A DNA stretch of 38,853 bases from Candidatus Colicola coprequi (lineage in GTDB: Bacteria > Bacteroidota > Bacteroidia > Bacteroidales > Paludibacteraceae), in assembly GCA_018065765.1 (NCBI GenBank), contig JAGHSR010000070.1, positions 1-38,853 on the forward strand, read 5' to 3'. Of this stretch, positions 1 to 38,853 are shown in pieces. Numbering within the stretch: the stretch's first letter is position 1; every line of letters begins with the position of its first letter. The notes under the pieces were generated by a model. That model ran no database searches. It was not told the DNA's origin and worked only from the letters and a program-made list of their open reading frames with translations. The translations under genes were made by a program, and so were the position numbers.

Positions 1-194
1 CCCACTATCTCTCCACCTTCGCTCAGTACCCCCTTAGCCAGCTCGCCCATCAGCCCGATGCCACCATCGCCATACACTACTCGAATAGACTCTTTGGCAG
101 CCAACTGCCCCAGACGAAAAGCCTCTGCACAGTAGATAGACTTACTCTGATTGGACGAGGCACAATAAACAGCTATTGACCGAATTTTATTCAT
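1..194 (-). CDS. LOG family protein (TIGR00730-type), N-terminal 64 codons only; the gene continues past the window start
   Basis: The reverse complement of 1-194 reads MNKIRSIAVYCASSNQSKSIYCAEAFRLGQLAAKESIRVVYGDGGIGLMGELAKGVLSEGGEIV. This carries the VYGxGxxGLMG N-terminal signature of LOG proteins. The ATG is at 194-192. The ORF is cut by the window edge, so it is absent from the ORF track. Confidence 0.7.
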   Translation of the reverse strand, partial: MNKIRSIAVYCASSNQSKSIYCAEAFRLGQLAAKESIRVVYGDGGIGLMGELAKGVLSEGGEIV

Positions 195-222
195 AAAATT
201 CTTGATACTTGAAAAAAGCCTG

Positions 223-230
223 CAAAATTA
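223..230 (-). promoter_or_regulatory. Bacteroidetes sigma-A -7 box (TAATTTTG on the minus strand) for the LOG gene
   Basis: caaaatta at 223-230 is the reverse complement of TAATTTTG, which matches TAnnTTTG. It lies 29 nt upstream of the ATG at 194. Confidence 0.5.
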
Positions 231-272
231 CAAAAAAATTCTGATATATTTTGTGTTTTTTAAAAAAAATTG

Positions 273-280
273 TAATTTTG
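273..280 (+). promoter_or_regulatory. Bacteroidetes sigma-A -7 box (TAATTTTG) for the GNAT-like gene
   Basis: TAATTTTG at 273-280 lies 27 nt upstream of the ATG at 308. It is part of a perfect 13-bp inverted repeat with 221-233. Confidence 0.5.
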
Positions 281-307
281 CACCCCAAAACGAGTAAAAC
301 ATTAATT

Positions 308-1441
308 ATGGCTATCGAAATTCGTGAAGTAAACACCCGACGAGAGATACGTCGTTTTATCCGGTTTGCCAATGACCTATATCGGGATTGTCCCAATTAT
401 TGCCCTCCATTGTTCCTCGATGAGATGAACGCATTCAACGACAAAGCCAATCCCGCTTTAAGTGTTTGTGAGAAGCAACTTTTTATGGCCTACCGCGACG
501 GTAAGCCTGTGGGACGTATTGCAGCTATCATCAACCACCGAGCCAATTCTGCATGGAACTGCAAAAGAGTGCGTTTTGGATGGATGGACTTTATAGACGA
601 CACTGCTGTCAGTCGTGCTCTTCTGGACAAGGTAGTCGAATGGGGCAAAGCACGTGGTATGACCGAGATGAATGGACCGGTTGGTTTCACCGATTGGGAT
701 CATGAGGGCTTGCTCATTGAGGGTTACGAGTACTTGGCTCCACTGGCTTCTCTATACAACTACCCCTATTACATCCACCACATGGAGGAGTATGGCTTGG
801 CCAAAGAAACAGACTGGATTGAGTTCCAGCTCGTTCCACCAACGGAGATTCCGGAACGGTTTAAACGCCTAAACGATATTGTCACCCAACGGAGCCACGT
901 TCACGTGGATAAGGTTCGTTCTGCCAAAGAACTCAAGCGCAAATACGGGTTGGAATATATGGACGTGTTGGATGCTGCATATCAAAAACTGTATAACTAT
1001 CAACCCATGACGCAACGTCAGAAGGAATACTATTGCAACTATTATTTCCCTCTGCTTAATTTTGATTTCGTTAGTGTTGTGGTCAACGACAAGAACGAAG
1101 TGGTCGGTGTGGGAGTTGGCATGCCAAATATTTCCGAAGCAGTCAAAAAATGTGGCGGAAAGCTTTTCCCCTTCGGATGGTGGCGCATACTGAAGATGCT
1201 TCGCGCTAAGCAAATTGAACACTTCGATCTATTGCTTATAGGTGTCCGTCCGGATTACCAAGGCAAAGGTATCAACAGCGTCATTTTTGCAGATATGATT
1301 CCGTATTTCATTCAATATGGTATCAAACGAGTTGAGACGACCTCTATTTTGGAAACCAATTCGCTCAATATAGCCAATTTTGTGTATTTTGAGGGTAAAC
1401 AGCACAAGCGTCGCCGTGCCTACATCAAATCTATTGAATAA
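308..1441 (+). CDS. Uncharacterised GNAT-superfamily-like acyltransferase (about 377 aa)
   Basis: This is ORF 251-1441 trimmed to the ATG at 308 (MAIEIREV...), because the -7 box lies inside the TTG-initiated extension. The C-terminal part (LLLIGVRPDYQGKGINSVIFADM) resembles the acetyl-CoA-binding Q/RxxGxG/A motif of GNAT enzymes. The family assignment was made by eye only. Confidence 0.55.
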   Translation: MAIEIREVNTRREIRRFIRFANDLYRDCPNYCPPLFLDEMNAFNDKANPALSVCEKQLFMAYRDGKPVGRIAAIINHRANSAWNCKRVRFGWMDFIDDTAVSRALLDKVVEWGKARGMTEMNGPVGFTDWDHEGLLIEGYEYLAPLASLYNYPYYIHHMEEYGLAKETDWIEFQLVPPTEIPERFKRLNDIVTQRSHVHVDKVRSAKELKRKYGLEYMDVLDAAYQKLYNYQPMTQRQKEYYCNYYFPLLNFDFVSVVVNDKNEVVGVGVGMPNISEAVKKCGGKLFPFGWWRILKMLRAKQIEHFDLLLIGVRPDYQGKGINSVIFADMIPYFIQYGIKRVETTSILETNSLNIANFVYFEGKQHKRRRAYIKSIE

Positions 1442-1446
1442 CTTAG

Positions 1447-1914
1447 ATGCACACTATAGAAAACGACATATATTCTCATTCGTTAGCATTGTACGAGCAA
1501 TATGTAGTGCAGCATAGGTTACGCCACACTCCCGAACGGATAGCCGTGTTGGAATTGGCGTGCACTCATGGTAGTGGTTTTTTTGCAGACGAGTTGTGCA
1601 AGGAACTGCAATCTCGCTTTATCAGCAAAGCCACGGTGTATAACACCCTCAGTCTGTTTGCCGAAGCAGGCATTTTGTTCTGTTTGCGCAATCAAACCGA
1701 TAGCAAGCGCATTCGGTATGAGTTCGTAGCAGAAAACAAGCACCACATCCAGATCATTTGCCCTCAATGCGGACGGCTGGCTGAGATCAAAGATCAAATG
1801 ATGATTGATGCTGTCATGGCGAAGGCTATACCTAATTTCGTGTCGGACCATATATCGCTGTATATCTATGGTCATTGCAAGAAGTGTCGACGACCGATTA
1901 AGAAGAAAAAATAA
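1447..1914 (+). CDS. Fur family transcriptional regulator
   Basis: The 155-aa product has an N-terminal winged-helix-like segment, then HHIQIICPQCG and HCKKC. These are the paired CxxC metal sites typical of Fur/Zur/PerR proteins. It lies 5 nt downstream of the GNAT-like gene. Confidence 0.7.
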   Translation: MHTIENDIYSHSLALYEQYVVQHRLRHTPERIAVLELACTHGSGFFADELCKELQSRFISKATVYNTLSLFAEAGILFCLRNQTDSKRIRYEFVAENKHHIQIICPQCGRLAEIKDQMMIDAVMAKAIPNFVSDHISLYIYGHCKKCRRPIKKKK

Positions 1915-1943
1915 TCATATTGGCGGCTTACGCCATCCATTTG

Positions 1944-2017
1944 GGCCCCGTAGCTTAGTTGAATAGAGTGTCAGATTCCGGTTCTGAAGGTCCTGGGTTT
2001 GAGTCCCAGCGGGGTCA
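1944..2017 (+). tRNA. tRNA-Arg (anticodon CCG), 74 nt, CCA not encoded
   Basis: Hand-folded cloverleaf. The acceptor stem is GGCCCCG/CGGGGTC. The anticodon stem is TCAGA/TCTGA with loop TTCCGGT, giving anticodon CCG at 1978-1980. The T stem is CTGGG/CCCAG. U8, A14, G18, A20 (an ArgRS identity element), A21, U33 and discriminator A73 are all present. Confidence 0.85.
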
Positions 2018-2018
2018 C

Positions 2019-2052
2019 AAAAAAGTGGATTCTCAACGAACCCACTTTTTTT
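2019..2052. terminator. Bidirectional intrinsic terminator between the tRNA-Arg gene and the convergent DUF4270 gene
   Basis: The hairpin is AGTGGATTC-TCAAC-GAACCCACT (2024-2046; 9 positions with one mismatch). It has an A-run on its 5' side and a T-run on its 3' side. Confidence 0.6.
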
Positions 2053-2068
2053 ATATTTTTTCGATTAT

Positions 2069-3514
2069 TTATTTGACAATAATGTCGGAGAAGCCGGAGT
2101 AAACGACCTCAATATCGATGGGTTGTTTTGTGTTTTGTGAACTACGTATTTTGGTTGCAGTCACAGTTTGTTCTAACTTAACTGCTGACACGTAGCTGGA
2201 AGATGTGCTATTGGTCATTTCTACATGCACCGGCAGCAACACCATCTTCAGTGTGTCTGACACATTGGTGGTATCGCGTTGTTCCATCATCAGCAACGTG
2301 GACATATCGAACGAATAGATATATTCGTATTTGTCGCTATCGTTGAGTGTAGGTATCAATTGACTGTACATAGCATAGGTGTCGTCCGGCAACTTCCCGT
2401 AGCGGAAGAAGTTTGCCAACGAGTCTTGCTTGATTAGCATCATCGTTTCGGCGGGGGTACTCCAATCATCCTGCATGTTGTTTTTTTCGCTTTCACCATT
2501 CAGCACATTGATAGTCAGATTAGCCAAATTGATGTAGGGTCTTTTATTCCCTACTCCGGCTTGTATGCGTTCACGAATTTGTTTGATCGGGATGTTAAGT
2601 TGAGTGTAGAGACCGGCAGGTGAAATGACATAATTAACATTGGTATCTGCTTGTAGCGTGGATAGCAAGGCGTCATGGTCGATGTATTCGTATCGATTCA
2701 CCTGTCGCACCTCGTTGTTGGCATACAGGTACTTGGTGTCCTTAAAAGTCTCATACGTATTGGTAGCTGCGTCAGCCAGTACGGTGTAGTGGTAGCATAT
2801 TTCCAGACTGATATCGAACACATACAAAGCGGTTGAGCCACCGTAGTTGGACGTGATATACAGTCCTTTGAACAAGTTGGAGAAAGCTTCTTGGGAAGAA
2901 AAGTCACGAATGGAAAATAACTTTTGGGCAAAACGATCCGTCATACGGAATTGGAGATAGGGCAAATAGGAAGCTGATGCGTCATAGTAGATGGAGTCCA
3001 CCGGTTGCGAAGCCACCACCAGTCTATCTTTCACATTGGCGCGCAGTGATTCGTCCATGCTGCAAAAGCGCTCCACCGGTACATCGCTGGCGTAGGTACT
3101 ATCATAATTGAGTGTCTCCCCGTCCATTTCATAGATAGTGATACCTAATGGTGTATTGCCATCGCCATGCCAACTGCGGTAAAACAGAATCAATCTGACC
3201 GAATCCAGCACTGACGAATCCGGATACGTCCAATTGTTTGGGCAGGCAAACTGCGCCAATATGTCAGCCTTGATTGTCCCTAAATGTGGGCGGCTGCATT
3301 CGCCTAACAGGAACGAGTCAGGTGTAAAAACGATGGGTGTTGCCTTCACAATGGCTGAGTGGATGTTTCTCAGTGTATCGGCCTTCACTACTACATTTTC
3401 ACCATCTTTGAGTGCAGAAGCTCCAGCAGAAGGTGTATCATCTTTGCACGAGCTAATTCCCGTCAGCAGCCAGCAGAGAATTGCAAAAATCCAAATATTT
3501 GTTAACTTCTTCAT
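2069..3514 (-). CDS. DUF4270-like lipoprotein
   Basis: This is ORF 2069-3553 trimmed to MKKLTNIWIFAILCWLLTGISSCKDD, a lipoprotein signal with a Cys lipobox. The position downstream of the short glycogen synthase matches the DUF4270 / glycogen synthase / panC order I recall for Bacteroidales. Confidence 0.55.
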   Translation of the reverse strand: MKKLTNIWIFAILCWLLTGISSCKDDTPSAGASALKDGENVVVKADTLRNIHSAIVKATPIVFTPDSFLLGECSRPHLGTIKADILAQFACPNNWTYPDSSVLDSVRLILFYRSWHGDGNTPLGITIYEMDGETLNYDSTYASDVPVERFCSMDESLRANVKDRLVVASQPVDSIYYDASASYLPYLQFRMTDRFAQKLFSIRDFSSQEAFSNLFKGLYITSNYGGSTALYVFDISLEICYHYTVLADAATNTYETFKDTKYLYANNEVRQVNRYEYIDHDALLSTLQADTNVNYVISPAGLYTQLNIPIKQIRERIQAGVGNKRPYINLANLTINVLNGESEKNNMQDDWSTPAETMMLIKQDSLANFFRYGKLPDDTYAMYSQLIPTLNDSDKYEYIYSFDMSTLLMMEQRDTTNVSDTLKMVLLPVHVEMTNSTSSSYVSAVKLEQTVTATKIRSSQNTKQPIDIEVVYSGFSDIIVK

Positions 3515-4277
3515 TATCGTGTGGTAGGAGCGGTTTTCCGCTTGTTTCAGCATAGTTGAGCAATCGTTGATTCACGCCATCGGATGACACCACGATGGCA
3601 TCTGCGTAATCTATAGCCATTCGCATCAATTCCTCATAGCCGACAGGAAATCCGGCTATGCTTCTCACGTCGTTAAGTGTAATGGAGTCTGTCAACAGCT
3701 TGTGTGAGAACTGGGTTGGAAAGGCTTGTTTGTACTCCTCGTTATCCAGAGACAGGATCACTTTGGTTTTGGCAAAGAAAGGAGAGTCTCCAAATAACTT
3801 TTTCAGGTACAATGGTATCAAGGCAGCCATCCATCCCGAGCACCAGACGACATCGGGTGACCAGCGTAATTTATTGACTGTTTCGAGTACGCTCCGAGCA
3901 AAGAAGATACAACGTTCGTCATTGTCTGCATACTCTTTTCCTCCCTCGTCCACCAATCCACGTCGTCGTTGGAAGTAGTCTTCATTGTCTATAAAATAAA
4001 TTTGAATGCGAGCAGCCGGTATGCTGGTTACTTTGATGAGCAGAGGATGGTCGGTGTCTTCAATGATAATATTGATTCCACTTAGCCGTATCACCTCGTG
4101 CAATTGGTTTCGACGTTCGTTGATTTCCCCAAATTTCGGCATGAAAGTGCGGGTCTCGTAGCCGTTTGCTTGAAACAACTCAGGTAAGCGACGATTAAGC
4201 ATTCTTATTGGGGTTTCGTCCGCCAAATAAGGGTGTATCTCCTGCGAGATAAAAAGGATACGTTTTGGATCTTTCAT
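3453..4277 (-). CDS. Short glycogen/starch synthase-like protein (GT5 N-terminal-domain type, about 274 aa)
   Basis: KRILFISQEIHPYLADETPI resembles the N-terminus of GlgA-type synthases. The start is set at the ATG at 4277, because a -7 box at 4313-4320 occupies the start of the longer ORF-track version. Confidence 0.65.
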   Translation of the reverse strand: MKDPKRILFISQEIHPYLADETPIRMLNRRLPELFQANGYETRTFMPKFGEINERRNQLHEVIRLSGINIIIEDTDHPLLIKVTSIPAARIQIYFIDNEDYFQRRRGLVDEGGKEYADNDERCIFFARSVLETVNKLRWSPDVVWCSGWMAALIPLYLKKLFGDSPFFAKTKVILSLDNEEYKQAFPTQFSHKLLTDSITLNDVRSIAGFPVGYEELMRMAIDYADAIVVSSDGVNQRLLNYAETSGKPLLPHDNEEVNKYLDFCNSLLAADGN

Positions 4278-4312
4278 ACGTTCGTTTGGCCAGGATATAT
4301 CATTAGCCGCCA

Positions 4313-4320
4313 CAAAGGTA
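4313..4320 (-). promoter_or_regulatory. -7 box TACCTTTG (minus strand) for the glycogen synthase-like gene
   Basis: caaaggta at 4313-4320 lies 36 nt upstream of the ATG at 4277. Confidence 0.55.
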
Positions 4321-4383
4321 CGATTTTTTTTGGTTTTTCACAAAGATTTGCAAAAAAAATTTTCTTTTTCTAATTATTTGTTG

Positions 4384-4391
4384 TACTTTTG
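4384..4391 (+). promoter_or_regulatory. -7 box TACTTTTG for panC
   Basis: The sequence matches TAnnTTTG and lies 21 nt upstream of the ATG at 4413. Confidence 0.55.
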
Positions 4392-4412
4392 CACGTTTTT
4401 TCGACCTGAATA

Positions 4413-5267
4413 ATGCAAATTATCACTACGAAGCAAGAACTCCTCAGACAAGTTGAGGCTTGCAAAAGAAAAAATCTCACTATTGGTTTAGTTCCCACGA
4501 TGGGTGCTTTGCACGCAGGCCACGCGTCGCTTGTTAGGCGGTCTGTTTCCGAGAACGAAGTATGTTTTGTTTCGGTATTTGTCAACCCCACTCAATTCAA
4601 CAACAAAGAGGACTTAGTCAAGTACCCGCGCACTCTTGAAGCGGACGCAGACTTGTTGGCATCAATGGGGGTGCATTATGTTTTCGCTCCCACGCCGGAA
4701 GAGATGTACACGGTGGAAGAGATGCGCACCTCTTTTACTTTTGATTTTGATGGTCTTGACCGTGTGATGGAGGGTAAGATGCGTCCCGGTCACTTCAACG
4801 GAGTGGTTCAAGTGGTGAGTCGGCTTTTTTATCTCATTCGTCCGGACCGTGCTTACTTTGGTGAAAAGGATTACCAACAGTTAGCCATCATTCATTACAT
4901 GGTTGAGCGTTCCGAGCTGTGCGGTACGTTCGGTGACCTCAAGATTCAGGATTGTCCTATTGTGCGAGACACAAACGGTTTAGCACTCTCCAGTCGTAAT
5001 CAACGCCTCAATGAACAAGAGAAGGAGAGGGCTTTAGGTATTTCGCGCACATTGTTTGCATCTCTTGAGTGGGCTAAAACGATGTCGGTTGCTGAAGTTC
5101 AACAGCGAGTCATTGACACCATCAATAGCATTGCCGGGTTGGAAGTTGAGTACTACGAGATAGTTGATCAATCGACCCTGCTTCCTGTTTCAGATTTTTC
5201 TCACGCCATCGGATGTGTTACTGTCTATTGCGGTCCTGTCCGACTTATTGACAACATCAAGTATTGA
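4413..5267 (+). CDS. panC: Pantoate--beta-alanine ligase
   Basis: The 284-aa product carries PTMGALHAGHASLV, the HIGH-like signature of PanC, and its overall length fits. Confidence 0.93.
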   Translation: MQIITTKQELLRQVEACKRKNLTIGLVPTMGALHAGHASLVRRSVSENEVCFVSVFVNPTQFNNKEDLVKYPRTLEADADLLASMGVHYVFAPTPEEMYTVEEMRTSFTFDFDGLDRVMEGKMRPGHFNGVVQVVSRLFYLIRPDRAYFGEKDYQQLAIIHYMVERSELCGTFGDLKIQDCPIVRDTNGLALSSRNQRLNEQEKERALGISRTLFASLEWAKTMSVAEVQQRVIDTINSIAGLEVEYYEIVDQSTLLPVSDFSHAIGCVTVYCGPVRLIDNIKY

Positions 5268-6211
5268 CTGTTCTTATTGACAAATATATTCCTTTTTTAG
5301 GGGATGTTCTTGCACCATACGCGGATGTCATTCGCCTTGCTCCAGAGGAGTTCACTCCGGAGTTGGTGCGTGATGCGGATGCATTGTTTGTTCGTACCCG
5401 CACACGTTGTGATGAGCATTTGCTCGGTGGTTCCCGAGTACGTTTTATCGCCACTGCCACGATCGGTTTTGACCATATTGATACTGTTTATTGTCGCGCG
5501 CACGATATATATTATGTGTCCTGTCCGGGCTGCAATGCGCAGGCCGTATGTGACTACATCAAGGAGGCTCTTCGTACTCTTGATTATCTTCACTCCGGCG
5601 TCACGTTAGGGATAGTCGGTGTGGGTCATGTAGGTCAATTGGTGTCTAAGATGGCGGTTTCTCATGGTATGGATATTCTTCTCAACGACCCGCCCTTGGG
5701 TATTGGCATAGGTTTGGACGAGTTGGCATGTCGAAGTGACGTCATCACTTTTCACACCCCGCTTACTATGTCGGGTGCATACCGCACCTACCATCTTTGC
5801 GACGATGTTTTGCTTCGTCGTATGCGGGCGGGTGCATTGGTCATCAACGCTGCCCGAGGGGGGATAGTAGATGAGACAGCGTTGTTGTATAGTAGTCATC
5901 CGTACGTGATTGACTGTTGGGAGAACGAACCGAATATCAACACATCGTTGCTGTCTTCTCCGTCGTGTCAATTAGCCAGTTACCACATTGCCGGTTACTC
6001 CATGCAGGGTAAGTTGAAGGCATCGCAGATGTGTTTGGATGCTTTTTGCACGTATTTTTGTCTTCCTATTTTGAAAATTCAAAATAATGTTGTACCTTTG
6101 TCGGCTGAATTGGGAGATACTGCTTCGGGATGGCTCACTCGTATTACGTCCGCGTTGCGCTATGCTCCTCAGGATTTTGAGTTACTTCGTAAACAATACA
6201 AACTAAGATAA
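5264..6211 (+). CDS. pdxB: 4-phosphoerythronate dehydrogenase-like D-2-hydroxyacid dehydrogenase
   Basis: The NAD-binding motif is GIVGVGHVG. The catalytic-type residues are [15 protein letters not shown] and YHIAGYS. The N-terminus (IDKYIPFL...[18 protein letters not shown]) is PdxB-like. A TTG start at 5264 overlaps the panC stop. At 315 aa it is shorter than E. coli PdxB. Confidence 0.7.
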
Positions 6212-7701
6212 TGGCAAATTTTCAAAAACTCACCTCTCGTGCGGAGGATTATTCAAAATGGTATAATGAACTTGTTGTGAAAGCAGATTTGGCAGAGCAG
6301 TCTGCTGTTCGTGGTTGTATGGTCATCAAGCCCTACGGATATGCTATTTGGGAGACTATCCAAGCTGAATTGGACCGTCGTTTCAAGGAGCAAGGTGTCA
6401 AGAACGCATATTTTCCTCTGCTCATTCCTAAGTCTTTTCTTAGTCGTGAAGCAGAGCATGTGGAAGGTTTTGCCAAAGAGTGTGCTGTAGTGACGCACCA
6501 TCGTCTGATGAATGATCCCGAAGGAAAGGGTGTGGTAGTAGATCCGAATGCAAGACTCGAAGAGGAGCTCATCATTCGTCCCACCTCGGAGACCATCATT
6601 TGGTCAACCTACAAGAACTGGATTTCCTCTTATCGTGATTTGCCTATTCTTTGCAACCAATGGTGTAATGTCATGCGCTGGGAGATGCGCACGCGTCTCT
6701 TCCTTCGTACAGCAGAATTCCTGTGGCAAGAGGGGCATACTGCACACGCCACCAAAGAGGAGGCTGAAAACTATGCCAAAACCATGTTGGATGTCTATGC
6801 TGACTTTGCAGAGAACGTGATGGCTATTCCTGTTGTCAAGGGAGTCAAATCTCCCAACGAGCGTTTTGCCGGAGCACTCAACACCTATTGCATTGAAGCC
6901 ATGATGCAGGACGGTAAGGCTCTTCAAGCCGGTACAAGTCACTTTTTGGGTCAGAACTTCGCCAAGTCGTTTGATGTACAGTTCCTGAGTAAAGAAAACA
7001 AATATGAATATGTTTGGGCTACATCGTGGGGTGTTTCCACCCGTTTGATGGGTGCGCTTATCATGACCCACAGCGATGACAACGGATTGGTTTTGCCACC
7101 AGCCTTGGCTCCTATTCAGGTTGTTTTTGTACCTATTTTCAAGACACAGGAACAGCTTGATGCTCTTCTTGCCAAGATGAATCCTATTTTGGACAACCCC
7201 AAAAAAGCCGGTATCCGTATTAAGGTAGATATTTCCGACAAAGCTACACCCGGATTTAAGTTTGCCGGCTACGAGCTCAAGGGTGTACCTGTCCGTTTGG
7301 CTATGGGTGGCCGTGATTTGGAGAACGGCACTATCGAGATTGCCCGTCGTGATACGCTCACCAAGGAAACGATTGCTCTTGAAGGTATCGAACAGGTGAT
7401 ACTCAACCTGCTGCAGGAGATTCAGAAGAACTGCTACCAAAAAGCACTTGCTTACCGTATTGCCAATACACGTGAGTGCAATTCCTACGAGGAGTTTAAG
7501 GAGGAAATCAAGAAAGGTGGTTTTTTGCTTTGCCACTGGGACGGTACTCCCGAGACAGAAGAGAAGATTAAAGACGAGACGAAAGCCACCATCCGTTGTA
7601 TTCCGTTGGAAGCACTTCCCGGCTACAAAGAGGAACCCGGTTTCTGCATGGTGACTGGCAAACCGAGCGCCAAGCGCGTAGTCTTCGCCATTTCCTACTA
7701 A
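6211..7701 (+). CDS. proS: Proline--tRNA ligase (archaeal/eukaryote-like type common in Bacteroidetes)
   Basis: The 496-aa product starts ...[32 protein letters not shown]. It also has [13 protein letters not shown] and [10 protein letters not shown] class II motifs. Confidence 0.93.
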
Positions 7702-7728
7702 GCATTGTGCATTCTGCATCTTGCATTT
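7702..7728. repeat. Four degenerate tandem heptamers with a TGCAT core
   Basis: The sequence GCATTG TGCATTC TGCATCT TGCATTT follows directly after the proS stop codon. Confidence 0.5.
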
Positions 7729-7789
7729 TTCCCTTGCTCTATGAGGGAATGATGAATTGATAAACCGATTAATTTAAAAAATAATAGAC

Positions 7790-9223
7790 ATGGAAACAAA
7801 ATCATTAGGAAAAACTCGTACAGAGAGTGATTTGATTGGCGAACTGCAGATACCTGTAGAAGCGCTTTATGGTGTACAAACATTGCGTGGAATAGAAAAC
7901 TTCCCTATTTCAAAATTCAAACTGTGTGATTATCCCGCATTCATCAACGGATTGGCATACACCAAATTGGGTGCAGCGATGGCTAACCATGAATTGGGAC
8001 TCTTGACCGATCAACAATTTGACGGCATCAAACAGGCTTGTGAAGAAATACTGGCAGGCAAACATCACGAACAGTTCCCCGTAGATATGATACAAGGCGG
8101 AGCCGGCACAACGACCAACATGAATGCCAACGAAGTGATAGCCAACCGTGCTTTGCAAATAATGGGACATCAGCCTGGCGAATATACATACTGCTCCCCC
8201 AACGACCACGTCAACTGTTCGCAATCAACCAACGATGCCTACCCCGCTGCCATACACATGGGTTTGTACGCCACCCACTTGGAGTACATGAAGCATTATG
8301 AGGCTCTGATAGCTTCGCTGCGCAAAAAAGCTGAGGAGTTTAAGAACGTGCTGAAAATGGGACGTACTCAGTTGGAAGATGCCGTACCGATGACCTTGGG
8401 ACAGACGTTTGGCGCATTTGCTAACATTCTGCAAGATGAGGTTAAGCACCTCAACGATGCTGCCGAAGAGTTCCTAACCGTTAACATGGGAGCTACCGCT
8501 ATTGGTACAGGTATTTGTTCCGAACCCGGTTATGCCGAAAAGTGCGTCAAGGCAATGGCAAAAGTGACCGGCTGGAAAGTTGAGTTGGCACAAGACCTTG
8601 TAGCCGCTACGTCCGACACCAGTTGCATGGTGGGTTACTCAAGCGTATTGCGTCGTATAGCAACCAAGATGAATAAGATCTGTAACGACCTGCGTTTGCT
8701 CGGTTCAGGACCTAAATGCGGTTTGCACGAGATAGACCTGCCAGCCCGTCAACCGGGTAGTAGTATCATGCCTGGTAAGGTGAACCCCGTCATTCCCGAA
8801 GTGATGAATCAGATTAGTTACAAAGTGATTGGCAATGACTTGTGCGTAGCCATGTGCAACCAAGAGGCACAAATGGAACTTAATGCCATGGAGCCTACCA
8901 TGGCTCAGTGCTGCTTTGAGAGTGCAGAAATCATGATGAACGGCTTTGACGTACTGCGCAAGTACTGTATCGATGGTATCAAAGCCAACGAAGAGCGCTG
9001 CAGAAACTATATTACCGGATCCATCGGCATTGTTACCGCCCTCAATCCTATCATCGGTTACAAAAACTCCACCAAGATTGCCAAAGAAGCTATGGCAACA
9101 GGCAAAGGCGTGTATGAGTTGGTACTCGAACACGGCATTTTGAGCAAGGACGAGTTGGACACCATCCTCAGCCCGGAGAATATGATTAAACCCGTGAAAT
9201 TGAACATCAAACCCCGTCGATGA
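7790..9223 (+). CDS. aspA: Aspartate ammonia-lyase
   Basis: The 477-aa product has the [15 protein letters not shown] signature. The PVIPE tail is the aspartase version rather than the fumarase one. Confidence 0.85.
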
Positions 9224-9789
9224 GACTCGTTTTTGCATCCAATAACGCCCACAAGTTGCAGGAAGTGAGACAAATACTCCCTGCAACTTGTGAAGTGCTG
9301 AGTTTGCGCGATATAGGATGCACAGACGAAATAGAGGAGACAGGCGAGACGTTGGAAGAGAACTCGCTCATCAAGGCACAGTACATTTACGACAAGTATG
9401 GCGTAGATTGCTTTGCCGATGATACAGGGTTGGAGATAGAAGCCTTGAACGGCAAACCCGGTGTTCGTACCGCCCGCTGGGCAGGTGAAGATGCCAATGC
9501 AGTCAATAATCGACAAAAAGCCCTGCGCGAGTTGGAAGGAATCACTCATCGCGATGCACAATTTCGCACAGTAGTGACGTTAATTCGCGGAGGCAAAGTG
9601 CAGCAAGTGGAAGGTGTGGTACGTGGACGAATAGCCACCGAGCAAAGAGGAGAAGGCGGATTTGGATACGACCCAATTTTTATTCCGGAAGGGTATGAAC
9701 TTACGTTCGCCGAACTACCTCCGGAGGTGAAGAACACTATCAGTCATCGCGCACGTGCCATGGCTGAACTGAACAAAATTATCCGGTAG
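9220..9789 (+). CDS. rdgB: Non-canonical purine NTP pyrophosphatase (RdgB/HAM1 family)
   Basis: Motifs are [27 protein letters not shown] and FGYDPIF. The start overlaps the aspA stop as ATGA. Confidence 0.9.
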
Positions 9790-9790
9790 T

Positions 9791-12175
9791 ATGAAGAGAA
9801 TAGGCGCACTCATAGTAGCAGCCGTATTGGTCGGTTATGTGTGGGGAAAAAAGCCAATGGTGGACAAGTCCAACCTCAACTATGGCTTAATGAAGACATG
9901 GCAATCGCACATCGCCTATGGACGTGTGTCGCATATAGTCAACACCCCAAACCTGCTCTACGGACTGGCTGATGGGTCGATATTCGCAGTTAACAAACAG
10001 GATGGAGAACTATCATACTACTCCAAACTGGATGGATTGAACGGTTCGTATATAGACCAAATCATCTATGACCCTCATTCTCGACAACTGCTTATCTACT
10101 ACAAGGATGGCTTGATTGATTTGATGAGCGACCAAGGTGATATCATTCCTATCGCTGACCTATCGCTCAAACAACTATCCACAGAAAAAACCGCTCACAG
10201 TGTACTGCTAAACAATGGCTTAGTCTATGTGGCTACAGACTTTGGTGTGCTAGTCGTCAATATCGACAAACACGAAATAGCCGACACCTATATTATGGGT
10301 AACAACGGCAAGGAAGTGGCTATTGAGCAGGTAGCACTCAGTGGGGATAGCATATACGCCCTGTCAAGCCATTATCTGTATAGTGCAAATCGCAAAGCGA
10401 ACTTGGCAGACTACTCCAACTGGCAGTGTACCCTATTGCCGTTTGGAACAGATTCACTCAGTAATATCATTTATACAGACGACGCTTTGTATGTTCGTCG
10501 AGCAGGTAGTCTCTATACTCGAACAGCGTCCGGTCAGTGGCATCAAGTCAGCAGTCCTTATCCGCTCACCGGACTTTGTGCTGATGGCAAACAGTTGTAT
10601 GCGCTGTATGAACACGGTTTTGGTTCACTTGCGGCAGATGGCACCATTGACTACACAACTACCCACTGCGAAGTGAACGAAGTGATACATAGCGGCAACT
10701 CGTTCTGGTTGGCAGCAGGCGGAAAAGGAATCATTCGTCAGTCAGGCGAAGGGCAAGATATTTATCATCCGGAAGGACCTGCCGTCAATATCCCCTACCG
10801 AATGCACATAGCCAATCGTAAACTTTATGTCGTTCCCGGTGGGCGCTGGGCGGAAGAAATGCACCGTCCGGCTTATGTCATGATTTATGACGGCAAGGCA
10901 TGGACCAATATCACCGCTGCAGAATTGGAAAGTGTAACACAGTACGCAGCCCAAGATTTTATGAACGTGGCTGTAGATCCCCTGAATCCGGAACACTATT
11001 TTGTAACAGCGTACGGAATGGGGTTATATGAGTTTTACGGGACACAACTTCGTAAGCACTACAATCACAAGAATAGTGCTCTCGTGAGCGCAGCTCCCGG
11101 TCCAAATGAGATGTTTTATGTTCGTACGGATGGTGCCGTATTTGATGATAACGGCAATCTGTATTTGATTAACACCAGCCCCTTGGCTAATAACTTACAT
11201 GTAATCACGCCGGAAGATGTTGTTCGCGCCCATGAACGCGATTCGTCGGGTTGGTTCACCACCAATTTTGTGTCCAATGGAGAACGCGCCGTGACCAACA
11301 CACCCGGTGAAATCATAATCGACAATCGCAACCCCAACATCAAATGGATACCATCGTTGCGCGAAAGGACGGGGCTGATTTGCTTTGATGACAATGGTAC
11401 ACCCACCCGAAGTTCGGATGACAAAAGTATGTTCCGTAACGAATGGGTGGACCAAAATGGCAACGTGATCAAACCTACTTACATCTATGCAGTAGCACAG
11501 GACCTGAACGGTGCACTATGGGTGGCAATGGAGGTAGGCGTCTTTCGTATCCCCGCCACAGTGGATTTTTTCAAATCCAATGCTTGCGAACGTATCATCA
11601 TTCCCCGTAATGATGGAACCAATTTAGCCGATTACTTATTAGGAACAGAGAAAATCAACGCCATAGCCGTAGATGGTATGAATCGTGTGTGGTTTGGTAC
11701 AAATTCGGGTCTGTATCTTATGCAGGACGGCACTATAGGCGGTTCTGAAACAATGATTACCGCAGAGCACTTCACAACGGAAAACTCACCCCTGCCGTCC
11801 AACGAAATCATTTCGCTGGCGATAGAACCTCACTCGGGTATGGTGTATATAGGCACCGGAGAAGGTCTTATGTCCTACCAAAGCGATGCAGCAGATGGCG
11901 AAGAAACTTTTTCATCGGCTTATGCCTATCCCAATCCCGTACGTCCGGATTATGTAGGACTAATCACAATAGCGGGATTGATGGAGAACACGGCAGTCAC
12001 AATTGTGGATGGTGGCGGTAATGTGGTGTGTAAAACCAATAGCAATGGGGGTATTGCCACTTGGGATGGCAAAAACGGCCATGGACAGCGCGTCGCCAGT
12101 GGCATCTATTCCGCATTATGCAACACCAATGATGGCGCTCATCATACCGTCGTCAAGATACTGATTATCAACTAA
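9791..12175 (+). CDS. Beta-propeller protein with a T9SS C-terminal sorting domain; PorZ-like
   Basis: The 794-aa product has a signal peptide (MKRIGALIVAAVLVGYVWG) and long repetitive propeller-like blades. Its C-terminus (AYAYPNPVRPDY...GIYSALCNTNDGAHHTVVKILIIN) resembles a T9SS CTD. Size and architecture match P. gingivalis PorZ as I recall it. Confidence 0.55.
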   Translation: MKRIGALIVAAVLVGYVWGKKPMVDKSNLNYGLMKTWQSHIAYGRVSHIVNTPNLLYGLADGSIFAVNKQDGELSYYSKLDGLNGSYIDQIIYDPHSRQLLIYYKDGLIDLMSDQGDIIPIADLSLKQLSTEKTAHSVLLNNGLVYVATDFGVLVVNIDKHEIADTYIMGNNGKEVAIEQVALSGDSIYALSSHYLYSANRKANLADYSNWQCTLLPFGTDSLSNIIYTDDALYVRRAGSLYTRTASGQWHQVSSPYPLTGLCADGKQLYALYEHGFGSLAADGTIDYTTTHCEVNEVIHSGNSFWLAAGGKGIIRQSGEGQDIYHPEGPAVNIPYRMHIANRKLYVVPGGRWAEEMHRPAYVMIYDGKAWTNITAAELESVTQYAAQDFMNVAVDPLNPEHYFVTAYGMGLYEFYGTQLRKHYNHKNSALVSAAPGPNEMFYVRTDGAVFDDNGNLYLINTSPLANNLHVITPEDVVRAHERDSSGWFTTNFVSNGERAVTNTPGEIIIDNRNPNIKWIPSLRERTGLICFDDNGTPTRSSDDKSMFRNEWVDQNGNVIKPTYIYAVAQDLNGALWVAMEVGVFRIPATVDFFKSNACERIIIPRNDGTNLADYLLGTEKINAIAVDGMNRVWFGTNSGLYLMQDGTIGGSETMITAEHFTTENSPLPSNEIISLAIEPHSGMVYIGTGEGLMSYQSDAADGEETFSSAYAYPNPVRPDYVGLITIAGLMENTAVTIVDGGGNVVCKTNSNGGIATWDGKNGHGQRVASGIYSALCNTNDGAHHTVVKILIIN

Positions 12176-12229
12176 TCAAACTTCAGTTGTCCGTTTTCAG
12201 TCGTTAGACTTCAATTCTCAGAAAGTACG

Positions 12230-12814
12230 TTAACTGCGAATGAGACGAAGAAACTCGTCACGTGTTTCTTTGCGATTGAACGCTCCGGTAAAGTCCGAAG
12301 TGGTAGTAATGCTATGTTGTTTTTGTACACCTCGCATTTGCATGCACAAGTGTTCGGCTTCGATAACGACCATTACGCCAAGAGGGTTGAGAGTTTGTTG
12401 TATGCACTCCTTAATCTCCGTGGTCATACGTTCCTGCACCTGCAAACGATGGGCAAAGACATCCACAATACGCGCAATCTTACTTAGGCCGGTGATTTTG
12501 CCATTGGGGATGTATGCCACATGGGCTTTGCCAAAAAATGGCAACAGATGGTGCTCACACAACGAATAAAAATCTATATCTTTGACCACTACCATTTGTC
12601 GATAGTCCTCCTCAAACAAGGCTGAACGAAGGATTGTCTCGGGGTCTTCGCTATAGCCTTTGGTCAGAAACTGAAACGCCTCACCTACTCGCTCCGGGGT
12701 ACGCTGCAGCCCTTCACGGTCGGGATTCTCACCAATCTCTTGCAACACAGAGCGCATGTGCTCCGCTATCTGATGAGTGGTCTGGTTGTTGGGATGAAAC
12801 TCTTGTAAATTCAT
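12230..12814 (-). CDS. folE: GTP cyclohydrolase I
   Basis: Motifs are CEHHLLPF and [10 protein letters not shown]. The start is trimmed to MNLQEF at 12814 so that it does not run into the upstream SPOR gene, whose stop is at 12834. Confidence 0.9.
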
Positions 12815-12833
12815 TTCACTTGTAAGGTATCTT

Positions 12834-13331
12834 CTATTTTTTGATTTGTACGTGTTCATCGCGCACCACATAGGTAGTGGCCTGCAAATCAGGATAGGAC
12901 TCGATGAAAAGTTGTTTGTATTGTTGCGCCTCCTCCATCGTACGGAAGTCGCCTACGCGCACCTTCCAAAATGGTGGCGTGTAGAGAACATAAATACCGA
13001 CGCTGAGTTGACCATTGAGTTGCTGCTGAATAGCCAACGCACCGGCCTTAGCATCAGACTGATTGTTGGATGAATAAATCTGAACGCGCCAACCTGAAAT
13101 CTCGGTCTGCCCACGCTCTATACCGGTAATCTTTTCCTGCATCAAAAGGGTAATCATAGAGTCCTGATAGACGCGAGCAGGAGACATGTCTTGCAAGATG
13201 GCAGGGTATGGCAACTCAACCGGCAAATTGGTGGTGTCGGTAGCAAGGGTGTCAGCAGGTGTTGGAGCAGGTGTTTGTGCCCAAACGGACATGCCGAGCA
13301 AGCATAAAATAATAGTACTGATGTGTTTCAT
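12834..13331 (-). CDS. SPOR domain-containing protein
   Basis: The start is trimmed to [19 protein letters not shown], a signal peptide. The C-terminus (WRVQIYSS...[12 protein letters not shown]...[15 protein letters not shown]) follows the SPOR pattern. Confidence 0.75.
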
Positions 13332-13332
13332 A

Positions 13333-15006
13333 TTAGTAACGGAACGAACTACCTCCCACAAACTCACGCAAGAACGATGTAGGCGGTATCTCTTTCTCCG
13401 GAATAGATTCAAAATAACTTAACTCTTTGAGCAAACGATGTGCGTCGGTATATTCGTCGCAGTACTTAGGAACCTCTGCCAACATAGGTTCTACATGTCG
13501 TTTGAGAACCGCTAACTCGAACAACAATGCCGAGTTAAACATGACATCTGCTTCCTCTTGGAACGGATAGATCCATCGTTCCTCGCCTCGTCTGACACTG
13601 GCACCACGGGCTATGGTTTCCAGCGCCGAATAGCCACGATAGCGGTAGTCACGCACTATACGGCGTATGAGACGAACATCTGTTGTGGGAATCCAGTTAT
13701 GGTTGTCTAAATTAACGGAGGTGATAGCTGAGACATATATCTTGAACAAAGCCTCGCGGGGGATATTAGGCAGCAGTTCGGGGTTGAGAGCGTGCAAGCC
13801 CTCTATGATACACACCTCACCGGGGTTGAGTTGCAAGGTATTGCCTCTGTATTCACGTTTTCCGGTTTCAAAATTGTATGTAGGCAGACTGATTTCCTTA
13901 CCGTCAAGCAGTTCGCTGAGATGTTGTCTAAAGAGAGGCAAATCCAATGCGTGCAGATGCTCGAAATCCCAATCGCCGTTCTCATCCTTGGGTGTATCTT
14001 CGCGATTGACGAAGTAGTTGTCCATCGAAATGACCACGGGTTGCACACCGTTGACCATCAGTTGGATGCGCAGACGCATAGAGAACGTAGTCTTACCGGA
14101 CGATGACGGACCGGAAATCATGATGAAAGTGGGTCTGTTCTCACGGGAAGAAATCATATCGGCAATCTGTGCCACTTTCTTCTCGTGAAGCGCCTCACTG
14201 AGTTTAATCATTTCAAACGATTTTTGTTTCTTGCAAGCCTTGTTGAACTCGCCCACATTGGCAATTCGGAGTAATTTATTCCACCGAATAAACTCGTTGA
14301 AAATCTCAAACATCTTGTCCTGTTGGCAAAAATCTTCCAACGCGGTCGGATTTTTGCGACTTGGCACACGCAAAATCATATCCTTGTACAGCGGTTGCAA
14401 ATCAAACACATTGATATATCCCGCCGATGGCATCAGTGCCCCGATGTAGTAGTCGTTGTACTCTCCCATTTTATTGTAACGGCAATAGGGGTTGCCAAGC
14501 GTTTCAAACAGAGTGTTTTCAGCATCATGCCGTTGGCGGAAAATCTGCATTACCTCCTTGATTTGCTTTTCCTCTGTCGAAATAGGGCGATTCTCATTGA
14601 TGATTTGCTGCATTCGGTTCTTGATAGCTGCTATCATCTGCGCATCAATCGATATTTTTTCACCTTTTGCATCGCGCAATGTACAGAAATACCCATTGGA
14701 GATAGGGTGCTCAATGCGCACGTCGGCATCGGGATACAACTCGCTCACGGCACATCCCATCACCATCGAAAGTGTGCGAACATAACAACGCATACCTGCC
14801 GAACTCGTAACATCCAAAAATTCGATATCCTTGGGTTTGTACACAAGGAAATTAAGGTTTTGCACCTTATAATTCACCCGAGCGGCAACAACGGGATAGG
14901 GCAAACTAAGCCCAATTTGGTTATACAACTCAAGCAAAGAAGTACCACGCGGAATATCGTAATATTCCTTGGTGTTTTTACAGAAAACGGTGACGGATGG
15001 AAGCAT
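13333..15006 (-). CDS. Nucleoside (uridine-type) kinase with an N-terminal TGS-like domain
   Basis: The 557-aa product has the P-loop ISGPSSSGKTT, followed by a phosphoribulokinase/uridine kinase-like region (DNYF...DFEHLHALD). Confidence 0.65.
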   Translation of the reverse strand: MLPSVTVFCKNTKEYYDIPRGTSLLELYNQIGLSLPYPVVAARVNYKVQNLNFLVYKPKDIEFLDVTSSAGMRCYVRTLSMVMGCAVSELYPDADVRIEHPISNGYFCTLRDAKGEKISIDAQMIAAIKNRMQQIINENRPISTEEKQIKEVMQIFRQRHDAENTLFETLGNPYCRYNKMGEYNDYYIGALMPSAGYINVFDLQPLYKDMILRVPSRKNPTALEDFCQQDKMFEIFNEFIRWNKLLRIANVGEFNKACKKQKSFEMIKLSEALHEKKVAQIADMISSRENRPTFIMISGPSSSGKTTFSMRLRIQLMVNGVQPVVISMDNYFVNREDTPKDENGDWDFEHLHALDLPLFRQHLSELLDGKEISLPTYNFETGKREYRGNTLQLNPGEVCIIEGLHALNPELLPNIPREALFKIYVSAITSVNLDNHNWIPTTDVRLIRRIVRDYRYRGYSALETIARGASVRRGEERWIYPFQEEADVMFNSALLFELAVLKRHVEPMLAEVPKYCDEYTDAHRLLKELSYFESIPEKEIPPTSFLREFVGGSSFRY

Positions 15007-15020
15007 AATATCGCATGTTT

Positions 15021-16451
15021 TTATTTTTTCTTAATCAAGCATAGCATTCCCACAAAGGTGAGGAGCGCATTCAGTATCAAGCGTTCGTGTGAGAAGTGAT
15101 ACCCTCCGAACCAAGCTGCTGAATTGACATCCAATATCCATGTCAGTATAGGAGCCGCAATGGCCACCAACGGAATCCACTTATCGCGCACCTGTACTTT
15201 GGTGATGATACCGAAGCAGAACATACCCAATAGCGGTCCATAAGTGTAACTTGCCACTTTGTACACAGTTTGGATGACGGAATCATCGTTGAGATAGTAG
15301 ATTACGTAGATGCAAACAGCCATTAGAACAGCCATACCTATATGAACGCGCGTACGCGCACGCGTCGTGGTGTCGTCCTGTTGCTTATGATTGAGTATAT
15401 CCACTGTAAACGAAGTGGTTAGGGCTGTCAACGCTCCGCCGGCTGCTGAATATGCCGCAGCTATAAAACCTACAACAAACAATATACCAACAATGGTTGG
15501 GAAATAATTTCCCGTAGCCAAAAAGGCAAATACATCATCTCCCTTCAGTGAAGAAATATCCACGCCACTCTGTGCTGCATAGGTATAGAGCACATATCCC
15601 AGTAGCAGGAACAAACCTATCACCACCACTTGCAGCAAAGCACCGGTAATCATGTTCTTCTGACTATCCTTGTAGTTTTTGCAACTCAAGGTACGCTGCA
15701 TCAAATCCTGATCCAGTCCCGTAGTGGCAATAACTAAGAAAATACCTGCGAGAAATTGCTTCCAGAAATATTTGCCATCGTTGGCATCGTCAAAGAAAAA
15801 CATTTGTGACATGTCAGACTGTTGAAAACCATGGAGCGTCACACCGCTTTTCATGATATAGTAAATACACAATCCCACCGAAAGAATCAAACAGGTTGTT
15901 TTTAACAAATCCGTCCAGATGATAGACTTGACTCCTCCCTTGAAGGTACACAGATATACGATGAGAACAGTGAAGATTGCATTCACTACAAACGGTACAC
16001 CTAGAGGACCAAACACCAGCAACTGTAGCACACTCCCCACTACGAATAAGCGGACACTGGCACCCAACATCTTACTTACGAAAAAGAGCCAAGCACCGGT
16101 CTTGTAACTGCTCACGCCAAAACGTTGGTTGAGGTATTCATAAATACTCGTCAGGTTGTATTTATAGAAGAGCGGAATCAGCACATAGGCTATAATGAAC
16201 TGTCCCACAGTAAAACCCAACACCATCTGCATATAACTGAATGCGCTGGTAGCCACCATACCCGGAACACTGACAAAGGTCACACCCGAGATGGCTGCAC
16301 CGATGGTGGACATGGCTATCAATAGCCAATTGCTGGACTTATTGCCTGAGAAAAAACCAGCATTATCGGCTTTGCGACCGGCAATGTAACTAACCGTGAA
16401 CAGCAGGACAAAGTATGCCGCCATCGTAATCAAAATAGCTAATGGACTCAT
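15021..16451 (-). CDS. Sodium:solute symporter family transporter
   Basis: The roughly 476-aa polytopic membrane protein has SSF-like helices. The start is trimmed to MSPLAILI at 16451, because a -7 box lies at 16470-16477. Confidence 0.7.
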   Translation of the reverse strand: MSPLAILITMAAYFVLLFTVSYIAGRKADNAGFFSGNKSSNWLLIAMSTIGAAISGVTFVSVPGMVATSAFSYMQMVLGFTVGQFIIAYVLIPLFYKYNLTSIYEYLNQRFGVSSYKTGAWLFFVSKMLGASVRLFVVGSVLQLLVFGPLGVPFVVNAIFTVLIVYLCTFKGGVKSIIWTDLLKTTCLILSVGLCIYYIMKSGVTLHGFQQSDMSQMFFFDDANDGKYFWKQFLAGIFLVIATTGLDQDLMQRTLSCKNYKDSQKNMITGALLQVVVIGLFLLLGYVLYTYAAQSGVDISSLKGDDVFAFLATGNYFPTIVGILFVVGFIAAAYSAAGGALTALTTSFTVDILNHKQQDDTTTRARTRVHIGMAVLMAVCIYVIYYLNDDSVIQTVYKVASYTYGPLLGMFCFGIITKVQVRDKWIPLVAIAAPILTWILDVNSAAWFGGYHFSHERLILNALLTFVGMLCLIKKK

Positions 16452-16469
16452 TTTTCGTAAATTTTCTTG

Positions 16470-16477
16470 CAAAGGTA
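16470..16477 (-). promoter_or_regulatory. -7 box TACCTTTG (minus strand) for the symporter gene
   Basis: caaaggta at 16470-16477 lies 19 nt upstream of the ATG at 16451. Confidence 0.55.
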
Positions 16478-16489
16478 CGATTTTTTTTT

Positions 16490-16497
16490 TAACTTTG
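16490..16497 (+). promoter_or_regulatory. -7 box TAACTTTG for the GH20 gene
   Basis: The sequence matches TAnnTTTG and lies 17 nt upstream of the ATG at 16515. A T10 run separates it from the divergent -7 box. Confidence 0.5.
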
Positions 16498-16514
16498 CAA
16501 AAAATTTCATAATT

Positions 16515-18637
16515 ATGAAGAAATCCTTACTCTTTTTGCTGGTTTTGTTCGGTATTTCTTGTAGTCAAAATAGCCCTGTCGTTCTCGAATGGCAATTCAT
16601 AGCCAATGATGTGGAACCCGGTGTGTGTGAAGCACAACTCACCATGACCAATGTTAGCCACAAGACCCTCAAAGGTGATTGGAAAATGTACTTTGGTTTT
16701 ATGTCCCTTCACCCCATCTACAATCAGGGCGACCAACTAAAGGAAACAGAGATACAAGCCTCATATCATAGTCTCGAACCAACGGAAACGTTTGTTCCGC
16801 TCAAGGCAGGTGAGTCACGCAGTTTTGTACTTCGTTACCGCGGCAGTGCCATTCGTGAGAATATCCATCCCGAGGGCGTGTTCATAGTCCGTGGCGAAAA
16901 ACCCGATAAGAAAGGTGTGGCAGTCAGTGTGCCTTTGACCACCGTTCCCTATACCAACCGCCTACAAATGCAACGGCAGATAGACCATTGGGAGAAAACG
17001 CCTTATGCCGACGGTGAATATGTATATTCATACATTGAGAACATTCTCTCTACCCCCAAAACCGACAAGCGTCTTCTACCTCTGCTACCTCAGCCTAAAA
17101 TAGTGATCTGGGGCGAGGGGTACGCTCATGTAGATAGTGCACAAGTGGTAGTGCTGAACACACAACTACCGGAAGAAGGTTACCGACTGCGCATCACGCA
17201 TGATACCATCTACATCAGCACCAACGATGATGCAGCGGGTATCTATTACGCTAAGCAAACATTGGCTGCCATCACAAATGATGGTCAAGCACCATGTGTG
17301 ACCATTATCGACTGGCCTGACCTGCATCATCGCGGTATTATGTTGGATATCGTGCGTAATTATTACCCTGCCGATTCATTAAGCGCGTTTTGGATGTGAT
17401 GGCGACACAAAAACTCAATGTATTACACCTGCATATCAGTGACGATGAAGGATGGCGTTTGGAGATTCCCGGACTGCCTGAACTGACAGAACAAGGCGCT
17501 CGACGCGGCTATTCGTTGGACGAAACAGAATGTTTATGGCCTATGTATGTGGGCGGATGGGACTATACCAATCCCAACTCCACCAATAACGGATATGTGA
17601 CTCGTGAAGAATATATCGCTCTGATACAATATGCAGCTGAGCGGCAGATACGTATTATACCTGAAGTAGATATGCCCGGACACATGCGCGGTTGCAAAAA
17701 AGCCATGCATGGTCTGCTCACAGATAGCGTGTTAGAAGCCCGCAAATACAACTCGGCACAAAACTACAATGACAACGTCATAGCGGTCAGTAATCCGTAT
17801 GCCTTAGAGTTCATTGACAAGGTCATCACCGAGATTGTAGCCATGTACCGTGAATCCGGTTATCCGCTCAGTATCTTCAATATAGGTGGTGACGAAGTAC
17901 CCAAGGGGGCGCTTACTAAGGAGGAACATCAGGCTTACATAGATGGTGTGCTGGCTATCTTGGCTCGTGAGCAGTTGCAACCTATGGGATGGGAAGAAAT
18001 AGATCACTTCTGCGCACCCGAGACAAAGGCTATTTGTTACTCGTGGCACAATACGTATGAGAAATCACTCGAAATGGCTGACAAGGGTTATCCGGTCGTT
18101 TTGGCAAATGCCAACCGTCTGTATTTTGATTTTGCGTATTGTAAACATCATCAGGAGAAAGGCTTGGATTGGGGCGGATTTACCGATGAATACCGCAGTT
18201 TTGATTGGGAACCGCTCATTCACGACAATATTATCGGAATGAACGCTCAACTATGGTCGGAAGTCATTCGCGACTTTTCACAAGTGGAGTGGCAAATCTA
18301 TCCTAAGATTTACGGTTTGGCAGAGCGTTCGTGGAACAACCGTTCTGCTCTGACTCTGAGCGAATACAATACTCTCGTCTATGAGGTGGCTTTGCCTCGT
18401 CTGCATGCCCGGAGGCATAATTTCCACTTGCAGCAACCGGGAATTCATGTCGCCGATGGCATAGTGACTATCAACAAGGTGATGCAAGGCGGCACCATCT
18501 CCTACACCACCGATGGAACGACCTGGCAAACCTATCAAGGCGCCTTTGCTATTGATACAACCGAAGTAGAAACAATTATGGCCAAGATTGATTATCTTGA
18601 CCATGAATCCAACACCACATGGTGGTGGAAAGATTGA
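16515..18637 (+). pseudogene. GH20 beta-N-acetylhexosaminidase (lipoprotein), interrupted by a 1-nt frameshift near 17377
   Basis: ORFs 16467-17399 and 17390-18637 join into a single GH20 protein. The junction reads ...DWPDLHHRGIMLDIVRNYYPADS | IKRVLDVMATQKLNVLHLHISDDEGWRLEI. The catalytic GGDE (FNIGGDEV) lies downstream. The N-terminal lipoprotein signal is MKKSLLFLLVLFGISC. Confidence 0.8.
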
Positions 18638-18646
18638 TACTGCTAA

Positions 18647-19606
18647 CTAAGCAAAATCGATGATATGGTGAATAGAGATGATACCGATGATGGTTTCGGT
18701 GTCATCTCTTTCTGTAACGGCTAACGTGGTGATGTTGTATTTATCCATCACAGCGAGAGCATCACTCAGCAGGGCATCTTGACTGATTTTCTTGAACGAA
18801 GGAGTCATTATCTGCTGCGCAGTGATATGCAAATCATCGTATTTTTGTATAGCACGTCTGAGATCACCATCGGTGATAATACCCAAGCACTTGCCACCAT
18901 CCACCTTATCATAGACCATCGTCATCCCCAAATGCTTATCCGACATCTCGCAGACCAGATCTCTAAATGGAGTGTTCAGTTCTACACGCGGTACAGCCGC
19001 AGTCATGCTATTCCTGACGCGGCGCAATAGTTTACGTCCCAAAGCTCCACCGGGGTGATAGACGGCAAAATTCTCAGCGCGGAAGTGGCGTTTCTCCATC
19101 AAACATACCATCAGCGCATCACTCATGAGTAGCGTAGCTGTGGTACTTGTGGTAGGTGCCAATCCCAACGGACAAGCCTCTTTATCCACATGCACATTGA
19201 GAACGTAGTCACAATTCTTGGCGAGTTGACTAGTTACATCACCCGTCATAGCTACCAGTGTACATCCTAAATTACGGAGAGGAGCTATCACATTCAGTAT
19301 CTCATTGGTTGAACCGCTATTGCTAACCAACATTACCACATCCTTGCCACTTATCATTCCCAAATCGCCATGAACAGCTTCGGCTGCATTGACGAAAATG
19401 GCAGGCGTACCGGTACTCGCCATTGATGAAGCCATCTTATGACCAATGATACCCGTTTTGCCGATACCCATCACTACCAACTTACCGGTGCAGTTGTATA
19501 TCAACTCAACTACCGCATCAAACTGCTCACCAATCAATTGGCTCAGCTTCTCAAACTCAGTTATCTCTTCGGTGAAGATTTCTTTGGCACGTTCTGAATA
19601 CTTCAT
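18647..19606 (-). CDS. kdsD: Arabinose-5-phosphate isomerase (KpsF/GutQ family; SIS domain plus CBS pair)
   Basis: The SIS motif is GIGKTGIIGHKMASSMASTGTPA, followed by a C-terminal CBS pair. It sits next to kdsA. Confidence 0.85.
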   Translation of the reverse strand: MKYSERAKEIFTEEITEFEKLSQLIGEQFDAVVELIYNCTGKLVVMGIGKTGIIGHKMASSMASTGTPAIFVNAAEAVHGDLGMISGKDVVMLVSNSGSTNEILNVIAPLRNLGCTLVAMTGDVTSQLAKNCDYVLNVHVDKEACPLGLAPTTSTTATLLMSDALMVCLMEKRHFRAENFAVYHPGGALGRKLLRRVRNSMTAAVPRVELNTPFRDLVCEMSDKHLGMTMVYDKVDGGKCLGIITDGDLRRAIQKYDDLHITAQQIMTPSFKKISQDALLSDALAVMDKYNITTLAVTERDDTETIIGIISIHHIIDFA

Positions 19607-19622
19607 GCTACTTAATCCTCTC

Positions 19623-20390
19623 TTATATTTTAGGCAGACTATCTATCTGCACTGCTTGTTTTAGTATTGTCTCTATATCACTCAGGCACACTTGGTTAGC
19701 GGCGTCAGAGATGGCACTGTCAGGATTGGGATGAACTTCCATAAATATCCCATCCACGCCAACGGCTAAGGCTGCCCGCATCAAGTAGGGAACCATTCTG
19801 CGATTGCCTCCTGTGACACCGGATTGAGAACTGGGCTGTTGCACCGAATGGGTAGCATCAAACACAATTGGACAACCCCACTGACGCATTTCCACCAAAG
19901 CAGTCATATCTACCACCAGTCTGCCATAGCCAAAACTGCTACCGCGTTCGGTTAGCCAAATCGACTGACCACCCACAGCATGCACTTTGTCAATAGCCCC
20001 CTGCATATCCCACGGAGCCATAAACTGACCTTTCTTGATATTAACTATTTTGTTCGTACGAGCCGCCGCTTGTATCAAATCGGTTTGCCGTGACAGAAAT
20101 GCCGGTATTTGTAGTACATCAGCCACCTGAGCCACTGGCTCGCATTGCCATGACTCATGCACATCGGTCACAATAGGGAGCGAGAACTCGGACTTTACTT
20201 CTTGCAGAATCTTCAGTCCCTCATCCATACCTATTCCCCGTTGTGAACAAGATGTACGATTGGCTTTGTCAAACGATGACTTGAAATAAAGTTTCACTTC
20301 ATACTGCTCACACACCCGTTTGAGTGTTTCGGCAGTCAGAAGAACCATCTCTCTATTTTCAATGGCGCAGGGCCCGGCAATGAGAAACAT
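19623..20390 (-). CDS. kdsA: 3-deoxy-8-phosphooctulonate synthase
   Basis: Motifs are FLIAGPCAIE and FKSSFDKANRTS, together with GVDGIFMEVHPNP. Confidence 0.9.
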   Translation of the reverse strand: MFLIAGPCAIENREMVLLTAETLKRVCEQYEVKLYFKSSFDKANRTSCSQRGIGMDEGLKILQEVKSEFSLPIVTDVHESWQCEPVAQVADVLQIPAFLSRQTDLIQAAARTNKIVNIKKGQFMAPWDMQGAIDKVHAVGGQSIWLTERGSSFGYGRLVVDMTALVEMRQWGCPIVFDATHSVQQPSSQSGVTGGNRRMVPYLMRAALAVGVDGIFMEVHPNPDSAISDAANQVCLSDIETILKQAVQIDSLPKI

Positions 20391-21628
20391 TAAGCTTTGA
20401 CTAAATAGTTAAACTTGTCGTCAATAGTATAAACTGCCATGTTGGCTATTTCTATTTGCCCCTCTATGCCGGTGAGTTTCTTCTGCTCGCGTACAAACGA
20501 TTGAGCTTGTAGGAAGAGCGACATATTGCCTATAGAGTTAGGCATACGCAGTACTTCATAGTTGTTGACAAACCATATCAACTCCTGTTTGGTCCATGCC
20601 AAATGGATATAGTTCCATTTTTGTGGTTTGATTTTCTTGATAAGCACCATATTATCCACGCGGTCTGTCTTTATACCCATCTGCACTTTTTTACCATTGG
20701 ATTGGAATAGTGTGATGATAGGCAGCTTGTCCTCGTTCTTAAGGCAGATGACATGATTGGCACTGCCGACACAGCGAACCTTGAAACGAATCAGTCCACC
20801 GTTCATGCGCATTTTATCAGCTGTTTGGATAACATCGGATGTGTAGGCAAAGTCTTTGGCAACAAAGCCCAACTTCTCATCCCAAGCAGCTTGTGTCTTG
20901 GATTGGTGTTTTACCTGTATTGTCATCACTTTGCCAATACGGCTGGTGTTCTGACCTCCGTTGTAAGCCTGCAATTCATGCACAAAACTATGATTCGCTT
21001 TCATAGCTCTGGTTTTGTACGCAAATCCGGGGCGCCAATCACTGGCTGCCAAGTCGGTATCCACATTGTCCGCCCACTGCTGAACATAACTTTCCCAGCG
21101 AGCTAACTCCTCGCCGTCAGCATGCAGGAAAAATTGTATATCCGCATTATTGATAAGTTCGGTATAACGTTCGTCCTGCTTAGACTCCGGAGTGGTGTAC
21201 CAGCGTTTAGGATTTGCCCAAAAAGCATTTTCCTGTTTGAATTTCTCGTCAGCCACTACATCCTTTAGACGCAGATAGTCTTGAACGGCCTGCTTGGTCT
21301 CCAACTTGGCCAACTGAGCGGATTGTTTTTCGTTGGGTTCAGCGATGGCTTTGAGTTGTAGGTAGTCATGCACAGCACCGCTCTTGCTTGCTTTCTCAAA
21401 CCGATGCAGGTTTTCGTACTGCTCAGTTTTTTTGTATTTGCGTTTGAGCAAATACATCTTGTTATCCTGGAACTCTTTGGTAGTAACAATTTTTTCCAGT
21501 TCGCGCAGTTGTTGGAGTTCAGCAGATTGCTCTACTTGACGATAACGACGAATGTTTTCACTGGTCTGATGAAGGTAAGCTTCAAATTTTTCGATTGACC
21601 AGATGGGGCTCTTGAAGAATAGACTCAT
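20390..21628 (-). CDS. Hypothetical cytoplasmic protein (412 aa) with a helical repeat N-terminal half and a beta-rich C-terminal half
   Basis: The long ORF has tight junctions with its neighbours: TAATG with kdsA and a 1-nt gap after the LOG gene. It has no signal peptide. Internal repeats are AVHDYLQLKAIAE and AVQDYLRLKDVVA. I recognise no catalytic motif. Confidence 0.6.
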   Translation of the reverse strand: MSLFFKSPIWSIEKFEAYLHQTSENIRRYRQVEQSAELQQLRELEKIVTTKEFQDNKMYLLKRKYKKTEQYENLHRFEKASKSGAVHDYLQLKAIAEPNEKQSAQLAKLETKQAVQDYLRLKDVVADEKFKQENAFWANPKRWYTTPESKQDERYTELINNADIQFFLHADGEELARWESYVQQWADNVDTDLAASDWRPGFAYKTRAMKANHSFVHELQAYNGGQNTSRIGKVMTIQVKHQSKTQAAWDEKLGFVAKDFAYTSDVIQTADKMRMNGGLIRFKVRCVGSANHVICLKNEDKLPIITLFQSNGKKVQMGIKTDRVDNMVLIKKIKPQKWNYIHLAWTKQELIWFVNNYEVLRMPNSIGNMSLFLQAQSFVREQKKLTGIEGQIEIANMAVYTIDDKFNYLVKA

Positions 21629-21629
21629 A

Positions 21630-22171
21630 TTAGTTGGTTGGTTGTGTTAATAATTCTTTTAGTTGTTCTATAGTGTCTATGAATATAGGTGCATATGACT
21701 CCTGTTCCGGCAAGAAACGCAGTTGTTTCATGTGCTCTCGCTGCTGTTTCAGCCCTTCATAAAAACCATAGTAATTAAGTATGTATATAGGTTTTTTATG
21801 CTCCCCTATTGTACCGCTGGCTATCACATCATACATCTCATCCAGTGTACCATAACTACCGGGCAGACATACAAAGCAATCAGCTATTTGGCGCATTTTA
21901 CGTTTGCGTGCAGCCATATCGGTCACTTTCCATAGGCGATTGCAGTTCTTGGCTTGTCTTCCGGCACGAATGATGCGTTCAGGTATCACTCCCTCCACGC
22001 GTCCTCCTGCCGCACGTACAGCATTGCTCACCCGGGTCATCAGTCCACCCGTAGCCCCACCGTACACCAATGTATGTCCTGCCGTTGCTATCCACTGCCC
22101 GAGTTCGTCTCCCATAAGAAGATAATCCTCCGGAATGATGTCTTTAGCCGAACAATAGACTGCGATTTTCA

Positions 22172-22172
<1 letters not shown>
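21630..22172 (-). CDS. LOG family protein (TIGR00730-type)
   Basis: Motifs are MKIAVYCSA, VYGGATGGLM and PGSYGTLDEM, the last being the LOG PGGxGTxxE motif. The ATG at 22172 overlaps the gyrB stop as TGATG. Confidence 0.75.
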
Positions 22173-24172
<2,000 letters not shown>

Positions 24173-24252
24173 TTATGTGTTTTTAATTAATTTTCACTCG
24201 TTAAAAAATATATCGCAGGCGCGCGCATAACACGCACGCGCGAAAAACGTTG

Positions 24253-24283
24253 CAAAGGTACAACTTTTTTCGTAATATACAAA
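24253..24283 (-). promoter_or_regulatory. gyrB promoter: -33 TTTG, 19-nt spacer, -7 TACCTTTG (minus strand)
   Basis: The minus strand reads TTTG-TATATTACGAAAAAAGTTG-TACCTTTG. This matches the Bacteroides consensus TTTG-N19-21-TAnnTTTG. It lies about 80 nt upstream of the ATG at 24172. Confidence 0.6.
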
Positions 24284-24365
24284 ATATTTCGTTAAGAATT
24301 TTTGATTTTATTCCTAGCACACACTTTACCGCGGCTTGACTATTCTTTTTGCCCAATAGCAATAA

Positions 24366-25337
24366 TCAAGAATGTAAACACGAAAGGTATTCCTGTTCGG
24401 GTTGGCCTGGAGTAGGATAAAATTCGGCACGAGACATAAGGCCTAAAGCAGTCAAATCCATGATGGTGGTATAGCCTGAGCGAGCTATGATATGTGTGGC
24501 ATGGGATAAGGTTGCCTGCAGATCGCAATCATTCATCCAAGGATGGATGGTGATATTTCCCGAATGAATAACGGTGTTTGGTTTGCCGACGAGTCCCTGA
24601 ACAAGGACAAACAGCTCATCTGATTGACGAAAACGCTCCAGTAGTTGTTGCTCCAATAGGGTTCGTTGTGGTTCCAATCCTGACAAGACAGCCACTGTGT
24701 AGGGTGGCATGGCAGGTTGGTTATCTTCAGATGGAGAGAAGCGTGAGAGTGGACCTATGTAGGAGACCTTAGCAGCAATACGATTGGGGTGAAAACCATG
24801 GGACAATTCGCCTGCCAAAGAGGGATATTGTGCATAGTCGGGTATCCAGAGTTGGTCATACCTATTGATGACCCATGCGTGCGCACGTGTAGCCATGTCA
24901 TCCAGCCATCGCCATGACCGCGGCAGACGAATATGTACTTGATGGGTGATATACACCGACCGAATAGCCTGTGTGTGACTGCGAACAAACGACGATGAAG
25001 GATAGAAACCAAAACGGTTGTCGGATATGACGAGATCAAAATGTTCTATTGCCAATATATCTCGTAATGCAACGTGATCTAAGATAGCCCATCTAATCAG
25101 TTGCGGCAAAGCGCGTAACATGGCACAAACTTGGCTCTTCCCTCTGCCGTAATGCAGGTGCAAGTGTGGTAAGGTGAGTGAACATAGGGAAGGAAACTCG
25201 CGTTTGAGCCACGTAAGGCTATCACCATCGCCTGCTATCACAACTTGATGTCCCTCGTTAAGATAACGTCGGATTAGTGTTGCACAGCGCGTGGCATGGC
25301 CAAGTCCCCAGTTGAGGGGTGCAATAAGAATATTCAT
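24366..25337 (-). CDS. Glycosyltransferase-like protein (GT-B, MurG/GT28-GT1-like)
   Basis: MNILIAPLNWGLGHATRCATLI is the N-terminal G-loop pattern of MGT/GT28-like enzymes. The product is 323 aa. The start overlaps the radical SAM gene stop as ATGA. Confidence 0.6.
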   Translation of the reverse strand: MNILIAPLNWGLGHATRCATLIRRYLNEGHQVVIAGDGDSLTWLKREFPSLCSLTLPHLHLHYGRGKSQVCAMLRALPQLIRWAILDHVALRDILAIEHFDLVISDNRFGFYPSSSFVRSHTQAIRSVYITHQVHIRLPRSWRWLDDMATRAHAWVINRYDQLWIPDYAQYPSLAGELSHGFHPNRIAAKVSYIGPLSRFSPSEDNQPAMPPYTVAVLSGLEPQRTLLEQQLLERFRQSDELFVLVQGLVGKPNTVIHSGNITIHPWMNDCDLQATLSHATHIIARSGYTTIMDLTALGLMSRAEFYPTPGQPEQEYLSCLHS

Positions 25338-26110
25338 GCACTGACGATTACGTCTATACCCTCCTCACGTAGTGGGGCGGCTATAGATTGCATTTGTTCG
25401 GGAGATATTTTCTCCAATGATTGAACCGGAGTAGCACGATCAATGACATAAATCATCACCTGCTTGGGGTGCAACTCGTGCACCACCTTATACCAAGCAG
25501 ACAACTCGTCTGGCGTGGTATTATCCACATGGATTATACTATCGGAGCAAGGTACTTGTCCACGCAAGAAACATGTTTGCAGTGTGAAGTCACCATCAAA
25601 CTGCTGAAGCGATGTAACAATGTCTCTTACAGTAAGGTGCGGATTGACCGGCTGATCAATGAGTCGCATCGTAGCATCGATGGCTGAGTCGAGTTTAAGA
25701 ATACGATTGTCACACAGTCGCAGTGCTTCTACCACAGAGGGACGATAGAGTTGGGTAGAGTTGCTCAACACAGACACTTTGGCTGAAGGACAATATTGAT
25801 CTCTGAGCGCACAGGTGTGACGGATTATCTCTATGAAATCAGGATGAATGGTAGGTTCTCCGTTGCCGGAGAATGTGATTACGTCGGGAGGGGTGGTCTG
25901 AGAGGAGAGGGCCTGTCGCAACGCATCCTGCACTTGTGCAAGTGTAGGCATGACACCATGTTCAGCATCGGCTGAGGGGTTGAAACCACACTCGCAATAA
26001 ATACAATCAAAACTGCACCGTTTAGAGGTAGTCGGTAGCAGATTAACTCCCAGCGATATACCTAATCTGCGGGAGTGAATGGGACCATATACGATACTAT
26101 CAAATAACAT
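25334..26110 (-). CDS. Radical SAM protein (small, COG0731-like)
   Basis: The CSFDCIYCECG cluster (CxxxCxxC) follows YGPIHSRRLGISLGVNLLP. The product is 258 aa. Confidence 0.8.
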   Translation of the reverse strand: MLFDSIVYGPIHSRRLGISLGVNLLPTTSKRCSFDCIYCECGFNPSADAEHGVMPTLAQVQDALRQALSSQTTPPDVITFSGNGEPTIHPDFIEIIRHTCALRDQYCPSAKVSVLSNSTQLYRPSVVEALRLCDNRILKLDSAIDATMRLIDQPVNPHLTVRDIVTSLQQFDGDFTLQTCFLRGQVPCSDSIIHVDNTTPDELSAWYKVVHELHPKQVMIYVIDRATPVQSLEKISPEQMQSIAAPLREEGIDVIVSA

Positions 26111-26139
26111 ATTTTTTATATTAGGACGAAGTCCATTAT

Positions 26140-28185
26140 TTAAGACGGATTGATTACACGATTACCCAAGCATCGGCAGAGTTCAGAACGAAGAGCATTA
26201 AGTTGCGGAAGCAGTTGCAGCAGCTGCTGTGTCGTATTCCACGATATATTCGGGTCTGCCAATTGGCGATTAGTAAGTGCTATTTTTTCATTCACAACCG
26301 TCAGTTTGATTTCGAGCAGCAGGCGGGTGGTCAGCAGAGGCAGTTGCTCCAAGTCGTCAGCCGGTTCTATATCCCTACGAACATTCTCCGTAACGGACTT
26401 ATGGGAAAATAAAGTAGAAACTTGATATTTCTCCTCAATCAATTGCACCGCCAATTGTGCTATTTCGGTGTTCGGATGGTGTAGGAAGAATCTCTGCGCC
26501 TCAAAATTCTGTTCGGCGTAATGTGCCCAATACTCATCGAGAATACATTGGTGCAATGGGATACGAGCCGTAATCTGGTCACTCTGCAAAGTCTGAATAA
26601 TATACACTCCCACCGGCACAGAATGTTCGGTGTCCACCTGTAATAATTGTTCGCCATGTCGCACTATCACCTGCAGCAGGTTGAGCATGTTCATGTCAAA
26701 GGGTGTCAGGGTCTGTGGTGTGGTAGCACTTATGATTTGAGCAGGCAATGATTCAGCAGATGGGGTAGTTTGTGGCGAAGAAGTTGGTGTAGTAGAATCG
26801 GATGGTGAGTCTTGACTCTTTAGTCGCTCTTCGCTTCGGCGGAGACGCAAATCTGCCACAGAACGGGTGAGTACATCCTCCTGCATATCCAGCAGTCGTG
26901 CACATTCCTGAATGTAAACCTGTCGGGTGATACGATCGGGAATCACTGAAATAGTTTGCACCACATCGCGAATCAGTTGACTGCGTTTGATAGGATCCGT
27001 TCCTGCCTCCTCTGCAAGGAGTTGGGTCTTAAAGCGGATGAAATCGGTTTGGTGAGCACGAATATACTCGATGAATTCGGATGCATCGTGCTTTTGTGCG
27101 AATGAATCCGGATCTTCACCATCGGGTAGGAGCAGCACCTTCACGGCAAAACCTTCGTCTAAGAACATATCTATTCCTTTGAGGGCAGCGTGGATACCCG
27201 CACTGTCACCATCGTAGAGAACCGTAATGTTTTGTGTGAAACGGTGAATCAGTCGAATTTGTGGTTTGGTCAGTGCTGTTCCTCCGGATGCCACCACGTT
27301 CTCTATGCCGCACTGGTGCATAGACAACACGTCCATCTGCCCCTCCACCAGATAGCACATGTCGCGTTTTTGGATGGCTTGTTTAGCCTGAAAGAAGCCG
27401 TATAATTCGTTGGTTTTGCTATAAATGACGGAGTCCGGTGAATTGACATACTTACCTATGGGCAACTCCTTGCCGTCCTTGTCGTATTTTTTCTTGAGAA
27501 TACGTCCGGCAAAAGCCACTGTTTTGCCAGAAATACTCAGAATAGGAAACATGACTCTGTCCCGAAATCGGTCGTACAATTCACCGTTATTTTCGCTCAC
27601 TCCGCATAGTCCGGTACCGATTTTAGTATTGACATCGTTGCTGATATAGCGTTCAGCAAAACTCTTTTGTTTAAGATAAGCTGCCAGTTGATTGCCTCGA
27701 GCCGGACAATAACCAAGTTGAAAATCACGGATAGTCTTATCCTGCAGTCCACGCTGTCGGAAGTAACTCAATCCGACCGTCTGTCCCTCTTGTGTATTCC
27801 ACAATTGGTCTTGAAACCAGCGATTGGCTGCATCGTTGACCACAAACATGGATTCACGGTCGTCCTGACGTTGTTGTTCCTCCGGTGTCAGTTCGCGTTC
27901 CTCAATATCAATATGGTATTTGCGAGCCAAAATCTTGATAGCATCAACGTACGAGCAATGTTCAATTTCCATGATGAAATTGATAGCATTTCCTGCTTTG
28001 CCGCAGCCGAAGCATTTATAGATACCTTTGGATGGAGAGACAGTGAACGAACCTGTTCGCTCATCGTGAAACGGGCACAAACCTATCATGTTGGCACCCC
28101 GTCGTTTGAGTGATACATAGTCCGAAACCACATCCTCAATGGCGGCAGCGGAAAAAACTCGATCAATAGTATCGCGCGGAATCAT
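26140..28185 (-). CDS. dnaG: DNA primase
   Basis: The zinc ribbon is CPFHDERTGSFTVSPSKGIYKCFGCGKAG. TOPRIM motifs are EGQMDVLS and YDGDSAG. Confidence 0.92.
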   Translation of the reverse strand: MIPRDTIDRVFSAAAIEDVVSDYVSLKRRGANMIGLCPFHDERTGSFTVSPSKGIYKCFGCGKAGNAINFIMEIEHCSYVDAIKILARKYHIDIEERELTPEEQQRQDDRESMFVVNDAANRWFQDQLWNTQEGQTVGLSYFRQRGLQDKTIRDFQLGYCPARGNQLAAYLKQKSFAERYISNDVNTKIGTGLCGVSENNGELYDRFRDRVMFPILSISGKTVAFAGRILKKKYDKDGKELPIGKYVNSPDSVIYSKTNELYGFFQAKQAIQKRDMCYLVEGQMDVLSMHQCGIENVVASGGTALTKPQIRLIHRFTQNITVLYDGDSAGIHAALKGIDMFLDEGFAVKVLLLPDGEDPDSFAQKHDASEFIEYIRAHQTDFIRFKTQLLAEEAGTDPIKRSQLIRDVVQTISVIPDRITRQVYIQECARLLDMQEDVLTRSVADLRLRRSEERLKSQDSPSDSTTPTSSPQTTPSAESLPAQIISATTPQTLTPFDMNMLNLLQVIVRHGEQLLQVDTEHSVPVGVYIIQTLQSDQITARIPLHQCILDEYWAHYAEQNFEAQRFFLHHPNTEIAQLAVQLIEEKYQVSTLFSHKSVTENVRRDIEPADDLEQLPLLTTRLLLEIKLTVVNEKIALTNRQLADPNISWNTTQQLLQLLPQLNALRSELCRCLGNRVINPS

Positions 28186-28221
28186 TTTGTCTCTTTTTGG
28201 TGGTCTTTGATGATAGTTGAA

Positions 28222-28980
28222 TTAATTCTCCCAAAGATAGATACCCAACTTGATTTGCCACTGATCCAATCGACCTCGTGTATAGCGATCATCTCCGTCA
28301 TAGCCCGGCATTTCGCCAAACTGCTGTTTGCTATAGGGATTGATTAGACCAAAATCGTATCCTCCACGAATGAAATAGCGTCCGTATTGGAAACCGGCAC
28401 CGACGCCCCATGTGACATTTAAGCGGCGGTAGTACTGCGCCATCTCGGCATCCAAATATTCGTAAGCAACCTTGATTGGAGCTTTCACTTCTGTTTGACT
28501 CAAGTGGTCTCGATAAAACTCTTTGGCACTAAGAAAGAGATTGCATTGGATGGTCGGTCCGGAATAGAGAATCACCCATGTGTTTTTGGCTATCTCAAAC
28601 TTGTACTGCCAATCAACAAAAACCTCCAAGGCATGTGATGATTCCTTGGCAGAGACATCGTATTTGATGTGTTGAGTCGGGTTGCCGTTGTCATCGTAGG
28701 GGTAATCTTGCCACGACTGAGAGGAAGCCCCAAAACTGTAATTCAGTCCCATGGCACAGCCAAACCCCTTAATGATGTTAGCATCGTAAATCAATCCTAA
28801 TTTAAAGCCATTGAGCACTGTTTTGTCTAGTTGCTCACGATTAGCAGTATAGGCAGAAGGTGCATTCAGACGATAGATAGGTTGGGTATAACCCAGTTGG
28901 ATACCTATTGCTTGGGTAAACTCTGCTTTTGCCCATACAGCACATAAAATCATTAGTACCAATGTTGTGTAGCGTTTCAT
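28222..28980 (-). CDS. Outer-membrane beta-barrel protein (porin-family-like)
   Basis: It has a signal peptide (MKRYTTLVLMILCAVWAKA). It also has alternating aromatic/Gly beta-strand patterns (GIQLGYTQ, GFKLGLIYD, WGVGAGFQYG). Confidence 0.5.
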   Translation of the reverse strand: MKRYTTLVLMILCAVWAKAEFTQAIGIQLGYTQPIYRLNAPSAYTANREQLDKTVLNGFKLGLIYDANIIKGFGCAMGLNYSFGASSQSWQDYPYDDNGNPTQHIKYDVSAKESSHALEVFVDWQYKFEIAKNTWVILYSGPTIQCNLFLSAKEFYRDHLSQTEVKAPIKVAYEYLDAEMAQYYRRLNVTWGVGAGFQYGRYFIRGGYDFGLINPYSKQQFGEMPGYDGDDRYTRGRLDQWQIKLGIYLWEN

Positions 28981-28983
28981 ATC

Positions 28984-30690
28984 TTAATTTTTTCGTTTGC
29001 GATTACGTTTTACTTTGGGGCGGTCGATAGTCTCATCTTCCTCTTCATCCTCCTCTTCTGAGGCTGACAAGACAGCCTTGGTGGGACGAGGGGTTACTAT
29101 GGGTCGCGAGAATACATCATTGGGGGATAGCGGTCGTTCACTCGCTGCCCAAAAGAAACTAGTCAAACGTGTTTCACTATCTTCTATTTGGTCTATCGGA
29201 TACATAGTACCGGTGGTTTGGGTGGTAAAGAGAACATGGTGCACTTTTTGATTTTCGAGAAACACCGACACAAAACTGCTCTGTGTCTTGTTGACACCCA
29301 CCAACGAGCCGTCATCTTCCTTGGGATAAAACACCGTCTCTGCATTTCCGTTGACATCCACTTGGCTGACTTGCCCGCTATCCACGTAGGCAAACATCTC
29401 TTTACCCGCCATTTGATCAAAATAACTAATCCCCTCCTGTTTAATCATAATGGCATTACCTATTCCGTGTGCGTGGTCCACTCCCCCCTCCTTCATAAAC
29501 ACCGTAATACTATCTGCAGAGATCTGATTATTCTCATTCCAACAGATAGGCAGATGATGCAGTATAGCGATGGAGTCACGGGCGTTGTAGGTAAGAGAGT
29601 CACACACCACTTGATACTCCACATTGTAGGCACGCACGTGATGGAAAGCACGTACTTGACGATAGGTGGTATCTATCCACAATGTATCAGGGCTCTGTGC
29701 CACCATGATTGAATCCTTGAGGATGCTATCTTTGGGCAACAGTTGATAGATTTGATAAGGTACTTCCTCGGAGTAGAGAGTGTCGGCGTGCATGTAAGTG
29801 TAGTTTGGCTGTGACCATTCGATCAGCAAGGCACTATCTGTGGCAAAACCTCGTTTTTCGTATTCGTACACTTCTCCATAGTTGCCTGTTAAGGTGGCTT
29901 GCTGCACTGTATCTCGAACTTCTATATGGTGAAAGAGACGCCCAAAACCGATAGCTTTATCGTAGAAGATGGTATCCGCTGTGAGGAACTTGCCATCCTG
30001 ATGCTCTATTAGTGAGCGGTCAAGCAACATGGATTGCTGTGTGGAAGTGTTGTACCACCCATTGGAGGAGTGAATGGTTGTTTCACCTTGATAGAGAATA
30101 GTAGTGGGAGCCACCAAGTCGGCTACATGGGTTTTGGTATTGTAGTACAATGTCGCAGTGGACATAGTGAAGCGGTCGTTCTCCAACTGCACATCATCAC
30201 GGAATATAGCCTGATTGGTAGAAGGGTGGTATTGTCCCCAACGTGACTGCAATGTATTGACACTATCTTGGATAGTACCACCTGAGAAATAATATGCCAG
30301 ATCTTGTGTCCGGTTGTAGTTCATGCTATCGGTCGTGAGGGTAGTAGCACGATGGACAAGTTTGACATGGCGGCGCAAACGTGCTATCTTGGTATTGCCA
30401 TCATAGTAGAGCACATCGCCAAATCCCTGCAAAGTATCACCCTGAACAAATCGCACTCGTCCAAAAGCATCCAGCGAATTGGTCTGTTCGTAAAAGTATG
30501 CCGAGTCGCAGTACATAAGAGCATCATCATGGCGAAAACGCACATCACCACGCAAAATCTGCGCATCCGGAAGACGGCTCTGATCAAAACTCAGCGTCTC
30601 TGAATGCTCCAAATACACTCTGTCTTGTGCTCCCATGGTAGCGCAACAAAGTAGGCAAACGAGTAGATATGTGTAGTGGTAGTGTGTCAT
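28984..30690 (-). CDS. OstA-like (LptA/LptD N-terminal-like) repeat protein with a highly charged C-terminal tail
   Basis: After a signal peptide come repeated OstA-type segments (LRGDVRFRHDDALMYCDSAYFYEQTNSLDAFGRVRF...). The tail is SEEEDEEEDETIDRPKVKRNRKRKN. Confidence 0.55.
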   Translation of the reverse strand: MTHYHYTYLLVCLLCCATMGAQDRVYLEHSETLSFDQSRLPDAQILRGDVRFRHDDALMYCDSAYFYEQTNSLDAFGRVRFVQGDTLQGFGDVLYYDGNTKIARLRRHVKLVHRATTLTTDSMNYNRTQDLAYYFSGGTIQDSVNTLQSRWGQYHPSTNQAIFRDDVQLENDRFTMSTATLYYNTKTHVADLVAPTTILYQGETTIHSSNGWYNTSTQQSMLLDRSLIEHQDGKFLTADTIFYDKAIGFGRLFHHIEVRDTVQQATLTGNYGEVYEYEKRGFATDSALLIEWSQPNYTYMHADTLYSEEVPYQIYQLLPKDSILKDSIMVAQSPDTLWIDTTYRQVRAFHHVRAYNVEYQVVCDSLTYNARDSIAILHHLPICWNENNQISADSITVFMKEGGVDHAHGIGNAIMIKQEGISYFDQMAGKEMFAYVDSGQVSQVDVNGNAETVFYPKEDDGSLVGVNKTQSSFVSVFLENQKVHHVLFTTQTTGTMYPIDQIEDSETRLTSFFWAASERPLSPNDVFSRPIVTPRPTKAVLSASEEEDEEEDETIDRPKVKRNRKRKN

Positions 30691-30693
30691 CGT

Positions 30694-32058
30694 TTATTCG
30701 TGAATCCATCCGGGATATTCAAACTCGCAGCCACGCCAATTGGAGTCGATGTGGATATAAGTTTCTTTTTGCTTCCGCAGAATCCAATCATGAATATATT
30801 CTTCGCCCAGTTTTTGCTCAAGCATGCCACGTATCACCTGAAAATCATCTGTAAGATTGGCTCTGTGCATTTCTCTTTTGCTACGCAGTTTAACGATGGC
30901 GCACACTTCCTTGTTTTTGGTTTGATCCATCATAACAAATGCCTGAGAAACATCTCCTTCTTGCATAGAGTAGATTTGCTTGGCTATCTCAGGGGGTAGG
31001 TCTTGAAATTCAAATTTGGATGCACCGGTATTGGGGTTCATCATCAGTCCACCATTCATGACGGTGTTTTTATCTTGTGAAAAATATGCCACTGCAGCCT
31101 CAAAAGGAGCATCTCCACGACGAACCACATCGGCTATCGAATCCAAGCGAGTTAACGCTTTGACTTTATCTTCAGCAGATACTCGCGGATGGAGCAGTAT
31201 GTGTCGGCAATTGATGCGTTCCCCTTTTTTCTCGATGAGTTGGATGATATGGTAGCCATATTCAGTCTCTACGATGCGTGACACTTTTTTGGGGTCGTTG
31301 AGGTTGAATGCCACATCGGCAAATTCAGTGACCAATTGTCCTCGCCCCACAAACCCCAATTCGCCACCACGTTTAGCGCTCTCGGTGTCTTCGGAATACA
31401 GACGTGCCAACATAGAAAAATCAGCCGAACCCGAATTGACACGCTCCGTGTATTCACGCAGGCGCGATTTGATACGGTCTGTCTCTTCCTGTGGAACCGG
31501 TGGCTCAAAACTCAAAACCTGCACTTCCACTTGGGCAGGAATCATAGGAACAGAATCAATGGGTATGGACGTGAAGAAACGACGTATCTCGGCAGGAGTG
31601 GGTTTGATATTTTCAGTCAGTTTGGCCTGCATCTGCTGAATTATCATCTGATTGCGAACCGTAGTCATCAATTCCTCGCGGATATCGCTGGATGTTTTGC
31701 GGAAATACTCCTCCATCTTCTCCTTGGAACCTATCTGCGAAATATAGTAGTTGATACGCATATCCACTTGATGACTGACTGAGGACTCGTTGACCTCAAT
31801 GGAGTCTAATTCTGCTTGATGAAGAAAGAGTTTTTGTATAGCCATTTGTTCGGGAATGGAGCAGTATGGGTCGCCTGTTATCTGTTGTCCCTCATACTGA
31901 GCACGAAGACGCTCCTCCTCCACTTCACTGCGTAAGATAGCTTCGTCGCCCACTATCCATATCACTTCATCGATGATGTTGTCAGCTGTAGCCGTCGTCA
32001 TAACGAATGCAAAACAAACAAACAAGCCGATACGGAAAAAGAAATTGGTATGTGACAT
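30694..32058 (-). CDS. SurA-like peptidyl-prolyl isomerase (parvulin type)
   Basis: It has a signal peptide. Parvulin motifs are GGELGFVGRGQLVTEFADVAF and CRHILL. Confidence 0.8.
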   Translation of the reverse strand: MSHTNFFFRIGLFVCFAFVMTTATADNIIDEVIWIVGDEAILRSEVEEERLRAQYEGQQITGDPYCSIPEQMAIQKLFLHQAELDSIEVNESSVSHQVDMRINYYISQIGSKEKMEEYFRKTSSDIREELMTTVRNQMIIQQMQAKLTENIKPTPAEIRRFFTSIPIDSVPMIPAQVEVQVLSFEPPVPQEETDRIKSRLREYTERVNSGSADFSMLARLYSEDTESAKRGGELGFVGRGQLVTEFADVAFNLNDPKKVSRIVETEYGYHIIQLIEKKGERINCRHILLHPRVSAEDKVKALTRLDSIADVVRRGDAPFEAAVAYFSQDKNTVMNGGLMMNPNTGASKFEFQDLPPEIAKQIYSMQEGDVSQAFVMMDQTKNKEVCAIVKLRSKREMHRANLTDDFQVIRGMLEQKLGEEYIHDWILRKQKETYIHIDSNWRGCEFEYPGWIHE

Positions 32059-32096
32059 ATTTTTCGATTTTTGAGTTTGAGTTGTTTTATTTGGTC

Positions 32097-32969
32097 CTAT
32101 TTGCTGAGTAGTTTTACTTTACCGAAACGTACAGCCTCGTTATATAGTTCACTCTGGTACTGCTGCAAGAAAGTGACTTGTCGTTCACTGAGGATGAGTT
32201 GTTTGATTTCACCAGAGGCATAATCCATTGGCATGGATTCTCCCGCCAAATGACTATCAGTCACCTGCAACAAATAAGTAGATATACTATCTGACACTTC
32301 GATACAGTTGGTATGGGCACGCAACTGTTGCTGCGAAATATCGGTTTCCAATGGCAGACGAAGTAGGATTTGATTGGTGGTCATCCAAGTAGTGGTGAAC
32401 CACTCATAACCGGTAGCAAATTGATAAGCATATTTCTCAATGGACTCAATATTGTCCTCATCGTCCAAATCGTCCAACCATTTATGCAAATCTTTCTGAT
32501 GAGGTGCGTCTTTAGGAAAAATCAGCAAAACACCTTTGACAATATTTTCCCGCAGAATAAACTGCTCTGCATGTTGTGCATAAAACTGAGCTATCATCGT
32601 GTCTTCTACTTGTTGTGACATCTTACGAGCCACCAACTGTTGTTCAAACTCGTGCACATAAAGCGAGCGGCGATAATCCTCCACCAAAGTCTCCAACTTG
32701 GCAATAGGGCGATCTTTAGCTTTCTGATAGAGCAGTATTTCTCCTGCCCACTGACGGATGTATTGCTCTGCCATGATAGCACTGTCTTCCAAAGACGTGG
32801 CATTGGCTGTGATGTAATCCAATTCGCTCAAGGTAAGTTGTTCGTTGCCAACTTGAGCCACAACTCCACTTTGTCGATGTCGATCAAATATGCTGCATGA
32901 AACCGCCCCTATCATCAAGCAGGGCAGGAGGATGAACATGGATACACTATGTGCGATTACGTTTTTCAT
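32097..32969 (-). CDS. Hypothetical lipoprotein, possibly a SurA-N/PPIase-like chaperone
   Basis: The start is trimmed to MKNVIAHSVSMFILLPCLMIGAVSC, a lipobox. It lies directly upstream of the SurA-like gene. The assignment is weak. Confidence 0.4.
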   Translation of the reverse strand: MKNVIAHSVSMFILLPCLMIGAVSCSIFDRHRQSGVVAQVGNEQLTLSELDYITANATSLEDSAIMAEQYIRQWAGEILLYQKAKDRPIAKLETLVEDYRRSLYVHEFEQQLVARKMSQQVEDTMIAQFYAQHAEQFILRENIVKGVLLIFPKDAPHQKDLHKWLDDLDDEDNIESIEKYAYQFATGYEWFTTTWMTTNQILLRLPLETDISQQQLRAHTNCIEVSDSISTYLLQVTDSHLAGESMPMDYASGEIKQLILSERQVTFLQQYQSELYNEAVRFGKVKLLSK

Positions 32970-33011
32970 ACACATGATTTAGTCTGCAAAAGTACAAAAA
33001 TAATGCCACTC

Positions 33012-34040
33012 TCACAAATTATTGTTAATAATTTCGTACAAACGATGTTGATACAACACTTTGGCAGGTTTATCGGGCAGCACAACGGCGGGAGCTAAAA
33101 CACCTTTCTGCCCAACTACAAGCGTATTGGGAGAAACTTCGATATGTATCTCATCGTATATGCCGGAATCCAACACCGACTGCAACACCTGAGCCCCTCC
33201 TTCCACCACCACCGAATGAATACCGCGCTCAGCCATATCGGAAAGTACGTATTCCCAATCGGTATTGTCGCTATAGACGATGGTCTGAGCATCCGCAGAG
33301 AAGATGTTGTTGTCCTTGCATACCTGCTGATGTCTATCCAGCAAAATGCGTATAGGGTTGCGCCCACTCCAGCGTGTGGTGAGCAGTTTGGGATTGTCCA
33401 ATAGTGCCGTGCGTTTACCCACTAAGATAGCCATATTTTCAGCCCGAAGACGATGTACTATCTGTTTGGTCAACTGTGAGGATATCATTAGTGGTCCCTC
33501 TGCTGCTTGCGTCAAAGTGCGTTGTACGTCCAGATACCCATCAGCGGTTTGCGCCCACTTGAGTATCACATATGGACGGTGCTGTGTTTGCAGGCACAAA
33601 AAACGGCGATTGAGCCAACGGCACTGTGCCTCCAACACCCCTACTTCCACTTCTATTCCGGCACTACGCAGCATCGTTATTCCCCGTCCGGCAACGAGTG
33701 GGTTGGGGTCTGACATGCCCACCACCACCTTGCCTATATGCTTCTCTATGATTAACTTGGCACAGGGCGGTGTTTTGCCATAGTGACTACAAGGCTCCAA
33801 ACTAACATACAGTGTACAAGATGGATAGTCGATTGGCAAAGTGGCACGTGTCTCGGCATCCATCAGGCAGTTGACCTCAGCATGGGCTTTGCCATACTCA
33901 CGGTGCCATCCTTCACCAATGATGCAGCCTCCATCATCCACCAACACTGCCCCCACCATAGGATTGGGGGCAACGTAGTATTGCCCAAGCTGCGCCAGCT
34001 GCAAGCAACGAGCCATATATTTTTCATGCGAATTTATCAT
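33012..34040 (-). CDS. ribD: Bifunctional riboflavin biosynthesis protein RibD (deaminase/reductase)
   Basis: The deaminase zinc motifs are HAEVNCL and PCSHYGKTPPCA. A C-terminal reductase domain follows. Confidence 0.9.
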   Translation of the reverse strand: MINSHEKYMARCLQLAQLGQYYVAPNPMVGAVLVDDGGCIIGEGWHREYGKAHAEVNCLMDAETRATLPIDYPSCTLYVSLEPCSHYGKTPPCAKLIIEKHIGKVVVGMSDPNPLVAGRGITMLRSAGIEVEVGVLEAQCRWLNRRFLCLQTQHRPYVILKWAQTADGYLDVQRTLTQAAEGPLMISSQLTKQIVHRLRAENMAILVGKRTALLDNPKLLTTRWSGRNPIRILLDRHQQVCKDNNIFSADAQTIVYSDNTDWEYVLSDMAERGIHSVVVEGGAQVLQSVLDSGIYDEIHIEVSPNTLVVGQKGVLAPAVVLPDKPAKVLYQHRLYEIINNNL

Positions 34041-34069
34041 CTTGGTTTGGCGATTTCAAATAAAAACTG

Positions 34070-34077
34070 TATCTTTG
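34070..34077 (+). promoter_or_regulatory. -7 box TATCTTTG for prmC
   Basis: The sequence matches TAnnTTTG and ends only 4 nt before the ATG at 34082. Confidence 0.45.
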
Positions 34078-34081
34078 CAGC

Positions 34082-34891
34082 ATGAAAGAATGCTTCGATT
34101 ATATCTACTCCACCTTACTTTCCACATACGGACCGGACGAGGCTTGGGATTTGACCTACTGGATTCTTGAAGAATCCACGTCCATGTCCCGCTACGAGAT
34201 AATGGGCTGCAAAGGTACAATAAATATTCCGAATATAGAAATTATTTTGCAACGATTGCTAAAAAAAGAGCCTATTCAATACCTTTTTGGTCACACACAA
34301 TGGATGGGACTGGATATCAAAGTTACTCCTGCCACTCTGATTCCCCGTCCTGAAACGGCAGAGTTGGTAGAGTTAGTGGAGCAATATTGCCATGATTCTA
34401 AGTTACGCGTTATGGACATCGGCACCGGTAGCGGATGTATAGCCATTGCTCTAAAAAGTCGCCATCCTAACTGGGAACTTACCGCCATTGACAGTAGCGA
34501 AAAGGCGCTGTCAATAGCGAAAGAGAATGCCAAAGCAAATCACGTGAATATAACATTCAAAAAAGTGGATATTTTATCCGATGAAATCGAATGTTTTGAC
34601 TGCATTGTCAGCAATCCGCCCTACGTGATGGAAAAGGAGAAAGCAACGATGGATGAGAGAGTCCTCCACTATGAACCTGTACAGGCTCTATTTGTAAGTG
34701 ACAATGACCCATTGGTGTTTTACCATCGTATCGCGAACATGAGAAAGGGACAACGCTTGTTCATGGAAATAAACGAGCAATTTGGCACTGAAGTGGCACA
34801 ACTCATGGAACAGGCAGGTTATACGGATGTTACGATAAAAGAGGATATATATGGCAAACAACGAATGGTCTGTGGACGAATTAAGGAATAA
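34082..34891 (+). CDS. prmC: Release factor glutamine N5-methyltransferase
   Basis: The SAM-binding motif is VMDIGTGSGCIAI and the catalytic motif is NPPY (SNPPYV). Confidence 0.85.
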   Translation: MKECFDYIYSTLLSTYGPDEAWDLTYWILEESTSMSRYEIMGCKGTINIPNIEIILQRLLKKEPIQYLFGHTQWMGLDIKVTPATLIPRPETAELVELVEQYCHDSKLRVMDIGTGSGCIAIALKSRHPNWELTAIDSSEKALSIAKENAKANHVNITFKKVDILSDEIECFDCIVSNPPYVMEKEKATMDERVLHYEPVQALFVSDNDPLVFYHRIANMRKGQRLFMEINEQFGTEVAQLMEQAGYTDVTIKEDIYGKQRMVCGRIKE

Positions 34892-35285
34892 GGCGCAAGT
34901 GTATTGCGCTCATACTGAGCATTGCGAGTCGGAAGTGAGGGATAAACTCCGTCAGTGGGGATGTGCTGAAAACCTAATGGATGAGATAGTGGCTCAACTG
35001 AAACGAGATAATTATATCAATAGCCGGCGATATATAGACGCTTTCGTCCATGATAAATTGCTATTTCAGGGTTGGGGACGATACAAGATACAGGTCATGC
35101 TTCGGGCTAAAAATGAGCCCGATACACTCATTCAACAAGCTTTAAATAATATCGATAAAAACGAGTATATTCGCATACTCCGGCAAGTAATTCAAAAAAA
35201 GAAAGGTGCCACTCGAGATCAAGTAGCACGATTCTGTCTTCAGCGGGGGTTTCTTTGGGAAGAGATTCTGCCCGAGTTAGAATAA
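34851..35285 (+). CDS. recX: RecX family regulatory protein
   Basis: The 144-aa helical-repeat protein contains AEHCESEVRDKLRQWG. This is a pattern I associate with Bacteroidetes RecX. It overlaps the prmC 3' end by 41 nt. Confidence 0.7.
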   Translation: MANNEWSVDELRNKAQVYCAHTEHCESEVRDKLRQWGCAENLMDEIVAQLKRDNYINSRRYIDAFVHDKLLFQGWGRYKIQVMLRAKNEPDTLIQQALNNIDKNEYIRILRQVIQKKKGATRDQVARFCLQRGFLWEEILPELE

Positions 35286-35311
35286 AGGGTATTCTATCAA
35301 TCCCGCACAAC

Positions 35312-36724
35312 TTATTCCATCACCTTGCCCGTTGCCAGTTTGTGTATCGTGGGAGCAACCTCAGAGTTGTCATGCCATCCTGCAAATCGCTCTGCTCCGA
35401 CACCTACAGCAAACACAGGCACCGGATTGGCGGTATGGGAAGTAGTAATCCATCCCACTTTAGCCTTTTTGTTTATCAATTTTAGAGCAGCATTGCTGAG
35501 TTGTTTGATTTCAGAGTAGAGGGTTTTGACGGATTTGTCCTTTCCTTTCTGCATGATAACAAACTGCTTGCGAAGTGCGGCATCCTCCTCAGGAGTAATC
35601 TCTATACCTGCGTAAAAACCGAAATCTTGTGTAAGTACCTGTTTGACTTGTTCCCACTTGAGACGCTTGCCGTATTGTTCGCAGAGGTTGGTGATATGTT
35701 CATTGAGCGTATCGGAAGTCACTTTTTGGTTCTGGAGCAACTTGAGTTTAAGTGAAGAAGAGCCGACACCCAGCGTCAGACCTCCTGTTTCGTGATCTGC
35801 GGTGATAACAATGAGTGTTTCGTCCGGGTGCTGCAGATAAAAATCGTATGCCACTTGCACAGCCTTGTTCATCTCTAACATATCATCGATGACGGTGGCA
35901 GCATCGTTGCTATGGGCAGCCATGTCAATCTGACCTGCCTCTACCATAAGGAAAAACTTCTCATTGCGAGAGAGAGACATAATGCCTGCTTCAACGATTT
36001 GAGCAAGCGTCAGAGCATCCTCATCACGACCAAAACTGCGTGGTAGGCAACCACCACCTGCTTTGTTCTTATCCAAACCTTCGTTGGGTTGGAGCAAGAT
36101 CATCTTGGGTGCATCCTGTTTGGTCAGAAAATCGGCATAACCTCTGGCAATGACATATCCTTCCTGCTCAGCCATGTCATACAGATTAGGATCATCGGCA
36201 TTGTTCTTGTTATTCGGATTAATAAAGGTACCTCCGGCAAAAAAATCATAGTTAGACTGAGTCAACTGCTGACCGATGTGGTAGTAGTCACTACGGCTTT
36301 CCACATGTGCATAGAAAGCACCCGGGGTGGCATGGTTGATGCTGACCGACGTGGAAACACCGACAGCCCACCCTTCTTGCTTGAGTTTTTCAGCAACGCT
36401 GACAGCGGGCGAACCATCTGGAGTAACACCCTCCATGTGGTTGGTGGTTTTTTTACCCGAAGCCAAGCAAGTGCCGGCTGCGGAAGAATCGGTGATACTA
36501 TGAGAGGCAGAGAAAGTTCTCAATTGTCCGGAATAAGGAAATTGAGTCATACACAATGGTTCAATGCCAATGCGCCCCTGCAGTTCTGCCATATACATTT
36601 CGGTCAAGGTCACCGCATTCACACCCATGCCATCTCCAATGAAGTAAAAAATGTACTTAGGCTGCTGTGCCAAGAGCACTATGGAGCACAGAACTCCAAT
36701 CATCAACAAATAAAACCGTTTCAT
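35312..36724 (-). CDS. Alkaline phosphatase (PhoA family)
   Basis: The start is trimmed to MKRFYLLMIGVLCSIVLLAQQ. Motifs are FIGDGMG, the active-site ITDSSAAGT, and DHETGG. Confidence 0.85.
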   Translation of the reverse strand: MKRFYLLMIGVLCSIVLLAQQPKYIFYFIGDGMGVNAVTLTEMYMAELQGRIGIEPLCMTQFPYSGQLRTFSASHSITDSSAAGTCLASGKKTTNHMEGVTPDGSPAVSVAEKLKQEGWAVGVSTSVSINHATPGAFYAHVESRSDYYHIGQQLTQSNYDFFAGGTFINPNNKNNADDPNLYDMAEQEGYVIARGYADFLTKQDAPKMILLQPNEGLDKNKAGGGCLPRSFGRDEDALTLAQIVEAGIMSLSRNEKFFLMVEAGQIDMAAHSNDAATVIDDMLEMNKAVQVAYDFYLQHPDETLIVITADHETGGLTLGVGSSSLKLKLLQNQKVTSDTLNEHITNLCEQYGKRLKWEQVKQVLTQDFGFYAGIEITPEEDAALRKQFVIMQKGKDKSVKTLYSEIKQLSNAALKLINKKAKVGWITTSHTANPVPVFAVGVGAERFAGWHDNSEVAPTIHKLATGKVME

Positions 36725-36772
36725 ATACGATAAGATTTTCAAGAATAACATTCAAAAATCAAAAACAACGTG

Positions 36773-36780
36773 CAAAGATA
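36773..36780 (-). promoter_or_regulatory. -7 box TATCTTTG (minus strand) for the alkaline phosphatase gene
   Basis: caaagata at 36773-36780 lies 49 nt upstream of the ATG at 36724. Confidence 0.5.
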
Positions 36781-36808
36781 GGTGTTTTTTCAGAATTATA
36801 CAAATATT

Positions 36809-36840
36809 TTTGGTGATTATCCAAAAAAAGTGTACCTTTG
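36809..36840 (+). promoter_or_regulatory. ssrA promoter: -33 TTTG, 20-nt spacer, -7 TACCTTTG
   Basis: TTTG is at 36809-36812 and TACCTTTG at 36833-36840. The promoter lies about 65 nt upstream of the mature tmRNA 5' end. Confidence 0.6.
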
Positions 36841-36906
36841 CAGTCTCAAATGTTTTTTTGAAAGAAAAAATAATGAGGCTTCAACGTAGCTTGTTGCCGA
36901 ACGCAA

Positions 36907-37296
36907 GGGGATAACTGGTTTTGACAGCAGGTAGAATGGATGCGTAAGCATGCCGAGTATGAGTACCACTCGTTAATAGGACTCAGTCAATTTTAACTGG
37001 CAACAATAGTGTAGCTCTCGCTGCCTAACCGAAGTATAGTAGGTTAGCTTAATTTCGGCACTAGGTGCTGAATCGAGACATCGCTCCAAGCCCGGCCTCG
37101 CGGCTGAATGGATATAGCGGTGCGGGAATTGCGAGGATAGTTTTCATAGGCTGCGATATGGAAATGACAACTAAGCAGATAAGCTGTGTGTAGGTGGCTT
37201 GGGTTTTGCATGCGGTCGAAAATGAAGGCCAAGATAAGCATGTAGAAAGCGTATGTGTTCCTTGTTTGGACGCGGGTTCGAATCCCGCTATCTCCA
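36907..37296 (+). ncRNA. ssrA: tmRNA (transfer-messenger RNA), about 390 nt
   Basis: The 5' GGGGATA pairs with the 3' TATCTCC, followed by discriminator A. The tRNA-like T arm is GGACGCGGGTTCGAATCCCGC. The internal tag reading frame GGC AAC AAT AGT GTA GCT CTC GCT GCC TAA (36999-37028) encodes GNNSVALAA. Confidence 0.9.
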
Positions 37297-37337
37297 CTTT
37301 GTTGCGCATTATTTCGCGCTCTTGTTACCGGACGCTT

Positions 37338-37412
37338 TCTCGAGGGTCTCTCGACAGTCTCTCGACAGTCTCTCGAGGGTCGATCGACACTTGACCGACA
37401 CTTGACCGACAC
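37338..37412. repeat. Tandem array with 11-bp periodicity (7 units in three sequence classes)
   Basis: The units are TCTCGAGGGTC, TCTCGACAGTC, TCTCGACAGTC, TCTCGAGGGTC, GATCGACAC, TTGACCGACAC and TTGACCGACAC. Confidence 0.85.
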
Positions 37413-37416
37413 TTAT

Positions 37417-37971
37417 TCAATCGTTTTTAGCTGATTTTTGGATTCTCCATTTACTCACTGCATAGACGATAGTCAGCAGCAGGAGCGGGAGGATAGGACT
37501 GCCGATGGGTGAGTCACTACCCGGGTTGGCAGGGTCAAAGCCGGGGCCTTCGTCTTCATCACCATCGCCCAGCGCGCGTCGTGGTCCGACGCGGCGGTAC
37601 TGTGAGGCGGTGCTGAGTGCCTCTTCTGCCGATACGCCGCTACCTAAGGACATAGCCGAGACCGGCAGGGTGTATGCGTGGCGGAGATAGCCGTGCCCTG
37701 ATTGAGAAGAAAAAGTCGCCGATGTAGGTTGCATCGGCATGGGTTCTCCCCAGCCCTGTGAGGGGATGTTACCGGAAACTTCAAACAAGCGGTACCTGCT
37801 ATCGCTGGCGTTGTAGAAACGTGCATCGCCTCCGAACTGTGTATTACCGCTGTAGGGTGTATTAGACCAAGCCGGAAGGGAGAAACAGAATGCAAAATGC
37901 AAAATGCAAAATGCAAAAAGCAGGATGGAGAATTGAGAATGGAGAATGGAGAATGGAGAGTGGATTATCAT
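37417..37971 (-). CDS. Hypothetical small membrane-anchored protein (184 aa) with a repeat-encoded N-terminal hydrophobic segment and a C-terminal TM helix plus basic tail
   Basis: The ATG overlaps the upstream stop as ATGA. The N-terminus is MIIHSPFSILHSQFSILLFAFCILHFAFCFSLPAWS. The middle is rich in G/S/P/D. The C-terminus is SPILPLLLLTIVYAVSKWRIQKSAKND. The coding status is uncertain because this GC-rich stretch is open in several frames. Confidence 0.45.
   Translation of the reverse strand: MIIHSPFSILHSQFSILLFAFCILHFAFCFSLPAWSNTPYSGNTQFGGDARFYNASDSRYRLFEVSGNIPSQGWGEPMPMQPTSATFSSQSGHGYLRHAYTLPVSAMSLGSGVSAEEALSTASQYRRVGPRRALGDGDEDEGPGFDPANPGSDSPIGSPILPLLLLTIVYAVSKWRIQKSAKND
37889..37967. 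repeat. Two adjacent heptanucleotide tandem arrays
   Basis: On the + strand, AATGCAA occurs 4 times perfectly (37889-37916). It is followed by TGGAGAA, TTGAGAA, TGGAGAA, TGGAGAA, TGGAGAG and TGGATTA (37926-37967). Confidence 0.9.
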
Positions 37972-38853
37972 GGCAGTACGATTTTATGAACCCCGTTGTC
38001 GGTTACCACTATATAAATACCCGCGCGCACGTGTGAGGAGAGGGTTTTCGCATCGCCGATGCGTTGTCCGGTGACGGTATAAATGCCATTGGATGCGTTA
38101 GCAGTGCCATTGAGCACAGCAGGAGAGGAGGTAGGTGTCTCGTCATGAGTGCGGCAGATGGCTTGGATAGCAAGTCGGTTCTCTATGTTGGACACGTTGA
38201 ATGCGAATGTGTAGTTTTCGTAGAGGAGGTTGGTCACTTTGCCGGAAGCGTTGTCTATCAGGTAGATAGCCTCAAAATCCGCAGTCAAGTCGGCGGCGTG
38301 CTGCACAGAGACGGTCATTGTACCTGACTTAGCGCCGGTGATAATACCGATTGGCAGAGCCAGTTGTTTGGCGGACTGTTCGTCGAGTGCTTGGAAGGCG
38401 AGTGCTGTCTTGGGGTCAGCGGGTGCGTAGGAGTACAGTGACAGGTTCTCGCTGTCGCCGAACATCTTGCTCAGGTCGGCGTTGAAGTCGTATGCGGTAG
38501 TGAAGGCAGCGCCTAACAGGAAACCTGTGGAGGCTGTTTCAGCGCCCTGCTGAACGAGCAGGGTGAACGGAAATTCTGTTTTGCTTGTACGTTGCGGTGC
38601 GCGGCGTGGTGCAAGGGCACGTTGAGTTGTTTGGAACGTGAGGGTTCCTTCGCCTGCAGACTGCACGAAATAGGAGCAGAACGGATGGATGACCGCTTCC
38701 TCTACGCGTAACTGTTCGTACGAACGGAAACCGTTATTTGAGATGGTGACATAGCGGAAGCCATCGTTCTGAACCACATAACCGTTGTCATCGTCACCGA
38801 CTATGACACCGAGTTGCAACTCAGAGACATTGGGCAGATGGATAGCGCAGAGG
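37968..38853 (-). CDS. T9SS C-terminal-sorting-domain (type A-like) secreted protein, C-terminal part; the gene continues past the window end
   Basis: The frame is open to the window edge. The last ~70 aa (NGIYTVTGQRIGDAKTLSSHVRAGIYIVVTDNGVHKIVLP) match the T9SS CTD pattern GIY..G....L..GIYIV...G..KI. Confidence 0.7.
   Translation of the reverse strand, partial: LCAIHLPNVSELQLGVIVGDDDNGYVVQNDGFRYVTISNNGFRSYEQLRVEEAVIHPFCSYFVQSAGEGTLTFQTTQRALAPRRAPQRTSKTEFPFTLLVQQGAETASTGFLLGAAFTTAYDFNADLSKMFGDSENLSLYSYAPADPKTALAFQALDEQSAKQLALPIGIITGAKSGTMTVSVQHAADLTADFEAIYLIDNASGKVTNLLYENYTFAFNVSNIENRLAIQAICRTHDETPTSSPAVLNGTANASNGIYTVTGQRIGDAKTLSSHVRAGIYIVVTDNGVHKIVLP

Follow-up and report, generated by a model that had tools for sequence, protein, structure and literature searches.

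A heptanucleotide microsatellite in the leader region of a small mosaic gene of Candidatus Colicola coprequi

The small gene and its neighbourhood

The window analysed here, the whole 38,853-nucleotide stretch of Candidatus Colicola coprequi DNA (contig JAGHSR010000070.1), ends in two overlapping minus-strand genes, a large one that is cut by the contig end and a small one whose first codons are made of heptanucleotide repeats. A search of 5.8 billion protein clusters returned two relatives of the small, 184-aa protein, P0002 on the ENA contig L001 and P0003 on the Logan contig L002. The features of the locus are as follows.

37971..38853, minus strand: 3' portion of the upstream gene, cut by the end of the contig; its orthologs have 897-918 aa and an InlB B-repeat domain
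37968..37971, minus strand: ATGA overlap of the upstream TGA stop with the ATG start of the small ORF, recurring in related loci
37417..37971, minus strand: 184-aa ORF with repeat leader, low-complexity middle, conserved motif, C-terminal membrane helix and basic tail
37864..37971, minus strand: putative export signal, residues 1-36, ending ..PAWS before NTPYSG, placed by hydropathy and by the position of the homologs' signal peptides
37887..37963, minus strand: compound microsatellite with 11 heptanucleotide units, spanning codons 3-29, defined by its register, Tandem Repeats Finder and shuffles
37922..37963, minus strand: sub-block A, six CCATTCT-type units (3 perfect, 3 with one substitution each), encoding HSPFSIL HSQFSIL
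37887..37921, minus strand: sub-block B, five GCATTTT-type units, encoding LFAFCILHFAFC, the most hydrophobic stretch
37780..37979, minus strand: 5' cassette of about 200 nt, with 4 mismatches to L001 (98% identity), as against 48-72% identity in the flanks
37456..37494, minus strand: C-terminal transmembrane helix ILPLLLLTIVYAV, identical in the window, L001 and L002

A profile search of 1.84 billion representatives added the remote homologs P0004, P0005 and P0006 (34-40% identity), giving a family of five representatives. All homologs share one layout, in which an N-terminal signal peptide and a variable middle are followed by a conserved motif (GPRRALG..DE.EGPG[FY][DN]PA[ND]P..P[IL]G..LPL; GPRRALG..DEDEGPGFDPANPG..PIGSPILPL in the window protein), a C-terminal membrane helix and a basic tail. 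Neither Pfam nor NCBIfam gave a match to the 184-aa protein; the succession of motif, membrane helix and basic tail resembles a C-terminal sorting signal and matches no curated model of either collection. In JGI metagenome contigs, a protein scan with the family alignment gave 600 pattern matches, of which none was confirmed, and a DNA scan with the unique flank of the cassette gave one unrelated chance match (L121).

The ATG of the small ORF occupies 37971-37969 and the TGA of the upstream gene 37970-37968, an arrangement typical of translational coupling that was found in all five related loci fetched (L001, L002, L122, L123 and L124) as well as in the window. Given this overlap with the upstream surface-protein gene, coupled translation of the small gene is probable. 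The dN/dS values outside the 5' cassette were 0.36 for window-L001, 0.18 for window-L002 and 0.32 for L001-L002, and the indels among the three versions are in frame; the small ORF is thus a real gene under purifying selection. The initial annotation had placed the repeats inside a coding sequence, and both these dN/dS values (0.18-0.36) and the conserved ATGA start bear this out. Both the recurrence of ATGA in five of five related loci and the signal peptide found at this position in all homologs speak against its alternative of a fortuitous ORF start.

The designation of the upstream gene as a T9SS cargo gene is not established: the last 120 aa of its product reached only a sub-threshold TIGR04183 score (E=0.11, 12.5 bits; cut-off 23), and further domain scans gave no TIGR04183 match to it. 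The first gene of the cluster in L002 passes this model with 28.1 bits. On the other side of the small gene, a few bases past the stop of the 184-aa ORF, lie 11-nt tandem repeats (window 37338-37414, L001 6567-6657, L002 6561-6591), which read (AAGTGTCGRTC)x3 and then (GAGAGACTGTC)n on the minus strand. The window and L001 share 93-100% identity in these repeats, and just beyond them the resemblance to both relatives stops. A tmRNA gene (window 36907-37299, tag GNNSVALAA) ends about 32 nt from the end of the L001 homology, and the same gene cluster adjoins uvrB in L001 and 22-nt repeats in L002. Given these differing neighbours, the cluster sits in different genomic contexts, and its edge may be that of an island integrated at the tmRNA gene. 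Another intergenic spacer of the cluster is also repetitive, with 28-nt tandem units at L001 2295-2362 and, unlike these, 7.5 copies of the 8-nt ATCAACCA plus 27-nt units at L002 2203-2323.

A single heptanucleotide array in the leader region

Tandem Repeats Finder reported AATGCAA x4.9 at 37889-37922 (96% matches, score 61) and ATGGAGA x5.7 at 37925-37964 (90% matches, score 66), the top two period-7 arrays of the 38.9-kb window. Against dinucleotide-preserving shuffles, the dimer AATGCAAAATGCAA was observed 3 times with 0.02 expected, and TGGAGAATGGAGAA, allowing up to one mismatch, 4 times with 0.02 expected. The AATGCAA and TGGAGAA-like repeats of the initial annotation are therefore real and far beyond chance. 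Its view of the window as otherwise repeat-poor is not quite right, as 11-nt tandem repeats lie at 37338-37414 and a related GCATTYT x4 array at 7702-7729.

On the minus strand, a fixed 7-nt register runs from 37963 to 37887 through the units CCAcTCT, CCATTCT x3, CaATTCT, CCATcCT, GCtTTTT, GCATTTT x3 and GCATTcT, with the consensus [C/G]CATT[C/T]T. Since this one register is unbroken, with no spacer between the sub-blocks, what had been described as two back-to-back arrays is one compound microsatellite of 11 units; the repeats are as reported, and their separateness is not. The final unit, GCATTcT, lies in between the types of sub-blocks A and B. Five of the 11 units carry substitutions, and the perfect runs comprise 3 units of CCATTCT and 3-4 of GCATTTT, the higher count applying if the unit is written TTTTGCA (x4 in sub-block B, the AATGCAA x4 at 37889-37916 of the plus strand). 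The first base of the array lies 7 nt past the ATG, not directly at the upstream stop codon, where it had been placed. The array contains no stop codon in any frame, and its heptapeptides (PFSILHS, FCILHFA) are the same hydrophobic ones in every frame because 7 and 3 share no factor. The minus-strand translation, with MIIHSPFSILHSQFSILLFAFCILHFAFCFSLPAWS at the N-terminus, has the 7-aa peptide repeats that had been described.

Rfam and tRNA scans found only tmRNA and tRNA-Arg, with no match at the array, and a scan for promoters and terminators remained at chance level. Folding of the array region gave z = 0.18 with no RNA structure seen, and a structured RNA was rejected on this value. An assembly artefact was also rejected, because the independent assembly L001 has the same array.

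At the position of the repeats, P0003, P0004, P0005 and P0006 have ordinary leaders. The maximum Kyte-Doolittle value over 11 aa is 2.94 in the window protein (FSILLFAFCIL) as compared with 2.65-3.32 in these four homologs; a hydrophobic N-terminal h-region of the Sec type thus lies where the homologs have their signal peptides, and the repeats are, as had been noted, the only N-terminal hydrophobic signal-like segment of the protein. The positively charged n-region is lacking, with no Lys or Arg in residues 1-10 as against two in each homolog, and the leader is further atypical in having His within the hydrophobic stretch and a length of about 36 residues. On balance, the translated array is most likely an export signal, for which a cleavage site, read by eye, would fall after PAWS (A-W-S before NTPYSG).

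The uncharged n-region would also suit a different history, in which a microsatellite at the gene junction grew into the signal-peptide region, or took its place, and abolished export, so that the gene is decaying or starts downstream; TTG at codon 62 or ATG at codon 78 would then give a tail-anchored protein without a signal peptide. An open frame through a stop-free array is automatic, its phase being a 1 in 3 chance, and the two array alleles are not independent. Moreover, related units lie directly 3' of stop codons at non-coding junctions (window 7702-7729, L001 1193-1222), and TTTTGCA arrays elsewhere are mostly intergenic or in 5' leaders among the matches listed. However, the ATGA start is kept family-wide, the region from the array to codon 62 (NTPYSG..FYNAS..YRLFEVSGN) aligns in frame with the homologs and with L002, and the rest of the gene shows purifying selection in the array-bearing lineages. 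The hydrophobicity of the array also equals that of real leaders, and similar arrays lead bona fide exported proteins elsewhere. We consider such a loss of the leader quite unlikely and favour an exporting, repeat-built leader.

Mosaic alleles and the possibility of phase switching

The closest ortholog, L002, has no array and uses a conventional leader, MTSAPHLRARFAYRSLCVLTLVALMLTINPSLSYSQ, from the same ATG. Between the window and L002, identity is 96.8% in the upstream gene, over its final 887 nt as far as 37967; similarity is then absent across 37803-37966 and resumes with 92% identity over 37802-37391. L001 is more distant from the window than L002 is (79% identical overall), and L001 and L002 are 87-90% identical over the upstream 5 kb. 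Within the cassette, dS between the window and L001 is 0.055, as against 0.40 across the rest of the gene, and even a background divergence of 11% would leave a probability of 1e-6 for so few mismatches (at most four in 200 nt). The L001 array has 11 units with the same counts as in the window; of the four substitutions in the cassette, one falls in the array and a second in the unit that directly follows it. Conserved flanks, GTACTGCCATGAT and GCAGGTAYCG..GAAGTTTCCGG, border the cassette.

The small gene is mosaic: the L001 cassette is 98% identical between flanks of 48-72% and L002 lacks the array, so the cassette is a recombining allele. The repeat-built leader rides on this cassette of about 200 nt, which lineages have exchanged by recombination in the conserved flanks, and two leader alleles of the gene, one repeat-built and one conventional, coexist. 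A paralogous family with a shared leader, as in cassette-type antigenic variation, was rejected, the N-terminal 60 aa being present, among the 5.8 billion clusters, only in P0001 and P0002. Adjoining the cassette, the final 800 nt or so of the upstream InlB-B-repeat gene are 72% identical between L001 5215-6008 and L002 5212-6005 (window 37971-38760), compared with 87-90% in the preceding 5 kb, and form a local diversification hot spot.

Because a net change of 1 or 2 units truncates the product, a phase switch is mechanically possible. In simulations, a net change of one unit gave a product of 38 or 106 aa, whereas net changes of 0 or 3 units in either direction gave the full-length product, and sub-blocks A and B can compensate each other's frame. 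The initial annotation was thus right that a one-unit change shifts the frame and a three-unit change keeps it. It had also proposed an operating switch, that is, an active contingency locus at which slipped-strand mispairing frequently switches the small protein between ON and OFF, and this we regard as unlikely. The 7-nt unit is not divisible by 3 and lies in the 5' coding region (codons 3-29) of a probable envelope protein, and published analogues, Neisseria opa (PMC3960869) and Escherichia coli neuO (PMC13001214), work exactly in this way. A survey of simple sequence repeats (SSRs) in Haemophilus influenzae counts heptanucleotide tracts from 3 units up as candidates (PMC2651432), and an intergenic TTTTGCA array shared by L003 and L083, with a 42-nt left flank of 95% identity, has 4 units in one and 5 in the other. 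On the other hand, the tract is not a long homogeneous one, with five of 11 units substituted in the window and one more in L001, and such interrupted units look like the signature of a decaying tract rather than of one homogenised by slippage. SSR mutability climbs steeply with tract length (PMC3315296), and no more than 3-4 perfect units succeed one another here, as compared with the 3 to 53 units of neuO, 65.6% of whose 64 examined genomes are OFF (PMC13001214).

Comparison of the alleles also speaks against an operating switch. Despite the four cassette substitutions, both array alleles (n=2) have 11 of 11 units, and the nearest ortholog, L002, is without any array. Among the matches in the 5.8 billion clusters (the two relatives), no truncated, frameshifted or C-terminal-only product was found, and a search for OFF or variant junctions anchored in the upstream gene gave no match at E<=1e-10, the approximately 97% identical protein of L002 apparently not being indexed. 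The searched collections contain only three loci of the small gene, so stability rests on one comparison. The initial annotation had suggested comparing unit counts in relatives and had held that equal counts, or orthologs that lack the arrays and start at a downstream Met, would argue against switching: the counts are identical in L001, and L002 lacks the array but starts at the same ATG, a result of low power with three loci. Taken together, the evidence leans mildly against an active switch, and the array is probably a latent frameshift switch that behaves as a fairly stable, decaying microsatellite.

The resemblance to the two coding contingency systems is nonetheless close. Like the window array, the opa repeat has a unit length that 3 does not divide and occupies the 5' coding region, where it specifies a hydrophobic leader for an envelope protein; a change in the number of units puts the reading out of frame (PMC3960869). 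The opa repeat differs in its 5-nt unit (CTCTT), perfect tracts, switching rate of about 1e-3 per cell per generation (PMC3960869) and host of another phylum, whereas the window has a 7-nt unit, perfect runs of 3-4, interrupted units and no length variation in two alleles. In neuO, carried by the CUS-3 prophage of E. coli K1, a heptanucleotide (AAGACTC) in the 5' coding sequence is translated as heptapeptide repeats, and the full-length product is made only with a frame-keeping repeat number (PMC13001214). Unlike the window array, with its equal counts in two alleles, neuO varies in unit number over the range given above, with heterogeneity measured within cultures (PMC13001214), and its repeat peptide is hydrophilic and no export signal.

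Heptamer arrays elsewhere and interpretation

When 185,579 species-representative genomes were searched for (TTTTGCA)x3, at least 118 stretches contained it (L003-L120; 833 kb), compared with a calculated expectation of about 0.3 for a random 21-mer. BLAST of the window against these 118 showed no related locus among them. Among the matches listed, the arrays occur in Clostridia, Bacteroidales, Acidobacteriota, Planctomycetota, Cyanobacteria and other groups, and the 833 kb hold 282 period-7 arrays (158 of the query family and 124 of other heptamers), whereas period 6 accounts for 8 arrays and period 8 for 17; period 7 exceeds every other period more than 10-fold. By crude ORF calls on these matches, 36 of 127 arrays lie in the sense orientation in the 5' part of an ORF, 15 just upstream of one and 12 antisense at a 5' end. 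Many of the listed arrays have an inverted copy 20-60 nt away or adjoin an array of a different heptamer, and the inverted pairs in L018, L024, L032 and L090 would form hairpins with heptamer-repeat stems. Within the window, GCATTGT GCATTCT GCATCTT GCATTTT stands at 7702-7729 in the sense orientation, directly past the TAA of the ORF 6211..7701 and 60 nt ahead of the next ATG, and at L001 1193-1222 AATGCAA-type units follow a TAG, 20 nt ahead of the next ATG.

In L012, L013 and L062, from three other lineages, (TTTTGCA)3-5 encodes the hydrophobic leader core of three unrelated proteins: an HlyD-family lipoprotein, with the leader MRVILIFAFCILHFLTGC and a GGAGG ribosome-binding site, a NamZ muramidase and a TPR/SH3 protein; in L084, a TTTTGCA array makes an in-frame 7-aa insert just ahead of a T9SS sorting domain. 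Judging from these predicted products, leaders translated from such arrays occur outside the window too.

Among long SSRs (5-11 nt, as summarised there from Mrazek et al. 2007), heptanucleotides form the most frequent class in the majority of the genomes examined, and direct repeats of heptamers are concentrated immediately before start codons (PMC4679880). The intergenic heptamer direct repeats described there (TAACTGA; Beggiatoaceae, Cyanobacteria, Bacteroidetes) are like the window array in their period of 7, in adjoining arrays of different heptamers, in their position at gene junctions or just before starts, in their forward orientation and in their patchy phylogenetic spread (PMC4679880). 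The 7-nt units, the presence of several arrays and their location at gene junctions apply to the window (37887-37963, 7702-7729), and L001 has heptamer arrays at 1193-1222, 5341-5365 and 6013-6087. However, the described repeats are mostly non-coding, whereas the window array lies past the ATGA start, is translated in frame and has a different unit, [C/G]CATTYT. The H. influenzae hmw1A/hmw2A repeats are likewise heptanucleotide SSRs and set the level of a surface adhesin, but they lie in the promoter, about 100 bp upstream, have 13-38 units and grade transcription without a frame shift (PMC2651432). The window array is thus a coding SSR in a leader-peptide region, which is a known kind; less familiar is that a signal peptide built from a microsatellite coexists and recombines with one of the conventional sort.

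A role at the RNA level, of the kind proposed for the intergenic TAACTGA repeats, was also considered, in which the U-rich heptamers of the mRNA would bind a single-strand-binding protein (cold-shock or S1-like) and tune re-initiation at the ATGA. Forward heptamer direct repeats just before start codons are a described class, and CspB is reported on heptamer repeats with one protein per heptamer (PMC4679880); 5'-end arrays are mostly T-rich in the sense strand (roughly 51 vs 12 in the at least 118 loci, by crude ORF calls), and the RNA at the array is unstructured. The window array, however, sits past the start codon rather than before it, a class of binding protein rather than a named one is the candidate for it, and the TAACTGA model is itself hypothetical. 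The closest ortholog is without the array, so the array is dispensable. We consider this role very unlikely.

The overall best explanation, which we hold to be probable, is that of a partly degenerate 11-unit microsatellite, fixed in frame, that forms a repeat-built export leader on a recombining cassette and slips at a low rate. A partly degenerate heptanucleotide microsatellite (37887-37963, minus strand) would have become fixed in frame within the first 30 codons, where its T-rich coding-strand units yield stop-free hydrophobic heptapeptides in each frame. Since the heptapeptides have these properties in all frames, the array could supply the hydrophobic core of an N-terminal export signal, in place of the conventional signal peptide of L002 and of every remote homolog. 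The small gene would start at the ATG that overlaps the upstream stop and be translated by coupling, and the 5' cassette of about 200 nt with the array would be exchanged between lineages by homologous recombination in the conserved flanks. The tract would act as a latent frameshift switch, since a net slippage of one or two units would leave a truncated protein.

A broader generalization, which we regard as doubtful, is that T-rich GCATTYT/TTTTGCA microsatellites form a widespread, cross-phylum class that accumulates at the 5' ends of genes in the sense orientation and, as it encodes hydrophobic peptides without stop codons whatever the frame, has been co-opted time and again for signal-peptide cores, so that each such gene would have a built-in frameshift switch for a secreted or envelope protein. 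If true, the window locus would be one example, with a repeat-built leader swapped between lineages as a recombination cassette.

Phase variation in Bacteroidota is mostly ascribed to invertible promoters. If the tract slips, the locus would be a phase switch based on simple sequence repeats, in a lineage that has surface proteins of the T9SS type. Even if it is stable, a microsatellite would serve as signal peptide beside a conventional-leader allele of the same gene, and the two leader alleles would constitute a natural experiment in how little sequence information an export signal needs. The locus of the small gene also suggests that leaders are replaceable by recombination, and the occurrence of heptamer arrays at gene starts across phyla may be a pattern of wider interest.
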